Source of the DNA: Candidatus Parcubacteria bacterium
GTDB lineage: Bacteria > Patescibacteriota > Patescibacteriia > UBA1558 > GWA2-36-10
Direction of reading: 5' to 3'
Length of the DNA stretch: 64,000 nucleotides
NCBI GenBank assembly: GCA_018669975.1
Contig: JABHSK010000007.1
Coordinates: 128,390 to 192,389 of the forward strand
Below, piece after piece: positions 1 to 64,000 of this stretch. Made by a program: the position numbers and the translations under genes. How positions within the stretch are numbered: position 1 is the first letter of the stretch; every line of letters begins with the position of its first letter. Under the pieces are notes generated by a model. It worked only from the letters and a program-made list of their open reading frames with translations, made no database searches and was not told the origin of the DNA.

Positions 1-287
1 TTGGTTTTGTTTTTACAGTTTTGTTTTTAATATTATTTATTTTATTAATATTGAGAGGTTTTAAAATTTTAAAAGAAGCTCCAGATAATTTTGCTAAGTT
101 AGTGGTATTGGGTATTGTGGCTTGGCTTTCTATTCAGGTGTTTGTTAATGTGGCTGGCATGATTCAATTGGCACCATTAACTGGCGTGCCCTTACCTTTT
201 ATATCTTTAGGTGGTACTAATCTAGTTATTACTTTGGTATCGATGGGTGTATTGGCTAATATTTCTAAATATACGAACTATAAATAA
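1..287 (+). CDS. ftsW: SEDS-family peptidoglycan polymerase FtsW/RodA, C-terminal fragment (gene continues upstream of the window)
   Basis: Reading frame is open to the window edge. C-terminal motif GVPLPFISLGGTNLV is typical of FtsW/RodA. It sits directly upstream of murG, as in dcw clusters. Confidence 0.7.
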   Translation, partial: GFVFTVLFLILFILLILRGFKILKEAPDNFAKLVVLGIVAWLSIQVFVNVAGMIQLAPLTGVPLPFISLGGTNLVITLVSMGVLANISKYTNYK

Positions 288-1313
288 ATGTCAGATAAAA
301 AACCAAAAATTATTTTAGCCGGAGGTGGGACGCTGGGTTCAGTAAGTCCACTTTTAGCTATTGCTAGTAAGTATCAGGCGGATTATTTATTTATTGGTAG
401 TGATGATGGTCCAGAAAAAAAGATAATAGAGGACAAGCACATAGAATTTTTAGCTATCAAGAGTGGGAAATTACGTCGTTATTTCGACTGGAAAAATTTT
501 GCAGATATAATAAAGATCAAGTTAGCTTTTTGGCAGAGCTTAAATATAATAAATAAATTTAAACCAGACATTGTTTTGACTGCTGGAAGCTTTGTAGCTG
601 TGCCCGTAGTTTGGGCGGCTTGGATTTTGCGAGTACCAGTGATAGTGCATCAGCAAGACATTAAAGTTGGTCTAGCAAACAAACTAATGGCTCCTTTTGC
701 CAAAAAAATTACGGTCACTTTTAAAGAGCAGGTATCTAATTTTAAACACAACAAAGTGGTGATTACCGGTAATCCAGTTAGAAAAATGCAGACAGAAGAA
801 GTTTACAAGCCAATTGTGGTGATTACTGGGGGTGGACTTGGTGCTCGTCGGCTAAATAATTTCGTTGCTCTTTTTATACCTAAGTTGTTAGAAAAATATG
901 AAGTTCATCATATTTTGGGAGACAGAAATTGGGATCAGAAATTAGAACTAGATGGTTATTATCCATATAAGTTTATTAAGCGCGGCATGCTTAATATGTT
1001 GTCTCAGGCAGATATAGTTATTTCTCGAGCTGGAATGTCTTTAATTACTGAAGTGGCAGCCCTTAAAAAAGCTCTAGTGTTGATTCCTATACCAGATAGT
1101 CATCAAGAGAGGAATGCAGCTTTCTTTGCCAAGAAAAATGCAGCTATCATGGTTAAGCAGGGTTCAGATAAAATTATGGGGCGTTATTTGGATAAATTGA
1201 TGGAAAGTGATATTTTAAGAACAGGTTTAGCTAATAATTTACACCAGGCGTTTCCTAAGTATGCAGTGAATGATTATATTATTTTAATTAATAAAATTTT
1301 AAATAAAGAATAA
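288..1313 (+). CDS. murG: UDP-GlcNAc:undecaprenyl-PP-MurNAc-pentapeptide GlcNAc transferase MurG
   Basis: N-terminal ILAGGGTLGSVSPLLAIA G-loop, GT28 architecture, dcw context. Confidence 0.9.
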   Translation: MSDKKPKIILAGGGTLGSVSPLLAIASKYQADYLFIGSDDGPEKKIIEDKHIEFLAIKSGKLRRYFDWKNFADIIKIKLAFWQSLNIINKFKPDIVLTAGSFVAVPVVWAAWILRVPVIVHQQDIKVGLANKLMAPFAKKITVTFKEQVSNFKHNKVVITGNPVRKMQTEEVYKPIVVITGGGLGARRLNNFVALFIPKLLEKYEVHHILGDRNWDQKLELDGYYPYKFIKRGMLNMLSQADIVISRAGMSLITEVAALKKALVLIPIPDSHQERNAAFFAKKNAAIMVKQGSDKIMGRYLDKLMESDILRTGLANNLHQAFPKYAVNDYIILINKILNKE

Positions 1314-1651
1314 TGTCTTATTCAACACAATTTTTAGGACAAAAAGTAAGAGTAAAGATTGATCGGGCTATGGGCAGTAAGCATCCTAAGTTTGATATGA
1401 TCTACCCAATTAATTATGGTTTTATTGAAGGTATAATGGCTCCCGATGGTGAGGAGCTAGATGCTTATATTTTAGGAGTAGATAAACCCGTTGAGCAGTT
1501 CACTGGTCAGTGTATTGCTGTTATACATCGTACAGATGATGAAGATGATAAGTTGATAGTAGTACCTGAAGGCGAAGATTATACAGATGAAGAAATTAGA
1601 GAGCTGACAGATTTTCAGGAAAAATATTTTAAATCAGAAATTATTAGATAA
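1313..1651 (+). CDS. Inorganic pyrophosphatase-like protein, N-terminally truncated (112 aa)
   Basis: Aligns by eye to the C-terminal two-thirds of family I PPase: YPINYGFI, DGEELDAYIL (compare DGDPVDVLV), DDEDDKLIVVP (compare DEAGEDAKLVAVP). It lacks the first roughly 45-60 residues. Confidence 0.55.
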   Translation: MSYSTQFLGQKVRVKIDRAMGSKHPKFDMIYPINYGFIEGIMAPDGEELDAYILGVDKPVEQFTGQCIAVIHRTDDEDDKLIVVPEGEDYTDEEIRELTDFQEKYFKSEIIR

Positions 1652-1658
1652 AACAATA

Positions 1659-3026
1659 ATGAAGTTAGATTTAAAAAAAATAAATAAAGTTTATTTATCA
1701 GGTATTGGTGGCATTGGTTTGTCAGCCATTGCTTATTATTTTTTAAATTTAGAGAAACAGGTAGAGGGTTCTGATTTAATTGAATCAGAAGTGACTAGAA
1801 GGCTTATTGAAGCCGGCGTTGATGTTAAGTTTAAACAAAAATCTAATAATATTTCGAATGATGTTGATTTATTGGTATATTCTTCTGCTTTACCAATAGA
1901 TCATGTTGAGCTAGTAAAAGCTAAAGAATTAAAGATTCCTAGTCTGAGTTATTTTGAATTTCTGGGTTTGTTGAGTAAGCAGTACAAGACTATCGCAGTG
2001 ACTGGTACCAACGGCAAGACCACTACTACAGCTATGTTGGGTTTGATGTTGGAAAAAGCAGGTTTAGATCCTACGGTAATAGTTGGTAGTTTGGTACCAC
2101 AGTGGAATAGTAATTTTAGACTAGGCCAGTCAGATATTTTAGTAGTGGAAGCCTGTGAGTGGCAAGCACATATGTTGGAGATTGATCCTGATATTATTGT
2201 GCTAACTAATATCGCCGAGGACCATTTAGATTTTTATAAAGATTTAACAGATATTAAAAATCATTTTCAAAAGTTTGTTGATAAATTACCCAAAGATGGA
2301 GTACTGGTCAAAAATTTTGATGACCAAGATTCAGACGACATAAAGTTTGCCGGTAAGCTTTTGACTTTTGGCAAGGGTGATAAAGCAGATTGTCATTTTA
2401 AAGATGTTGTTATTGATGAGGGTCAACAAAAATTTTCTGTTTATAAAGAGGGCAAAGAGATGTCAAAAGTAGAATTAGCAGTACCAGGTGAATATAATAT
2501 TTACAATGCTTTAGGGGCTATGGCAGTGGCCAAACAGCTGGGAGTAAATAAACATCAGATGTGGAATGCCATGCGAGAGTTTAAGGGAACTTGGCGTAGA
2601 TTTGAAACTGTTGGACAAATAAAGAATAATATTGTTATTTCGGATTATGCTCATCATCCAGAGTCAATCAATGGTTTACTTAGGGCAACTAAAGATTTTT
2701 ATCCAGATAAAAAGATAATTGCTGTGTTCCAGCCCCACCATCATAACCGCACTAAGACCTTATTGGATGATTTTGCCAAAGCTTTTTATTTAGCTGATCA
2801 AGTAATAATCTCAGAAATTTATCAGGTTAGTGGTCGGGAAAATGAAAAACATGAAGCTGTTAGTAGCCATGATTTAATTGCCAAAATGAATCATAATAAA
2901 AAATATTATGCCAAGGATTTTTCTGAGGCTAGAAAAATCCTTAAGGATATTAACCCAGTTGATGCAGTAATATTGTTTATTGGAGCAGGGGACATAGATG
3001 ATTTGGCTAGAGAAGTAATTGATTAA
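1659..3026 (+). CDS. murC: UDP-N-acetylmuramate--L-alanine ligase MurC
   Basis: Mur ligase P-loop VTGTNGKTTTTAML; MurC N-terminal SGIGGIGLSAIA. Confidence 0.9.
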   Translation: MKLDLKKINKVYLSGIGGIGLSAIAYYFLNLEKQVEGSDLIESEVTRRLIEAGVDVKFKQKSNNISNDVDLLVYSSALPIDHVELVKAKELKIPSLSYFEFLGLLSKQYKTIAVTGTNGKTTTTAMLGLMLEKAGLDPTVIVGSLVPQWNSNFRLGQSDILVVEACEWQAHMLEIDPDIIVLTNIAEDHLDFYKDLTDIKNHFQKFVDKLPKDGVLVKNFDDQDSDDIKFAGKLLTFGKGDKADCHFKDVVIDEGQQKFSVYKEGKEMSKVELAVPGEYNIYNALGAMAVAKQLGVNKHQMWNAMREFKGTWRRFETVGQIKNNIVISDYAHHPESINGLLRATKDFYPDKKIIAVFQPHHHNRTKTLLDDFAKAFYLADQVIISEIYQVSGRENEKHEAVSSHDLIAKMNHNKKYYAKDFSEARKILKDINPVDAVILFIGAGDIDDLAREVID

Positions 3027-3134
3027 TATGAAATCAATTAAATTATTAAGATTAGGACGTTTCAAAATATCCTTTGCTTGGTATGATTTGTGGATTGGTT
3101 TTTATATAGATAGTGATGAAAATATTTTATATAT

Positions 3135-4091
3135 TTGTCCAATACCAACTTTATTGTTTACGATAAAATTATGAAAATAAAAGAAAAAGTTCTATTAAAA
3201 GACTACACAACTTTTAAAATAGGTGGGCCAGCTAAACATTTTGTAGAAGTATCTACTATTGAAGAATTGCAGGAAGCCTTGGTTTGGGCCAAAGAAAATA
3301 AACAGCAGTTTTTGATTTTGGGAGGAGGTAGTAATGTAATTGTATCTGACAGTGGTTTCGCTGGTTTAGTAATTAAGCTAGATCTACAGCAACTAGACTT
3401 TAATGATAATAAAGTGACAGTTGGTCCAGGAGTAATGCTAGCCTACTTACTTAATAAATCTTTAGCTAAAGATTTGGTTGGTTTGGAATTTGCCGCTGGT
3501 ATTCCAGGTACTGTTGGAGGGGCGATTCGTGGTAACGCTGGTACCTATGGACTAGCCATGTCTGATGTTATTGTTAAGATAAAATATCTAGACGACGACT
3601 ATACTGTTCAGGAAATGAGCAAGAAGAAAGCGGGATTTTCCTACCGTCATAGTATTTTTAAAACAAATAGTTGGATTATTTTAGAAGCAGAGCTAAAATT
3701 ATCTACTGGCAATGTAGATGCAGCTAAAAAATTGGTAGCTGATAGATTGCAATATCGTCAGGATACACAACCAAATCAACCTTCAGCCGGCTGCATTTTT
3801 AAGAATATTCGCTTTGAAGATGTTGATTTGAAAGATCTTAAAGACAGGAATGTGGATGTTGATAAGTTCGCTGAGCACAAGAAAATACCAGCTGGTTATT
3901 TGATTGAAAAGATGGGTCTTAAAGGACATGTTATTGGAGATGCTCAAATTTCAGAAAAACATGCTAATTATATCGTCAATAAAGGTCAGGCTACAGCAGA
4001 ACAAGTAATAATAATGATTAGCTTTATAAAGCAGCAAATACGGGATAAATATGGTATTCAGCTACAGGAAGAAGTGCAGATTATAGTCTAG
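3135..4091 (+). CDS. murB: UDP-N-acetylenolpyruvoylglucosamine reductase MurB
   Basis: FAD-binding LKDYTTFKIGGPA...ILGGGSNV motif. Confidence 0.85.
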   Translation: MSNTNFIVYDKIMKIKEKVLLKDYTTFKIGGPAKHFVEVSTIEELQEALVWAKENKQQFLILGGGSNVIVSDSGFAGLVIKLDLQQLDFNDNKVTVGPGVMLAYLLNKSLAKDLVGLEFAAGIPGTVGGAIRGNAGTYGLAMSDVIVKIKYLDDDYTVQEMSKKKAGFSYRHSIFKTNSWIILEAELKLSTGNVDAAKKLVADRLQYRQDTQPNQPSAGCIFKNIRFEDVDLKDLKDRNVDVDKFAEHKKIPAGYLIEKMGLKGHVIGDAQISEKHANYIVNKGQATAEQVIIMISFIKQQIRDKYGIQLQEEVQIIV

Positions 4092-4125
4092 ATTGATGTA
4101 TTTATCGGAAGTGGGCCTAAAATGA

Positions 4126-4153
4126 TTGACAAATCAAAAAAAATCTGTATAAT
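4126..4153 (+). promoter_or_regulatory. Sigma70-type promoter of the infA-ribosomal operon (TTGACA-N16-TATAAT)
   Basis: ttgacaaatcaaaaaaaatctgtataat seen directly, about 110 nt upstream of infA. Confidence 0.6.
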
Positions 4154-4262
4154 ATAGGGGCGTTTATTATGCAGTGAGATTATTATTAATTTCGCGCTTT
4201 TGAAAGATAATTCTATATATCAAATTAATGATGTATGATGAATTTCTTTTTTATTATAAAAA

Positions 4263-4499
4263 ATGGAGGATACACAAAGCAAAGTAAATAAAAAGGGTTT
4301 CTTGGAGATGGACGGCGAAGTTGTCGAACTTCTTCCTAACACTAACTTTAAAGTCATGTTAGATAATGGACATGAGATTTTGGCTCACTTAGCCGGCAAG
4401 ATGAGAATGTATAAAATTCGTATTTTGCCAGGTGATAAAGTGACAGTTGAGATGAGTCCATACGATATGAGTAAAGGTAGAATTGTTTTTAGAAAATAA
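4263..4499 (+). CDS. infA: Translation initiation factor IF-1
   Basis: S1-like OB fold, ...[30 protein letters not shown]. Confidence 0.9.
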
Positions 4500-4513
4500 A
4501 TTATATAAGAAAG

Positions 4514-4627
4514 ATGAAAGTAAGAGCTTCAGTCAAAAAGATGTGTAAGGATTGTAAAATTATTCGACGTAAGAATAGAGTTGTTTGTATTTGTAAGACT
4601 CCAAAACACAAACAGAGACAGGGCTAA
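4514..4627 (+). CDS. rpmJ: 50S ribosomal protein L36 (37 aa; below the ORF-track length cutoff)
   Basis: Translated by hand: [37 protein letters not shown], the C-x2-C-x12-C-x4-H zinc ribbon of L36. Canonical position between infA and rpsM. Confidence 0.85.
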
Positions 4628-4651
4628 TTTTTATTTTAAGAAGAAAAACAT

Positions 4652-5038
4652 ATGGCAAGAATTTCAGGCGTTAACATTCCAAATGATAAAAGAGTAGTAA
4701 TAGCACTTACTTATATTTTTGGAGTTGGTTTAACAACCTCACAAAAGATTTTGACAGAAATAAATGTTGATTTTAATACCAGAGTCAAAGATTTAAATGA
4801 TGATCAACTAAGATTACTTCGCGGTAGAATAGAGAAGTTATTGGTTGAAGGTGAGTTGAGAAGAACCAAGGCTGCTAATATCAAGCGTTTGAAAGAAATA
4901 AAATCTTTCCGTGGCAGTAGACATACAAAAGGTTTACCAGTTAGAGGTCAAAGGTCAAAGACTAACTCACGTACAGTACGTGGTAATAAACGTTTGACTA
5001 TGGGTAGTGGTAAAACTGGAACTGCACAGAAAACATAA
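4652..5038 (+). CDS. rpsM: 30S ribosomal protein S13
   Basis: [10 protein letters not shown]...VGLTT motif. Confidence 0.9.
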
Positions 5039-5062
5039 TTTTTAGTTTAGAAATATTTTGAT

Positions 5063-5446
5063 ATGAAAAAAGTAAAGTCAAAAAAGAAAGTAAAGAAGAT
5101 AGTAAAAAAGGGTCAAGCTCATATTCAAGCTACCTATAATAATACTATTGTGACGATCACTGATCCACAGGGAAATGTGTTGGCTTGGTCATCTGCCGGA
5201 ATTAACGGTTTTAAAGGACCTAAAAAGGCTACTCCGTATGCAGCTGGAATTATCGTCAGGAATGTTGCTGAGAAAGTCAAAGATTTTAATATGTCAGAAG
5301 TCGATGTCTTTGTAAAAGGTGTCGGTGCTGGTCGTGAAGCTTCAATTAGAGCCTTGCATGGTAATGGATTGACTGTTAACTCAATTCAAGATCAAACACC
5401 AATACCGCACAACGGTTGTCGACCAAAGAAAACAAGAAGAGTTTAA
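5063..5446 (+). CDS. rpsK: 30S ribosomal protein S11
   Basis: [20 protein letters not shown] signature. Confidence 0.9.
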
Positions 5447-5459
5447 TACTAATTGAAAT

Positions 5460-6074
5460 ATGGGAAGAAATCTAAAACCACGACATAAAGCTAGCCGAAG
5501 ATTTGGAGAGAATGTTGCTGATACAGCTAAGTCTCCTTTGGCTAAAAAGCCATATCCACCAGGAATGCATGGTCCTAAAAAGACTTTTGCTAAAGTTTCT
5601 GAATATGGTCGTCAGTTAAAGGAAAAACAAAAAGCCAAGGCTATTTATGGTCTTTTGGAAAAACAGTTTCGTCTTACTTTTTCTAAAGCATCAAAGATGA
5701 CTGGTGAAATTAGTAGTAATTTATTATTACTTTTAGAAACTCGTTTAGATAACGTAATTTTTCGCTCAGGTTTAGCTCCTACTAGACGTTTAGCTAGACA
5801 ATTGGTAACGCATGCCCATTTTACTGTTGATGGAGTTAAAACAAACATTCCTTCATATAGGGTAAAACCAGGACAAGTTATTAAGCTTAAAGAAAACAAG
5901 CTTAAAAAAGCTTATTGGGCTAAGATTTTAGAAAAGATCGAAGACATTGAATCAGCTGGTTGGTTGACTCTAGATAAAAAAGAAATGAGTATTACTATTA
6001 GTAGCTTACCAAACAAGGAAGAGTTACCACAAAACATTGAAACTCATTTGATTATTGATTTTTATTCAAGATAA
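5460..6074 (+). CDS. rpsD: 30S ribosomal protein S4
   Basis: MGRNLKPRHKASRRFGENV N-terminus and S4 domain. Confidence 0.9.
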   Translation: MGRNLKPRHKASRRFGENVADTAKSPLAKKPYPPGMHGPKKTFAKVSEYGRQLKEKQKAKAIYGLLEKQFRLTFSKASKMTGEISSNLLLLLETRLDNVIFRSGLAPTRRLARQLVTHAHFTVDGVKTNIPSYRVKPGQVIKLKENKLKKAYWAKILEKIEDIESAGWLTLDKKEMSITISSLPNKEELPQNIETHLIIDFYSR

Positions 6075-6099
6075 TAAATAAAAACTAAAAAATAGAGCC

Positions 6100-6870
6100 A
6101 TGACACAAATTACATTACCAGGCAAAGTTTCTATCAAAGACCAAAAAGATAATCGCTACCAAGTGATTATTGAGCCATTTTATCCTGGTTTCGGGGTAAC
6201 TGTAGGCAATTCTTTGAGGAGAGCTTTATTGTCATCACTAGGTGGTGCTGCTGTTACTTCTTTCAAGATTGACGGTGCACAGCATGAATTCGATTCTATT
6301 GATTTCATGAAGGAGGATTTAGTAGAGGTTATGCTAAATTTAAAGAAATTAAGAGTAAAATCATTTTCAGAAGAGCCAGTTAAATTAATGGTTGATGTTA
6401 AAGGTGCAAAAGTTGTGACTGCAGCTGATATTACTAAAAATTCTGATGTAGAAGTTATCAATAAAGATATGGTCATTGCTACTTTAACAGATAAAACTGC
6501 TAAATTATCAATGGAAATTATAGTTGAGCAAGGCATCGGTTATGTGACAGTGGAACAAAGAGACGATAAAGAGAAGTTAGATATCGGTAATGTTGCTATT
6601 GACGCTAGTTTTTCACCAGTTTTGAATGTTGGTTATAATATAGAGAGTGTTCGTGTTGGTGAAATGACCAACTATGAAAAGCTTACTATGGACATTTTAA
6701 CTGATGGAAGTATTGATGCTAAAGAAGCTATCAGTCAGGCAGCTAAAATATTGGAAGAACATTTTAATTTCTTGATTGACTCAGGAGACAAAAAAGAAAC
6801 CAAGAAAAAAACCACAAAGAAAGAAGCTGCTGAAGAAGAAAAAGAGGAAATCGAAGAAGATAAAGAATAA
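6100..6870 (+). CDS. rpoA: DNA-directed RNA polymerase alpha subunit, N-terminal domain only, with a Lys/Glu-rich tail and no alpha-CTD
   Basis: alpha-NTD motifs ...GNSLRRALLSS.... The 256-aa product ends in KKETKKKTTKKEAAEEEKEEIEEDKE instead of the roughly 80-aa CTD. Confidence 0.85.
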   Translation: MTQITLPGKVSIKDQKDNRYQVIIEPFYPGFGVTVGNSLRRALLSSLGGAAVTSFKIDGAQHEFDSIDFMKEDLVEVMLNLKKLRVKSFSEEPVKLMVDVKGAKVVTAADITKNSDVEVINKDMVIATLTDKTAKLSMEIIVEQGIGYVTVEQRDDKEKLDIGNVAIDASFSPVLNVGYNIESVRVGEMTNYEKLTMDILTDGSIDAKEAISQAAKILEEHFNFLIDSGDKKETKKKTTKKEAAEEEKEEIEEDKE

Positions 6871-6882
6871 ACTATATAAAAA

Positions 6883-7233
6883 ATGAGACACCGTAATAAG
6901 AAAAAAATATTAGACAGAGCCCGAGCTCCACGTCAAGCAATGTTGGAGAATTTGGCTACTTCTATTATTTTATATGAAAAAATCACTACTACTGAGGCTA
7001 AAGCCAAGGCAGTTAAGCCAATGTTGGAAAAGTTGATTACCAGATCAAAAATAAAGTCAGTTCACAATAAACAACAACTAGGCAGTGTTTTGCACGATAA
7101 AAAAGCTGTACAAAAAGCCCTGGATGTTTTAGGGCCAAAATATAAAGAGAGAAAAGGTGGTTATTGCCGAATCATTAAGATTGGTCCAAGAGCTGGAGAT
7201 GGTGCAAATATGGCTCAAATTGAATTAGTATAA
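6883..7233 (+). CDS. rplQ: 50S ribosomal protein L17
   Basis: MRHRNKKKILDRARAPRQAMLENLATS. Confidence 0.9.
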   Translation: MRHRNKKKILDRARAPRQAMLENLATSIILYEKITTTEAKAKAVKPMLEKLITRSKIKSVHNKQQLGSVLHDKKAVQKALDVLGPKYKERKGGYCRIIKIGPRAGDGANMAQIELV

Positions 7234-7247
7234 TATTTTATAAAATC

Positions 7248-7595
7248 ATGGAAAGAACAACACACAAAATTGATGCTACAGAGAGAATTGCCGGTCGTTT
7301 GGCTTCAGAGATCGCTGTTTTATTGCAAGGTAAAAACAAGGTTTCTTATCAACCAAATGTAGACTGTGGCGATATTGTAGAAGTCACCAATGTAGCTAAG
7401 ATTAAATTTTCTGGAAAAAAGATCGATACCAAGGTTTATCATAGGACTACTATGTATCCAAGTGGTATCAGAACTAAGGAGTTAAAGAATTTAATTAAAG
7501 ATGATCCAGCAGAAGTACTTAGAAAGACTATTTACAATATGCTACCAAAAAATAGACTTAGATCTAACATGTTAAAAAGATTGATTATTAAATAA
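7248..7595 (+). CDS. rplM: 50S ribosomal protein L13
   Basis: L13 family pattern. Confidence 0.85.
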   Translation: MERTTHKIDATERIAGRLASEIAVLLQGKNKVSYQPNVDCGDIVEVTNVAKIKFSGKKIDTKVYHRTTMYPSGIRTKELKNLIKDDPAEVLRKTIYNMLPKNRLRSNMLKRLIIK

Positions 7596-7596
7596 T

Positions 7597-8010
7597 ATGA
7601 GTGTAAAAACTGATAACAAAGAATATACCCCAGCTGTCGGCAAAAGAAAGTGTGCTATCGCTAGAATTAGATTGCTGAATAAAAAAGTTAATGGTATTGA
7701 AATTATAGTTAATGAAAAGGATTATAAAGTATATTTTCCATATTTTGAATGGCAGGAAGCTATTTTAAAGCCAATAATTTTAGCTGGACAGGAGAACATC
7801 GCTTTTTCTATTAAAGTCCACGGCGGCGGTCCTAAGGGCCAGTCAGATGCTGTTAGACATGGTATTGCCAAGGTTTTACTTAAACAAGATGAAGAATTAC
7901 GTGCTACACTCAAAAAAGAGGGTTTATTGACTAGAGATTCTAGGGTTAAGGAAAGAAAGAAGCCTGGTTTGAGAAAAGCTCGTCGAGCTCCACAATGGTC
8001 AAAACGTTAA
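7597..8010 (+). CDS. rpsI: 30S ribosomal protein S9
   Basis: ...GGGPKGQSDAVRHGIAKVL...RRAPQWSKR C-terminus. Confidence 0.9.
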   Translation: MSVKTDNKEYTPAVGKRKCAIARIRLLNKKVNGIEIIVNEKDYKVYFPYFEWQEAILKPIILAGQENIAFSIKVHGGGPKGQSDAVRHGIAKVLLKQDEELRATLKKEGLLTRDSRVKERKKPGLRKARRAPQWSKR

Positions 8011-8034
8011 TATAAATATATTAAAAAATCCCGG

Positions 8035-8062
8035 ATCTTACGGGATTTTTTGTTTGGGATAA
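8035..8062 (+). terminator. Rho-independent terminator of the ribosomal operon
   Basis: aatcccg-gatctta-cgggatt followed by tttttt. Confidence 0.75.
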
Positions 8063-8100
8063 ATCTTTATTTTTAAGGTCTTTTCTGCTATAATTAGCCT

Positions 8101-9540
8101 ATGGTAACAGCCCAAAAGATCACTGCTAATACCTCTTTTTTTATGGTTGCTTTGGTGTTGCAAAAGCTTCTTTCTTTTATTTATTTTACTTTACTGGCGA
8201 GAACTTTGGGTGCCGAGGGTACTGGGCAGTATTTTTTTGCTATTTCTTTCGCCACTATGTTTTCCGTGTTAATGGATGTGGGTTTGACACCAGTGCTTAT
8301 CAGAGAGGTAGCCAAGGATAAAGAAAACGGTCAAAAGTGGTTTCAACAGATATTTACTCTCAAAATTATTACTGGCATAATCACTGTGTTGATATTGGTA
8401 ATTACTGACAGTGTTATTTTTTATAGCGATGCTGTTAGGAACTTAATATATTTAACCACAGCGATTGTTTTGATAGATAGCTTTACTCTGTTGTTTTACG
8501 GGTATATCAGAGGTCGTCAAAGTTTGAAATTTGAATCATGGGGAACAATTATCTTTCAGTTGATCATTATGGTGATGGGTTTAAGCTTGATGCAGATTAC
8601 AAATAATGTATTGGTTTTGCTGACAGTTTTATTTACGGCTAGTTTATTTAATTTAATTTTTTCAGGGATAATTTTAGTTAAGAAGTTTAAAGTTAAATTT
8701 AAACTTTATTATAGACAGGATTTTGTTAAGAAAATAATAGCTGTTACTTTACCCTTTGCTTTGGCGGCTATTTTTGCCAAAATCTATGCCTACATGGATA
8801 CATTTTTATTAAAGATGTTTTTGGGTGATGCTGAAGTTGGTTTTTATAGTATTGCTTATAAAATTACCTTTGCTTTACAGTTTATTCCTTTGGCTTTTGT
8901 GGCTGCACTTTATCCAGCTTTTTCTAGTTATTTTAAAAATGATTATGAGCAACTTAAAAAAGTTTTTGCTAAAGCTTTTAACTATTTAGCCTTTATAGCC
9001 TTACCAGTTAGTTTTGGTGTGATAGCATTAGCTGAAGAAATAGTAGCTAAACTTTATACGCAAGAATTTAGTTTTTCTATCCTGCCTTTGCAGGTTTTAA
9101 TAGTTAGTATTCCATTTTTGTTTATTAATTTTTCATTATCCAGTTTTCTTAATGCCACTAATAGACAAAAAATTAACACTAGAAATTTAGGTTTGGTGAT
9201 GGCATTAAATGTTATTTTAAATATAATATTTATTCCTAGGCTAGGTATTTGGGGAGCTAGTTTAGCTTCCTCTCTGAGCACTTTATTATTATTCACGCTT
9301 AATTTAACTGCGGTTTTACGGGTTACTAGTTTTAAAGCTAAATTATTCAAACCATTAATAGGTTCTTTATTTTCAGCCTTAATTATGTTTGGGGTGGTGC
9401 TTTATATGAAAGATATTATACATTGGATATTGTCTATTATAGTTGGAGTAATTGTGTATCTAGTGCTAATGTTTATTACTAAGACCCTAAAGCAGTCAGA
9501 TATAATGTTTATAAAAAAGTCATTCGGTAAACCAAGTTAA
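8101..9540 (+). CDS. Polysaccharide/oligosaccharide flippase (Wzx / MOP superfamily), about 12 TM helices
   Basis: 479-aa polytopic membrane protein at the head of a glycosyltransferase cluster, with the Wzx-like hydrophobicity pattern. Confidence 0.6.
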   Translation: MVTAQKITANTSFFMVALVLQKLLSFIYFTLLARTLGAEGTGQYFFAISFATMFSVLMDVGLTPVLIREVAKDKENGQKWFQQIFTLKIITGIITVLILVITDSVIFYSDAVRNLIYLTTAIVLIDSFTLLFYGYIRGRQSLKFESWGTIIFQLIIMVMGLSLMQITNNVLVLLTVLFTASLFNLIFSGIILVKKFKVKFKLYYRQDFVKKIIAVTLPFALAAIFAKIYAYMDTFLLKMFLGDAEVGFYSIAYKITFALQFIPLAFVAALYPAFSSYFKNDYEQLKKVFAKAFNYLAFIALPVSFGVIALAEEIVAKLYTQEFSFSILPLQVLIVSIPFLFINFSLSSFLNATNRQKINTRNLGLVMALNVILNIIFIPRLGIWGASLASSLSTLLLFTLNLTAVLRVTSFKAKLFKPLIGSLFSALIMFGVVLYMKDIIHWILSIIVGVIVYLVLMFITKTLKQSDIMFIKKSFGKPS

Positions 9541-10625
9541 TGAAAAAAACTTTATTATTAACACATGAATATTATCCTTTTAAGGGTGGAGTAGCGCGTT
9601 ATTGCTATAACATGTTTAAGTTTTTTGATAAGGATGATTATCTAGTAGTTACAGATCATCCAGAAGTAAAAACGCAGGACAATATTATTAATGTTCGACT
9701 GACTCATAAATTTATTAAGCCTAGTTGGTTATTTAGTTTTTGGAAAATCAGAAAAATAATCAAAGATAATGATATTGAGCAGATATTCACACCGAATATT
9801 TTACCACTTGGCTCTATGGCTCATTGGTTGGGTGTGCCATATATAATTTCTTTGCATGGTTTGGATATTAATTTAGCTTTGAAAAATAAGCCAAGGTTAA
9901 CAGCTAAAATACTTAGTAGGGCTGACAAGATAATCGTTAACACAAAGAATACAGCTAAGTTGATTTCTCATCTTAAATTTCCGCAGGATAAAATACGCTT
10001 GGTATATCCCAGTCTTGATTTTAATGCTAGTCATAATCCCGATAAACTACTCAAGATAAAACAATCATTAAATATTGAATCGGGGGATAAAATTTTGTTG
10101 ACAGTAGGTCGTTTAAATAGACGCAAGGGGCAAGACATTGTTATCCGAGCCGTTAATCAACTTAAGAAAGAATTGAATCTCAAATATATCATTGTTGGTA
10201 GCGGTGATTTTAAAAAAGAATTACTGCTTTTGATTAGAAAATACCAATTACAAGATAGGGTTTTTATTTATAGTGGAGTAGAGGATGAGGATTTAATTTG
10301 TTATTATAAGCTAGCTGATATTTTCGTTATGCCTAATCGTCATGATAAGACTGACATTGAAGGTTTTGGAGTAGTTTTTTTAGAAGCAGCTAGATTGAGC
10401 ATACCGATTATAGGAGGAAATAGTGGTGGGGTAACAGAGCTTTTTACTCATGAAAAGAACGCTCTATTAGTAAATAATGAGAATGTAGACCAATTAATTG
10501 AGTATATTAAGCGCTTATTGAATAATCCTGAAGAAGCTGATAAACTAGCCAAAAGGGCTTTTGCTAGATCTCAAGATTTTGCTGATGCACAGGAACAAAG
10601 TCTACTTTTAAGTAAAGTATTATGA
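9540..10625 (+). CDS. Glycosyltransferase family 4 (GT-B)
   Basis: C-terminal GFGVVFLEAARLSIPIIGGNSGGVTELF (E-x7-E region). Confidence 0.75.
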   Translation: MKKTLLLTHEYYPFKGGVARYCYNMFKFFDKDDYLVVTDHPEVKTQDNIINVRLTHKFIKPSWLFSFWKIRKIIKDNDIEQIFTPNILPLGSMAHWLGVPYIISLHGLDINLALKNKPRLTAKILSRADKIIVNTKNTAKLISHLKFPQDKIRLVYPSLDFNASHNPDKLLKIKQSLNIESGDKILLTVGRLNRRKGQDIVIRAVNQLKKELNLKYIIVGSGDFKKELLLLIRKYQLQDRVFIYSGVEDEDLICYYKLADIFVMPNRHDKTDIEGFGVVFLEAARLSIPIIGGNSGGVTELFTHEKNALLVNNENVDQLIEYIKRLLNNPEEADKLAKRAFARSQDFADAQEQSLLLSKVL

Positions 10626-11791
10626 AAAAATTTGATGTTATAATGTTTAACATGTCCAACTATTCCGAATGGGATGAGGGTGTTTCTAATAGAAATTTTC
10701 ATGTTTTAAAACAACTAGAGAATAGGCCAGAGGTTGGTAAAATATTAGCAATTGATTATCTACCATTAACCTTTAAGCGAGCATTGAGAAATTACAAGGA
10801 GGATTTGGTGCTCAATGTTGCGGATAGCAAGGTTATTAAGCGTAGTTTAACTTCAAAGGTCAGTAAGGTTTCTGATAAAATTTATATTTATTCAGATGTT
10901 AATTTTTTTATTCGACCAAAAGTAGCCATGAAAGAGATTAAAAAGATGGCTTTGGAATTAAATTTTGGTGATTTAGTAGTTTGGTCCTTTTTCCCTTTTG
11001 CAGCTCCCTATTGGGATACGCTAGGGCAGAAGTTGACTATTTTTGATGCCGTAGATAATTGGACACTGCACTCTTCTTATGCCAAACAAAAAAAGAAGTT
11101 GGAGGCAGCCTATGAAAATATTAAAGATTCAACAGATTTGATTTTTGTAGTTTCTAAAAACTTATTAAACTTTTTTGATGACCAGCCAAATGTTTATTGG
11201 GTTCCAAATGGTGTAGATATAAAACACTATAATAAGAAGTTTACTTTAATAAATAGAGATGTGTCAGATATTCCTAAGCCAATCATCGGCTACATTGGTG
11301 TTATTCAGGATAAAGTAGATCTTAAATTAGTTAAATATTTAGCTGAAAACAATCCTGATAAATCATTAGTCATGGTGGGACCCGTTTGGAATGAACAGGA
11401 TAAATTTAAAATAGAATTAGAAGGTCTGTCTAATGTATACTTTTTAGGTTATAAAAAATATGAAAATGCACCAATGTATATTCAGCAATTTGATATTGGT
11501 ATTATTCCTCATAAGACAGAAGGTTTTAGTGCCAGCACCAATCCAATGAAGGCTTATGAGTATTTGGCCTGTGGTAAGCCTGTGGTAGCTACAAAAAATA
11601 TTGGTGTTGATAATGTCCGAGAAATGGTTAATACAGCTGCTAGCTATGAAGAATTTAATCAGCAGGTTAACGAGTTGTTAGCAGAAGACAATGAGGAGAA
11701 TCAGCAGACACGAAAAGATTTCATCAAAAAGCATTCATGGTTTAATACGGTTAATAAAATGTTAGAATTAATAAATAATAAGTTGAACTAA
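10622..11791 (+). CDS. Glycosyltransferase family 4-like (GT-B)
   Basis: ...PHKTEGFSASTNPMKAYEYLACGKPVVAT...; ATGA-overlapped start with the upstream gene. Confidence 0.65.
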   Translation: MKKFDVIMFNMSNYSEWDEGVSNRNFHVLKQLENRPEVGKILAIDYLPLTFKRALRNYKEDLVLNVADSKVIKRSLTSKVSKVSDKIYIYSDVNFFIRPKVAMKEIKKMALELNFGDLVVWSFFPFAAPYWDTLGQKLTIFDAVDNWTLHSSYAKQKKKLEAAYENIKDSTDLIFVVSKNLLNFFDDQPNVYWVPNGVDIKHYNKKFTLINRDVSDIPKPIIGYIGVIQDKVDLKLVKYLAENNPDKSLVMVGPVWNEQDKFKIELEGLSNVYFLGYKKYENAPMYIQQFDIGIIPHKTEGFSASTNPMKAYEYLACGKPVVATKNIGVDNVREMVNTAASYEEFNQQVNELLAEDNEENQQTRKDFIKKHSWFNTVNKMLELINNKLN

Positions 11792-11793
11792 TT

Positions 11794-12663
11794 ATGTCCA
11801 GTAAACCGGAAGTATCAGTTATTATTGTCAATTGGAAAGTAAGACCACTTTTAGAAAAGTGTCTAGATTCTATTATCGCTAACAGCGAGGGTGTTGATAT
11901 AGAGATTATTTTAGTTGATAATGATTCTCGTGATGGTACTTCAGAAATGGTTATGGCAGAGTACCCACAGGTGAGGATGATTGCTTTGCCTAGAAATCAT
12001 GGCTTTGCCGCCGCTAATAATTTAGCTTTAAAACAAGCACGAGGAAAATATTTATTCTTACTTAATCCTGATACACGAGTAACACCAGAGTTTTTTCCTA
12101 AAATGTTAACTTATTTAAAAGAACATCCAGATGTTGGCATTGTGGGACCAAAGATACTTAATTTTGATAGATCCTTACAATTATCAGTTAGAAGGTTTCC
12201 TGACTTATTGTCACAAATATTGATTCTACTTAAGTTGAAGAATGTGATGGTAGATAATAAGTTTTTGGCACATTATTTGTTTGGTGATTTTGATTATGAA
12301 AAAGAACAACCCGTTGATCAAATAATGGGCGCGGCTATGCTTATACGTCGTGAAGTGTTGGATGAGGTAGGTGTATTTGACCAAAAGTTTTTTATCTGGT
12401 TTGAGGAAGTGGATATTTGTAAACGGGCACACAAAGCAGGTTTTGTGGTGCAGTATTATCCAGGAGTACAGATAATTCATTATGGTGGTTCCAGTTTTAG
12501 TAAGCAGATGATACTATGGAAACAAATAGTTTTTAATAAAAGTTTATTATATTATTTTTGGAAGCATAAACCAATCTGGCAATGGTTTATATTGTTATTG
12601 TTTGCGCCAATAAATCTAGTCTTGACCCTTTTGTATGTCATTTTCCTCGAAAGCAAAAATTAA
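11794..12663 (+). CDS. Glycosyltransferase family 2
   Basis: VSVIIVNWKV...ILVDNDSRDGT and DxD region. Confidence 0.8.
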   Translation: MSSKPEVSVIIVNWKVRPLLEKCLDSIIANSEGVDIEIILVDNDSRDGTSEMVMAEYPQVRMIALPRNHGFAAANNLALKQARGKYLFLLNPDTRVTPEFFPKMLTYLKEHPDVGIVGPKILNFDRSLQLSVRRFPDLLSQILILLKLKNVMVDNKFLAHYLFGDFDYEKEQPVDQIMGAAMLIRREVLDEVGVFDQKFFIWFEEVDICKRAHKAGFVVQYYPGVQIIHYGGSSFSKQMILWKQIVFNKSLLYYFWKHKPIWQWFILLLFAPINLVLTLLYVIFLESKN

Positions 12664-14083
12664 TTATACATTTCGTATTTGTGTATCTATCTTTTTGGTA
12701 GCTGAGTTGTTGTCTTGGCTATCTTTTAATTTCACTACTTTAAATATTATAATTTTACCAGCCATTGCTGCACTGGTGATTTTGTTAGTAATAAGAGATC
12801 CTATTTATGCCCTGTATCTGCCAGCTGCAGAATTATTTTGGGGATCTTTGGGTCATAGTTTTTATTATGATTTTTGGAGTATCCGTTTGGTTATTTTTGT
12901 GGCAGTAATTTTTGCATTTTTTTTAGGTAATTTATTTAACATAAAAAAATTAGCCATAAAAAGAGATGTAAAAGTCTTATTAATCTGGTTGGTATTACTA
13001 CTTTTGATAATATTGTCTGGTGCATCAGCATATTTTGCTAATCGTGATACGGCTAAAATATTTTTTGATGGCAATGCTTATTTTTATTTATTATATCTAC
13101 CTATTTGGTATCAAGTTTACCAAACTAGACACCTGCGCAACATTATAGACATGCTTCAAGCAGCAGCCTTGGTGATAGCCGTTAAGACCTTGGTTGTTTT
13201 CAATTTGTTTTCACAAGGTTATCAGATATTAGATTTGGATTTTATTTATAAATGGATTCGTGATACCAGGACAGGAGAAATTACACCTTTTAGTAATAAT
13301 TTTACTAGAGTGTTTATGCAATCACAAATATATTTATTGGCAGCTTGGTTTTTTGCTTTTATAAGACAACTAAAAGAATATAAGAGTTGGTCTAATTTTA
13401 TTTATTTAGGTGTTTTGGCAGCTGCTTTGTTGGTTAGCTTGTCTAGAAGTTTTTGGCTTGGTGGAGTCTTAGGATTTATATTTTTGCTTGTTAATATAAT
13501 TATTTATCAACGTCGTAATTTATCAGGCTTGATTTACCTGACTATTTTAGGTGTAGTGGCGGTTGGCTTTTTAACAGTACAAATATTTTTCAATTTACCC
13601 AAGTGGAATTCGTTTAATATTGTAGAGCAGAGGACTGTAGATACCACAGAGGCGGCAGCTAATAGTCGTATGAATCTTCTACCAGTTATGTGGCAGGCTG
13701 TTCAAGAAAAACCTATTATGGGCCATGGTTTGGCCAAGGAATTATCTTACCGTTCATCTGATCCACGTATTAAAAATGAAGAAAATCCTGATGGTTGGCA
13801 CACAACCTACGCTTTTGAATGGGGTTGGCTAGATCAGTGGTTAAAGATGGGTATTTTCTTTATAGCTGTGTTGATGGCCTGGGTTTTGCTAATTTATGCG
13901 AGAAGTTATAGACTGTTAATACAGGACCCTGTGCTAGGATTGGGCGTTTTAGCTATTATGACTAGCTTAGGCATTGTTCATATTTTTTCACCATATTTAA
14001 ATCATCCCCTAGGTTTGGGATTATTAATGTTAATGACAGTAATAATTAGTAAAAATGAAAGACAAAGTTTCAGTTACCGTTAG
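12635..14083 (+). CDS. O-antigen ligase / polymerase-like (Wzy_C domain) membrane protein
   Basis: Polytopic protein with an SLSRSFWLGGVLGF Wzy_C-like loop. The start is uncertain because it overlaps the upstream GT2 by 29 nt. Confidence 0.6.
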   Translation: MSFSSKAKINYTFRICVSIFLVAELLSWLSFNFTTLNIIILPAIAALVILLVIRDPIYALYLPAAELFWGSLGHSFYYDFWSIRLVIFVAVIFAFFLGNLFNIKKLAIKRDVKVLLIWLVLLLLIILSGASAYFANRDTAKIFFDGNAYFYLLYLPIWYQVYQTRHLRNIIDMLQAAALVIAVKTLVVFNLFSQGYQILDLDFIYKWIRDTRTGEITPFSNNFTRVFMQSQIYLLAAWFFAFIRQLKEYKSWSNFIYLGVLAAALLVSLSRSFWLGGVLGFIFLLVNIIIYQRRNLSGLIYLTILGVVAVGFLTVQIFFNLPKWNSFNIVEQRTVDTTEAAANSRMNLLPVMWQAVQEKPIMGHGLAKELSYRSSDPRIKNEENPDGWHTTYAFEWGWLDQWLKMGIFFIAVLMAWVLLIYARSYRLLIQDPVLGLGVLAIMTSLGIVHIFSPYLNHPLGLGLLMLMTVIISKNERQSFSYR

Positions 14084-15050
14084 TTTGCTCACTTGGAATG
14101 GAGCAGAGTATTTACCCTGGTTTATAAAGAGTCTTAAAGAGCAGACTTTTAAAAACTGGGAACTTTTGGTATTGGATAATGACTCTTCTGATAGGTCTGT
14201 GGAAATAGTACGAGAGCACTATCCTCAGGCTAGAATAATCCAACAGAAACAAAACATAGGCTTTGCTAGGGGGCATAATTTACTAATTAATTGGTCTGAC
14301 TCCAAGTATGTTTTTGTAGTTAATCAGGATATAATTTTGGAGGAGGATTACCTAGAAAAAGTAGTTGGCTTTTTAGAAAAAAATAATAAAGCTGCTAGTG
14401 CTGCTGGTAAGACGATGTATTGGGATTTTAGAGAGGGACTTAAGAGTAAACGAATTGATTCTTTTGGATTATCCATAAATCGTAAAAGGCAGATGATGGA
14501 TAGTTATCAGGGTAAAGATGATTTTGATTTACCTAACACTGAGGTATTTGGTTTGTCTGGAGCAACAGTAGTATATAGACGTAAAGCTTTAGATATGGTT
14601 GTTACGGCTCAGGCTAGTAACCATTTAGAATATTTTGATGAAGATTTTTTTTCATATAAAGAGGACGTAGATTTAGCCTGGCGTTTGCGTTTAGCTGGTT
14701 GGGAAAATTGGCTAGTGACTGACACTAAGGCTTATCATCATCGTACTGTCAGTGGTCTTGGATCAGCTCGGCAAAAAAGACAGGGTCGTGGCATGGCCAA
14801 CAAACTTTCTTATCGTAACCACCTGATGACTTTGTATAAAAATTCTTTTTATAAAAATTTATTTAGAGATTTTTGGGTGATTAAATGGTATGAGTTTAAA
14901 AAATTTATTTATTTATTAATATTTGAAAGAGGTACTTTAGCGGGTATTGGTGAATATTTTAAAGCCTATCCAAAATTAAAAAAGAAAAGAAAATTTATAA
15001 TGAAGCATCGTAAAGTGGAGGCCAGTGATGTTTACAAATGGTTTAAATAG
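14055..15050 (+). CDS. Glycosyltransferase family 2
   Basis: VSVTVSLLTWNGAEYL...LLVLDNDSSDRS. Confidence 0.8.
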   Translation: MKDKVSVTVSLLTWNGAEYLPWFIKSLKEQTFKNWELLVLDNDSSDRSVEIVREHYPQARIIQQKQNIGFARGHNLLINWSDSKYVFVVNQDIILEEDYLEKVVGFLEKNNKAASAAGKTMYWDFREGLKSKRIDSFGLSINRKRQMMDSYQGKDDFDLPNTEVFGLSGATVVYRRKALDMVVTAQASNHLEYFDEDFFSYKEDVDLAWRLRLAGWENWLVTDTKAYHHRTVSGLGSARQKRQGRGMANKLSYRNHLMTLYKNSFYKNLFRDFWVIKWYEFKKFIYLLIFERGTLAGIGEYFKAYPKLKKKRKFIMKHRKVEASDVYKWFK

Positions 15051-15855
15051 TATGGATTTATCAATAATTATATTAAATTATCATAATAAGAACTTAACTA
15101 AAGAACTGCTTAAGAATTTAGTAGAGTTAAATTTGCCCTATAATTATGAAACTATTGTGGTAGACAATAATTCTCATGATGGAATAGAGGAAGTAGTTAA
15201 GCGGTTTGATGGGGTTATATTTATTCAAAGTAAAAAAAACGGTGGCTTTGCCCATGGGAATAATTTAGGCATCAAACAAGCTCAGGGTAAATATATCATG
15301 ATAATGAATCCAGACTTGGCTATTTTGTCAGATGCTATTGATCAATTATATAATTATATGGAGGAGCATCCAGAGGTTGGTCTAGCAGGACCACGTTTGA
15401 TAAATGCTGATAAAAGTGTGCAATATTCTTGCACATCTTTCCCCGATTGGCGCTTACCAATGTATCGTCGTACTTCTTTGGCTAATACTAAGACTGGAAA
15501 AAAATGGTTATATAAATACCTAATGAAAGATTTTGATCATTATAAGAATGATTATGTGCCAGCTTTATTTGGGGCCTGTTTAATATTTAGAAAATCTACT
15601 TTAGCCAAGGTAGGATTATTAGACGAAAGATACTTTATGTACATGGAGGATTTAGATTGGTCACGGCGTTTTTGGCAGGCTGGTTATAAAGTGGCCTATG
15701 TAGGTCAGGCAGAAATCATTCACTTGCACCGTCGTCAGTCAGCAGCTGAGAGTTTACCTAGAACGCTGTTAGCTAAATCTGCTCGGCATCACGTAATTAG
15801 TTTTATTAAATATTTATTAAAATTTAAAGGTAAGGATTTGCCAGAAGCAAAATAA
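15025..15855 (+). CDS. Glycosyltransferase family 2
   Basis: LSIIILNYHN...IVVDNNSHDG. Confidence 0.8.
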   Translation: MMFTNGLNSMDLSIIILNYHNKNLTKELLKNLVELNLPYNYETIVVDNNSHDGIEEVVKRFDGVIFIQSKKNGGFAHGNNLGIKQAQGKYIMIMNPDLAILSDAIDQLYNYMEEHPEVGLAGPRLINADKSVQYSCTSFPDWRLPMYRRTSLANTKTGKKWLYKYLMKDFDHYKNDYVPALFGACLIFRKSTLAKVGLLDERYFMYMEDLDWSRRFWQAGYKVAYVGQAEIIHLHRRQSAAESLPRTLLAKSARHHVISFIKYLLKFKGKDLPEAK

Positions 15856-15886
15856 AAGGCCCCGCACTAAGTGCGGGGCTGTTTTA
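15856..15886 (+). terminator. Terminator of the glycan operon
   Basis: ggccccgcac-taa-gtgcggggct followed by gtttt. Confidence 0.7.
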
Positions 15887-15920
15887 ATTTCTGCCAAATA
15901 ATAATTACTATTAGTTTAAA

Positions 15921-15950
15921 AAAGAAAAACCCCCTCACTTTGTGAGGGGG
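15921..15950 (-). terminator. Terminator of minus-strand cassette 15965..16587
   Basis: ccccctcac-ttt-gtgaggggg; A-run on plus means a T-run follows on minus. Confidence 0.65.
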
Positions 15951-15964
15951 TCGCCCTTGATGGG

Positions 15965-16396
15965 CTAGGAGGTGGAACTTGTTGTCCGTTGTTTGCGTCT
16001 AGCAAAGAGCTTGCGGAGCAGCCAAATGACCACGATCAGTACCAAGACGAATTTGGCTAGTGCCCAGAGATCCCAGATGAATCGCATGCTAAAGAGATAG
16101 CCGAAGAATGATTTGATTTTGGGGATAGGATCCACAAAGCCATGGTTCTTCTGGTAGACTTCATCTGGAGTCATAAAGGTTAGTGAGTCAACGGGCACTT
16201 CGCGCGTATCTTCGAAGTAGCGGAATTGTCCGTTGTCGCTCTGCGTCCAACGCAGCACTTTCCAGTATTTGGATCCTTGAGCGTTAGTTCGTTCGATGCA
16301 GGGGACTTCACGATAAGTAATGATCTTGGCCATACAGCTGGAGCTGATGGCCAGCAGCGTTAGGACTGCGACCAGTATCAGGGCCAGCTTTTTCAT
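15965..16396 (-). CDS. Hypothetical exported/membrane-anchored protein (signal peptide, about 80-aa domain, C-terminal TM, basic tail). GC-rich cassette gene.
   Basis: 143-aa ORF, N-terminal MKKLALILVAVLTLLAISSSC. About 50% GC against an about 33% backbone. Second gene of a two-gene unit. Confidence 0.55.
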   Translation of the reverse strand: MKKLALILVAVLTLLAISSSCMAKIITYREVPCIERTNAQGSKYWKVLRWTQSDNGQFRYFEDTREVPVDSLTFMTPDEVYQKNHGFVDPIPKIKSFFGYLFSMRFIWDLWALAKFVLVLIVVIWLLRKLFARRKQRTTSSTS

Positions 16397-16398
16397 AT

Positions 16399-16587
16399 TC
16401 AGTCTCCTTTTGGGTGTTGGATAGTTACCTTTCCGGTCAGCGTCATGCTGACAAAAGGACCAAACAGCTCGTTACTCACGCAATTGACGCAAGCGCCAAT
16501 AACACGCTTGAATTGATAGAGGTATATAGTGCTGAGGGTCAGTACAAGCAGCAGTAAGGGGAGTGCGATTTTCAGTGTGAGTTCCAT
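16399..16587 (-). CDS. Hypothetical single-TM small protein (62 aa from the SD-preceded Met). GC-rich cassette gene.
   Basis: The ORF track begins at 16611, but AAAGGAG lies 6 nt before the second ATG (MELTLK...). Three-nt gap to the downstream gene. Confidence 0.5.
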   Translation of the reverse strand: MELTLKIALPLLLLVLTLSTIYLYQFKRVIGACVNCVSNELFGPFVSMTLTGKVTIQHPKGD

Positions 16588-16629
16588 GAGTACTCCTTTG
16601 TTAATGTTCATTGCACTGTTGTAGTGCTA

Positions 16630-16684
16630 ATTGACTATTTGGAAGTCAATATATAATTATAGCATATTTTATGCATTTTGTCAA
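16630..16684 (-). promoter_or_regulatory. Consensus promoter (TTGACA-N17-TATAAT) plus operator-like inverted repeat ATTGACT-N7-AGTCAAT for cassette 16587..15965
   Basis: Minus-strand read: ttgacaaaatgcataaaatatgctataat tatatattgacttccaaatagtcaat. Confidence 0.6.
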
Positions 16685-16707
16685 TATTCTTAGGTTTTAA
16701 GATAAAA

Positions 16708-16735
16708 AAACTCCTCGTTAGCATAACAAGGAGTA
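16708..16735 (-). terminator. Terminator of 16753..16995
   Basis: Imperfect hairpin actcctcgtt/aacaaggagt with a T-run on the minus strand. Confidence 0.5.
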
Positions 16736-16752
16736 ATAGCCATTAAACGGGC

Positions 16753-16995
16753 TTATTTTGTCTGTTTAGGCCTTTTCCTGAAGATCAGGTAAAAGGTTCC
16801 CAGGCCAGCTAGGATAAAGCCCATGCCAGGCAAAATAACGTTTAGGCGGCCAGTGAAATAGCCAAGAACTATGCAGAGGATTACCCAACTAATGATGACC
16901 CAAGGTATGTCTTTTGGTTTGATTTTTATATAAATCATAACCAGACCTTTCGCTGAAGAAAATAGAAAAAACAAGTGAACAGTAGTTTTTAACAT
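16753..16995 (-). CDS. Hypothetical small membrane protein (2 TM)
   Basis: 80-aa hydrophobic ORF with backbone-like composition. Confidence 0.4.
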   Translation of the reverse strand: MLKTTVHLFFLFSSAKGLVMIYIKIKPKDIPWVIISWVILCIVLGYFTGRLNVILPGMGFILAGLGTFYLIFRKRPKQTK

Positions 16996-17088
16996 GTTTT
17001 GTTGATTTTGTCAATTATCAGGCTGATATCAACATTGATTTTTAGTTCAAAATTGGGTATTATTAGTCTATAAATTTATAAAAATAAT

Positions 17089-18588
17089 ATGGAGAAAAAT
17101 CAAAAATCAGAGATTGATATCAATGATGAATATCAACAACGTTTAGCTAAGTTAGCAAGTCTAAAAAAACAGGGCATAGACCCATATCCAGCTAGGACAA
17201 ATAAAAATACAACAGTAGCTGATTTTTTGAATGATTTTGATAAGTTATTCAAAAGTCAAAAAGTAATAATTGTAGCTGGGCGCATTACTAGTTTAAGGAT
17301 GCAGGGTGGTTCTTGTTTTTTGAATATTGAAGATTATTCTGGTAAAGTGCAGATTTTTTTACGAAAAGATCAGGTTGGCGCAGAGGAGTATAAAATTTTC
17401 AAAGAAAATTACGATTTAGGAGATTTTGTAGAATTTTCTGGCAAAGCTTTTGAGACCAGGACTAAAGAGCCAACTTTATTGGCAGACAAGTTTATTATTT
17501 TAAGTAAAACTTTATTGCCGCTGCCAGATCAATACTATGGCCTTAAGGACCCAGATCTAAGATATAGAAAAAGATATTTAGATTTACTGATTAATCCAGA
17601 GGTCAAGCAGACTTTTGCTTTGCGTAGTCAAATTATAAAATTAACTAGACAGTATTTTGACAAACACGATTTCATGGAGGTTGATACTCCGGTTTTGCAG
17701 AGTGTAGCTGGGGGGGCCACTGCCCAACCATTTGTTACTCATCACAATGCTTTGGATATGGATTTGTATTTGCGAGTGGCTCCTGAGCTTTATTTGAAAC
17801 GTTTGATTATTGGTGGTTATGATAAAGTTTATGAGATTGCCAGGTGTTTCCGTAATGAAGGTATCGATCATCAACATAATCCAGAGTTTACTCAAATTGA
17901 AGCTTATTGGGCATATCAGGATTATGATTTCTTGATGAAGTTTACGGAAAACTTTTTTGAATTTTTAGTTAAAGAAATTAACAACGGGGATACTAAAATT
18001 AAGAATGGTAAAGATACTATAGACTTTAAGACTCCTTATCCACGTTTAGATTTCAAAGAAGAGCTAGATAAAGCACTGAAGATTGATCTAGATAAGACTA
18101 ATGACAAGGATTTGATAGCTATAGCCAAGAAAGCTAAATTACCAGTAGACTCGACTTGGGGTCGGGGTAAGCTTTTGGATGAGTTGTATAAAAAATTTGT
18201 ACGCTTAAAAATTACTCAGCCAGCTTTTATTATCAATCATCCTTTAGAGCTTTCGCCACTATCTAAAAAGATTCCAGATAGAGAGAATTATGTAGAAAGG
18301 TTTCAATTGGTAGTGAAAACAGCTGAAATGTGTAATGCTTTTTCTGAGCTTAATGATGCACTAGATCAAGAAGAGCGTTTTGTAGAGCAAAAAAAACTAC
18401 GTGAAGCTGGTGATGAGGAAGCTCAGGGTGCTGACGCTGAATTTGTTGAAGCACTCAAACATGGCATGCCACCAACAGCTGGAATTGGTATTGGTATAGA
18501 CAGGCTGGTAATGATGTTGGGTGACATAGAAAACATCAAGGAAGTTATTTTATTCCCAACTATGAGACCAAAGAATGAAGATAAATAA
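17089..18588 (+). CDS. lysS: Lysyl-tRNA synthetase, class II
   Basis: FRNEGIDHQHNPEFTQIEAYWAY (motif 2) and class II motif 3. Confidence 0.9.
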   Translation: MEKNQKSEIDINDEYQQRLAKLASLKKQGIDPYPARTNKNTTVADFLNDFDKLFKSQKVIIVAGRITSLRMQGGSCFLNIEDYSGKVQIFLRKDQVGAEEYKIFKENYDLGDFVEFSGKAFETRTKEPTLLADKFIILSKTLLPLPDQYYGLKDPDLRYRKRYLDLLINPEVKQTFALRSQIIKLTRQYFDKHDFMEVDTPVLQSVAGGATAQPFVTHHNALDMDLYLRVAPELYLKRLIIGGYDKVYEIARCFRNEGIDHQHNPEFTQIEAYWAYQDYDFLMKFTENFFEFLVKEINNGDTKIKNGKDTIDFKTPYPRLDFKEELDKALKIDLDKTNDKDLIAIAKKAKLPVDSTWGRGKLLDELYKKFVRLKITQPAFIINHPLELSPLSKKIPDRENYVERFQLVVKTAEMCNAFSELNDALDQEERFVEQKKLREAGDEEAQGADAEFVEALKHGMPPTAGIGIGIDRLVMMLGDIENIKEVILFPTMRPKNEDK

Positions 18589-19177
18589 ACTTTTAGTAGC
18601 TACTCATAATCCTGGAAAGTTTGTCGAAATAAAACGACAACTAACTGATTTGGGCATAGAGGTTGTTTCACTTAAGGATGTCGGGATCGATCAGGACTTT
18701 GAAGAGACCGGTAATACTTTTGAAGACAATGCACGTGGTAAGGCTAGATTTTATTATAAATTGGCAGGCATACCAACCATAGCGGATGATTCTGGATTAG
18801 AGGTGGATGCTTTGGGTGGAGAACCCGGAGTGAAATCACGCCGTTGGCCTGGTTATGAAGCTGGAGATCAAGAGTTGTTAGATCTGTTAGTTAATAAATT
18901 AAAAGGTGTGCCTTGGGAAAAGAGAACGGCTACCTTTATAGCTACTGCAGTGATTATTGATGGTGATAAAGAAATAGTAACTAGAGGGGAGAACAGGGGT
19001 AAAATTGGCTTAAAGTTAGCTTGTCCAATAAAACCAGGGATACCGTGGGCTTCAATATTTTATCCAGAGGGGCACGATAAGGTTTTCTCTCAATTAAGTA
19101 TTGATGATAAAAATAAAATTAGCCATCGCGGCAAAGCATTAAATAAAGTAATTAAAGAATTAAAAGAAAATGATTAA
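18575..19177 (+). CDS. rdgB: dITP/XTP pyrophosphatase (Ham1/RdgB)
   Basis: [15 protein letters not shown]...[17 protein letters not shown]. Confidence 0.85.
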
Positions 19178-19919
19178 AAAACTATTTTTATTGACCGCTC
19201 TAGTATTCATTTTTAGCGGTTGTAGTGCAACTCAACAAACAAAGGTGACAGAGGATTGTCGATCAATTACCAACTTAGATCAATGTGTAGAGTCGGATTG
19301 TGTGGTTTGTCCACCATGCGCGGCTTGTAGTTCGCTTAGTTGTCAAACAGAGGAGTTTTGTGCGGATTTAGGTCCAGGTTTCGATAATGAATGGTATAAA
19401 AATATTCAACAAAATATAATTGATACAAATAAAACAATGGATGCAATAATTAAAACCAATAAAGGGGATATTAAGATTGAGCTTCATGCTGGTAAAACCC
19501 CAAAGACAGTAGACAATTTTGTTAAATTGTCAAAGGAAGGATTTTACGATGGTATTTATTTTCATCGAGTAATTCCTGATTTTATGATTCAAACTGGAGA
19601 CCCTCAAGCTAAAGGTACCCCAGGAGTAGATTTTTCATTTGAACGGGATGGTAGTGGTTTACCTATAGCTGGCACCGGTGGACCTGGTTATAAATTTGCT
19701 GATGAATTTCAGCCTGATCTTAAACACGATGTTCCGGGTATAGTTTCAATGGCTAACTCAGGTCCAGGTACCAATGGTTCGCAATTTTTCATTACTCACG
19801 TGGCTACACCTTGGTTAGACAATATGCACACTGTCTTCGGTAGAGTGCTAGAAGGACAGGATATAGTAGATAGTATTGTTCAAGGTGATAAAATAGAAGG
19901 TATTATCATTAATGAATAA
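19170..19919 (+). CDS. Cyclophilin-type peptidyl-prolyl isomerase lipoprotein with a Cys-rich N-terminal extension
   Basis: Lipobox FSGC; [15 protein letters not shown] and [17 protein letters not shown] cyclophilin motifs. Confidence 0.8.
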
Positions 19920-19921
19920 TT

Positions 19922-21169
19922 ATGTTGGACATAAAATATATCAGGGACAATCAAAATGAGGTAGAGCAAGCTCTACTCAAACGTATAGACAAGAAGAATT
20001 TGGACCTGAATAAAATTTTAAAATTAGACGATCAGCGTCGAGAAATTATAGTTAAAGTAGATGAGTTAAAAGCTGAACGTAATAAATTTTCTAAAACTAA
20101 ACCTGATGCAAAAACCATCAAGGCTATGAAAAAGCTTGGTGAAGATATTAAAGTTTTAGATAGAGATCTGAATTCTGCGGAGGCTACTTTAAATGAAGTT
20201 TTGGCAGCGTTACCAAATATCCCAGCTGATGATGTAGTAGCTGGTGGCAAAGAAAATAATAAAATTATCAAGACTTTTGGTGAGCAAACAAAGTTTGATT
20301 TTGAGCCAAAAAATCATGTTGATTTAGCTACTGATTTAGGGTTAATTGATTATGAGCGAGCAGCTAAGATGTCTGGTGCTGGTTTTTGGACTTATGTTGG
20401 TGATGGTGCATTATTAGAGTGGGCATTGCTCAATTATTTTATTGATTTTCATCGTAGTCATCCAGAGTATAGATTCATGATTCCGCCTTATATGTTGAAT
20501 GAAAATTCTGCTTATATTTCTGGTCATTTGCCAAAATTTAAAGATGATTTATTTTGGGCAGAAAAAGATAAATTATGCTTTAATGCTACTTCTGAGATGA
20601 TGTTAGGCAATTATCATGCTGGTGAAATGATTAACCGGAAAGATTTACCATTGAAGTATTATGCTTTTTCAACTTGCTTCCGTCGTGAAGCTGGAGCCTA
20701 TCGAACAGAGGAGAGGGGAATGATTCGCGGACATCAGTTTAATAAGATTGAGATGTTTCAATTTACTTTGCCAGAAGAATCTTGGGCAGCTTTTGATGAG
20801 TTACTAGACTATGGTGAGAAGTTGGTAGAAGGACTAGGCCTTCATTATAATACAGTTCAGCTAGCAGCTGGTGATTGTAGTGCTGCTATGGCCAAGACAA
20901 TTGATTTGGAGGTTTGGATACCAAGCATGAAAGGGTATAAGGAGGTGTCTAGTGTATCCAATGCCTTAGACTATCAAGCTAGGCGTGGTAATATCCGTTT
21001 TAAAGATGTGGATAATAAGAATAAGTTTTTACATACTCTGAATGCATCAGGCTTAGCTACTAGTAGAGTATTTCCAGCTATTTTAGAACAGAATCAGCAA
21101 GCGGATGGTTCAGTGTTGATACCAAAAGTTTTGCAGAAGTATATGGGTAAAAAAGTATTAAAGAAATAA
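19922..21169 (+). CDS. serS: Seryl-tRNA synthetase
   Basis: N-terminal coiled coil MLDIKYIRDN and class II core. Confidence 0.9.
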   Translation: MLDIKYIRDNQNEVEQALLKRIDKKNLDLNKILKLDDQRREIIVKVDELKAERNKFSKTKPDAKTIKAMKKLGEDIKVLDRDLNSAEATLNEVLAALPNIPADDVVAGGKENNKIIKTFGEQTKFDFEPKNHVDLATDLGLIDYERAAKMSGAGFWTYVGDGALLEWALLNYFIDFHRSHPEYRFMIPPYMLNENSAYISGHLPKFKDDLFWAEKDKLCFNATSEMMLGNYHAGEMINRKDLPLKYYAFSTCFRREAGAYRTEERGMIRGHQFNKIEMFQFTLPEESWAAFDELLDYGEKLVEGLGLHYNTVQLAAGDCSAAMAKTIDLEVWIPSMKGYKEVSSVSNALDYQARRGNIRFKDVDNKNKFLHTLNASGLATSRVFPAILEQNQQADGSVLIPKVLQKYMGKKVLKK

Positions 21170-22282
21170 ATGCCGTTGACCTGGATAGAAATAAATAAAA
21201 AGAATCTTGAACATAATTTGAAGCAATTCAATAAAGTTGCTAATCATTCAGAGCTTTGGCCAGTGGTCAAAAGCAATGCTTATGGTCACGGATTGGTAGA
21301 GGTTATTAAAATTTTAGATAAAGACAAGAATGCTAACGGTTTTATGGTTGTTAATTTAGGAGAAGCTTTACAGGCAGCTAAATTAACTAAAAAGCCAATT
21401 ATGATTTTGAGTTATTTTTCTATGGATGAGGATTTACTCAAAAAAGTAATCCACAAAAAAATATCTTTGCCAGTTTATGATTTAGATATGGTTGACTATC
21501 TAGAACATCTAGGTAAGAAGCTAAAGGCTAAATTTTCTATCAATATAAAAATAGATTGTGGTACTTCAAGATTAGGCTTTAAAGCAGAAGAGGCAGAGGA
21601 CGCCATAGAATACATAACCAAGAAAAAGAATTTACGTTTGCATAGTATTTTTACTCATTATGCTGAATCAGAGGCAGAAGATAAGAGTTTTACTTTGCAG
21701 CAGTTTAGTGCTTTTAATGAAATAGCCGGCAAGTATTTTGATATCAAAATGCATTCCGCTTGTTCAGCCTCAGCTATTAGTATGCCGGAAACTCAACAAG
21801 ATCTTGTGCGAGTTGGGATTTCTCTCTATGGTTTGTGGCCTAGCCAGGCAACACGTCAACGTGGAGAAAAAGTAGGTATTAAGTTGCATCCGGTCATGTC
21901 TTTAAAAACCAAGATTGTGCAGATTAAAGATTTGAAAAAAGGAGAGAGCGTTGGTTATAATAGGACTTATAGCTGCACCAAGGCTTGCAAGCTAGCAGTT
22001 TTGCCTATTGGCTACAATGAGGGTTATAGTCGTTTGTTTTCTAATAAAGCTAAAGTACTCATCAAGGGTAAGAGATATTTAGTTCGTGGAAATATTTGTA
22101 TGAATCTGACCATGGTAGAATTACCAGCTAATACAAACATCAAAGTAGGGGAGCAGGTAACATTGCTAGGTCATGACGGACGTGATGATATTAGTGCTGA
22201 AGAGTTAGCGGAGTTATCACAAACTATTAATTACGAAGTTGTTACTAAAATAAAAAAAGATTTACCTAGAGTAATCGTTTGA
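21170..22282 (+). CDS. alr: Alanine racemase
   Basis: PLP motif VVKSNAYGHG. Confidence 0.85.
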   Translation: MPLTWIEINKKNLEHNLKQFNKVANHSELWPVVKSNAYGHGLVEVIKILDKDKNANGFMVVNLGEALQAAKLTKKPIMILSYFSMDEDLLKKVIHKKISLPVYDLDMVDYLEHLGKKLKAKFSINIKIDCGTSRLGFKAEEAEDAIEYITKKKNLRLHSIFTHYAESEAEDKSFTLQQFSAFNEIAGKYFDIKMHSACSASAISMPETQQDLVRVGISLYGLWPSQATRQRGEKVGIKLHPVMSLKTKIVQIKDLKKGESVGYNRTYSCTKACKLAVLPIGYNEGYSRLFSNKAKVLIKGKRYLVRGNICMNLTMVELPANTNIKVGEQVTLLGHDGRDDISAEELAELSQTINYEVVTKIKKDLPRVIV

Positions 22283-22333
22283 TAATTAATATTAAACGAC
22301 ACATAGATAATAAAGCAAAGTAGGGTAGAGTGT

Positions 22334-23164
22334 ATGATGTCTAGAATAAGATCAAATCAAGTTTGGAAAAAACACCTGCCGCAAAAGCCACGCCGGGTAC
22401 AGCGGGGGTACTATACTGACAAAAAGAACAAGCAAAGTAAAACAGTTGTCAGGATTATTTGGGTTATTTTTATAATTTTATCTTTACAAAGTATTTTTCA
22501 TATAAAATATTTTAAAGTTGATAATATTAATTTAACAGGCAATAAAGATATTGTCCTGGAAGATATTCAAACTAGCTTGCAAGACGAGCTTACAGTCACT
22601 AGGTTTTTATTGTTTAAAAATGATAATTACTGGTTGCTTAAAACTGAGCCTATGGAAGAGATTTTGTTGGCCAATTATAACTTAGATGAGGTAAGAGTCA
22701 CCAAAAAATTTCCAGATACCTTAGATGTGAGTGTAAAAGAAAAGATTTCTCATTTTATTTGGCAGAAAGATGATGCTTTATACCTGTTAGATGCTAAGGG
22801 GTCCTTAAATCGTCAAATACGAGCTTTAGATGATAAATACCTTATAATACAGGACTTTCGTGCACGTCGTCCTGAGGGCGAGATAGTTTTTAACTCTGAG
22901 GAGATGAATATTATCAATAAACTATATTTAGCCTGGCAGGATATGATAGCCGATAAAGCTAAACTAGTTAAAATTAGGCTAGATGACAACTGGGGTTTAT
23001 TAGAACTGCACACTGATATAGGTTTTTATGTAAAGGTGGATGCCAACGAAGACTTAAAGGAACAAGTAAACAATTTGAACCAAGTATTAACAGCTGGAAA
23101 TATTACAGGAGTAGATGTAGATTATATAGATATACGTTTTGGGGATAAGGTGTATTTTAAGTAA
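22334..23164 (+). CDS. FtsQ/DivIB-like cell-division protein (POTRA)
   Basis: Basic N-terminus, single TM, then KKFPDTLDVSVKEKISHFIWQ, typical of the FtsQ POTRA region. Confidence 0.55.
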   Translation: MMSRIRSNQVWKKHLPQKPRRVQRGYYTDKKNKQSKTVVRIIWVIFIILSLQSIFHIKYFKVDNINLTGNKDIVLEDIQTSLQDELTVTRFLLFKNDNYWLLKTEPMEEILLANYNLDEVRVTKKFPDTLDVSVKEKISHFIWQKDDALYLLDAKGSLNRQIRALDDKYLIIQDFRARRPEGEIVFNSEEMNIINKLYLAWQDMIADKAKLVKIRLDDNWGLLELHTDIGFYVKVDANEDLKEQVNNLNQVLTAGNITGVDVDYIDIRFGDKVYFK

Positions 23165-23274
23165 AAATACTAAATAGGGTTAAAGTGGCCTTATTTATAT
23201 TTATAATACTAATTGAGTATAATAACTCTTACACTCAATTTGACAATATATAAACTAGGTTTTATAATATAAAC

Positions 23275-24231
23275 ATGGTAAATACTAAAAAAAGACAGAC
23301 CCTCCCCCTTCTTGATGAGTTTTTGGAAAACATCCAATCTAATAACTACTCTGCTGAGACGGTCTATAACTACGAAAGAGATCTAAATACTTTTGAAAAT
23401 TTTTTGACAGACGATATTAAAACACCGTTTAGCAAAATCACTAAGAGATCAATCATCAAGTTTAAGGCCTACCTCTCCTCTACTTCCAGGCAGACAGCCT
23501 CCAATGAGTCTGGTCAGAGTCAACTATCAAGTTATAGTATCAACCGCATCCTATCAGCTCTGCGTTCTTATTTAAGGTTTTTAGTAGAGATTGATCAAAA
23601 AGTACCTGTGCCTGCTGATGCTGTTAAACTTCTTAAAACAGAGAAAAAGTATGGACAGGTACCAGAGATGTCTGAATTAATAAAATTGATTGAGGCGCCA
23701 ACCCAGTTTGAGAATGATCCGACTATCAAGTTGCGTAATCGAGCTATGCTGGAGACTTTGTTCGCTACTGGTATGCGTATTTCTGAATTATTATCACTGA
23801 AACGTGAGCAACTAGATAAAACTGGTCGTATCTATGTTATGGGTAAGGGCAAAAAACAACGTTTTGTCTATCTAACACCTCGGGCTATTAAACATCTTAA
23901 GGATTATTTATCAGCTCGTCATGATGATACTCCCTACTTATTTATCCCTTATCGTGGTCGCAATAATCAGCAAAAAAATAAGAAAATATCGACCAATTAT
24001 TTACAATATAAGATAAAGCGCTATCGGGAGCTTTTATCTATTAATATACCGATATCAGCCCATTCTATTCGGCATAGCTTTGCTACTTATTTAGCAGAAA
24101 ATGGTGCTAACCCGGCTGCTATTCAAATATTACTAGGACATGAGTCGCTGGATACTACGACGCGTTATGTGCACGCTTCAGACCGTTATGCTGAAAGGAT
24201 GCACACTAAGTTTCATCCTCTTAAAAAATAA
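23275..24231 (+). CDS. Tyrosine recombinase, XerC/XerD family
   Basis: Catalytic R (ATGMRISEL), HSIRHSFAT (H-x-x-R), TTTRYVH (Tyr). Abuts a GC-rich island. Confidence 0.8.
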   Translation: MVNTKKRQTLPLLDEFLENIQSNNYSAETVYNYERDLNTFENFLTDDIKTPFSKITKRSIIKFKAYLSSTSRQTASNESGQSQLSSYSINRILSALRSYLRFLVEIDQKVPVPADAVKLLKTEKKYGQVPEMSELIKLIEAPTQFENDPTIKLRNRAMLETLFATGMRISELLSLKREQLDKTGRIYVMGKGKKQRFVYLTPRAIKHLKDYLSARHDDTPYLFIPYRGRNNQQKNKKISTNYLQYKIKRYRELLSINIPISAHSIRHSFATYLAENGANPAAIQILLGHESLDTTTRYVHASDRYAERMHTKFHPLKK

Positions 24232-24245
24232 TATAAAAAAAGAAA

Positions 24246-24271
24246 AACCCTGTACCAGCTGGTACAGGGTT
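24246..24271. terminator. Bidirectional terminator between the xer-like gene and minus-strand gene 24281..25087
   Basis: aaccctgtacc-agct-ggtacagggtt perfect palindrome flanked by A-runs and T-runs. Confidence 0.75.
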
Positions 24272-24280
24272 GATATTTAT

Positions 24281-25087
24281 TTAGGCAATACTGACATTGG
24301 CATTGTCGGTAAAAATCTTACTTTGGGCTTCGGGGCTACTAGGCCAGTTTCGAATAACTTCGTCGATCAGGCTCATGGCAGTCAGGAAGTCACAGTGGAC
24401 AGATTGGATACCGAAGCGGTAGCCTTTCTTGTCACCGTCTTCACCAATGAAAGTGATAGACTCTTCTAGTCCCTCACGTGCACCTTCGACTTTGACCAAA
24501 GTAAACACGATTCTGCCGGCGGAGACCAGGCTACGCATTGCGACATTGCCGAATTGGCCACTCATACCACACTTGTCCGAAGCATCGATGACTTTCAGTA
24601 GTCCGTTTTCATAGACCTGGCGTAGGAAACAATCCCAGGCCTTACTCAGGACAGTCGTCTCGGCGAAGAAATATGATTCAATATTGTGGCGGACATTGGC
24701 GCCCATGCTTCGATATTCCATATCACGCTCAATGGCACTCTCTATTAGGCGTGCCAAGGTGCTGATAGTTAGGGCTTTTTCGACAGCCTGAAATTGGACA
24801 TCCAGCAGATCGACGACTTCATCGTTACCGCGTTCGATTGCTTCCAGGTAGTCTTGGCGGCACTTGGCCACTACTGAGTGGTCATCGTGTCGGAAGAGTT
24901 CCCAGGCATCAGCTAGGATGCGAGGTAGATAGTGAGAGATGCCACAGTGTTTAAAAGTGGTTTCGTCGGCTACTCTTTCGTCGAGATACCAGCGTAGGAA
25001 AAACACAAGATGTTTTTCACCGCGGGTCTGGAAATCTCCAGCATGCAGATAGCCTGATAGGGCTCGAGTGAGTTCGTTTTTTTGCAA
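24281..25087 (-). CDS. Hypothetical 268-aa cytoplasmic protein, GC-rich orphan with a TTG start preceded by GGAGG
   Basis: Long ORF at about 50% GC with its own promoter, SD and terminator. No family recognised by eye. Confidence 0.55.
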   Translation of the reverse strand: MQKNELTRALSGYLHAGDFQTRGEKHLVFFLRWYLDERVADETTFKHCGISHYLPRILADAWELFRHDDHSVVAKCRQDYLEAIERGNDEVVDLLDVQFQAVEKALTISTLARLIESAIERDMEYRSMGANVRHNIESYFFAETTVLSKAWDCFLRQVYENGLLKVIDASDKCGMSGQFGNVAMRSLVSAGRIVFTLVKVEGAREGLEESITFIGEDGDKKGYRFGIQSVHCDFLTAMSLIDEVIRNWPSSPEAQSKIFTDNANVSIA

Positions 25088-25147
25088 GGTATTACCTCCA
25101 GTTAAAGTACATAGTTGAAGCCAAATATATAGCTCGAATGACAGTTA

Positions 25148-25215
25148 TTTTTACTATGAATATCATTTTTTGTCAATAATTGACATGTTTTGTTGGTATA
25201 TGTTAAGATACATTT
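25148..25215. promoter_or_regulatory. Divergent promoter region built on palindrome TGTCAAT-A-ATTGACA (two overlapping -35 TTGACA hexamers, one per strand)
   Basis: 25171..25185 seen directly. Plus-strand TTGACA-N17-TTAAGA(T). Minus-strand TTGACA-N17-TAAAAA(T) leads to the TTG-start gene. Confidence 0.5.
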
Positions 25216-25224
25216 AGCTTTTTT

Positions 25225-25480
25225 AGAACCTTAATTATACAACAACATGATGGCTGTAGAAGGGAAGGCCAGTATCTTGGAGACGCTCGGAATGGGTACC
25301 CAAAAGGAAGGCCTACGTGGCCCAATTAACCCTAAGGGATTCCGAGCTGTTTTAGGCAAATGTGCCTACCAACTATGTCCTAGATACCCCCTGATACAGC
25401 CACCTATTACCCCCTACCGAACCATTGAGATTTTTCCGCATAACGCTAAAAAGCCTCAATCTCGGTAGGGGGCTTTTTTT
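25225..25480 (+). ncRNA. Candidate structured ncRNA (about 250 nt) ending in a long GC-rich terminator hairpin. Weak resemblance to 23S rRNA domain III segments.
   Basis: GC-rich, stop-interrupted except for a weak 73-aa ORF with no SD. Internal pairings ggaaggcc...ggaaggcc. Terminator cccctaccga...tcggtagggg followed by ttttttt. Confidence 0.35.
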
Positions 25481-25723
25481 ATTAACATTTGACAAGATTT
25501 TGTTTATATATTAAGTTGAAAGTAGAAGGTATATAGAAAACTGAATAAAAGTTGTAAATCAATACAAATTACAAATCGCCAAAAACAAAAATATCTGGTA
25601 CTTTGACAATCCAGATTGATGATAGATAGCGTTTTAGCCTGTATTGATTTTTTGTTTCCTGTCACCCCACCACACCCAAATTTCCGACATGGTGTCGGAA
25701 TACAACCAGAAAGGTGGTTCATC

Positions 25724-26149
25724 ATGAAGAACGGGAGGAATAACCATAAGACACACAGACGTGTGAGGTATTACTTGTATTGGCTGTGTTTCGCTTGGAT
25801 GGTCGCTCAAATGGCGCTCATCCTCTGGAAATTCTTTGGATTTCCGCCCCCTATCATCATTCCGCCGAGTTTCCCGGTGTATTATTTTGTAGTCCTAGTC
25901 GTCTATTCGGTCGTCAGGGCGAGCGCTCGTTGGGCGCACAAGGTATTACCGCGAAAGAAGGGTGGAACCTTTGTGTATCTGTGGGGCATTTTTGCACTAC
26001 TGATTCACATCATTGCTGCGTTTGGTAACGGGCGCTTCGAAATTCCCAGAGTCACGTTTGACAACTTGTTGTTTGTCTCCATTGTTTACGTGGCATCTAG
26101 GATTGAAAAGCGTTTATTTCTAAATATACGCAATGGCTCTAAACATTAA
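25724..26149 (+). CDS. Hypothetical small membrane protein (141 aa from the SD-preceded Met; 3-4 TM, Pro-rich loop)
   Basis: GAAAGGTGG SD 6 nt before the ATG at 25724, in frame with the longer ORF-track call. Perfect 8-bp hairpin ttccgaca-tgg-tgtcggaa immediately upstream of the SD. Confidence 0.5.
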   Translation: MKNGRNNHKTHRRVRYYLYWLCFAWMVAQMALILWKFFGFPPPIIIPPSFPVYYFVVLVVYSVVRASARWAHKVLPRKKGGTFVYLWGIFALLIHIIAAFGNGRFEIPRVTFDNLLFVSIVYVASRIEKRLFLNIRNGSKH

Positions 26150-26428
26150 CTTGAAGGAGGAAGACTGCTATGTCCCCTTTTAGCAACTGAGCCATCTATA
26201 GATTTTTATTTCCTAGGTGGCTCGTTTTTTTATAAATAAAAAAGGAGAGTTATCGCACTCTCCCGCACATCCGTGTGACTGGTGTTGTAGTCAAGATGTA
26301 AGCGCCCTATTTTGCCTTAGGGGCAGGCTCCGGTGACATCGTCTACTATGTTGCCTCTTTTTATATATGGGCACCAGGGAGAAATGACGTATGTCTCAGA
26401 AATAATTAAGGTTCTACGGATACAAAAA

Positions 26429-26451
26429 ATATCCTATCAAGAATAGGATAT
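26429..26451 (-). terminator. Terminator of 26480..28366
   Basis: atatcctat-caaga-ataggatat with a minus-strand T-run. Confidence 0.6.
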
Positions 26452-26479
26452 ATTGTCAAGACCTAGTTGATATTTGGAT

Positions 26480-28366
26480 TTATAAGCTTATTTTAGCGTT
26501 TAATATTTGATTTTGATACGCCTCCTCTACTTCAGACCAATCAAGGTATTTTTGTAGAAAATTTTGTTTGATTTCGTCGGTCATTAACTGTGGCTGGCTA
26601 GCAATGGAAGTCATTGGTAAAAGATAAAGAGTATAAGTTTTATCTGAGGTATTATAAGATACGCCGACACCCATTTCTTCTTGGGTATCTGGAGAGAAAT
26701 ACTGATCAAAGATAAAGTTGCCCAGTGAATAAAATATTGGTTTATCTTTATATATTTCCATTCCTTGAACTACATGTGGATGATGACCAATAATCATATC
26801 AGCTCCAGCATCAATAAATTGGTGAGCAAGATTTTGTTGTATAGAATTAAAATTGTGCTCATATTCAACGCCCCAGTGTACGTTGACTATCACTAAATCA
26901 TTTTTAGTGTCTGCATTTTTAATTATACTTAAAGCTTCATCTACATCAAACATATTATAAACCATACTCAATCCAATCATAGCTACTTTCTGATCAGCCA
27001 CTTGAATATCTCTCTGACTACATTCGGCAATTTCAGAGTCTGGACAACCAGCAAAAGCTATATCTAAATCAGCTAGGTTTTTATATGTTTCAGCTAAACC
27101 AGCGTGTCCTTGATCGGTAACATGATTATTAGCAGTTGTAAAAAAATTAAAGTAATAATCTTTGTTTAGTGTTTTGATTAATTTTGGGTTAAATGAAAAA
27201 TCATAAGGCACTATTGGTAGATAGTGTTGACCATCTTTAGTGACGGCGCCTTCTAAATTAGCTGCTACTATATCTGAACCCATGAAAAATCTTTTTTCTT
27301 CAGTGGCTAAATTAGCAAATAAATGAGCTAGCCCATACTCCTTTATCTTGGTGCCCACGTTTCTGTCCAACATCAAATCACCGAAGAATAAAAAGTTTAT
27401 AATATTTTCTTGGCTAGGCTTACCTTTTGAAAAATAATACAGCTGATGACTAGTGGTTGGTTCATCTGGCATGCCTATTAGGTCTCCAGAATTGGTATGA
27501 AAAACGAGTTGACTCTGTTGAGAGTTTATAGTTTCTAGATATTTTAATAAGGTATAAATAGAGGCTGGCGAGTCAATTTCTAAATCATGTATACGGTCAA
27601 AATCAAAACTCTCTATCACTCCTCTGCTTTGCTGATCATGAAAATCAGATACTAAACTAGTTTGAAAATGTGAAAAATCTACACTAGCCAGTACTAGAGT
27701 TTTTTCTTTATCCATAGTGCTTAGTAGACCAGCCAATTGATTCAATTCTTCCAGGGGTGTTTGATATTTTATTATTATAGGTACTATTTTGGCTTGTGGG
27801 AGACTTTTTTTAATAAAAGGCACTAAACCAGATATAGAGTGTTCTCTGGCAAAGGGATTCTCATCAATATTAAAATAATTATTAAACTGGTCAATAGTAT
27901 TAGTGTCTGGTAAAAGTTCACCGTATGGCGTATTCCATTTTGCTCGGGATAAAAGTATATCTTTATTGCCAGCCTGGTAATGATTTGGTCCAATTAGGAT
28001 GACTGTATCATAGACATCTTCTAGACCGCTGAAATAAGCAGCTATTTTTTCTTTCACCATTAAGTGGTGTGGAATAATACCACCATAAATCTTATTAGCT
28101 GGAGTTGGGATTTGCCCTTGCGCAGCTTGGTAGGCTCCTTGATAGACATCGAGTTTAATGTGATAAGATCGGTGTGTATCTAAGGTAGTCGCGCTACTTG
28201 ATTGTTTTAAGATGCTTATTTCTTGTATAGAGCTTAGTAAGTTGGTATTTTCCTTTTTTAGATATATATAAATTAGTCCTACTTGTGAAATGAGTAGGAC
28301 TAATAGAATAATAAATATTGTTTTTTTGCTTTTGTCGGACATTATTTTTTTAACGGCGGGCTCCAC
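26480..28366 (-). CDS. Membrane-anchored fusion protein: Memo1/AmmeMemoRadiSam-B-like domain plus CapA-family (PGA-capsule / metallophosphatase-like) domain
   Basis: N-terminal TM. GGIIPHHLM...LIGPNHY (Memo-like). C-terminal ...VNVHWGVEYEH...GADMIIGHHPHVVQG...YSLGNF (CapA). Confidence 0.6.
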   Translation of the reverse strand: MEPAVKKIMSDKSKKTIFIILLVLLISQVGLIYIYLKKENTNLLSSIQEISILKQSSSATTLDTHRSYHIKLDVYQGAYQAAQGQIPTPANKIYGGIIPHHLMVKEKIAAYFSGLEDVYDTVILIGPNHYQAGNKDILLSRAKWNTPYGELLPDTNTIDQFNNYFNIDENPFAREHSISGLVPFIKKSLPQAKIVPIIIKYQTPLEELNQLAGLLSTMDKEKTLVLASVDFSHFQTSLVSDFHDQQSRGVIESFDFDRIHDLEIDSPASIYTLLKYLETINSQQSQLVFHTNSGDLIGMPDEPTTSHQLYYFSKGKPSQENIINFLFFGDLMLDRNVGTKIKEYGLAHLFANLATEEKRFFMGSDIVAANLEGAVTKDGQHYLPIVPYDFSFNPKLIKTLNKDYYFNFFTTANNHVTDQGHAGLAETYKNLADLDIAFAGCPDSEIAECSQRDIQVADQKVAMIGLSMVYNMFDVDEALSIIKNADTKNDLVIVNVHWGVEYEHNFNSIQQNLAHQFIDAGADMIIGHHPHVVQGMEIYKDKPIFYSLGNFIFDQYFSPDTQEEMGVGVSYNTSDKTYTLYLLPMTSIASQPQLMTDEIKQNFLQKYLDWSEVEEAYQNQILNAKISL

Positions 28367-30185
28367 CCCACTCTACTACAGTAAAACCATTTCTTTCAGG
28401 TGTAGTTAGTGTTTGTGGTTTGACTTTGACAAGTGTATCTAAACCCTGATAATCCATAAATACACGTATGATGGTATCAGGTTGTGGGTTAATTTCTAAG
28501 GGGGCCAGTCTATCAAATTTAGCTTGAGGTACAAAAGTGATGAAGTAGTATGGCTTTTCTTTCATTAATGGTTCCCAGTATTCAATGAATTCATTATACT
28601 CCTTGGCTATTAAACCCTGCTGTTCTAATTTACTAATTAGAAAACTTTTTATTTCGTTTTGGGCTACAACAAAACCTTCTTGTGGGCGATCGTAGTCTAA
28701 ACCATGTCCTTCCCAAAATAAATATGGATAGGCAGTTTTGTCATCGTAATTATAAAGAATTCCACTTGGTGTTGCTTTAACGAACCAGCCATTTTTATAG
28801 TCGGGCTCGGTAATTGTTAAACCTTTGTTAGGATGTACTTTTACACTAACATCGGTATCTGTTTCTGGATAAAGATATATAACTGGTTTAGCCATTTCTA
28901 CGGCTTGCATAAAGTCTGCATTTTTCATTACCAATAAATCACCAAAAGGGTCTTGCCAAAATAATAATGGTTTGGCATCCAAAAAGTCTTCAAAGGATAA
29001 CTCTTCTTGGCCCTCTGGCACGTATTGTCTTGCATGCATCATCTCTAGCATGCTTTTTTCACTCCCAGGAGTTTCCTTAATAGATTGGTCGGCTAGTTCA
29101 TAGATAGCGTCTCCACTAGGAGTTTGACCAACTTGTTTTAATTGCGACATGTCGTCTATATAATAAGCATAGTCATAACAACCCTCTCCCCAGCCCATAT
29201 TGTATAATCTTTTATAAGAATACTCATTTGTGTTTTGACTACCGTCAGTCCAAGTAAAATTAAGTATTTCTGGATTAACGTGTATTCTAGTGTTTTCTAC
29301 AGACTCACCTTTAAAGTCTAGATCTAAATAATAGTTAGTTACACTGCCATCATCAGCTGTGCTGAAAAAGCAGTTGTTATATTTATAAATATCACCACCA
29401 TCATAGGTAAAAAGTTTTTCAGGGTTATTATAGGTATTAGCCATTCTAAAGCCTTCCTCGCCAATTTTTTTCAATTGTAAATCAGAGTTTGGTACATTAA
29501 TGTTTACTGGTGTCTCTACATTAGTAATTGTTATTTCATTATTGATACTAGTAAATAATTTTTCATGTGCGCTATGTGGACTGGCATCATCTGAATGTTT
29601 TGTCAGTAGTATGGTGTTGCGATCAGCATCTTTAATTACTCTATATAGGTTGTCGCGAAAAGCTATGCCATCAGGTCTGACCGATACCATGTATAGAGTA
29701 TTATCTTGGTAGGGTCCTTGCTCTACAGTACCAATTTTATAGACTTTTACTCTATCCATGAGAGATTCATAGGTGCCAGAAAAATCTTCTTCAGCCTCCA
29801 AAATAGGTTTAAGTTCAAGGCCGTTAAATACATCATAATGATTTACAATGGTAGGCCATTCGTTCCAACTCATAAATATTTCGCCTTCAGTTAAGTCTAT
29901 ATTAACATCGTCATCTTGATTGTTATCTATTATCTCACCATCTACTGTTGTATTATTATCTAGAATATCATCATCAGTATTAGTAATATTAACTACTGGT
30001 GGTGTGAATGGTGCGGGTTTTGAGTCTTCTTTTTTATTAAACAAAAGGTATAGGGTTAGTGCATTACCAACAACTAGTACTACAACTAGTATACTGAGGA
30101 CAATTTTTAAGCCACCTGATTTTGGTTGAGGTGGTGTTGGATTTTCTGTTGTTGTCTCTTGTTGATTGGCGTAATGTATTCCCAT
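28350..30185 (-). CDS. Hypothetical large surface protein with an N-terminal TM anchor
   Basis: 611 aa. Pro/Thr-rich N-terminus, a single TM, then Asp/Asn-rich and aromatic-rich extracellular region. Confidence 0.5.
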   Translation of the reverse strand: MGIHYANQQETTTENPTPPQPKSGGLKIVLSILVVVLVVGNALTLYLLFNKKEDSKPAPFTPPVVNITNTDDDILDNNTTVDGEIIDNNQDDDVNIDLTEGEIFMSWNEWPTIVNHYDVFNGLELKPILEAEEDFSGTYESLMDRVKVYKIGTVEQGPYQDNTLYMVSVRPDGIAFRDNLYRVIKDADRNTILLTKHSDDASPHSAHEKLFTSINNEITITNVETPVNINVPNSDLQLKKIGEEGFRMANTYNNPEKLFTYDGGDIYKYNNCFFSTADDGSVTNYYLDLDFKGESVENTRIHVNPEILNFTWTDGSQNTNEYSYKRLYNMGWGEGCYDYAYYIDDMSQLKQVGQTPSGDAIYELADQSIKETPGSEKSMLEMMHARQYVPEGQEELSFEDFLDAKPLLFWQDPFGDLLVMKNADFMQAVEMAKPVIYLYPETDTDVSVKVHPNKGLTITEPDYKNGWFVKATPSGILYNYDDKTAYPYLFWEGHGLDYDRPQEGFVVAQNEIKSFLISKLEQQGLIAKEYNEFIEYWEPLMKEKPYYFITFVPQAKFDRLAPLEINPQPDTIIRVFMDYQGLDTLVKVKPQTLTTPERNGFTVVEWGGARR

Positions 30186-30238
30186 GGTAAGAATTTTAAA
30201 AGTTAAAAAACGGATTTACCATCCGTTATTATTTTATA

Positions 30239-31507
30239 TTAAGGTAAATAATTTAAAGCATTAACTGGTATACCATTTACGCGTAACTCGAAATGAAGAT
30301 GTGGGCCAGTAGAAAATGGACCAGCTCCTCGAGTACCTGGCATACCACCACTGTAACCAATAATTTGTCCTTTACTGACAAACTGATCTTCAGATATGCT
30401 GATTCTATTAACATGACCATAAACAGTAGACATTTTATTAGCATGCACTACCATAAGATAGCTATAGCCATATTGTCCACCATCTTTAGCTCGAGCTACG
30501 TAACCAGATTCAGCAGCTCTAATTGGGCTACCTTGCGGGGAAGCTATGTCAATGGCTGTATGTTCAAAAATATAACGGTAAGGATAATCAGGGTCATGGA
30601 AATATGCAGTTACTATACGAGAAGAAATTGGCCACATTATACCATCACTTTCTATGGCCTCTAACTCTAATTGACGATTGAGTTTTTCTCGAGCAACTTT
30701 TTCTAAGTAGACAATATCATTATTGATTTGTTCTTGCTCTTCCCTGACCTGTTGTAATAGTTCTTGAAATTTTGATTCTTGACCAGCAGTAATTGATAAA
30801 AGATTGTATTTGCTTGTTTTTTGACCCTCTAAAGAGCCTACTTTATTATCTAAAACACCCTTGAGGGTATCTAACTCAATTTTTTCATCTTCTAGTGAGT
30901 TTTTGTCGGAATGTAGGGCCATTTTAACTGTATTAAGCTCCTCTACTCCATCAACTAGTGTGTCTTGCATGTCTTCTAGTCTTTCTAGTTCTGCCATAAA
31001 GTCACTGAAACTATCATTGAGAATTAATACTTCTAACAAGCTACTTTTTTGTTGTTCACGATGTAGGGTTCTAATTATTTCAGCAATAATTTCTTTTTCC
31101 TCGTCTATTTCTTTTTCCTTAGCCTGAATTTTTAATTCAGTATTTTCCATTTTTAGATTAAGTGTTTCAACTTCCAGGTTTATCTTTTCAATTTCTAGAT
31201 TAATTTTAGCCATACTTTCATTGAGAGTGCTAACTTGATTGGAAAGACTATTTAACTCTCTTTGTTTGGCTGATATATTTTTTTTGTAAACATCTATTTG
31301 ACGTTTGAGATCTTGAATTTCTGATCTTTTTTCGTTGATATCTTGATTGATTTGCCATCTTTCGACATCGTCTATATTATCCATGGTAAACTCAACTGCC
31401 AAAATATTTCCAGCGTAAAAAAACACACTTAAAAAAGTGAGGCTTATGGCTACAAATATTAGTTTAGGAGATTTTATTTTTGAAAATTTAAGCATGGAAT
31501 TGAGCAT
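30239..31507 (-). CDS. M23 family metallopeptidase with an N-terminal coiled coil (EnvC/NlpD-like murein hydrolase or activator)
   Basis: HTAIDIA...GPHLHFELRVNG M23 motifs; long heptad-rich N-terminal half. Confidence 0.8.
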   Translation of the reverse strand: MLNSMLKFSKIKSPKLIFVAISLTFLSVFFYAGNILAVEFTMDNIDDVERWQINQDINEKRSEIQDLKRQIDVYKKNISAKQRELNSLSNQVSTLNESMAKINLEIEKINLEVETLNLKMENTELKIQAKEKEIDEEKEIIAEIIRTLHREQQKSSLLEVLILNDSFSDFMAELERLEDMQDTLVDGVEELNTVKMALHSDKNSLEDEKIELDTLKGVLDNKVGSLEGQKTSKYNLLSITAGQESKFQELLQQVREEQEQINNDIVYLEKVAREKLNRQLELEAIESDGIMWPISSRIVTAYFHDPDYPYRYIFEHTAIDIASPQGSPIRAAESGYVARAKDGGQYGYSYLMVVHANKMSTVYGHVNRISISEDQFVSKGQIIGYSGGMPGTRGAGPFSTGPHLHFELRVNGIPVNALNYLP

Positions 31508-31557
31508 AATAAGTATATGTTATTATACCATAAAATGTATAATGTGGCAAAATATTT

Positions 31558-32988
31558 TTATTTTAATTTGTTTAAAGCCAGCTTAATTCTATTTAAGCTT
31601 TCTTCTTTACCTAATACTTCTAAAATTTCAGAAGGAGATGGACTTTTTTCTTGTCCAGATAAAGCTACTCGGACTGGCCAAAATATATCGCCAGGTGTAA
31701 GACCATGTTTGCCAGCAATATCTTCCAAGGTTTGATTGAGGTTTTCTAAAGTCCAATCTTTGTCATTTAACTTAGCTAAACTGCCCAAGGATAGGTTTAA
31801 GCCTTGGTCAGTTTTTTCACTGTCACTTTTTTTAAAGACTAACATATCGGCTGTGTATGCGGGTAATTTAAATAGAAAAGCGCTAAGCTCAGATATCTCT
31901 GATAAATGATTGATTCGACTACCAAATAATTTTAAAGCATCTTCAGCTCCATCTTCGTGACCCTGTAGATAGCCCTGGCTTTGTTTGATTAATTGTTGAT
32001 AACGTTCCCCAGCTTCAGAAATTATTCGACGGATATATTCAGCATTAAACCAGTTTAATTTGTTAACATCAAAAACAGCGCCTGCTTTGTTTATTTTTTC
32101 TAGAGAAAATTGTTCAATCAGTTGGTTGATCAAAAATAGTTCTTGATCAGTGCCCGGATTCCAGCCTAGCAGTGCTACATAGTTTAATAATGCTTCAGGT
32201 AAATATCCTTTTTTTATAAAATCTTCTACAGCTACATCACCCTGACGTTTTGATAATTTACTTTTATCAGGATTGAGTAGTAGGGGTAGATGTACAAATT
32301 CTGGCAATGGATAACCAAGAGCTTGGTATAGTAAAATGTGTTTAGGTAATGATGGTAACCACTCCTCACCCCTAATCACATGGGAGATGCCCATGGTGTA
32401 GTCATCAACAATATTGGCTAGATGATAAGTGGGATAGTTGTCTGTTTTTATCAATACAAAATCATCTAAATCCTCTGTTTTTACGGATATTTTTCCATAA
32501 ACAATATCTTTGGCTTGAACTATTTGATCTTTAGGTATTTTGAAACGAACAACGTGTTTATCACCAACAGATTTTAATCTTTGTGCTACCTCGTCTTTAC
32601 TTAAATGTCGGCAATGGCCATCATATTTTGGCACTTGCTTGTTAGCTTGTTGCTCTTGGCGTAATCTGTCTAGTCGCTCACTGCTACAAAAACAAGGATA
32701 AGCTAAGCCTTTACTGATTAGTTTGTTGGCTGCTTTTTCATAAAGAGCCAGTCTGTTTGATTGGTGCTCGATTTTTCCGTCAGGTCTAAGACCGAGGCTT
32801 TCTAGGGTTTCTAATAAAGCATCAGCTGCACCTTCGACTAGTCTTTGTTGGTCGGTATCCTCAATACGCAAAATAAACTCGCCATTATTTTGTTTGGCAA
32901 ACAAATAATTAAATAAAGCTGTGCGTAGGCTGCCGATATGTAGGTAGCCAGTGGGACTGGGAGCAAATCTAGTTCTTATTTTTTTCAT
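31558..32988 (-). CDS. gltX: Glutamyl-tRNA synthetase
   Basis: RFAPSPTGYLHIGSLRTALFNY (HIGH) and KLSKR (KMSKS). Confidence 0.9.
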   Translation of the reverse strand: MKKIRTRFAPSPTGYLHIGSLRTALFNYLFAKQNNGEFILRIEDTDQQRLVEGAADALLETLESLGLRPDGKIEHQSNRLALYEKAANKLISKGLAYPCFCSSERLDRLRQEQQANKQVPKYDGHCRHLSKDEVAQRLKSVGDKHVVRFKIPKDQIVQAKDIVYGKISVKTEDLDDFVLIKTDNYPTYHLANIVDDYTMGISHVIRGEEWLPSLPKHILLYQALGYPLPEFVHLPLLLNPDKSKLSKRQGDVAVEDFIKKGYLPEALLNYVALLGWNPGTDQELFLINQLIEQFSLEKINKAGAVFDVNKLNWFNAEYIRRIISEAGERYQQLIKQSQGYLQGHEDGAEDALKLFGSRINHLSEISELSAFLFKLPAYTADMLVFKKSDSEKTDQGLNLSLGSLAKLNDKDWTLENLNQTLEDIAGKHGLTPGDIFWPVRVALSGQEKSPSPSEILEVLGKEESLNRIKLALNKLK

Positions 32989-32997
32989 ATGTTTGAA

Positions 32998-33747
32998 TTA
33001 TACTCTTTTTTTATAAAGATATCTATCTTTTATTACTAACCAAGGAAATATAAATATAGCTCGGTGGATTCTTTTTAAACGCCAGGGTTGTCTCAAAAAT
33101 CTCCACAACCATTCTAAGCCGAAACTACGCATGACTTTTGGTGCTCTTTTAATGCGTCCAGAAATGAAATCAAAAGTACCGCCCACACCTACACCAATTT
33201 TGACAGATGGTATTTTATGCATATTTTCCCAAATCCAAATATCCTGTTGTGGAGCACCGAAACCAGTTAAAATTATATGTGGTGCAAATATACGAGCCTT
33301 TTCCAAGGCTGATTTTTCATCGGCTACCTGAAAATCAAGTTCCGGGTATTTTTCTTTTATTGATATAAAAAAGTCATTTGGTTTACTTAAACCTTTGCTA
33401 TATAGGCAAAATAGAACTTTGTGATTGGAGTTGATAGCTTGATTTAAAAGTATTTCAGTCAATTGAACACCAGTCATCCTTTGTTCCAATGATATATCGT
33501 GACCTATCAGCTGCATTAGTTTGATAATACCTGAACCATCGATAGTGGATAAGCTAGCTTCATTGATGATGTTTTTGAATTTTTTATTTTTTTGGGCAGA
33601 GACTATAAACTCTGGATTAACTGTAACGATTTGGTGTTGGTTATCTGAATTTAAAAAAGTATGCAGCGTATCTTTTACTACATGCTCGGGCGCAGTTTGG
33701 ATTTTTACTCCTAGAAGTTTATATGTTTTCATAATTCTAAATATCAA
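32998..33747 (-). CDS. WecB/TagA/CpsF family glycosyltransferase (GT26)
   Basis: C-terminal ...GVGVGGTFDFISGRIKRAP...WLWRFLRQPWR. Confidence 0.75.
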   Translation of the reverse strand: MIFRIMKTYKLLGVKIQTAPEHVVKDTLHTFLNSDNQHQIVTVNPEFIVSAQKNKKFKNIINEASLSTIDGSGIIKLMQLIGHDISLEQRMTGVQLTEILLNQAINSNHKVLFCLYSKGLSKPNDFFISIKEKYPELDFQVADEKSALEKARIFAPHIILTGFGAPQQDIWIWENMHKIPSVKIGVGVGGTFDFISGRIKRAPKVMRSFGLEWLWRFLRQPWRLKRIHRAIFIFPWLVIKDRYLYKKRV

Positions 33748-34285
33748 AAGTCTGCAGTACGGTGTATTCGGGTCCTTTTTTGCTTAGGACACTTTCTTGC
33801 AATTCAAAATTAACAACAGTAAATATTTTTTTTATTTTCCAATCACTAAAACTTTTAAATTCTTCAATGGGAGCTGTTGTTTTGATTCTAGCCAAAGTAA
33901 TGTGTGGATTAAATTTTCGTACTTCTTTATGCGCTAATCCAGCATCAAATAAAGCTTGCTCTATTGCATCGTATAATTGTTGTAATTCTGGGCTATCTAC
34001 AAAATCTAATCGTAAAATACGTGGTTTATTAGGATCTACAATAGAGGTTTTATTGATGTGTAATTCAATTGGATCAATGTTTTCTATGGTAGACAGAGCT
34101 TCTATGCATGCAGGGATTTTGTCGATGGGAACATCTCCTAAAAATTTTAGGGTCAGATGTAATATTTCAGGATTAACTGGCCTGAGCATTTCCCAGGGTA
34201 AATTTAATGCTTGAAATTTCTTTTGGATGTCCTTGCTTATTCCAGGATCTAGCGAGACACTTATAAACAATCTTATATTTTCCAT
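33737..34285 (-). CDS. thpR: RNA 2',3'-cyclic phosphodiesterase (2H family, LigT/ThpR)
   Basis: Two H-x-T-x motifs: HLTLKFLG and HITLARI. Confidence 0.75.
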   Translation of the reverse strand: MENIRLFISVSLDPGISKDIQKKFQALNLPWEMLRPVNPEILHLTLKFLGDVPIDKIPACIEALSTIENIDPIELHINKTSIVDPNKPRILRLDFVDSPELQQLYDAIEQALFDAGLAHKEVRKFNPHITLARIKTTAPIEEFKSFSDWKIKKIFTVVNFELQESVLSKKGPEYTVLQTFDI

Positions 34286-34421
34286 GCCTTGATTCTAGCT
34301 TAAATAGGGTGAAAAATCAATATTTTCTAGGGGGATACTTTTCAACAAAATCCAGTGGCGTTAGACCTGTTTTTTTGGTATAATATATAGACCAATAAAA
34401 TTAATTAAAGAATAAATTATT

Positions 34422-35888
34422 ATGAACGGGTCGTTAAAGAAAACAACAGTTATTATTAGTTTGCTTAGTTTAATTTTTCCTAGCCTAAGTCAAGCTGCTG
34501 AAACAAATTATAATTATGTTATTTCTGATCAGGAGTTCAATGACCATACTAGTATGGACAAAAAAGAAATACAGAGTTTTTTATCAGATCAGGGTGGTTA
34601 TTTAGCGACTTATAGTAAATCAGGAAACAATCCGTCCCCTGCTCAATTAGCTTTAAATCCAGATAAAAAATATCCTCAAACTAGAACTGCAGCAGAGATT
34701 ATTTATAATTCAGCTCAAGAAACAAAGATTAATCCTCAGTTTCTATTGACTATGTTGCAAAAAGAAATGAGTCTAATTACATTGACTGATCCAGAGCCAA
34801 ATCGTTTGAAATATGCCATGGGATATGCTTGTCCAGATAGAGGTGGTTGTGATTGGAGTAAGAGTGGTTTTGGGATGCAAGTCAGGGCATCTGCTCAGCA
34901 ATTTAGGTGGGATGTGGATCATATAAATGAATTATCTTGGCGTCCTGGAAAACAAGCTTGTGCAGAAGATCCGAATCCATATTTACCATGTACTTCAAGG
35001 GGCGTAATAGTAACTCCAGAAAATGCCATTACAGCTGCTATGTATCGTTATACACCACATATCGCTGGTAATATGCAGTTTAAAAATATATGGGGAGAAT
35101 TTGGTTTTGGTGGAGTGATTATTGATCCTGAGATTTTGAGTGGTATATTCCCTCATGGCTCTTTAATTAAAGCCAAAGACGGTGATGATTTGGAATCAGT
35201 TTATTTGATTGTCAATGGTAAAAAGAGATTATTTGAATCAGAGGGTGCTCTAGTATCACGTTTTGATCCCAATAAGGTTTTATTGGTTGCTAGCGAGGAA
35301 TTATTAAAGTATGACGATGGTGCACCAATACAACATATCAATTTTTCAGTTTTGCAGACACCGAATGGTGATAAATATTTAATTGATGGTTTGCAAAAGA
35401 GATTAATAACTTCCGATGAAGCTTTCCGACAATTGGGCTTTAATCCAGCTGAGATTGTTGAAGTTAGCGATGATGAACTAGATAGTTTAGATGATGGGGC
35501 TGATTTAGAAGAAGGTAACGCCAGTCCTCTTCAAGAGATAATGCAAGACATGACTATTGGTAGTATCTATTACGTTAAAGATGGTAATAAATGGAGTGTG
35601 ATAGATATGGATATTTTGGAATTAAATCATCCTGGCGTAGCTCCTAAAGAAGTAACTACCAAAACTTTGGAGCAATTTGAATATATGGGAGCTCTAAAGT
35701 TGACGGATGGTACTCTGATTAAAAAGGACTTAGATAAAGATGTGTATGTAGTTTCAGCTGGTGAACGTCGTTTGATACCAGATGGAAACACCTTTGAAAC
35801 TTTGGGATACCAATGGGGAAATGTTGTTACAGTGTCTAAGAAGGTTATGAATTTTCACAAGTTGGGCACACAATTAGAAAGCTTATAA
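34422..35888 (+). CDS. Hypothetical secreted protein (signal peptide ...SLSQA-AE)
   Basis: 488 aa, Sec signal, no recognised domain. An extended -10 promoter (tggtataat) lies upstream at about 34371. Confidence 0.5.
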   Translation: MNGSLKKTTVIISLLSLIFPSLSQAAETNYNYVISDQEFNDHTSMDKKEIQSFLSDQGGYLATYSKSGNNPSPAQLALNPDKKYPQTRTAAEIIYNSAQETKINPQFLLTMLQKEMSLITLTDPEPNRLKYAMGYACPDRGGCDWSKSGFGMQVRASAQQFRWDVDHINELSWRPGKQACAEDPNPYLPCTSRGVIVTPENAITAAMYRYTPHIAGNMQFKNIWGEFGFGGVIIDPEILSGIFPHGSLIKAKDGDDLESVYLIVNGKKRLFESEGALVSRFDPNKVLLVASEELLKYDDGAPIQHINFSVLQTPNGDKYLIDGLQKRLITSDEAFRQLGFNPAEIVEVSDDELDSLDDGADLEEGNASPLQEIMQDMTIGSIYYVKDGNKWSVIDMDILELNHPGVAPKEVTTKTLEQFEYMGALKLTDGTLIKKDLDKDVYVVSAGERRLIPDGNTFETLGYQWGNVVTVSKKVMNFHKLGTQLESL

Positions 35889-35896
35889 TTTAAACT

Positions 35897-36685
35897 ATGA
35901 TATCCTTTGCTTGTTTTGTACCCCATGCTCCGGTTTTGATTCCGGAGGTGGGACAAAAAAATTTGGACAAATTGTCTGATACTATAAAATCATATCAATA
36001 TTTGGAGCATGAAATATATGCAGCTAAACCAGATATAATTTTAGTTATTTCTCCACATGCAGAAAAACGTGAGGGTGCTTTTACTATCAATCAACAACCC
36101 AAGTTAAAATTGGATTTTAAAGATTTTGGTGACTTAGTGACTAACTTAGAGTTTGATAATGAGATTGGTTTTGGTTATCAAGTTAAGGAATCTTGTGAAG
36201 AATACTTTCCGATTATTTTGACTGCCAATGAATTGTTGGATTATGGTAGTGGTGTACCACTTTATTTTTTGGCTAGAAATTTACCAGGTATCAAGGTAAT
36301 TAATATTGGTTTTTCAAACTTAAGCAATGAAGATCATATTAAGTTTGGTGAAATTCTAAAGGAACAAATCAATTTATCTGGAAAACGTGTAGCTGTGGTT
36401 GCTTCTGGTGATTTGTCACACAAACTACACCAGGATTCCCCAGCAGGATACTCTGCTCGAGGGCAGGAATTTGATCAGAGAATGATGGAATTACTCAGGG
36501 ACAGAAAGGTAGAAGAGATAGCTAAATTAGATAAGGAATTGGTTAAAGAGGCAGGAGAGTGTGGTTATCGTTCCCTATTGATATTATTGGGAATTATGAA
36601 GAATATCAATTATATACCAGAAAAACTTAGTTATCAGTCCCCTTTTGGTATAGGTTATTTGGTAGAAAATTTTAAGATTGGCTAA
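35897..36685 (+). CDS. AmmeMemoRadiSam system protein B / Memo1-like (class III extradiol dioxygenase fold)
   Basis: VPHAP...SPHAE...ASGDLSH motif set. Confidence 0.7.
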   Translation: MISFACFVPHAPVLIPEVGQKNLDKLSDTIKSYQYLEHEIYAAKPDIILVISPHAEKREGAFTINQQPKLKLDFKDFGDLVTNLEFDNEIGFGYQVKESCEEYFPIILTANELLDYGSGVPLYFLARNLPGIKVINIGFSNLSNEDHIKFGEILKEQINLSGKRVAVVASGDLSHKLHQDSPAGYSARGQEFDQRMMELLRDRKVEEIAKLDKELVKEAGECGYRSLLILLGIMKNINYIPEKLSYQSPFGIGYLVENFKIG

Positions 36686-36748
36686 TATAGATTATATTTA
36701 TGAAAACCGCCTTTTTAGGTGGTTTTTTTGTTATTTGCGTATTTATTA

Positions 36749-36802
36749 TTGACAATTTATAATATTTATGGTATAGTGCTTGGTTCGATAATTGACTGAA
36801 CC
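36749..36802 (+). promoter_or_regulatory. Consensus promoter TTGACA-N17-TATAGT plus inverted repeat GGTTC-N11-GAACC upstream of 36827
   Basis: attgacaatttataatatttatggtatagt; ggttcgataattgactgaacc. Confidence 0.55.
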
Positions 36803-36826
36803 TTCACACAAAAAAGGAGAAACGAC

Positions 36827-37672
36827 ATGCGTCGTATTTTTTTGCATGATAACCTGGACATCGATGCTGTTGCTAGTGCTTGGGCAGCAGAACGTTTTAT
36901 CCCTGGTTTCAAGGATGCTACCTTTGCTTTTCGTCCGGCTGACTATGATGGCCACGAAATGGATGAGGGTGATATCGCTGTCGATATGACAATTGGTATC
37001 AAGGGTAAGCTTGACGATGATGGCACGCAGCACTCCTCTTTCGCTAGCATCATTGCCCAGTATGCCCCGCTTGAGGATCAGGCTGCTTTGCATCCCCTGG
37101 TCACCTTCATCGATGCGCAGGACAGTTATGGTTCTGCTATCAAGCACATGGTGCCCGATATCGATGATGATGCTCTGAATATTCTTTCCACTGTCACAGT
37201 TAGCTCGGTTCTCCGGGCTTTGCAGAATACCAACCAGAGAAACGATCGCTCCGTGCTTTATAAGATGCTGATGATTTTTGATGGCCTGTTTGGCTGTGGT
37301 AAGGCTCGGCAGGAAGCTGAGAAAGAGGCCGATCAGGCTGAGCTTTTGGCCGATGGTCAGGTAGCTATCGTCGACAATTCTCGGCGTTATGCCACCAACA
37401 GTATTCTTTTCAACCGCGGTGTGCGTGCGATCATCTACATTGATGATTACAATCTGGGAGTTGTTCGTAGCAGCGAAGAAGCTTTCCGGGCTGATGATCC
37501 CCGTATTTGTGCGGTAGTTGAGGCTGCTGGTGAGTTCGATGAGTGGTTTGCCCACTCTGCTGGTTTCCTGTTCTGCCGTGGTAGTCGTAAGTCTCGACAG
37601 ACTTCTCCTTCTCAGGTCAATCCTCGTGATTTGGCCCAGGCTTTGGTAGATGTTGTTTCTACTGCTGCCTAA
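36827..37672 (+). CDS. Hypothetical acidic 281-aa protein, GC-rich cassette. N-terminus weakly resembles DHH phosphoesterase motif I.
   Basis: AAGGAG SD 8 nt before the ATG; terminator follows. FLHDNLDIDAVASAWAA resembles H-x-N-P-D-x-D-A-x-G-S, but no DHH triad is seen. Confidence 0.5.
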   Translation: MRRIFLHDNLDIDAVASAWAAERFIPGFKDATFAFRPADYDGHEMDEGDIAVDMTIGIKGKLDDDGTQHSSFASIIAQYAPLEDQAALHPLVTFIDAQDSYGSAIKHMVPDIDDDALNILSTVTVSSVLRALQNTNQRNDRSVLYKMLMIFDGLFGCGKARQEAEKEADQAELLADGQVAIVDNSRRYATNSILFNRGVRAIIYIDDYNLGVVRSSEEAFRADDPRICAVVEAAGEFDEWFAHSAGFLFCRGSRKSRQTSPSQVNPRDLAQALVDVVSTAA

Positions 37673-37682
37673 AGTAAGTATG

Positions 37683-37711
37683 CCGGGAGCGCGTAGCGTT
37701 CCCGGTTTTTT
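37683..37711 (+). terminator. Terminator of 36827..37672
   Basis: ccggga-gcgcgtagcgt-tcccgg followed by tttttt. Confidence 0.65.
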
Positions 37712-37805
37712 ATTGGCTAATATTGACAAAAATAGTTATTTTGGTTAAATTTATCTATTATTTAGCACCTTAAAATCATCTATTTTCTCTAAAAAGGAGA
37801 CTTTG

Positions 37806-37871
37806 ATGTTTAGCTATATTATCTATGAGTCAGTTACGGATAACTCAAGACTGGAGGGAAGGTCATGTTAA
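37806..37871 (+). CDS. Putative 21-aa leader peptide (MFSYIIYESVTDNSRLEGRSC), translationally coupled to 37865..38185
   Basis: AAAAAGGAG SD 8 nt upstream. Its stop (TGT TAA) overlaps the downstream start in the sequence tcATGTTAA. It carries GGAGGGAAGG, which can serve as the SD for the next gene. Confidence 0.35.
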   Translation: MFSYIIYESVTDNSRLEGRSC

Positions 37872-38185
37872 AAATCGTTAAGCATCACAATGTCAGTGAT
37901 CCCGGTGGTAAAGAAGGACCACACCCGCACTACGGTAAATTTATTTGCACCATCACCGAGGCAGCTGAGCATAATTTGATTGCTCTTTTTATTGAGCAGG
38001 TATGGAATCAGGTTGGTGATGAAACTGTATCTGTTAGTATGAATATAACTGACGATGAAACGATTTTCTGGGTTAATGCCAATACCCCTGAAAAGGTAAT
38101 TCAGGTCATCGACACAGTGACTGATGGCATGATAAAGCCCCGCTTCAAGAACGAAGGTTTTACTGTGGAAGTAGAAGAAAAATAA
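37865..38185 (+). CDS. Hypothetical 106-aa protein, GC-rich cassette
   Basis: ORF coupled to the leader peptide. Terminator acaggg-cttc-ccctgt follows at 38186..38207. Confidence 0.45.
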   Translation: MLKIVKHHNVSDPGGKEGPHPHYGKFICTITEAAEHNLIALFIEQVWNQVGDETVSVSMNITDDETIFWVNANTPEKVIQVIDTVTDGMIKPRFKNEGFTVEVEEK

Positions 38186-38236
38186 AAACAGGGCTTCCCC
38201 TGTTTTATTGAGCCGTTTGGTTTTACCAGCGGCTTT

Positions 38237-38710
38237 TTATATTAATGTTTTTTTAAGAGGTTGTATTTTAAGACCATGAAACATTCGTTGCCCAGTTGTT
38301 TTTTTATAACCCAGTCTTCTATAAAATTTATCAGCGTATATAGAGGCTCTGATTTTTATATATTCGGATCCTTTTTGTTTAGCACTCGCCTCAAACATTT
38401 TCATTAGTCTTTTGCCTATGCCTTGTCTGTGGCAACAACCATCTACAAATAAATTACTAACTCGATGTCGACTGCCACGAACTACGCCCACAATTTTAAT
38501 ACCATTCAAGGCCACATAAATAATTTCAGCATTAGCAAATCTTTCCTCTAGTTCTTTTAATCGGTCAGGTGTCTTGGCGCTAAAGTAATTTATATATCTA
38601 TCGACTGCTTTGGGATTGCCTTCATCACTGCAAAATTGTTCATAAGTCCTAGCTACTAGCGCTGCCACAGTTTTAGTGTCAGCTCTTTTGAACTTCCGGA
38701 TTGTTATCAT
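38237..38710 (-). CDS. GNAT family N-acetyltransferase
   Basis: ...VGVVRGSRHRVSNLFVDGCCHRQGIGKRLMKMFE... acetyl-CoA-binding motif A. Confidence 0.8.
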   Translation of the reverse strand: MITIRKFKRADTKTVAALVARTYEQFCSDEGNPKAVDRYINYFSAKTPDRLKELEERFANAEIIYVALNGIKIVGVVRGSRHRVSNLFVDGCCHRQGIGKRLMKMFEASAKQKGSEYIKIRASIYADKFYRRLGYKKTTGQRMFHGLKIQPLKKTLI

Positions 38711-38969
38711 TTTTTTGTCCTATTAGTTTAAAAAAGTATTTCCATTGTTCTCTGCCCTCGGCCAACTCTTTGGTGTCATCTAGGCATTTTTCGACAAAAT
38801 TTTTATCTAGATCTTTGCAGATTTTAAAGACTGAATTCCTTTTAAAACCAGGCACAGCTAAGTCCTTAATGATTTTTAAAGCAAAATCTTGCCATTGATA
38901 AGCAGGCGCTTGCTTAACTGGTTTTTTGTCCTGTTTTTTATCTTGAAATATGTCGGCTATTTGTTGCAT
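38679..38969 (-). CDS. Hypothetical protein (96 aa)
   Basis: ORF with backbone composition, overlapping the GNAT start by 32 nt. Confidence 0.35.
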   Translation of the reverse strand: MQQIADIFQDKKQDKKPVKQAPAYQWQDFALKIIKDLAVPGFKRNSVFKICKDLDKNFVEKCLDDTKELAEGREQWKYFFKLIGQKNDNNPEVQKS

Positions 38970-39016
38970 GTAGGCATTATAGCAAATTGGCTATTACTTG
39001 TCATTCGGGCTTAATA

Positions 39017-39045
39017 TTGACAAAAATATAGATAATTTATATGAT
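39017..39045 (+). promoter_or_regulatory. Consensus promoter TTGACA-N17-TATGAT for 39085..39333
   Basis: ttaatattgacaaaaatatagataatttatatgat. Confidence 0.5.
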
Positions 39046-39084
39046 TAGGCGTTAATATGTACCCTCAAAAAAGGAGAAAAGATC

Positions 39085-39333
39085 ATGATGACGGTCAGGC
39101 TGAGTAAAAGAGGTAAGTTTTTAGGGATGGAAGGAACAGTAGATGGTATCATTTCCTTATCTAGGTATGGAGGTGACAATGCAGTGAGTGCTATTTTTTA
39201 TACTCCACCTGGATCTAAGGTCGCCCAAACTGTTCTCACTATTTCTTATGACAATAGTGGACAAGGAACTCAGGAGGTTTCTACGATTTTTCCGGAAGAA
39301 GCCAGTAATAAAGTAAGGTTGGTCATTGGATGA
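39085..39333 (+). CDS. Hypothetical 82-aa protein, GC-rich single-gene cassette
   Basis: AAAGGAG SD. Terminator cccgatt-cttcatg-aatcggg plus tttt at 39340..39368. Confidence 0.4.
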   Translation: MMTVRLSKRGKFLGMEGTVDGIISLSRYGGDNAVSAIFYTPPGSKVAQTVLTISYDNSGQGTQEVSTIFPEEASNKVRLVIG

Positions 39334-39370
39334 TAGTATGGCCCGATTCTTCATGAATCGGGTTTTAATA

Positions 39371-39399
39371 TTGACAAAATAGTAAAAAATGTGTATAGT
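39371..39399 (+). promoter_or_regulatory. Promoter of def-fmt (TTGACA-N17-TATAGT)
   Basis: ttaatattgacaaaatagtaaaaaatgtgtatagt, 8 nt before the def ATG region. Confidence 0.55.
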
Positions 39400-39406
39400 A
39401 TGAACT

Positions 39407-39907
39407 ATGCTAAAAATAGCCAAATATCCAGATACAATTTTAAGAAAAACAGCCAAACCAGTGGCTGAATTTAATGATGATTTGAAAAAATTGGCTGATG
39501 ACATGGCTCAGGTTATGTATCAGGATGATGGTGTTGGTTTGGCTGCTCCACAGGTTAGTCTTGGTAAGCGTATGTTTGTGGTTGGATTGGGAGATGGAAG
39601 ATATAAAACTTATATTAATCCAGAAATCACCTTTTATTCTAAAGACAAAATAACCAACGAAGAAGGCTGTCTATCTTTGCCAGAAATATTCGGTAATGTC
39701 ACTAGAGCAAAGAAAATACACATTAAATATTATGATTTCGATGGCAAAAAGAATAAAGAAAAACTAACCAACTTCGATGCCATTGTGGCTCAACATGAGT
39801 TTGATCATCTTAACGGAATCCTTTTTATAGATCGTACAGAAGGTAAACTTAAAGGTCAGGAAATTTTAGATGAAATGAAGGCTAAGTTGAACGCAGCAAT
39901 TAAGTAA
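39407..39907 (+). CDS. def: Peptide deformylase
   Basis: GVGLAAPQV, EGCLS, HEFDHLNG motifs. Confidence 0.9.
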   Translation: MLKIAKYPDTILRKTAKPVAEFNDDLKKLADDMAQVMYQDDGVGLAAPQVSLGKRMFVVGLGDGRYKTYINPEITFYSKDKITNEEGCLSLPEIFGNVTRAKKIHIKYYDFDGKKNKEKLTNFDAIVAQHEFDHLNGILFIDRTEGKLKGQEILDEMKAKLNAAIK

Positions 39908-39911
39908 TATT

Positions 39912-40832
39912 TTGACTATGCTTAACAAAGGAAGAATTATTTTTTGGGGTACACCGGAATTTGCTCTGCCAAGTTTGCAAGCTTTGCATAAAATGAATTT
40001 GATTCAAGCTGTTGTTACTCAGCCTGATAAGCCAGCTGGTCGTGGTAAGAAGTTGTTACCCTCCCCTGTAAAACAATATTGTCTAGATAATAATATAGAT
40101 ACTTTAGAGCCTATCAAATTAGATCAGGCTTTTATTGATGGCCTAAAAAAATACTTACCAGCCACTTTTGTGGTGGTAGCCTATGGTAAAATAATTCCCC
40201 AAGAAGTTCTGGATTTATCTGAATTAGCAGCTATCAATATTCATCCTTCTCAGTTGCCGGAATTGCGTGGACCATCCCCTATTCAAACTGCTCTTTTAAG
40301 GGGTTTTGAGTCTACAGCGGTGTCTTTGATGCAATTGGATGAAAAAATGGATCATGGGCCAATTTTAGGACAAATAGAGGTCAAAATAGAGCCCAATGAA
40401 GACTATATTGAGCTAGCTGGAAGATTATCAGAGCTGGGAGCTCAGATATTGTCAGATAAGATAAATGATTATTTAACCGAACAGATTACTCCTCTACCTC
40501 AGGATGACGACAAAGCTACTTTTTGTAAGATGATTAAGAAACAAGACGGGCAAATTGATTGGTCAAAAACAGCTCAGGAAATTCACAATCAAGTTAGAGC
40601 TTTTAGACAGTGGCCAACTGCTTTTACAAGTTTGGGAGATATTGATTTGAAAATAATTCAAACACAGGTAGTTGATAGAAATTTACAAGCAAAAGAAGTT
40701 TTTCTAGAAAAAGACCAGATGTTTATTGGTGCTGGCGACAAAGCTGTGGAAATTTTACAGATACAACCCGCAGGAAAGAAGGTATTAAAAATCGCAGACT
40801 TTGTTCGCGGTTATAGTAAAAATTTTAAATAA
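39912..40832 (+). CDS. fmt: Methionyl-tRNA formyltransferase
   Basis: IIFWGTPEFALPSL N-terminus and formyltransferase core. Confidence 0.9.
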   Translation: MTMLNKGRIIFWGTPEFALPSLQALHKMNLIQAVVTQPDKPAGRGKKLLPSPVKQYCLDNNIDTLEPIKLDQAFIDGLKKYLPATFVVVAYGKIIPQEVLDLSELAAINIHPSQLPELRGPSPIQTALLRGFESTAVSLMQLDEKMDHGPILGQIEVKIEPNEDYIELAGRLSELGAQILSDKINDYLTEQITPLPQDDDKATFCKMIKKQDGQIDWSKTAQEIHNQVRAFRQWPTAFTSLGDIDLKIIQTQVVDRNLQAKEVFLEKDQMFIGAGDKAVEILQIQPAGKKVLKIADFVRGYSKNFK

Positions 40833-40833
40833 A

Positions 40834-40862
40834 AAATCCCGGTATAAGCCGGGTTTTTTTAT
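40834..40862 (+). terminator. Terminator after fmt
   Basis: aaaaaatcccgg-tataa-gccgggttttttt. Confidence 0.7.
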
Positions 40863-40874
40863 ATATTTTTTTGA

Positions 40875-41216
40875 TTAATTATTGTCTTCATCTTCACTCT
40901 CATCAATCATGGTCCTTAGTTTTTGATGGAGTTCCTCAAGAGCGGTTATTTTTTCTTTTACCAGCCCTCTTTCTTCTTCTGTGTTACCGGTTATTTCTCT
41001 TTCTTCTTCTTCCAATCTTTCAAGGTCTTTTTTAATTTCGTTTACCATTTCTAAAGATTGTGGTTCACTTGCAAATTTTTGTTGAGCTAAATCTAGCAAG
41101 CTGCGAATATTAATAGCAACTCTATTTATTTCAGCTAGTAAAATAGTTTTTTTGGCACTGTCCGCTGCCTCTGCATCGGAGCCATTATTACCAGTTAATT
41201 TTTCTAGGAAACTCAT
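40875..41216 (-). CDS. Hypothetical acidic coiled-coil protein
   Basis: 113-aa Glu-rich ORF. Confidence 0.4.
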   Translation of the reverse strand: MSFLEKLTGNNGSDAEAADSAKKTILLAEINRVAINIRSLLDLAQQKFASEPQSLEMVNEIKKDLERLEEEEREITGNTEEERGLVKEKITALEELHQKLRTMIDESEDEDNN

Positions 41217-41223
41217 AGTTGTA

Positions 41224-42744
41224 TTATTTTATATTTTCTTTTGTTTTTTCAGTTACCCAAAACCCCAGGTACTTTCCGAGCATTAATCTAGTTTGAGCAT
41301 CTACGGCTGGTATTGAACCAAAAATAATCATAGTAAACGGGAATATAATCCATTGGACAAACATTAGTGTGTAGCGAAATATTTTATTCCAGATTTTACT
41401 TTTAAATCTATCGGGCATTGGCGGTAATATAACAACACTCATGATAGCTATTAAGAAAATACCAATCATGCCAAAACGCATCAGATTTTCTAGAATTAAA
41501 GGTGCATTTTGTGTAAGCACGCTAGTTATTCCGTGTTTTTCCGCCATGTATAAAGGCAAGTAACCCATAATCATAACTAACAGAGGTGCGGTAGCCCAAG
41601 AATACACTCCTTCAGTTTGGTTCCAGGTATAAACCAACTTTTTTTTCAAAGGAATGTTTTTATTTTGTTTAAAATGCCAAACCATATATGGGAAATGCTC
41701 CACTCCATAGGCCCAACGGCGCATCTGTTTGTATTGGTTTTTAAGACTGCGCCAAAATTTACCAACATAGACAGTATCCATTGATACTGGAATATGCATC
41801 GGTACCACTTCGTAGTCACCGTCATAATGGATTAAACACTGTAAGAATATTCTGGAATCTTCGGTAACAATATTGTTTTGCCAAAAGCCAACATCTACCA
41901 AGGCTTGCCAACTCATACTATGTGATGAGAAAGTGAATAATCTTTCTGGTCTAGCCAAGTCAGTTAATAGCCAAAAAGTGGTTGAATTGGAAACCACTCT
42001 AGTGAATATGTCTGATTGCCAAACATTATTATGATAAAAAGCCATTGGCTGAAAACTGGCCCGATAAGGGTTTTTGTGGGAGATAAATTTGTGAGTCAAA
42101 TAAGCGAAATAATGAGGATGTGTAACTGTATCCACATCAAAGCCAGAAACTATTAAGTGTTTGTAATTAAGTTTTTCCTCATCAATATACTCTTTAATCT
42201 TATGACCCATGTGATAAAGATTAGCACCTTTGCCTGGTACCTCACCAACAATGTCAGATGGATGTAGTGTGATCATCACTTTTTTAAATCTGTCTGCATA
42301 TTTGGCTAATATTTTTTTGCCAATTGGCTCAAACTCTTCTCTGAGTCTTTCCTCTCCACCTAGAACTACAATCATTTTTTTGTGATCGTATTTTGTTTCT
42401 AATAGTTTTTCAAAGGCAAACTCTACTACCTCATATGGTTCACCAGCAGTTGGTAATAGGATAACGTGATAGTACTTATCCCAGATTTTGTGATTGGTCT
42501 TGAGGAATTTCCACCAATCAACCTTGATGGTTTTACGATATTTGAACCAGGATATTATCAAAAAGATAAGTGTATAGGTAATACGCAAGACAAAATAAAC
42601 ATCAAAAATGATTACAAAATAAATACCATAGAGAGGTTTAAGTAGGGACAACATAATGATGGCAACAAAGGTTGTCCAAACTAAAATACCAGGAATTACT
42701 TCCAAGATTCTGTAAAAATAATATTGTTTATATTCAGGGGTCAT
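41224..42744 (-). CDS. Processive family-2 glycosyltransferase (cellulose/chitin-synthase-like) with multiple TM helices
   Basis: Q-x-x-R-W motif (KQMRRWAYG), DxD-type core, N-terminal and C-terminal TM bundles. Confidence 0.65.
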   Translation of the reverse strand: MTPEYKQYYFYRILEVIPGILVWTTFVAIIMLSLLKPLYGIYFVIIFDVYFVLRITYTLIFLIISWFKYRKTIKVDWWKFLKTNHKIWDKYYHVILLPTAGEPYEVVEFAFEKLLETKYDHKKMIVVLGGEERLREEFEPIGKKILAKYADRFKKVMITLHPSDIVGEVPGKGANLYHMGHKIKEYIDEEKLNYKHLIVSGFDVDTVTHPHYFAYLTHKFISHKNPYRASFQPMAFYHNNVWQSDIFTRVVSNSTTFWLLTDLARPERLFTFSSHSMSWQALVDVGFWQNNIVTEDSRIFLQCLIHYDGDYEVVPMHIPVSMDTVYVGKFWRSLKNQYKQMRRWAYGVEHFPYMVWHFKQNKNIPLKKKLVYTWNQTEGVYSWATAPLLVMIMGYLPLYMAEKHGITSVLTQNAPLILENLMRFGMIGIFLIAIMSVVILPPMPDRFKSKIWNKIFRYTLMFVQWIIFPFTMIIFGSIPAVDAQTRLMLGKYLGFWVTEKTKENIK

Positions 42745-43841
42745 AAAGTATTTTTATCAGCGTCTATACCAATTGCTTGAGATATGTGTTTAAAATTATC
42801 CTTTTTTAATAATCGGTCTAATTTTTGATTGATGACTTTGATGCTACCCGGACCATTATAGATGAAACCAGTGATTAGCTGAACTAAATCAGCGCCTGCC
42901 TTTATCTTATCATAAGCATCGCTGCCATTAAAGATGCCGCCAACACCAATTATCTTATATTTATTTTCGCTATGTTTATATAGATAGGAAATAATTTTGT
43001 TGGCTTGAGGGGCAATAGCTTTGCCGGAGACACCACCAGGCTTATCTTTATATTTTGATTTTAAATTTAAATGACCTCGTTCTTTAGAAAGATTACTGGC
43101 CACAACAGCAGAAATATTGTATTTTTTGACTAGATAAATAATTTCATCTAATTGTTCTTTACTTAAATTATTGCCGATTTTGAGCCAGATTGGTTTTTTA
43201 TTTTTATTCAGTGGAATTACTTTTTCCAAAATAGGTTCTAAATATTTTTTGTTTTGTAAACCAGAAAAGTCTTTAACATTAGGACAGCTAAGATTAATGG
43301 TAATTATATCTGTTTGAGGTTCTAGGGTAACAAAACTTTTAGCATAATCAGCCGCTGCTTCTTCTCTACTGACAGCATTACTTTTGGCAATACTGACTGA
43401 CCACAGTCCTCTAGTTTTATTCTTTCTGTTTTTAGCTAATTTTTTAGCAATGGCTTTAGCACCGCTATTACTCAAACCATAGTAGACCACCAGTCCTTTA
43501 TCCTTGGGTAATCTCCACAGTCGCGGTTTTTTGTTGCCAGGTTGAGCTTGATCGGTGATTGAGCCTATCTGTGCCCAGGCAAAATCCATGGCAGCCCAAG
43601 CATTGCTGGCAGAGGCATTTTTATCCATACCAGCTGCTAATCCAACAGGATTACGAAAATATAAACCCCATATTTTTTGTTTTAGTCTCGGCGAAGTAAA
43701 GTTACAAACTTTAAACATTGTTTTATTAAGCAGTTTGCATTTACTGAACCAGGATAAATACCATAAGGCTAGGTTGTGAATAAATTCTGGCTCAAATAGG
43801 AAAAAGATTGGTCGAACTATTTTTTTATAGAAAACTACCAT
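42741..43841 (-). CDS. pyrD: Dihydroorotate dehydrogenase (quinone), class 2
   Basis: GLAAGMDKN..., TINLSCPNV, GVSGKAI, IIGVGGI...GADLVQLITGFIYNGP. Confidence 0.8.
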   Translation of the reverse strand: MVVFYKKIVRPIFFLFEPEFIHNLALWYLSWFSKCKLLNKTMFKVCNFTSPRLKQKIWGLYFRNPVGLAAGMDKNASASNAWAAMDFAWAQIGSITDQAQPGNKKPRLWRLPKDKGLVVYYGLSNSGAKAIAKKLAKNRKNKTRGLWSVSIAKSNAVSREEAAADYAKSFVTLEPQTDIITINLSCPNVKDFSGLQNKKYLEPILEKVIPLNKNKKPIWLKIGNNLSKEQLDEIIYLVKKYNISAVVASNLSKERGHLNLKSKYKDKPGGVSGKAIAPQANKIISYLYKHSENKYKIIGVGGIFNGSDAYDKIKAGADLVQLITGFIYNGPGSIKVINQKLDRLLKKDNFKHISQAIGIDADKNTL

Positions 43842-44107
43842 TTATTTTTTATTTTTTTAATAGCAATAATTGAATTATTAAATAAAAGATGGAAAATAGT
43901 ATCAATCAATTTTGTGTCTACATCATTGATTGAGGCTTGATATTTAACTTTGGTCAATATTCCATGTTCTCTATTTAAATCTCTAGTTGGTCCTTTATGT
44001 TGAGCTAATTCCCTGGCTAATTTAGTACGTTTAGCTATATTATCAACTATTTGTTCGTCTATATTGTCTATTTTTTGCCTAATGGCAGCAATTTGCTCTA
44101 TTGTCAT
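43835..44107 (-). CDS. Chorismate mutase, AroQ class (type II)
   Basis: IAAIRQKIDNIDEQIVDNIAKRTKLAREL...DLNREHGIL pattern. Confidence 0.65.
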   Translation of the reverse strand: MTIEQIAAIRQKIDNIDEQIVDNIAKRTKLARELAQHKGPTRDLNREHGILTKVKYQASINDVDTKLIDTIFHLLFNNSIIAIKKIKNKW

Positions 44108-44158
44108 AAGTGTTTTTTTATCGGCTATAATTTAGCAGAAAAGCAGTAGTTTTTCAAG

Positions 44159-44635
44159 TTATACTTCTTGTCCGTTTTCTAGGTAAACAGCCTTATCATT
44201 TTTTATAGCTGACATGACCTCATCTAAGCGATTTACTATACCTGGCATTAGTTTTCCCTTAGCCTCTGTTTCATCAACAAATTTCATTTCTGTTAGCTCA
44301 TCGGTTTGCAAGGTTATACTTTTTATTTCTTTATTTGATAACTTGCCGCCATAGAAAATAAAAAAGTAACCTTCTGGTTTATAATCATGCTTTACTTTGT
44401 AATCAACACAAACAAGTTGTAGCTTGTCTACGTGCAGGTCAAGTTCTTCTTTTATTTCTCTTTGGAGTGCTTGTCGTGGAGACTCGTTTTCATCTATAGA
44501 TCCTCCAGGTAGTAGCCAACCATCTCGATAGTTTGGTTTTACAATTAGGATTTGTTTTTTATTATTAAAAAGAATCACCCCGGCAGCGCCGCGTTTGGTG
44601 GGGAGTGCTTGATAAAATTCTTCTGGTGAGATCAT
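44159..44635 (-). CDS. NUDIX hydrolase
   Basis: Nudix box GGSIDENESPRQALQREIKEELDL. Confidence 0.8.
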   Translation of the reverse strand: MISPEEFYQALPTKRGAAGVILFNNKKQILIVKPNYRDGWLLPGGSIDENESPRQALQREIKEELDLHVDKLQLVCVDYKVKHDYKPEGYFFIFYGGKLSNKEIKSITLQTDELTEMKFVDETEAKGKLMPGIVNRLDEVMSAIKNDKAVYLENGQEV

Positions 44636-44636
44636 A

Positions 44637-44800
44637 TTGACTTATTATGTTTGATAATTTATGATTGATTCATCGACTCAGGTGTAGGCCATATAAGGCT
44701 GAACAACGAGGCGTAGACGGGACGCCTACAAAGGTAATTATTACCCAGAGACCTGATCCCAGCCAGCCATCCACGTATGTGCTGGTCTTTTTATTAAAGC
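44637..44800 (+). ncRNA. Candidate sRNA: consensus promoter (TTGACT-N17-TATGAT), then an about 125-nt GC-rich transcript, then a terminator. Divergent or antisense relative to the flanking NUDIX genes.
   Basis: ttgacttattatgtttgataatttatgat. Hairpins aggcgt-agacggg-acgcct and ccagc...gctgg followed by tctttttatt. No ORF. Confidence 0.4.
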
Positions 44801-45213
44801 ATCTTTATAAAATCTTCAATACCTACTAAAGTATCTAGTTCTTCTATCTCTGATTTTAAAAACCACCTTACATCAGAAACCTCCTCATCCATTGGTTGTG
44901 GGTTTCCAGTTACTATTTCTGCCTCATAGCATACTACTAGCACATGACATTCTTCTCCATTAGATCTTGTCCATATTCTGGATTGTATTTCGGGCATGAT
45001 TCTTTTAATTAAGACATCACAACCTATTTCTTCCTTGCATTCTCTTACTGCGGCATCTTTTGGATTTTCATTGTATTCTACTTTTCCCCCAGGTAATTCC
45101 CATTTTCCATGTGCAGCTGCTATTGAGGGATCATTTCGCTGCTGTAAAAGTATTTTACCATCTTTGTTTTTTATAAGTGCCACAGCGGCAATTAATTGTT
45201 TTTCACTTTCCAT
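44794..45213 (-). CDS. NUDIX hydrolase (MutT-like)
   Basis: LPGGKVEYNENPKDAAVRECKEEIGCDV. Confidence 0.8.
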   Translation of the reverse strand: MESEKQLIAAVALIKNKDGKILLQQRNDPSIAAAHGKWELPGGKVEYNENPKDAAVRECKEEIGCDVLIKRIMPEIQSRIWTRSNGEECHVLVVCYEAEIVTGNPQPMDEEVSDVRWFLKSEIEELDTLVGIEDFIKML

Positions 45214-45235
45214 GATGTTTTTTAAGTTTGGTTCT

Positions 45236-45760
45236 TTATAATAAGGGACCGCAAATAAAGACTTTTATTTTACTGTTTGAAAATTTATCATTTATTGCCC
45301 AGGCTATTAATCTATGAAGGCCATCTAGATGTACTAGAGATTTGTCTGTATAGTGTAATTTTTCATGCTCTATTTTATCGCAGCCTGTTAAAGGTGCTGT
45401 GCTGAGAAACAGCGGTTCAGTTATTTCTTTTTCACTGAACATAATAATCTTAGCGTGGCATTTTGGATTTTCTTTTTTATACTCTGTGGCATTTTTTTTG
45501 AAATAATTAGCCGCAGCCTGCACTGTCATTCCTGTTTTGGGTACTAGATTTACTTTTTCTCCGTGATTATGCCAGGGTAACAATATTTTTAGGGCATCTT
45601 CCTTTGTTAGTTCTGCCAAATGCCATTGGCCGTTAAATTTTTTATTTGCAGTAGTGACCAATTCTCTAGCCCAGTGATTAGTATTTCCTTCACTGATTTT
45701 ATTATATTTGTCAAAAGTTTTTAATACTTCTAAAGATTCAACTTCTTTCAATATATCCAT
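45236..45760 (-). CDS. Hypothetical protein (174 aa)
   Basis: ORF with native composition, directly downstream of secA. Confidence 0.4.
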   Translation of the reverse strand: MDILKEVESLEVLKTFDKYNKISEGNTNHWARELVTTANKKFNGQWHLAELTKEDALKILLPWHNHGEKVNLVPKTGMTVQAAANYFKKNATEYKKENPKCHAKIIMFSEKEITEPLFLSTAPLTGCDKIEHEKLHYTDKSLVHLDGLHRLIAWAINDKFSNSKIKVFICGPLL

Positions 45761-48511
45761 CTATTTACCGTGACATTTTTTATATTTTTTGCCACTACCA
45801 CAAGTACAAGGATCATTGCGACCGACTTTGTTGCCAGCATCATCGCGTGGTTTAGAGGTCTCCAGTGGTTTACTGGCTGCTTCACGAGCAGCTACCTGTT
45901 TCTGGAAAGGATTAAAGCCAGCTTTTTGTTCACTAAACTGTCTTTCTCTTTGTTGACCAGCAGCCATGTTTTTAGCAAAGCCGACTTTGAAGATAGCATA
46001 GACAATCTGTTTGCGTATTGAATCAAGTAGACTGTTAAAAAGATTAAAGGCTTCACGTTTGTATTCAACTAGTGGGTCTCTCTGACCGTAGCCTTGCAGA
46101 CCAATACCAGTACGGAGTTTGTCCATAGCAGTTAAATGTTCTACCCACAGTGTATCGATGCTACGTAATACTATGCCCTGCTCAATCATCTGCATTGGTG
46201 TATAGGTATCATCATTAAGTTGAATATTGTTATTTACATCATAGGTCAGCTTTTGATATTTTTCTTTAGCAATAGCTGAAATATATTCGATCACCTCTCC
46301 TCGCTTGTCGTGGGAGTTTTGTTTTTTATTATTATTGAGTAACTCAGTAATTTTTTCTTCCTCAGATGGTACTACTGGGAATATTGACTTGATAGTTTCT
46401 ATAATTTCTTTAGGGTCAAAGTCGCCAGCATTTTTTTCTGCTAAAGTATGGAAAGAAACCACATTACTGATTTCCTGATCCATATATTCTGTAACGATGT
46501 CAGTAGATGTTTTTTCAGAATTTTGTTCGGTATTAGAAAACATTGTCAAAAGTTCCTGTCGGGTATTATAGATTACTTGTCGGTGCTTATTGATAATGTC
46601 ATCGTATTCAACTAGATGTTTACGGATGTCAAAGTTATGTCCTTCAACTTTTTTCTGAGCTGATTCAATGGATTTGGAGATCATTTTATTTTCAATAGCG
46701 GTATCCTCTGCTAGACCTAATCTTTCCATAACGTTCTTCATTCTGTCAGAACCAAAGATACGCATCAAATCATCTTCCATGGAAATATAGAATTGTGATG
46801 AACCCGCATCACCTTGACGTCCAGCACGACCACGTAGCTGATTATCAATACGTCTAGATTCATGTCTTTCAGTACCAACAACATGTAGTCCACCGGCATC
46901 TTTTACGGTTTTATTTTTCTCCTCATCAAAAGGAGAGCCACCGAGTATGATATCTACACCACGACCAGCCATATTAGTAGCTACTGTGACTGCGCCTTTG
47001 CGACCAGCTTGAGCAATTATCTCAGCTTCTCTTTCATGAAATTTGGCATTAAGTAAATTGTGTGGAATGCCAGCTTTGGTTAGATGTTTACCTAGTAGTT
47101 CATTTTTTTCTATAGAAATAGTACCAACTAATACTGGTTGCCCAGCTTGATGTCGTTCTTCAATTTCTCTGGCAATAGCTTTGATTTTTCCACGTTCACT
47201 TTTATAAATTCTATCCTTCATGTCATTTCTGGCAAAAGGCTTGTTGGTTGGAATGACAGTTACATCTAAACTATAAATCTTAGCCATTTCTTCAGCTTCG
47301 GTAGCAGCTGTACCAGTCATACCAGCTAGCTTTTTGTACATACGGAAATAGTTTTGGAAAGTAACGGTAGCTAGAGTCATGCTTTCTTTTTGTATTTCTA
47401 CGTTTTCTTTAGCCTCTATAGCTTGATGTAAACCTTCAGAATATCGTCTGCCAGGCATCATGCGGCCAGTAAATTCATCAATAATTACTACTTCATTTTC
47501 TCGAACCACATAATCTCTATCTTTTTGGAATAAGGTTTTAGCTTTTAGGGCTTGCTCTAAATGATGGACAGTTTGTAGGCCATGACTTTCATAAATATTA
47601 TCAACATTGAGTAATTTTTCCATTCTACGGATTCCATCTTCAGTCAAAGTACAAGCCTTCATCTTTTCATCAATGTTATAGTCAGTGTTTTCTGTCAGAC
47701 CGTTGACCATTTGAGCAAATTGTTGATATTGAGAGGCGGATTCTTCAGCTGGTGCGGAAATAATCAGTGGAGTTCTAGCTTCATCAATCAATACACTATC
47801 AACCTCATCAATTAATGCATAATGCAAGCTACGCTGCACTTGCCTCTTGGTAGATTGGGCCATATTATCTCTCAGGTAGTCGAAACCAAACTCATTGTTG
47901 GTACCATAGGTAATGTCAGCCTTATAGGCTTCACCTCTTTCTACTGGCTTGAGATAGTCCATGACTATTTCTATGCCCTGATCTCTAGTGGCATCATCTG
48001 TATCTGATTTATATTCAGAGTCATAGATAAAAGAAGAGTCATGGGCAATAACACCACTGCTAATTCCTAAGAATGAAAACACCTGACTCATCCAAACAGC
48101 ATCACGTTTAGCTAGGTAGTCATTAACGGTGATTACGTGTACACCTTTACCCTCTAGAGAATTTAAATAAATAGGTAGAGTGGATGTTAGGGTTTTACCT
48201 TCACCAGTTTTCATTTCAGTGATCTGACCTTGGTGTAGGACAATGCCACCTAAAAGCTGTACGTCATAGTGTCTTTGTCCTAAAGTACGCTTAGCAGCTT
48301 CTCGAACTAAGGCAAAAGCCGGTACCAGTATATCCTCTAACTTGGTACCGCTTTGGACTTGTTTTTTAAAGTCTAAACTTTTCTTTTTTATATCTTCGTC
48401 TGACAACTTCTCAAACTCTACTTCCAAATCATTGATTTGTTTTATTTGTGGTTTGAGGCTATCAAGAAATTTTTGATTGGCGTCTCCGAAAAACTTTTGT
48501 AAAAATTGCAT
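45761..48511 (-). CDS. secA: Preprotein translocase ATPase SecA
   Basis: DEAD-motor motifs and C-terminal zinc finger CTCGSGKKYKKCHG. Confidence 0.95.
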   Translation of the reverse strand: MQFLQKFFGDANQKFLDSLKPQIKQINDLEVEFEKLSDEDIKKKSLDFKKQVQSGTKLEDILVPAFALVREAAKRTLGQRHYDVQLLGGIVLHQGQITEMKTGEGKTLTSTLPIYLNSLEGKGVHVITVNDYLAKRDAVWMSQVFSFLGISSGVIAHDSSFIYDSEYKSDTDDATRDQGIEIVMDYLKPVERGEAYKADITYGTNNEFGFDYLRDNMAQSTKRQVQRSLHYALIDEVDSVLIDEARTPLIISAPAEESASQYQQFAQMVNGLTENTDYNIDEKMKACTLTEDGIRRMEKLLNVDNIYESHGLQTVHHLEQALKAKTLFQKDRDYVVRENEVVIIDEFTGRMMPGRRYSEGLHQAIEAKENVEIQKESMTLATVTFQNYFRMYKKLAGMTGTAATEAEEMAKIYSLDVTVIPTNKPFARNDMKDRIYKSERGKIKAIAREIEERHQAGQPVLVGTISIEKNELLGKHLTKAGIPHNLLNAKFHEREAEIIAQAGRKGAVTVATNMAGRGVDIILGGSPFDEEKNKTVKDAGGLHVVGTERHESRRIDNQLRGRAGRQGDAGSSQFYISMEDDLMRIFGSDRMKNVMERLGLAEDTAIENKMISKSIESAQKKVEGHNFDIRKHLVEYDDIINKHRQVIYNTRQELLTMFSNTEQNSEKTSTDIVTEYMDQEISNVVSFHTLAEKNAGDFDPKEIIETIKSIFPVVPSEEEKITELLNNNKKQNSHDKRGEVIEYISAIAKEKYQKLTYDVNNNIQLNDDTYTPMQMIEQGIVLRSIDTLWVEHLTAMDKLRTGIGLQGYGQRDPLVEYKREAFNLFNSLLDSIRKQIVYAIFKVGFAKNMAAGQQRERQFSEQKAGFNPFQKQVAAREAASKPLETSKPRDDAGNKVGRNDPCTCGSGKKYKKCHGK

Positions 48512-48512
48512 A

Positions 48513-48875
48513 TTATTCTTGATTTCTCCTCCAAAATTTTAATGATTTTATCTTACGGGCACTCTTTCTCCAACGACTTAAGTTTTTATCTTTATACTTA
48601 ACTAATTGTCTAGATAACTTGTCTTGAACTGCGTCGACAGCTGCTCGAGGATCAGAGTGGGTTTCTTTAATCGCGATAGTCTGTTTTTGTGGTAAGGTTA
48701 CTCGGGCTTCTACGGTAAATATTTCACCTTTGTTATGTTTTTGATTACGGGATAGGTTGACATTGAAAGACATTATCTTTTCCTGGTACTTGTCTAAGCT
48801 GTTAAATTTATCTTCCAAATATTCTCTAAATGAATCAGTTAAATCAAAATTTCTATTATAAATTTGTATATCCAT
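48513..48875 (-). CDS. hpf: Ribosome hibernation-promoting factor / RaiA family
   Basis: MDIQIYNRNFDLTDSFREYLEDKF... The longer ORF-track call begins with TTG adjacent to the alaS stop. The internal ATG is preferred. Confidence 0.7.
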   Translation of the reverse strand: MDIQIYNRNFDLTDSFREYLEDKFNSLDKYQEKIMSFNVNLSRNQKHNKGEIFTVEARVTLPQKQTIAIKETHSDPRAAVDAVQDKLSRQLVKYKDKNLSRWRKSARKIKSLKFWRRNQE

Positions 48876-48932
48876 ATTTTTGTTTTTAATGTTTATTACT
48901 TTAAGACTATCAGATAGATAATTAAAGTGCAA

Positions 48933-50678
48933 TTACTCTAAAATAGCCTTGATGCGGCGTATTCCGGCAGAGCTTGATTGTTCTTTTTTTATTTTAAAAT
49001 GACCTAATTCGGCGGTGCTTTTTACGTGTGGACCACCACAAATTTCTTGGGAAAATTTTCCAACTTTATATACCTTGACCATTTCGCCATATTTTTTATC
49101 AAATAGGCCGATAGCGCCCTGCTCTTTAGCTTGGGCAACTGACATTTCTTCACATAGCACTGGTAAATCAAGTTCGATTTGTTGGTTAACTATCTCCTCT
49201 ACTTTAGTTTTTTCTTCGTCAGTCATCTTTTCTGGATGGGTAAAGTCAAAGCGCAGCCGTTGCTCGTTTATGTTGCTACCTTTTTGTTGGACATGATCAC
49301 CGAGGACATCACGCAAAGCTTGATGTAGGAGATGGGTAGCCGTATGAAACTTCTTTGCCATCTCACCATCGTCAGCTAGGCCGCCCTTAAACTTTCCAGC
49401 TGAGGCGGTGCGGGATAATTCCTGGTGTTTATTAAAAGCTTCTTCATATTTTTTTTTGTCCAATTTGATTCCTTTTTCTTCAGCCATTTCCAAAGTCATT
49501 TCTATAGGGAATCCGTAAGTAGTAAATAATATAAAAGCTGCTTCTTCGTTTAGCGCGTCTTGAGAAATAAATTTTTCAAATTCTTTCAAGCCTTTGCTGA
49601 GTGTTTTTGAAAACTTACTTTCTTCTTGATTTAGTTGTTCTAAAATGAATTCTTCGTTATCAAATAGTTCTTTATAGTCAGTTTGATAATTTTTGATAAC
49701 CACTTTAGCTAATTTGGTAGTAAATTTATTTTCTATACCTAATTGTTTAGCAAAACGGATAGCTCGACGAATCAAACGGCGCAGAACATAGCCCTGATCT
49801 TTATTGCCAGGGGCAATATTACAGGGATCACCGAGTATAAAAACAGCACTACGGATGTGATCAGCTACAATTCGGAATGATTTTTTATCATCAGCGTATT
49901 TTTTTTCAGATAAGTCCTCTATTTTCTGAATAATTGGCAAGAACAAATCAGTCATGTAGTTATCATCCATACTATTGAGTACAGCTAGGGTGCGTTCTAG
50001 GCCCATGCCAGTATCAACATTTTTTTGTTCTAGTGGTATAAATTTTCCGTCAGCAGTTTTATTATATTCCATTAGAACATTATTCCAGATTTCTACCCAG
50101 CCTTCATCGTCTTCATTGAATTTGGCTGGTGCCTCACCTTCGCCAGTCCAATAGAAAACCTCTGTATCAGGACCACAGGGACCGGTTTCTCCAGCTGGAC
50201 CCCACCAATTATCTTTTACTTTGCAAATTTTTTCTTGGGGAATGCCCAGATCCAACCAGAATTCTTCTGATTCTTGGTCATACTCGGGCACGTCATCGTT
50301 GCCAGCAAAGATGGAGATGCCTAGTTTATTTTTATTTAATTTAAGGATGCCTACCAAAAATTCCAAAGAAAATTTAATGGTATCTTCTTTGAAGTAGTCA
50401 CCTAAAGACCAATTTCCCAGCATTTCAAAAAAGGTATGATGAGTGGTATCACCAATTTCATCGATATCATCAGTACGCATGCATTTTTGAAAATTGGCTA
50501 GACGCTTACCTTCTGGGTGTTTTTCGCCCATTAAATAAGGTACTAGTGGTTGCATGCCAGCAGTTATAAACAAAACACTTGGGTCATTTTCTGGTATCAA
50601 CGAGGCAGAACCAATAATAGCGTGTTTTTTAGCCTTGAAATACTGAAAAAAGTTGTTTTTTAAGTCTTTTGAGGTCAT
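48933..50678 (-). CDS. alaS: Alanyl-tRNA synthetase, compact form (581 aa; catalytic plus shortened editing region, no C-Ala domain)
   Basis: ...FTSAGM-type core (FITAGMQPLVPY), HTATHLLHQAL and CGGPHV editing-site motifs. Ends about 290 aa short of canonical AlaRS. Confidence 0.8.
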   Translation of the reverse strand: MTSKDLKNNFFQYFKAKKHAIIGSASLIPENDPSVLFITAGMQPLVPYLMGEKHPEGKRLANFQKCMRTDDIDEIGDTTHHTFFEMLGNWSLGDYFKEDTIKFSLEFLVGILKLNKNKLGISIFAGNDDVPEYDQESEEFWLDLGIPQEKICKVKDNWWGPAGETGPCGPDTEVFYWTGEGEAPAKFNEDDEGWVEIWNNVLMEYNKTADGKFIPLEQKNVDTGMGLERTLAVLNSMDDNYMTDLFLPIIQKIEDLSEKKYADDKKSFRIVADHIRSAVFILGDPCNIAPGNKDQGYVLRRLIRRAIRFAKQLGIENKFTTKLAKVVIKNYQTDYKELFDNEEFILEQLNQEESKFSKTLSKGLKEFEKFISQDALNEEAAFILFTTYGFPIEMTLEMAEEKGIKLDKKKYEEAFNKHQELSRTASAGKFKGGLADDGEMAKKFHTATHLLHQALRDVLGDHVQQKGSNINEQRLRFDFTHPEKMTDEEKTKVEEIVNQQIELDLPVLCEEMSVAQAKEQGAIGLFDKKYGEMVKVYKVGKFSQEICGGPHVKSTAELGHFKIKKEQSSSAGIRRIKAILE

Positions 50679-50704
50679 ATTTTTATTATAAAAATCTCTT
50701 AAAT

Positions 50705-50733
50705 TTTAGGATATTTAGCCCTAAAAGTCAATG
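50705..50733 (-). promoter_or_regulatory. Proximal alaS promoter (TTGACT-N17-TAAAAT)
   Basis: Minus-strand read: ccattgacttttagggctaaatatcctaaaat. Confidence 0.45.
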
Positions 50734-50796
50734 GTTTACAGTAATGTTGGACCGATAATCTCGATACAATAGAGATAGGTTCGACGTTTTTTTGGT

Positions 50797-50996
50797 AAAA
50801 AAAGACCCTGCCGAGCAGATGGAGGGTCACACGAAACTCTCGCTATATTTCGTGGACACTATATCCATGCTCGGCAGGGTGATGGGCCGGGGTTGGTTAG
50901 GCATCAGCACTACTTGCGTTAAATAAAACAATTGTAGTTCCTTACATATCAAGGAGAGTCGCTGCTGATTATTGCCAACCCCGTTCAAAGATCAAC
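50797..50996 (-). ncRNA. Structured about 200-nt RNA upstream of alaS: own promoter, nested helices, and a long intrinsic terminator (candidate leader or riboregulator)
   Basis: Promoter TTGACA-N17-TACAAT at 51031..51003. Helices GGGGUUGG/CCAACCCC and AUCAGCA/UGCUGAU. Terminator ACCCUGCCGAGCA...UGCUCGGCAGGGU followed by CUUUUUUU. Confidence 0.4.
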
Positions 50997-51045
50997 CTAT
51001 GTATTGTAAAAAATAATTTTTTGTTTGTCAATTAAAATTTAAGAA

Positions 51046-51215
51046 AAAAAAGATCCTACCGAAGTAGGATCGTGGGAAAATTGAGCTGCCGTCGAAGACT
51101 AGTGGTTGTGTAAATTCTGGTTCCGTCCAGAAAAAGTGTTTGCCCATTTTCTACAGGACCATGCTAGATAATCAACAGCAGCCCTTAATGAGCTACTGAA
51201 TCTACCATAGCGAAA
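51046..51215 (-). ncRNA. Candidate about 150-nt sRNA: promoter TTGACA-N17-TATGGT, terminator GAUCCUAC-UUCG-GUAGGAUC plus a U-run
   Basis: Minus-strand read: ccttgacaaatatctaatatttcgctatggt ... gatcctacttcggtaggatctttttttt. No SD-led ORF. Confidence 0.4.
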
Positions 51216-51236
51216 TATTAGATATTTGTCAAGGCT

Positions 51237-51569
51237 TTAATATTGTGTCTGGGCATCAGCTATAGCTTGCTTGAGTTTTGACCAAGGAATTTGGTCTTCA
51301 CCTAATTTAACAGCTTTTTCTTTAAGTGCGGTTACATCGGGACTAACTTCTGGAAAATTAGCCAAAGAGTCTTCATCGGGGATTTGTTTGTTATTGATAG
51401 TCCTCTTCAATACTATTAAATCTCTCATATTGATTGTGGAGGAAGTCAGTAATTTTTGTAGAATAGCTTCAAAATCAGCTACTATTTCTTCTGGTGTTAT
51501 TTCTTGTTCTTGAGTTGATTCGGTCTCAGTTGTGTTATCTTCAGCTGGTGTATATTTTTCCAAAGCCAT
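51237..51569 (-). CDS. Hypothetical acidic protein (110 aa)
   Basis: ORF of native composition. Confidence 0.4.
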   Translation of the reverse strand: MALEKYTPAEDNTTETESTQEQEITPEEIVADFEAILQKLLTSSTINMRDLIVLKRTINNKQIPDEDSLANFPEVSPDVTALKEKAVKLGEDQIPWSKLKQAIADAQTQY

Positions 51570-51626
51570 ATTTTTTATTTAGTAGTTAATATTGATATTA
51601 TACATTATTTTATATAAATAAAATAC

Positions 51627-51655
51627 TTGACAGTATGCTATGCTTGTATTATAAA
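51627..51655 (+). promoter_or_regulatory. Promoter TTGACA-N17-TATAAA for the HD-domain gene
   Basis: tacttgacagtatgctatgcttgtattataaa; AAAGGAGG SD at 51687. Confidence 0.5.
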
Positions 51656-51700
51656 GTAATGTAAAATATTGAACTTTCCATTTAACAAAGGAGGCTAGAA

Positions 51701-52321
51701 ATGCAAGAAACACCCAAAGTTTCTGGTGCAGCTAGATTTGCTGCTCGCTTTAAGGAGTATTTACCCGAAGATAAGCGTTGGTTCCTCAAAAAGGCCTACC
51801 AGTTGTCCAAAGATGCTCATCGTCCCGTCACTCGCAAAGACGGATTAACCCGTTATTTTGAGCACTGTCGCGGTGCTTGTGAGATTGCTATTGGTGAGCT
51901 TGGCATCAAGGATAATTGGCGGCTTTTGGTCGCTATTCTGATGCACGATGGTCCTGAGGACACATGGTTGATTGATTTTCGTTTGATCGAGCGTGTCTTT
52001 GATAAGACTGTTCGTCTGTGGGTCGAATATGTGACCAAAACCGAAGTCAATAAAGACACCTATGTCCGAGACATACTCAACTGTGGTATTCCCGAAGTAT
52101 TGATCATTAAGCTTTGTGATCGTTTGCATAATCTGCGTACTCTGGGCACCACCCCTGAGAAATTCCAGGTCCGTCAGGCTCTAGAAACTCGTGATGAGTA
52201 TTTGGTAATTGCTGAAAAGCTTATCGAAATATTACCAGCTGACCTCAGATGGCGTGGTGTATATTTGCGCGACAACATCGAGGCTGTTTGTAAGTCTTAC
52301 GAAACAGAGTTTGGTATCTAG
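51701..52321 (+). CDS. Small alarmone hydrolase: stand-alone RelA/SpoT-type HD domain, (p)ppGpp/(p)ppApp pyrophosphohydrolase-like
   Basis: RYFEHCRGACEIA, ILMHDGPEDT (HD), IKLCDRLHNLRTL match the SpoT/Mesh1 hydrolase motifs. 206 aa, no synthetase domain. Confidence 0.8.
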   Translation: MQETPKVSGAARFAARFKEYLPEDKRWFLKKAYQLSKDAHRPVTRKDGLTRYFEHCRGACEIAIGELGIKDNWRLLVAILMHDGPEDTWLIDFRLIERVFDKTVRLWVEYVTKTEVNKDTYVRDILNCGIPEVLIIKLCDRLHNLRTLGTTPEKFQVRQALETRDEYLVIAEKLIEILPADLRWRGVYLRDNIEAVCKSYETEFGI

Positions 52322-52328
52322 TCTATCG

Positions 52329-52358
52329 CCTACCCATATTTTATGGGTAGGTTTTTTA
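52329..52358 (+). terminator. Terminator after the SAH gene
   Basis: cctaccca-tattttta-tgggtagg followed by tttttt. Confidence 0.7.
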
Positions 52359-52447
52359 TATTGACAGCTTTTTTATTTATACATAAGATAAATAGGTATT
52401 GATGTTCGTACCATATAGGCTGTAGTCAAAAACCCAAGGAGGGAATT

Positions 52448-52729
52448 ATGTTAGTATTAGCAGAGAAGGAACTATCTTTTTGGGAAGGAGTGAACACATT
52501 CATTGCCAGGCTGAAATTGGCTGGAAAATCAGATGGGTATGTAATGAGGCAGTTAATGCTTCAAGCTACGGGAAAAACTCAAGGATTGTGCCAAGAGGCG
52601 CAAGAATTGCCGTCATTCGGAGAAAATAAACAAACCTGGTCAGATTTACATCGAGTTGCTAATCATCACAAGCAGGAGTTCCGATGGACAGACGGAGTTT
52701 TTTTGACCCTGGTCAACGCTATTTCTTGA
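52448..52729 (+). CDS. Hypothetical 93-aa protein, cassette gene
   Basis: Promoter TTGACA-N17-TAAGAT at 52361..52389, AAGGAGG SD, terminator ggcgc...gcgcc plus T-run. Confidence 0.45.
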   Translation: MLVLAEKELSFWEGVNTFIARLKLAGKSDGYVMRQLMLQATGKTQGLCQEAQELPSFGENKQTWSDLHRVANHHKQEFRWTDGVFLTLVNAIS

Positions 52730-52796
52730 CAGCCTATAAGGGCGCTTTGTATAAAGAGGCGCCTTTTTTATTTGACTAAATTTAAGAGATATAGTA

Positions 52797-53065
52797 ATTT
52801 ACCTTCAGATTGAACATTTCAACTTGGTGCTCGAAAGAACGGCTGTCTAAGCGTGTGAAAGACCACGTGTAGGGATGTAAAGGTTCGAAGCCTAACAGCT
52901 GGGTGGCGATTGACGTCTTTATCTGTAGGATAGGTGGGAGACATCGAAGCGCTGACGCGAGTCAGAGTGGAGTCATCCTTGAAATACCACTGTTTTAGAC
53001 CTCTCTTTCAAAGCCTTTTCGAGCGCCATCTTTTACGGGTCCTGTCATTTGACAGGACTTTTTAT
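52797..53065 (+). ncRNA. 23S rRNA-like fragment (L1-stalk H76-H78 region homolog) as a stand-alone about 270-nt transcription unit
   Basis: UGUAGGAUAGGUGGGAG...(about 45 nt)...CCUUGAAAUACCAC with the same spacing as E. coli 23S around positions 2110-2180; upstream GGCUGUCU...GUGAAAGACC. Own promoter TTGACT-N17-TAATTT at 52762..52790 and terminator gtcctgtca-tt-tgacaggac plus a T-run. Confidence 0.5.
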
Positions 53066-53078
53066 TTTGATTTAGTAA

Positions 53079-53107
53079 TTGACAAATTATAGAAAAAATG
53101 TTATTTT
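53079..53107 (+). promoter_or_regulatory. Promoter TTGACA-N17-TATTTT for 53158
   Basis: taattgacaaattatagaaaaaatgttatttt. Confidence 0.4.
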
Positions 53108-53157
53108 AGCTAGATTTCGAACTTTGTAAACAATTACTCAAACAAGGAGAAAAAGTA

Positions 53158-53415
53158 ATGAGCCAAGATAGGACTGCTGGAGATTTGATTTTTGAAACCA
53201 TAACAGCTATGGGACAAGAAGAACAGGAACATTGTATTCATTGCAATGAAAAATGGTATTCAATTCACTATCGTGATGGTGTCTGTCATAGTTGTCAGCA
53301 AAAAAATCTTCCTGGTAGGACTGAATTAGCTCGTCGTAGTCGTCACATACGAATCATGTATGGTCTGGGCATTGCTGCCCTGTTGTTTTTGATTGGTAGA
53401 GCAATTTTTGGATAG
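53158..53415 (+). CDS. Zinc-ribbon protein with a C-terminal TM helix (85 aa)
   Basis: CIHC-x13-CHSC plus hydrophobic tail GLGIAALLFLIG. AAGGAG SD. Confidence 0.5.
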   Translation: MSQDRTAGDLIFETITAMGQEEQEHCIHCNEKWYSIHYRDGVCHSCQQKNLPGRTELARRSRHIRIMYGLGIAALLFLIGRAIFG

Positions 53416-53478
53416 TAAAAACCATTAATGTTAAGAGTTTAGAGCTCGAGTAGTTCTTTTCTCTGGAAAGGCAAGTTC

Positions 53479-53670
53479 ATGGCTAAGCTTAAAGTTAAAA
53501 TTTTTAGCGGCAGACGTTCTTCTGTTGAAGGTAAAATCAACGCTTATTTAGCTGGTGGTACAGTCGATAAAATTATCGACACCAAATTGACACCACTCAA
53601 TCCAGGGGCAGAGAGTGATATCAATAATCCTAGTGTTATAGCTATGCTGACCTTCACAGTTAAAGATTAG
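53479..53670 (+). CDS. Hypothetical 63-aa protein
   Basis: Weak SD (ggaaagg). Perfect terminator cagccattc-tcatg-aatggctg plus ttttttt at 53679..53710. Confidence 0.4.
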   Translation: MAKLKVKIFSGRRSSVEGKINAYLAGGTVDKIIDTKLTPLNPGAESDINNPSVIAMLTFTVKD

Positions 53671-53947
53671 TATTTGCTACAGCCATTCTCATGAATGGCT
53701 GTTTTTTTTATTAAAAAAGACCACGTCATTATAACGTGGTCGGAGAATTTTTCAGCTTTTTTAGACTTGCTGTTTTCTCCTTTGGAGAATTGCTTGGTAG
53801 GCAGGGATTTGTTGGAAAGGGATTTTGTGGCTGGAAGCCACTACATTTCGAATGATACTTATGATACGAGGTTGGCGATTTGGTTGAGGTCTACGACGAA
53901 ACAGAGTTGAGTTGCGGGGGTGCTTTTTGCACATATAGCCTCCTCTG

Positions 53948-54163
53948 CTAGTTGAGCTTGTGATAATCTTCGGGAGTCCTGTCCCACTCTGGGACAAAAA
54001 TCCAGAGCAGAATGTAGGCGCCTGCGCCTATTCCGTAGATCCAAATCAGGCAAAACCATAGCATGCGAACAATCCAGGTAGGAATTTTCATCCAATAAGC
54101 AAGGCCGGCACAAACACCGCCGAGCCAATTTTCGTTGGTCATGCGTCGAAATTTACTAGTCAT
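53948..54163 (-). CDS. PspC-domain mini-protein (71 aa)
   Basis: LGGVCAGLAYWMKIPTWIVRMLWFCLIWIYGIGAGAYILLWIFVPE matches the PspC domain. AAAGGAG SD. Minus-strand promoter TTGACA-N17-TATACT at 54239..54211. Confidence 0.75.
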   Translation of the reverse strand: MTSKFRRMTNENWLGGVCAGLAYWMKIPTWIVRMLWFCLIWIYGIGAGAYILLWIFVPEWDRTPEDYHKLN

Positions 54164-54279
54164 AATATTCTCCTTTTGTTGGTGTTTTGAAGGTTCTACA
54201 GAGGATAAAAAGTATAAAATATATAGTATGTTTTGTCAAAGCCAATAAAAAAGCCCCACTACTGTGGAGCTCGATAGAT

Positions 54280-54852
54280 TTATGTTTCCAAAAAAGAAGT
54301 TACTGGTAGCACTAAGGCACCCTTTTTTTCGTACCAAGGGATACTGTTGTCGCTACTGTGACCAGATTGACCAGAAATAACATCGTTGCTGATGATAATT
54401 TGATAATCTCTCCTAAGTGCGCCATTCGCAGTTCTTTTGACGCAGCAGTCTGCATTGATACCCATCAAGAATAAGGTGCTAATGTTCAGGGATCGGAGAT
54501 GTTGGTCTAGGTTTGTTTTTTTGAAGCCATTATCATATCCTTTAATGATAGTTTTGTATTGTTGAATATCACCCAGCTCTACCCTTATTTCTTTTATCGT
54601 TTCTCCATAACCTTTAAACTCTAAAACTATAATAGGGATATTATTTTCTCGACAGTGCCTAAGTACAGCAATTTGATTAGGTACGATACGGCCTTTATCA
54701 CCGCTTTTGAGGTTTCCCACAAAACCTTTTTGCATATCGATAAGAACAACAGCTAATCCTGCTTGTTTTAATTCTTGGAGCATTTCCGTAGATAACGGCG
54801 GAATTGGTTTGAAGCGTCTTTTGAGGCGACGCCATCCAAAGCGGAAATTCAT
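54280..54852 (-). CDS. Isochorismatase-family cysteine hydrolase
   Basis: AVVLIDMQKGF and LFLMGINADCCVKRTA (catalytic Cys region). Confidence 0.7.
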   Translation of the reverse strand: MNFRFGWRRLKRRFKPIPPLSTEMLQELKQAGLAVVLIDMQKGFVGNLKSGDKGRIVPNQIAVLRHCRENNIPIIVLEFKGYGETIKEIRVELGDIQQYKTIIKGYDNGFKKTNLDQHLRSLNISTLFLMGINADCCVKRTANGALRRDYQIIISNDVISGQSGHSSDNSIPWYEKKGALVLPVTSFLET

Positions 54853-55006
54853 GTTGGGTCCTTTCCTTTTTTGGTGTTTTTAAAGAACTAAATTTTTTAC
54901 GGACGATGGATTAATATAGAATACATAGGCTAATTAGTCAATGTTTTAAATAAAAAAGACCCCTGAAACCAGGAATCTTTTATTTTTTTTATTATAAGTG
55001 TGTGTA

Positions 55007-55357
55007 TTATTTCTTTTTATGTTTTTTACAGATTTGGCACTTAATATTAATTAAATAGACTAAGATTAATATCTGTATAACTAGAATAATAAGATCATAA
55101 ACGCCAAATTGATCAGTGGTCGTTAAAAAGATATTAGTCAACACATAGGCAATAGCAAAGTAAAATACCCATTTATTTTTCAATTGAACTAGGTAGGCAA
55201 TAACTAGCATCATAATAGCATTGATTAGCATTACACCAAAAATAGTGTAACGTTGAGCATCGTCTGCTACCCTGGCTAACCAAGTGTAGCCAAATGATAA
55301 CCAAATGACAGCATTAGCTGTCAACATTAACTGTAAAGTTTTAATAGAGTTTTTCAT
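55007..55357 (-). CDS. Hypothetical membrane protein (4 TM)
   Basis: 116-aa hydrophobic ORF; hairpin cctggtttcagg plus T-run downstream. Confidence 0.4.
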   Translation of the reverse strand: MKNSIKTLQLMLTANAVIWLSFGYTWLARVADDAQRYTIFGVMLINAIMMLVIAYLVQLKNKWVFYFAIAYVLTNIFLTTTDQFGVYDLIILVIQILILVYLINIKCQICKKHKKK

Positions 55358-55377
55358 GGTTTTTATTTTAAATTTTA

Positions 55378-56529
55378 TTAAATAGTTTTATGGGCCAAGA
55401 TAAACATCGCTGCATTCCATGATTGTCCTGACATGCCAGTGGCTCGACCAGTCCGCCCGTTAAAACATTCATTGAATTCCCAGTTATTTTTTTTATTTAG
55501 TTTAGCTAAGTTGTATAATTCCTCAGTCAACTTTTTATCATTATTTATGGACAATAGCATTAGCCAAAAGCCACCGATGTAGGGCCAGATTCCCCCATTG
55601 TGATATTGATAGGGTTTATTTAAATTTAAATGGGCCATACGCGGAGTCCACAGTTTATCTTTCCTAGTGATAGGTTTGAGAACTGTTTTACCTGGAAAGG
55701 GTTGGTTAGCCTTTTTCTTTTTTAGGAAATTTATTATTTGTGTTACCTTTTTTTCCTCTGCTAGGCCAACTATACTAGCTAAAACATTTGCAAAGATGTC
55801 CCCTTCATCTCCATAGAAGGTGTAATTAACAAAACTGACATACATGGGATTGCCGGGATGTTTTGGTATGTGACTTAATAGTTTTTTTAATCTAGTATCT
55901 TTTTTGAAAATTGCGGGCGAGATTTTGTAGTTAGGATCAAAAACATAATTAAAGTATTCTTTTGTCTTATCAGCGTTTTTAATATTATACAGTCTCTTTA
56001 CCCAATACCACAGAGAGTTGCTATATAAAACAAAGCCAGAACGCGGCATTAAATCTGCCCAATCACTGGCTCCATTTTGTTGTATTAAATGAAAGTTTGG
56101 ATGTTCTTGGCAAGTTAACCAATTAAGGGCTTTCTTAATTTTTACCTGGAATTTTTTTTCTAAATTATAATTAGTGTTTTTGTCAAAAAATTTAATAGCA
56201 ATTAACCACCAGAGAGTAGAATCAATGCAACCTAGATAATAAAAATCAGCATATTTTTTTTCTGGTTTTACATAAAAAGCAATTTGACCATTGTCAGCTT
56301 GATATTTTGCTAAAGTTTCTAAACTACGTTTAGCAGTGGCAATTAATTTTTTATCCCCACTAACAGCCATGCCCAAGGAACAAATTGAAGCATCTCGTCC
56401 AAAAACATTGAGATAGGCTCTATTTCTAGCCTTGCTTGATTTACTGCTAGCTAAAATACCATGTTTAGTGGAATTTTTCTTTAATAGGTCTATTGATTTT
56501 TGATAGCACTCCTGATTAATGTCATTCAT
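55378..56529 (-). CDS. Six-hairpin glycosidase-like protein (GDE_C / GH15 / neutral-invertase-like)
   Basis: ...YQYHNGGIWPYIGGFWLM... motif typical of (alpha/alpha)6 glycoside hydrolases. Confidence 0.5.
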   Translation of the reverse strand: MNDINQECYQKSIDLLKKNSTKHGILASSKSSKARNRAYLNVFGRDASICSLGMAVSGDKKLIATAKRSLETLAKYQADNGQIAFYVKPEKKYADFYYLGCIDSTLWWLIAIKFFDKNTNYNLEKKFQVKIKKALNWLTCQEHPNFHLIQQNGASDWADLMPRSGFVLYSNSLWYWVKRLYNIKNADKTKEYFNYVFDPNYKISPAIFKKDTRLKKLLSHIPKHPGNPMYVSFVNYTFYGDEGDIFANVLASIVGLAEEKKVTQIINFLKKKKANQPFPGKTVLKPITRKDKLWTPRMAHLNLNKPYQYHNGGIWPYIGGFWLMLLSINNDKKLTEELYNLAKLNKKNNWEFNECFNGRTGRATGMSGQSWNAAMFILAHKTI

Positions 56530-56539
56530 AAGCTAGTTA

Positions 56540-57385
56540 TTATTTTTGTAATAATTTTGTACCGATGATGTTGGGTTTTTGTAATTTAGATACCTTTATG
56601 GGTATCGGTTTAAATAAAATTTTATTCTTTATTTCTTTTTCCATAGATTGATGGAAAAATTTCCAGGCTTTGCTTATTTGTCCACCTAAAATAATAATTT
56701 CAGGATCATAGGCATGTATAATGGAAATAATACCTAAACCTAATTGTTGTCCAAACTCTTGCCATAGTCGCAAAGCTTTTTTGTTACCTTGTTTGGCTAG
56801 ATTGTATAAAGCTAAACCATCACCAGTGTTGAGTTTATATTTTTTTCCTAGACGTTTTAGTGCTCGACTGCCAGCATATTCTTCAAAGCAGCCTGTATTT
56901 CCACAAACACATTTAGGTCCATTAAAATTAAGGCTAACATGACCGAATTCGGAAGCACCTCCTCTGCCATGATATATTTTTTTGTCTACCACTACGCCAC
57001 AGCCCACTCCTGTTCCTAAGGTCAGAGCTACGACTATTGAGTATTTTTTTCCTTGCCCAATTATTGCTTCGGATAGGGCAAAGACGTCTGCGTCATTATT
57101 AAAAAATACTGGCACCTTGAATTTCTTCTCTAAAATATTTTTAATCTCTTTACCACTTAGTTTAATATTGGCTCTTGTGGTCGGCCAACCTAGTCCGATG
57201 CCAGACAGTTTATTGTTACCAAGTAGCTCTTCGGCAACCTTGATGACATTTTTGGCAACCTGTTTTTTACCTAGATTATTTTGAGTTGGATGAGATTTTA
57301 AAGATAGCACAGTGTATTCTTTTGATATTAAAGCACCCTCTATATTTGTACCGCCTACATCAAATCCAATAAAAGCTTTTCTCAT
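56540..57385 (-). CDS. ROK-family sugar kinase (glucokinase-like)
   Basis: FDVGGTNIEGAL; GHVSLNFNGPKCVCGNTGCFE zinc motif. Confidence 0.8.
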   Translation of the reverse strand: MRKAFIGFDVGGTNIEGALISKEYTVLSLKSHPTQNNLGKKQVAKNVIKVAEELLGNNKLSGIGLGWPTTRANIKLSGKEIKNILEKKFKVPVFFNNDADVFALSEAIIGQGKKYSIVVALTLGTGVGCGVVVDKKIYHGRGGASEFGHVSLNFNGPKCVCGNTGCFEEYAGSRALKRLGKKYKLNTGDGLALYNLAKQGNKKALRLWQEFGQQLGLGIISIIHAYDPEIIILGGQISKAWKFFHQSMEKEIKNKILFKPIPIKVSKLQKPNIIGTKLLQK

Positions 57386-57510
57386 AAAAGTTTTTATTTA
57401 ATAAACTTATTTTTATTATACCAAAAAAGTGGTCTTTATGGTATTGCTAAAAATTTGTGTCAAAATAAAAAACACCCTGCGATTTCACTTAAGGTGTTTT
57501 TTAATAAAAA

Positions 57511-59673
57511 CTATAACTTTATGTTTCTAATTCTAATACTGTTAGTAACTACGGATACACTACTAAAACTCATAGCAGCGGCAGCTATCATAGGGTTAAG
57601 TAAGCCAATGGCTGCTAGAGGTATAGCAATTATATTATATACAAAGGCAAAAAATAAATTTTGCTTGATAGTTTTGAAAGTCTTTTTAGATAGATTGATA
57701 GCACTGATTACAGCCATAGGGTCACTTTTCATTAATACTATATTTCCGCTCTCCATGGCAATATCAGTGCCGCTACCAATAGCAATACCTAAATCAGCCA
57801 AAGTTAGAGCTGGTGCATCATTAATGCCATCACCAACAAAAGCGATTACCTTTCCTTTTTTCTGTAGCCTTTTAATATGCTCTACCTTTTGATCGGGTAA
57901 AACTTCAGCTATGACTTTTTTGATGCCTAGTTGTCTGGCAATAGCCTGAGCTGTTAGCTTATGATCACCTGTTAACATGTAAACCTCAGTAGTTTCTTGT
58001 AATTCAGCAATGGCCTGCTTTGATGTTTTTCTGATAATATCAGCCACAGCAATAACGCCGACCATTTTTTTGTCAGCTACAAAATAAATTGGTGTTTTAC
58101 CCTGACTGGCGTATTCATCAAAAGCTACTTTGTAGACAGGATTTATTTCTATTTTTAAATCATTTATTAATTCTGTGTTACCCAAGTATAGCTCCTTTTT
58201 ACCCACTATACCCCTTACACCCTTTCCTCTAATGGCTTCCACTTGAGATGCTTTGGTTAATTTTAGATTATTATCCTGACTATATTTTACAAAAGCTTTA
58301 GCCAAAGAATGTTCACTACTAGTCTCTAATGAACAGGCCAAGGCCATTAGCTCGCTGGTTGAAAAATCATGACTGGTAGTATTTGTGTCTGTGATAGCGG
58401 GCCTACCTTCTGTAAGTGTGCCTGTTTTGTCAAAAACAACTGCATCTACTTTATGAGCTATTTCTAGGCTCTGTGAATCTTTGATTAAAATTCCGTTTGA
58501 GGCTCCTTTGCCAGAACCAACCATAATAGCAGTGGGTGTAGCTAGACCTAAGGCACATGGACAAGCAATTACGATGACTGCTACAGCGTTTATTAAACTA
58601 ATTTCAAAGCCAGCATTTAACAACCAAAACCAAACTATAAAAGTGAGTATAGAAATAGCGATTACAGTCGGTACAAAAATACTAGACACCTTGTCAGCTA
58701 GTTTTTGGATGGGTGCTTTAGAAGCCTGAGCGTCCTCTACTAGTTTAATAATTTGTGATAAAACTGTATCTTTACCAACCTTGTTTATTTTTACTTTAAT
58801 AACTCCATTATTATTAATGGTAGCGCCATAGACCTGGCTACCTGGTTTCTTTTCTACTGGGATACTTTCACCAGTTAACATGGATTCATCAATGCCAGTT
58901 TCACCTTCTATAATTTCACCGTCCAGGGGTATTTTTTCACCTGCTTTAATTATAACAATATCTCCTATTTTTATAGTATCAATGTCTTTTTTTATTTCTT
59001 TACCAGTTACTAAAACTGTAGCCTTTTTTGCTCCTAAAGATAATAATTGCTTGATAGCTGTGGAAGCTCTACCTTTACTTTTTTCTTCTAGGTATTTACC
59101 TAATAAAATTAAAGTGACAATAGTAGCAGCTGTTTCAAAATAGACATGATTACCTGAGAACATAGCGTATAGGCTGTAGAAAAAAGCAGATAAGGTACCA
59201 ATGGATATTAAAGTGTCCATATTTGACTTAAATTGTTTGAGTTGCAACAACATGCCTTTGTGAAATTGCCAACCAATAACAAATACAACTATTATAGTCA
59301 AAAATCCCATAATCCATTTTTCTAGAGCAACACCGATAAGACTTAGATTGAAGCTCGGTGTATAGAACATGGACATGAATAATGGTAGTGTGAAAATAAA
59401 TGACCAAATAAATTTTTTATAGGATTTTTTAGTTAGATTCATGTCGGCCTGTTGGTCGCTGTCATCTATCACTTTGTAATCCCCGGCTTTCTTGATAGCC
59501 TCTTCTATGTCCTCCTGACTAACTTTATTGGCATCAAATTCTACTTTAGCTTGATTATTAGCATAGTTGACACTAGCACTTTTTATACCTGGCTTTTTTT
59601 TGATAGTTTTTTCAATACTTAAAGCACAGGAAGCACAGTGCATGCCTGATATTTTTAAATTTACGTCCTCCAT
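57511..59673 (-). CDS. copA: Copper-translocating P1B-type ATPase
   Basis: HMA GMHCASC, CPC (IACPCALGLATP), DKTGTLT, GDGINDAP. Confidence 0.9.
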   Translation of the reverse strand: MEDVNLKISGMHCASCALSIEKTIKKKPGIKSASVNYANNQAKVEFDANKVSQEDIEEAIKKAGDYKVIDDSDQQADMNLTKKSYKKFIWSFIFTLPLFMSMFYTPSFNLSLIGVALEKWIMGFLTIIVVFVIGWQFHKGMLLQLKQFKSNMDTLISIGTLSAFFYSLYAMFSGNHVYFETAATIVTLILLGKYLEEKSKGRASTAIKQLLSLGAKKATVLVTGKEIKKDIDTIKIGDIVIIKAGEKIPLDGEIIEGETGIDESMLTGESIPVEKKPGSQVYGATINNNGVIKVKINKVGKDTVLSQIIKLVEDAQASKAPIQKLADKVSSIFVPTVIAISILTFIVWFWLLNAGFEISLINAVAVIVIACPCALGLATPTAIMVGSGKGASNGILIKDSQSLEIAHKVDAVVFDKTGTLTEGRPAITDTNTTSHDFSTSELMALACSLETSSEHSLAKAFVKYSQDNNLKLTKASQVEAIRGKGVRGIVGKKELYLGNTELINDLKIEINPVYKVAFDEYASQGKTPIYFVADKKMVGVIAVADIIRKTSKQAIAELQETTEVYMLTGDHKLTAQAIARQLGIKKVIAEVLPDQKVEHIKRLQKKGKVIAFVGDGINDAPALTLADLGIAIGSGTDIAMESGNIVLMKSDPMAVISAINLSKKTFKTIKQNLFFAFVYNIIAIPLAAIGLLNPMIAAAAMSFSSVSVVTNSIRIRNIKL

Positions 59674-59688
59674 ATATTTTTTGTTTAG

Positions 59689-61065
59689 TTATTCTACTAT
59701 AAATTTACCACGCACCATTCCCATCCAACAACTAAAACTAAGGTTGCCTTTTTTTGACGGAGTAAACTCAATAATGTTTTCTCCCTGGTAAAGACTTTTT
59801 CTAATGTCTAGGTCTGGTACAATAATTTCATTGGTACAACCTGATATTTGTTGTACATCGATAATCCATTTTACTGGTACGCCCTGCTTTATTTTGAATA
59901 CACTGGGGCTATAACCTCGATAGTTAACAGCCATGTTAATAATTTGAGCGTCAGCTTGACTAACAGCAGTGCCAATTTCTTTTGATGTCCAAAAGTTGAT
60001 ATCTATACCTCTCAGGGCCAATCCAGAAGACATGGTGTAAAAAGCAAAAACCAAAACTAGGATACCAATAGCTTTTTGGAAAACAACAGTTTTCATATTT
60101 TTAAAACGAGTAGTAGCCACTCCTAAACCAAATAGAACCGGTAAGGTGCCAAAGGCAAAAAGAAACATAGTCATACCGCCAGTAAAGAAACTTCCAGTGG
60201 ACATGGCAAATAGCTGAATGCTTTGGGTAAAGCCGCAAGGTAGAAAAAAAGTAAATCCACCTAGTATAACTGGAGCTAGTGCATGTTCTGATTCTTGTAG
60301 TTTTTTCCAAGTACCCATACTCTTTTTTGGCATTCTAATACCTAAGGTACTGAGAGACGGTACAAATCCTAAAATATTTAAAGCTAGCCATAGTAAGATG
60401 ATAGCAATAAAAACTGTAAACCAGCTCATAAAGTTTTCAGAAATATTAAACCAAGAACCGAGCATACCCAAGAGTCCACCCAATAGGAAGAAGGTTAGTA
60501 AGCGACCAAAGTGAAATAGTAGGTGTGGCTTTAAATTTCTTTGATAAAAAGAACCCTGAGCCTGATATTTAGTAGCAAAAGACATAACAACTGCCCCGAC
60601 CACTACCAAGCAACTAGATAATGAAGCGACAATTCCGATAATAAAAGAGGCACCGTAATTGATGTTACTGAGGTCGGTTTCTAGCCAATCAAGTAAGCCA
60701 ATCCACTGCAAATATCTATAGACTAAATATATACCCACTACCACTAAAACAGAATAAAACCATTGTTCAGCGGTGACTTTTTCTTTTTTCTTTTTAAGCG
60801 GCTCTAGAGAAGCCTCATAACCCAATTTTTTTATTTTTTCTATAATTTCTGGCCAATGTAACTTAGAACCTTCGTGTTCTATTTTAGCTGTGCCTTCACG
60901 ACAGCTAACTTTAGTACATTTGATACTTTCGATTTCTTGTAAAGAATCTGATATCAATACTTCGCAAGAAGTGCAGGTCATACCCGCTATATAAACTACT
61001 TTGTTATTTTTATTTTTCATCCCCTTTTTATTTATTAGATAACTTATTAAGTTGTAAAATTTCAT
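59689..61065 (-). CDS. HMA-domain membrane protein with a C-terminal cupredoxin-like domain (putative copper-handling permease/chaperone)
   Basis: N-terminal GMTCTSCE HMA domain, about 6-8 TM segments with a TauE/DsbD-like pattern, C-terminal beta-rich domain with Cys/His/Met. Confidence 0.55.
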   Translation of the reverse strand: MKFYNLISYLINKKGMKNKNNKVVYIAGMTCTSCEVLISDSLQEIESIKCTKVSCREGTAKIEHEGSKLHWPEIIEKIKKLGYEASLEPLKKKKEKVTAEQWFYSVLVVVGIYLVYRYLQWIGLLDWLETDLSNINYGASFIIGIVASLSSCLVVVGAVVMSFATKYQAQGSFYQRNLKPHLLFHFGRLLTFFLLGGLLGMLGSWFNISENFMSWFTVFIAIILLWLALNILGFVPSLSTLGIRMPKKSMGTWKKLQESEHALAPVILGGFTFFLPCGFTQSIQLFAMSTGSFFTGGMTMFLFAFGTLPVLFGLGVATTRFKNMKTVVFQKAIGILVLVFAFYTMSSGLALRGIDINFWTSKEIGTAVSQADAQIINMAVNYRGYSPSVFKIKQGVPVKWIIDVQQISGCTNEIIVPDLDIRKSLYQGENIIEFTPSKKGNLSFSCWMGMVRGKFIVE

Positions 61066-61309
61066 TAATCATACTTTTTTGTTGTTTGCTATTACCAGAA
61101 TCCATAGCAGCCTTAAAACAACTATTAAGATGACTTTCTAGAAGATTTTGATTGATAGATTTTAGGAGTCCAATGACGGCCAAGTTTTGTTGCATAATAT
61201 CAACGCAATAACGACCCTCTTCTTTCATGTCAATTATTTTAGTAATTAAACCATGAGCCTTTTTTAAACTAACTAGTGTTTTATCCGGAGTTTTTTTTAC
61301 TTTAGTCAT
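61028..61309 (-). CDS. csoR: CsoR/RcnR-family metal-sensing repressor
   Basis: ...EEGRYCVDIMQQNLAVIGLLKSINQNLLESHLNSC... matches the CsoR C-H-C signature. Confidence 0.8.
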   Translation of the reverse strand: MTKVKKTPDKTLVSLKKAHGLITKIIDMKEEGRYCVDIMQQNLAVIGLLKSINQNLLESHLNSCFKAAMDSGNSKQQKSMINEILQLNKLSNK

Positions 61310-61522
61310 AAATTCTTTATGTAATTAATATTTACCTGTACCTGGGGTATAGGTATATAATACTATCCTCTATTTTTATTGTCAACACAAAAAAATACAA
61401 ATAAAAAAGCGCACTAATGTAGTACGCTAGATATTTTAGGAGGGGTTGATAGCCACTTGAGGGTCATCATCTTCATCAGCAAGGCACTCGGCTACGTACA
61501 GCAGCCAATCAATATCACATTT

Positions 61523-61606
61523 TCAGGTTGGTGTAGTAAAGCAACCATGCCAGCCGGTGCCATCCCAAGTTTCACCACCACAATCGGGGCAATCAAAGAC
61601 AGCCAT
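61523..61606 (-). CDS. Putative 27-aa Cys-rich peptide MAVFDCPDCGGETWDGTGWHGCFTTPT
   Basis: Hand-translated. AAAGGAG SD 7 nt before the ATG; GC-rich. Antisense to the ORF-track call at 61457..61639. Confidence 0.3.
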   Translation of the reverse strand: MAVFDCPDCGGETWDGTGWHGCFTTPT

Positions 61607-61661
61607 TTTAACGCTCCTTTATTTTTAGTGGGTTTATAGAACGAAACTCACTACAAAATTA

Positions 61662-62063
61662 TCATACTTTCCAGACAAAATCAATTAGTAAGCCAGCAAT
61701 TAATGCAATGCCTGATAGGATAAAAATTATATAATAGTTATATCTTTCTTTGGAGGAAACTAAGGTTTTTAATATATAACCTAAAGCTTCGTTGTCTTCT
61801 TTATTTAATTCATCAAGAGTGTTTGCGTCTAGTTTTTCTCTGAGTCTATGTTTAACAATAAGGGCAGATCTTTTTTTGGAAATATCAAAACGATGGATAA
61901 AGTAAATAATAAAACCAACAGTACCGATGTACCAGGATATTTTGACCCAGGTAGTGTTGTAGAAATTGAGTACGATGATTATTCTATAAGCTAAGGTAGC
62001 TATTACTCCAGCCCAAAAATAGAATAAGCGTAATGATTTAGAGCTTGTTTTTGTATTTTCCAT
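61662..62063 (-). CDS. Hypothetical membrane protein (3 TM)
   Basis: 133-aa hydrophobic ORF. Confidence 0.4.
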   Translation of the reverse strand: MENTKTSSKSLRLFYFWAGVIATLAYRIIIVLNFYNTTWVKISWYIGTVGFIIYFIHRFDISKKRSALIVKHRLREKLDANTLDELNKEDNEALGYILKTLVSSKERYNYYIIFILSGIALIAGLLIDFVWKV

Positions 62064-62079
62064 AAATAATCTATTTTAA

Positions 62080-62793
62080 TTATTTAGTTGCCACCACTAA
62101 CCATTGGCCAGTTTTGTCCGCTGTCATTTTTATATTTTTAAATTTAGCAAACATTTCCTCTATTTCTTGTTTAGTATAAAAACCATGCGGTATCCCCTTT
62201 TCAGGGCCAATCAATGGTTCGGCTGTATTGTCATCAAGCATCCTATGTTTTTTAAAAGTTCGCCAAGTGTTTATACATTTTTTGTCAGGAATAGTGATAA
62301 AAGTTTTGCCTTCGAGTAATAATGCCTCGTGTACTTGATTTATTAGTTTGCTCAAATCTTTTTTAAAGCCGTGATTAATGGTTGAAATAGAAATTATTAG
62401 ATCATATTTATTTGGACTTATGTTCATATTAAACATATCCGCCTTTTTAATGCTGCCAGCTTTATCACCTAGAGCCTGTTTAGTTGTTTCTACTGAAGTT
62501 TGACTAGAGTCAACACCGTCTGTTTGCCAGCCTAAAGCAGATAAGTAAATTAGATACCTACCTTCTCCACAACCAATATCAAAGACAGACTTATTTTTGA
62601 ATTTAGTTTTAGCAATAAAGTTTACGAATAATGGATTAATATCCTCTGTAAAACAATAAGGCATTACGCCATCATTAATATCTTTCCATTTTTGGCCGCC
62701 TTTATTGACTGCTTTGTAGATTTTATCCCAATTTGGCATGTTTATATTATTTTTCTCTAGACCCAATCTTTGATGTTCTTTCAAAACGATCAA
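62080..62793 (-). CDS. Class I SAM-dependent methyltransferase
   Basis: Motif I VFDIGCGEGRY. Confidence 0.75.
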   Translation of the reverse strand: MIVLKEHQRLGLEKNNINMPNWDKIYKAVNKGGQKWKDINDGVMPYCFTEDINPLFVNFIAKTKFKNKSVFDIGCGEGRYLIYLSALGWQTDGVDSSQTSVETTKQALGDKAGSIKKADMFNMNISPNKYDLIISISTINHGFKKDLSKLINQVHEALLLEGKTFITIPDKKCINTWRTFKKHRMLDDNTAEPLIGPEKGIPHGFYTKQEIEEMFAKFKNIKMTADKTGQWLVVATK

Positions 62794-63808
62794 GTTCTTC
62801 CGTGACTCTGCCTCTGTCAGAACTATCTAAACTAGGATCCTTTTCTTGTTTTAGAAGACTATGATATCTATCTCTCTCATGCTGGGCTAGGCCTGTCATT
62901 TCTGTCATCTTTCTTTCATTGGCTACGCCGGCTTTAGCATATTCGTCTATTTCTTGTTGCCGTTTGGCAATTTGCCTATCTGTTTCTAGCGCGTCTTCAT
63001 GCTGTCTTTGTCTTCTAATTTGTGTAGCCTCAAAATCTGCCTTATCCGCCTTTTTGCGCTCTTTAGCATAGCTATCATCTTCACGTGCTTGTTCAGTCCA
63101 ACCTAAGACTTCCAAGCCTCTTTCCTCAGCTTGAGCATACAATTCTTTTAGCTTTGCTCTAAGTTCATGTACTTCTGGCACTTTTTCTGCGTCAATATAT
63201 TTCCTGACTAGCGTAGTATATTCTCTGTTCATAGTCTCAATTTTACTTAGCAGCTTTGAGTCTTCGCTTTCTTTTTGTTCTTGCGGAGTTAAGACTTCAA
63301 GGTTTCTCTTTTCGGCTTCTCTAAATGCTTCCCGCCTTTCTTTTTTTCTTTTATTTTTTTCGCCAAAAGCATGGCCCGTTCTAAATCCTCCGATGTCTTT
63401 TTTCTTCCCATGAAGTAAGGCCCTGTAGTGCCCTATAGATTCTCCGTGCTCTTCTCTTTTCTTATTTAAATGATCTGATAATTCTTCGTCATCCATATCT
63501 TTTAGATCTTTTCCCAAAACTGCCACTTTTAGTTTTTCGGCAGTTGTTGCAGCTAAATCTCTAATTTTATCTCCTACTTCAGACATTTTTGTTTGAGCAG
63601 TCTCTAGTAGACTTGGACCATCATCTACTTCTTCAGCTTTAATTCCGGCCATTGCTTCACCTAATAAGTTTTCACCATCATCAATAGCGCCCTCAGATGT
63701 TTCATTTACCCTGGCTTCTGTGGATTCTAAAGACTCTACGTTGGTATCCGCTCCTGATTCGGCAGCCATTTCTTGTTCAGCTGGAATATCCTCTCCAAAT
63801 TTTTTCAT
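62747..63808 (-). CDS. Hypothetical highly charged coiled-coil protein
   Basis: 353 aa, rich in E/K/R and predicted heptad repeats. Confidence 0.4.
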   Translation of the reverse strand: MKKFGEDIPAEQEMAAESGADTNVESLESTEARVNETSEGAIDDGENLLGEAMAGIKAEEVDDGPSLLETAQTKMSEVGDKIRDLAATTAEKLKVAVLGKDLKDMDDEELSDHLNKKREEHGESIGHYRALLHGKKKDIGGFRTGHAFGEKNKRKKERREAFREAEKRNLEVLTPQEQKESEDSKLLSKIETMNREYTTLVRKYIDAEKVPEVHELRAKLKELYAQAEERGLEVLGWTEQAREDDSYAKERKKADKADFEATQIRRQRQHEDALETDRQIAKRQQEIDEYAKAGVANERKMTEMTGLAQHERDRYHSLLKQEKDPSLDSSDRGRVTEELDRFERTSKIGSREK

Positions 63809-64000
63809 AATAAAAAATAAATTATAAATTCTCTCTTAACTTTGCTAATTTTTTTTGCTCTACTTCATTAATAAAATCATTGATGATTTTTGACTGCTCT
63901 TTTTTGAGTGCATTAAGCCTAACTATATATTCATCATAGATATTTTGTAGCTGTTCTTGTTGATCTTTTTCGGGCATAGTTTATTTTAATAATTTTTTTA

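What the first reader, a model, noticed from the sequence alone, without database searches (positions are those of the whole stretch)
52762..53065. Stand-alone 23S rRNA L1-stalk-like fragment with its own promoter and terminator
The sequence UGUAGGAUAGGUGGGAG ... CCUUGAAAUACCAC reproduces, with the same roughly 66-nt spacing, the E. coli 23S H76-H78 (L1-binding) region. Upstream GGCUGUCU...GUGAAAGACC matches flanking 23S segments with an internal deletion. It is only about 270 nt, sits between protein genes, and is bracketed by a TTGACT-N17-TAATTT promoter and a perfect 9-bp terminator. It could be an L1-binding decoy, a regulatory rRNA mimic, an rRNA pseudogene remnant, or a split rRNA piece.
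Basis: partly seen in the sequence, partly recalled or inferred. Interest (0 to 1): 0.7.

Follow-up and report, generated by a model that had tools for sequence, protein, structure and literature searches.

The report
Stand-alone L1-stalk plus T-arm small RNA
Between protein genes of an uncultured Parcubacteria (CPR) bacterium lies the gene for a roughly 200-260-nt small RNA that carries a faithful, selected copy of the ribosome's tRNA-holding L1 stalk next to a tRNA-like T-arm; related RNAs occur in other CPR lineages and match no curated RNA family.

Summary
Window 52915-53000 matches the bacterial 23S model at H76-H78 (54.9 bits, E 1.5e-13). It is the only rRNA-like stretch in 64 kb, and a terminator closes the unit. 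The claimed similarity to flanking 23S segments is not supported.

It is not a pseudogene. The same unit occurs in two sister species, and 13 further distinct sequences come from Saccharibacteria, Parcubacteria, Sungiibacteriota and unclassified CPR contigs. None of them lies inside a 23S gene.

All share one architecture:
- a closing helix P1;
- an 'AA' junction;
- helix P2 enclosing a variable insert and a tRNA-type T-arm (UUCRA loop in 16 of 16);
- a long arm that copies H76-H78;
- a terminator.

The helices covary (covariation score 0.486 against 0.212 in shuffles, 0 of 500 as high) while both L1 T-loops stay invariant.

Best reading: a trans-acting structured sRNA in which an exapted rRNA domain serves as a tRNA-elbow receptor outside the ribosome. 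It most likely clasps its own T-arm and may also bind uL1. That mechanism is inferred.

I could not determine whether the host's own 23S keeps its L1 stalk or whether the host encodes uL1.

No Rfam family and no paper found describes this RNA. The distribution is patchy.

The parts
52772..52800 (+). Putative promoter: TTGACT (52772-52777), 17-nt spacer, TAATTT (52795-52800)
   Evidence: Sequence read. TTGAC and TAGTAATTT are invariant in sister species L008 and L014 while the spacer varies. It is below the threshold of the consensus scan. No transcription data are available.
52810..52822 (+). Small 5' leader hairpin UUGAA-CAU-UUCAA, upstream of the conserved CUUGG 5' end
   Evidence: MFE fold. 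CUUGG or CUGG precedes P1 in L022, L023 and L027 as well.
52826..52837 (+). P1 5' strand (GGUGCUCGAAAG), followed by the junction AA at 52838-52839
   Evidence: Pairs with 53016-53027. U-G becomes U-A in L008. Other family members have unrelated but complementary P1 sequences.
52840..52846 (+). P2 5' strand (CGGCUGU)
   Evidence: Pairs with 52895-52901. P2 starts at nt 12-15 of the RNA in 13 of 15 members. Compensatory variants include CAACG/CGUUG, CUGGU/ACCAG and CGACAU/GUGUCG.
52852..52867 (+). Lineage-specific insert hairpin (CGUG-UGAAAGAC-CACG).
   Evidence: Folds. It is deleted in L014. Inserts of 15-74 nt occupy this position in other members.
52879..52895 (+). tRNA-like T-arm: loop UUCGAAG at 52884-52890. 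In this clade the stem is reduced to 3 canonical pairs; most other members have 5.
   Evidence: The loop is UUCRA in 16 of 16 sequences. The stem covaries (GC, AU, CG). ARAGORN finds no tRNA.
52895..52901 (+). P2 3' strand (ACAGCUG), directly following the T stem as the acceptor strand does in tRNA
   Evidence: the gap between the T stem and the P2 3' strand is 0-5 nt in all 15 assigned members.
52915..53000 (+). L1-stalk domain: H76 52915-52923 / 52992-53000; T-loop 1 region 52924-52932; H77 52933-52937 / 52987-52991; H78 52940-52974; T-loop 2 region 52975-52986
   Evidence: Rfam LSU model positions 2128-2213, 54.9 bits. H77, the H78 base and distal H78 covary. GAA, AG.C and UGAAAUACCAC are conserved although they were not part of the search pattern.
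53016..53027 (+). P1 3' strand (UUUUCGAGCGCC)
53037..53065 (+). Intrinsic terminator: 10-bp stem, 4-nt loop, T-run
   Evidence: It is conserved with substitutions in L008 and L014. Terminator-like hairpins with T-runs can be read after P1 in most other members, but they were not scanned.

Best explanation
The locus encodes an independently transcribed, trans-acting structured small RNA. The core is 202 nt (52826-53027) and the transcript is about 260 nt including leader and terminator. It belongs to an unannotated family found in CPR/Patescibacteria.

Shown: the RNA is closed by a terminal helix P1. From a junction it sends out two arms.
- Arm 1 is a tRNA-like minihelix. P2 stacks under a T-arm with a canonical UUCRA T-loop.
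- Arm 2 is a copy of 23S rRNA helices 76-78. It keeps both interdigitating T-loops, which hold the E-site tRNA elbow in the ribosome, and it keeps the uL1-contact region.

The L1 arm is too similar to 23S rRNA to be convergent. It is an rRNA domain that was duplicated and exapted.

Inferred mechanism: the L1 arm acts outside the ribosome as an elbow receptor. Its double T-loop platform most likely stacks on the RNA's own T-loop. This clasps the two arms into a compact fold resembling the L1 stalk bound to the acceptor/T half of an E-site tRNA. Where uL1 exists it could bind this complex.

What the clasped RNA then does (buffering uL1, sensing or competing with tRNA, or touching the ribosome) is not shown.
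For: L1 identity: Rfam hit of 54.9 bits, and 61.6 bits in relative L029.

Independent unit: an upstream terminator, its own terminator, and a separate promoter-like site for the next gene. Neighbouring small genes come and go around it in sister species.

Selection:
- 97% identity against about 80% for the flanking genes.
- On a MAFFT alignment of 16 distinct sequences, 82.5% of cells are paired against 68.7% in shuffles. The covariation score is 0.486 against 0.212 (0 of 500 shuffles as high) and at most 0.21 when partners are slid.
- RNAalifold independently recovers the T-arm, H77 and H78.

Family: 7 genome and 10 metagenome stretches, all CPR-labelled except one false positive and one MAG labelled Pacearchaeota. 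None is inside a 23S gene. There is one copy per locus at 98-130 bits.

Common architecture of P1, AA, P2, T-arm and L1 arm.

Known biology: the L1 stalk, RNase P and T-box all use interdigitated T-loops to stack on the tRNA elbow (PMC4810234).
Against: - The search pattern required both a T-arm and the 5' L1 T-loop, so their co-occurrence across the family is partly built in.
- A related Saccharibacteria locus (L043/L044) has a derivative with no T-arm and a broken H77.
- In the window's own clade the T stem has only 3 canonical pairs.
- A D-loop-like GG partner upstream of the T-arm is common but not universal.
- No structural, binding or expression data exist.
- The RNA is absent from the syntenic site in other Saccharibacteria, so it is dispensable.
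- Cis docking rests on geometry recalled from ribosome structures, not on a computation.
Confidence: 0.55

Rival explanations
1. uL1 sponge or regulator. The RNA exists to bind free ribosomal protein uL1, acting as a trans-acting version of the 23S-mimicking operator through which uL1 represses its own operon. The T-arm only strengthens uL1 binding, since uL1 also touches the E-tRNA T stem in the ribosome.
Against: The known operators sit in the leader of the rplK/rplA genes and, as I recall, lack the T-loops. Here there is no uL1 or uL11 gene in any held DNA, and both T-loops are invariant. The host is Shine-Dalgarno-poor: 6 of 40 genes have an SD motif, and none of the ribosomal protein genes do. 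[quoted passage not shown] The first two bases of GGAG vary in several members.
Confidence: 0.2
2. Trans tRNA binder or sensor. The L1 arm captures the elbow of cellular tRNAs, acting as a sponge, chaperone or sensor. The cis T-arm is a competing placeholder that tRNA displaces.
For: The double T-loop platform is the most conserved part. Every other natural RNA with this motif binds tRNA. In the window's clade the P2 5' strand can pair alternatively with the 3' tail: GGCU/AGCC, AGCU/AGCU in L008, and ACAAC/GUUGU in L014. This hints at two conformers.
Against: There is no specifier or anticodon-reading element and no 3'-end-sensing element. The alternative pairing is seen only in one clade of three species. 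No regulated downstream gene is conserved.
Confidence: 0.15
3. Split rRNA. The host's 23S has lost H76-78, and this RNA supplies the L1 stalk to the ribosome in trans.
For: Some CPR ribosomes have an incomplete L1 stalk (H78 lost, uL1 lost or altered). The host 23S could not be examined. The window does not contain it.
Against: The RNA closes on itself through P1 rather than offering strands to pair with H75. It carries an unrelated T-arm and variable inserts. It occurs in Saccharibacteria, which are not among the lineages reported to lack H78. uL1-lacking CPR are reported to keep the uL1 site on 23S. It is absent or degenerate in close relatives, which is odd for a ribosomal part.
Confidence: 0.06
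4. A non-functional relic: a fragment of a 23S gene (perhaps fused to a tRNA fragment) left by recombination, or an assembly artefact.
For: It is short and rRNA-like. A decayed-looking derivative exists in L043/L044.
Against: The same context appears in independent ENA, Logan, JGI and NCBI assemblies. Compensatory changes preserve every helix across lineages. The element is more conserved than the neighbouring coding genes. The promoter-like site and terminator are kept in the sister species.
Confidence: 0.02
5. A cis-regulatory leader of the downstream 85-aa and 63-aa genes.
For: It lies upstream of small genes on the same strand.
Against: A strong terminator and a separate, conserved TTGACA-17-TATTTT site lie between it and the next gene. 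The 85-aa gene is absent in L008. Downstream genes differ in every other lineage.
Confidence: 0.02

Closest known systems
L1 stalk of bacterial 23S rRNA (helices 76-78)
   Same: Sequence and secondary structure match (Rfam 54.9 bits). Both interdigitating T-loops, H77 and the base of H78 are conserved, and the helices covary in the same way as in rRNA.
   Different: It is not part of a 23S gene: 86 of 2925 model positions match. It is closed by its own helix, joined to a T-arm and variable inserts, and has its own terminator and a promoter-like site. Its occurrence is patchy.
Other RNAs that dock the tRNA elbow with interdigitated T-loops: T-box Stem I distal platform and RNase P S-domain (PMC4810234). 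Also the T-large motif of Weinberg 2017, recalled from memory and not verified here.
   Same: A double T-loop module presented at the end of a helix. It is plausibly used to stack on a T-loop/elbow.
   Different: Those modules are regarded as convergent (PMC4810234), whereas this one is an rRNA copy by sequence. No T-box or RNase P model, nor any other Rfam model, matches. The presumed ligand, a T-arm, is built into the same molecule.
uL1 autoregulatory operator (the 23S-mimicking site in the leader of the L11/L1 operon mRNA; established knowledge)
   Same: An rRNA mimic of the H77-H78 region outside the ribosome.
   Different: The operator is a minimal site within an mRNA leader next to rplK/rplA. 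This is a complete L1 stalk with T-loops in a stand-alone terminated RNA, with no r-protein gene nearby.
tRNA-like domains of non-tRNA RNAs (tmRNA tRNA-like domain; bacterial Y RNA YrlA, bioRxiv 10.1101/312249)
   Same: A T-arm with a canonical T-loop stacked on an acceptor-like helix, embedded in a larger sRNA closed by a terminal stem.
   Different: There is no free CCA acceptor end and no D-arm. ARAGORN finds nothing in the window and no Rfam tRNA, tmRNA or Y RNA model matches the element. No Ro or SmpB context was seen. The element carries an rRNA-derived arm, which neither of those has.

Membership tests
Bacterial 23S rRNA gene or gene fragment | Contiguous match to the LSU model beyond one domain | tested here: not met
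   Only model positions 2128-2213 of 2925 match. There is no other LSU hit in the 64-kb window or at E<=10 in 52700-53120. The same is true in relatives.
Bacterial 23S rRNA gene or gene fragment | H76-H78 sequence and fold | tested here: met
   54.9 bits, above the gathering score. H77 and H78 covary.
rRNA pseudogene | No selection on structure; decay at the neutral rate | tested here: not met
   97% identity against 80% for flanking genes. Compensatory changes: 0 of 500 shuffles reach the observed covariation score.
uL1 operator of the rplK-rplA leader | Located in the 5' UTR of an rplK/rplA operon | tested here: not met
   tblastn with E. coli L1 and L11 finds nothing in the window, in the about 10-kb extension past one window end (the contigs found at the other end add only a few hundred bases), or in any family locus. 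The element has its own terminator.
uL1 operator of the rplK-rplA leader | Binds uL1 | not testable with these tools
   The region corresponding to the uL1 site is conserved, but there is no binding assay. The presence of uL1 in the host is unknown.
Interdigitated double-T-loop elbow receptors (T-box Stem I, RNase P S-domain) | Two head-to-tail T-loops that interdigitate | tested here: met
   Met by homology. Both L1 T-loop regions (GUAGGAUA and UUGAAAUA) are conserved across the family. The second was not part of the search pattern. The 3D fold was not computed.
Interdigitated double-T-loop elbow receptors (T-box Stem I, RNase P S-domain) | Matches a T-box or RNase P covariance model | tested here: not met
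   No such hit at E<=10 in the element or E<=1 in five relatives.
Interdigitated double-T-loop elbow receptors (T-box Stem I, RNase P S-domain) | Binds a tRNA elbow | not testable with these tools
   Inferred only.
tRNA and tRNA-like domains (tRNA, tmRNA, YrlA) | T-arm with the U54-U55-C56-R57-A58 loop | tested here: met
   UUCRA in 16 of 16 sequences. R57 was not enforced in the metagenome scan and is R in all 6 new sequences.
tRNA and tRNA-like domains (tRNA, tmRNA, YrlA) | Cloverleaf or acceptor end with CCA; detection by tRNA/tmRNA finders | tested here: not met
   ARAGORN finds no gene in the window. No Rfam tRNA, tmRNA or Y RNA hit overlaps the element. The ends are sealed by P1.

The most novel reading that the evidence does not exclude
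The RNA is a detachable ribosome-associated module: an extra, separately encoded L1 stalk with a built-in tRNA-like arm that docks on CPR ribosomes. In this Shine-Dalgarno-poor Parcubacteria lineage those ribosomes may lack uL1. The module would take part in E-site or tRNA-release function, or in regulating it. In effect this would be a fourth, optional rRNA-like component.
Probability: 0.06. Interest if true: 0.95.

Novelty: new variant of a known kind. Interest (0 to 1): 0.72.

Why it matters
Interdigitated T-loops that grip the tRNA elbow are known from three RNAs: 23S rRNA, RNase P and T-box leaders. The review that summarises them predicted more examples would be found.

This case would differ in origin. 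The module is not convergent. It is a ribosomal domain copied out of the rRNA, kept under selection in a free-standing small RNA, and wired to a tRNA-like arm.

If the two arms dock, this is a natural minimal model of the L1-stalk / E-site-tRNA contact in about 200 nt. That size suits structural and single-molecule work.

It also adds an unannotated RNA gene to CPR bacteria. Their ribosomes are already unusual around the L1 stalk (uL1 lost or altered, H78 lost). The find gives a concrete handle on whether those losses are linked to extraribosomal L1-like RNAs.

Tried and rejected
- Known housekeeping RNAs (RNase P, tmRNA, 6S, SRP, Y RNA, T-box): no Rfam hit at E<=10 in the element or E<=1 in five longer relatives.
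- Phage or plasmid origin: the phage and plasmid collections return only 23S genes. The viral contig scan gives 0 hits. PADLOC finds nothing and PHROGs finds only a generic HD hydrolase for the neighbours.
- Conserved gene neighbourhood across the family: none.
- Host 23S, uL1 or uL11: tblastn and 23S signature strings find nothing in the window, in the loci fetched at the two window ends (only one extends about 10 kb past the window; the other adds a few hundred bases), or in any locus.
- Literature searches for a described stand-alone L1-stalk RNA found nothing relevant. A search for the 'T-large' motif returned only haematology papers. The Weinberg 2017 main text does not mention it and no supplement is held, so that comparison rests on memory.
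- H76 is poorly aligned by MAFFT (58% paired) because of indels. I did not force it.

Full report
**1. The observation**

Reading 52300-53500 and scanning the whole window against Rfam gives a single hit. Window 52915-53000 (+) matches LSU_rRNA_bacteria model positions 2128-2213 at 54.9 bits (gathering score 50), E 1.5e-13. This is exactly H76-H77-H78, the L1 stalk.

A permissive rescan of 52700-53120 adds nothing credible and no second LSU fragment. blastn against the phage and plasmid collections returns only real 23S genes. They are 79-84% identical, and only over query bases 170-251.

The claimed resemblance of GGCUGUCU...GUGAAAGACC to flanking 23S segments is not supported.

The element lies between a 93-aa ORF with its own terminator (52738-52766) and an 85-aa ORF. 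A 10-bp terminator follows it at 53037-53060. The proposed TTGACT-17-TAATTT promoter is below the scan's threshold, but it is conserved in relatives.

**2. The host**

Exact look-ups of neighbouring proteins place the window on an 844,504-nt contig of a 'Candidatus Parcubacteria bacterium' (locus tag HOB10_04405). It is a CPR/Patescibacteria organism recovered in several independent assemblies.

**3. It is a gene, not a relic**

Two sister species carry the same unit. Their HD-domain and 93-aa proteins are 81-84% identical to those of the window.
- **L008.** A minus-strand gene has been inserted between the 93-aa gene and the element, and the 85-aa gene is missing. The element, its promoter-like site and its terminator are nevertheless intact.
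- **L014.** The element has a 25-nt deletion and many substitutions.

Identity figures:

| Comparison | Element | Flanking genes |
|---|---|---|
| Window vs L008 | 97.0% | about 80% |
| Window vs L014 | 62.7% | 82.7% (93-aa gene) |

In L014 every helix is rebuilt by compensatory changes:
- H76: GUCU/AGAC becomes GCUA/UAGC.
- H78: CUGAC/GUCAG becomes GUAGC/GCUAC.
- The T stem: A-U becomes G-C.

**4. A family**

The sister species showed a second conserved feature: a GGUUCGAAnCC hairpin about 30 nt upstream of the L1 arm. I scanned with GGTTCRANNCC-N15-45-GTAGGATANGTGGGAG.
- The species-representative genomes gave 7 stretches: three Saccharibacteria MAGs, Parcubacteria GW2011_GWA1_40_21, a Patescibacteria MAG, a Sungiibacteriota MAG, and one MAG labelled Pacearchaeota.
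- A slightly looser pattern gave 10 metagenome stretches. Three duplicate known ones. One (L036) is a false positive: a real tRNA-Pro followed by a chance 16-mer.
- Viral contigs gave none.

None of these lies in a 23S gene. Rfam sees only the short L1 piece or nothing there.

A covariance model built from the 16 distinct sequences finds exactly one copy per locus at 98-130 bits, and no second copy in the window.

**5. Structure**

A MAFFT alignment made without reference to any structure (A2) was scored against the T-arm plus the Rfam L1 structure.

| Measure | Observed | Control |
|---|---|---|
| Cells paired | 82.5% | 68.7% in shuffles |
| Cells changed on both sides | 92 | 38 in shuffles |
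| Covariation score | 0.486 | 0.212 in shuffles (0 of 500 as high) |
| Covariation score, partners slid by 1-3 columns | n/a | at most 0.21 |

Individual helices:
- The variable pair of H77 runs through G-C, G-U, A-U and U-A.
- The middle pair of the H78 base is G-C in 9 sequences and A-U in 7.
- Distal H78 and the T stem covary throughout.
- RNAalifold independently predicts the T-arm, H77 and H78.
- H76 is only 58% paired in this alignment because of indels.

Some positions were never part of the search pattern and are conserved anyway: the GAA of the H78 internal loop (16 of 16), AG.C, and UGAAAUACCAC.

Full-length analysis gives one consensus architecture, in order:
- P1, formed by the two ends. 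It is 8-14 bp, with unrelated sequences that are always complementary.
- 'AA'.
- The P2 5' strand, which starts at nt 12-15 in 13 of 15 members.
- An insert of 15-74 nt.
- The T-arm.
- 0-5 nt.
- The P2 3' strand.
- A long L1 arm.
- Optional hairpins.
- The P1 3' strand.
- A terminator-like hairpin with a T-run, which can be read after P1 in most members but was scanned only in the window.

P2 variants are compensatory: CGGCUGU/ACAGCUG, CAACG/CGUUG, CACU/AGUG, CUGGU/ACCAG, CGACAU/GUGUCG and CAGCUA/UGGCUG.

The T stem is followed directly by the P2 3' strand. This is the arrangement of the T stem and acceptor strand in tRNA. The T-loop is UUCRA in all 16 sequences.

In the window the parts are:

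| Part | Coordinates |
|---|---|
| P1 | 52826-52837 / 53016-53027 |
| P2 | 52840-52846 / 52895-52901 |
| T-arm | 52879-52895 |
| L1 arm | 52915-53000 |

**6. How it most likely works**

*Shown.* It is a selected, independently terminated RNA, made of an rRNA-derived L1 stalk and a tRNA-like minihelix joined at a junction.

[quoted passage not shown] RNase P and T-box leaders use the same motif for the same purpose (PMC4810234).

*Inferred.*
- The L1 arm keeps this activity outside the ribosome.
- Its most available ligand is the T-loop 30-45 nt away in the same molecule. The two arms leave a common junction and are of comparable length, so their tips can meet.
- uL1, where present, could bind the same head.

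I put 0.55 on this package. The claim that it is a functional sRNA family with an exapted L1 domain is much more certain (about 0.9) than the cis clasp (about 0.4). The downstream biological role is open.

**7. uL1 and the host 23S**

I could not reach the host's 23S or its rplA. There is no 23S signature and no L1 or L11 gene in the window, in the DNA fetched at its two ends (about 10 kb past one end, a few hundred bases past the other), or in any family locus.

Indirect evidence comes from translation signals. Only 6 of 40 called genes have a Shine-Dalgarno motif, and none of IF1, L36, S13, S11, S4, RpoA, L17, L13 or S9 do.

Tsurumaki et al. 2022 report three relevant points:
- uL1-lacking CPR keep the uL1 site on their 23S.
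- Loss of H78 is confined to lineages that do not include Saccharibacteria.

This makes a pure uL1-sponge role less likely for this host. It also makes a split-rRNA role unlikely. Both points remain inference.

**8. Distribution is patchy**

In Saccharibacteria with RecJ-HIT-PGK synteny:
- The RNA sits between HIT and PGK in L022, L027 and L045.
- L043/L044 carry a reduced derivative. It keeps P1, both T-loop strings, H78 and a terminator, but has no T-arm and a broken H77.
- It is absent from L046 (70-nt gap) and L047 (4-nt gap).

The RNA is therefore accessory, and T-arm-less relatives exist. Because my pattern required a T-arm, the family's true breadth and the constancy of the T-arm are unknown.

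**9. Comparison and novelty**

By sequence the L1 arm is 23S rRNA, but the locus fails the test for an rRNA gene or fragment. It also fails the tests for a uL1 operator, a tRNA, tmRNA or Y RNA, and a T-box or RNase P RNA.

It plausibly works like the double-T-loop elbow receptors. Unlike them it derives from rRNA and carries its presumed ligand in cis.

No Rfam 15 family and no paper in the searchable library describes it.

I rate it a new variant of a known kind: a new RNA family built on a known recognition module. Interest is 0.72.

Noticed in passing
window 51680-53160, against the rest of the window: The genome is almost free of Shine-Dalgarno motifs (6 of 40 genes, none of nine translation-related genes). 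Yet the three genes flanking the RNA (HD hydrolase 51701, 93-aa 52448, 85-aa 53158) all have strong AAGGAG(G). GC content is also slightly higher at 52-54.5 kb (0.40-0.44, against 0.31-0.39 nearby). This may be an acquired block.
   Followed up: partly
window 52840-52846 with 52895-52901 or 53013-53016: The P2 5' strand can pair alternatively with the 3' tail, extending P1: GGCU/AGCC. L008 has the double change to AGCU/AGCU, and L014 has ACAAC/GUUGU. Two mutually exclusive pairings are kept in three species, which may mean two conformers.
   Followed up: partly
window 52826-53027 against L008 and L014: Rates are uneven. The element is 97% identical to L008 but only 63% to L014, although flanking genes are 80-83% identical in both comparisons. 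Possible causes are allele replacement, recombination or a burst of change in one lineage.
   Followed up: no
L043:2083-2233 (-), and L044: A derivative at the syntenic HIT-PGK site in a Saccharibacteria relative. P1 (GUGCUUUUAG/CUAAAAGCAC), both T-loop strings, H78 and the terminator are kept. There is no T-arm, and the H77 5' strand reads CCAC instead of GUGG, so H77 cannot form.
   Followed up: partly
L031:2953-3118: This family member has an internal tandem duplication, GGAGTCGATGGAGTCG, at the 3' side of H78.
   Followed up: no
L028 (JACOYM010000092.1): One family member sits on a contig binned as a Pacearchaeota archaeon (DPANN). This is either mis-binning of a CPR contig or a cross-domain occurrence.
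   Followed up: no
L036:8335-8492: A genuine tRNA-Pro gene is followed about 40 nt later by the exact 16-mer GTAGGATAGGTGGGAG. There is no 3' T-loop partner. The covariance model gives only 25.9 bits. I treated it as chance, but it remains odd.
   Followed up: partly
window 48933-50678 (-): A short alanine-tRNA ligase (581 aa, NCBIfam PRK01584) lies about 2 kb upstream. Other family loci have no aaRS nearby, so I treated this as coincidence.
   Followed up: partly
window 52729-53158 against L008:1493-2350 and L014:791-1241: Small genes turn over around the RNA. A 133-aa minus-strand ORF is inserted upstream in L008. The 85-aa gene is absent in L008. A 116-aa gene is added downstream in L014.
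   Followed up: no
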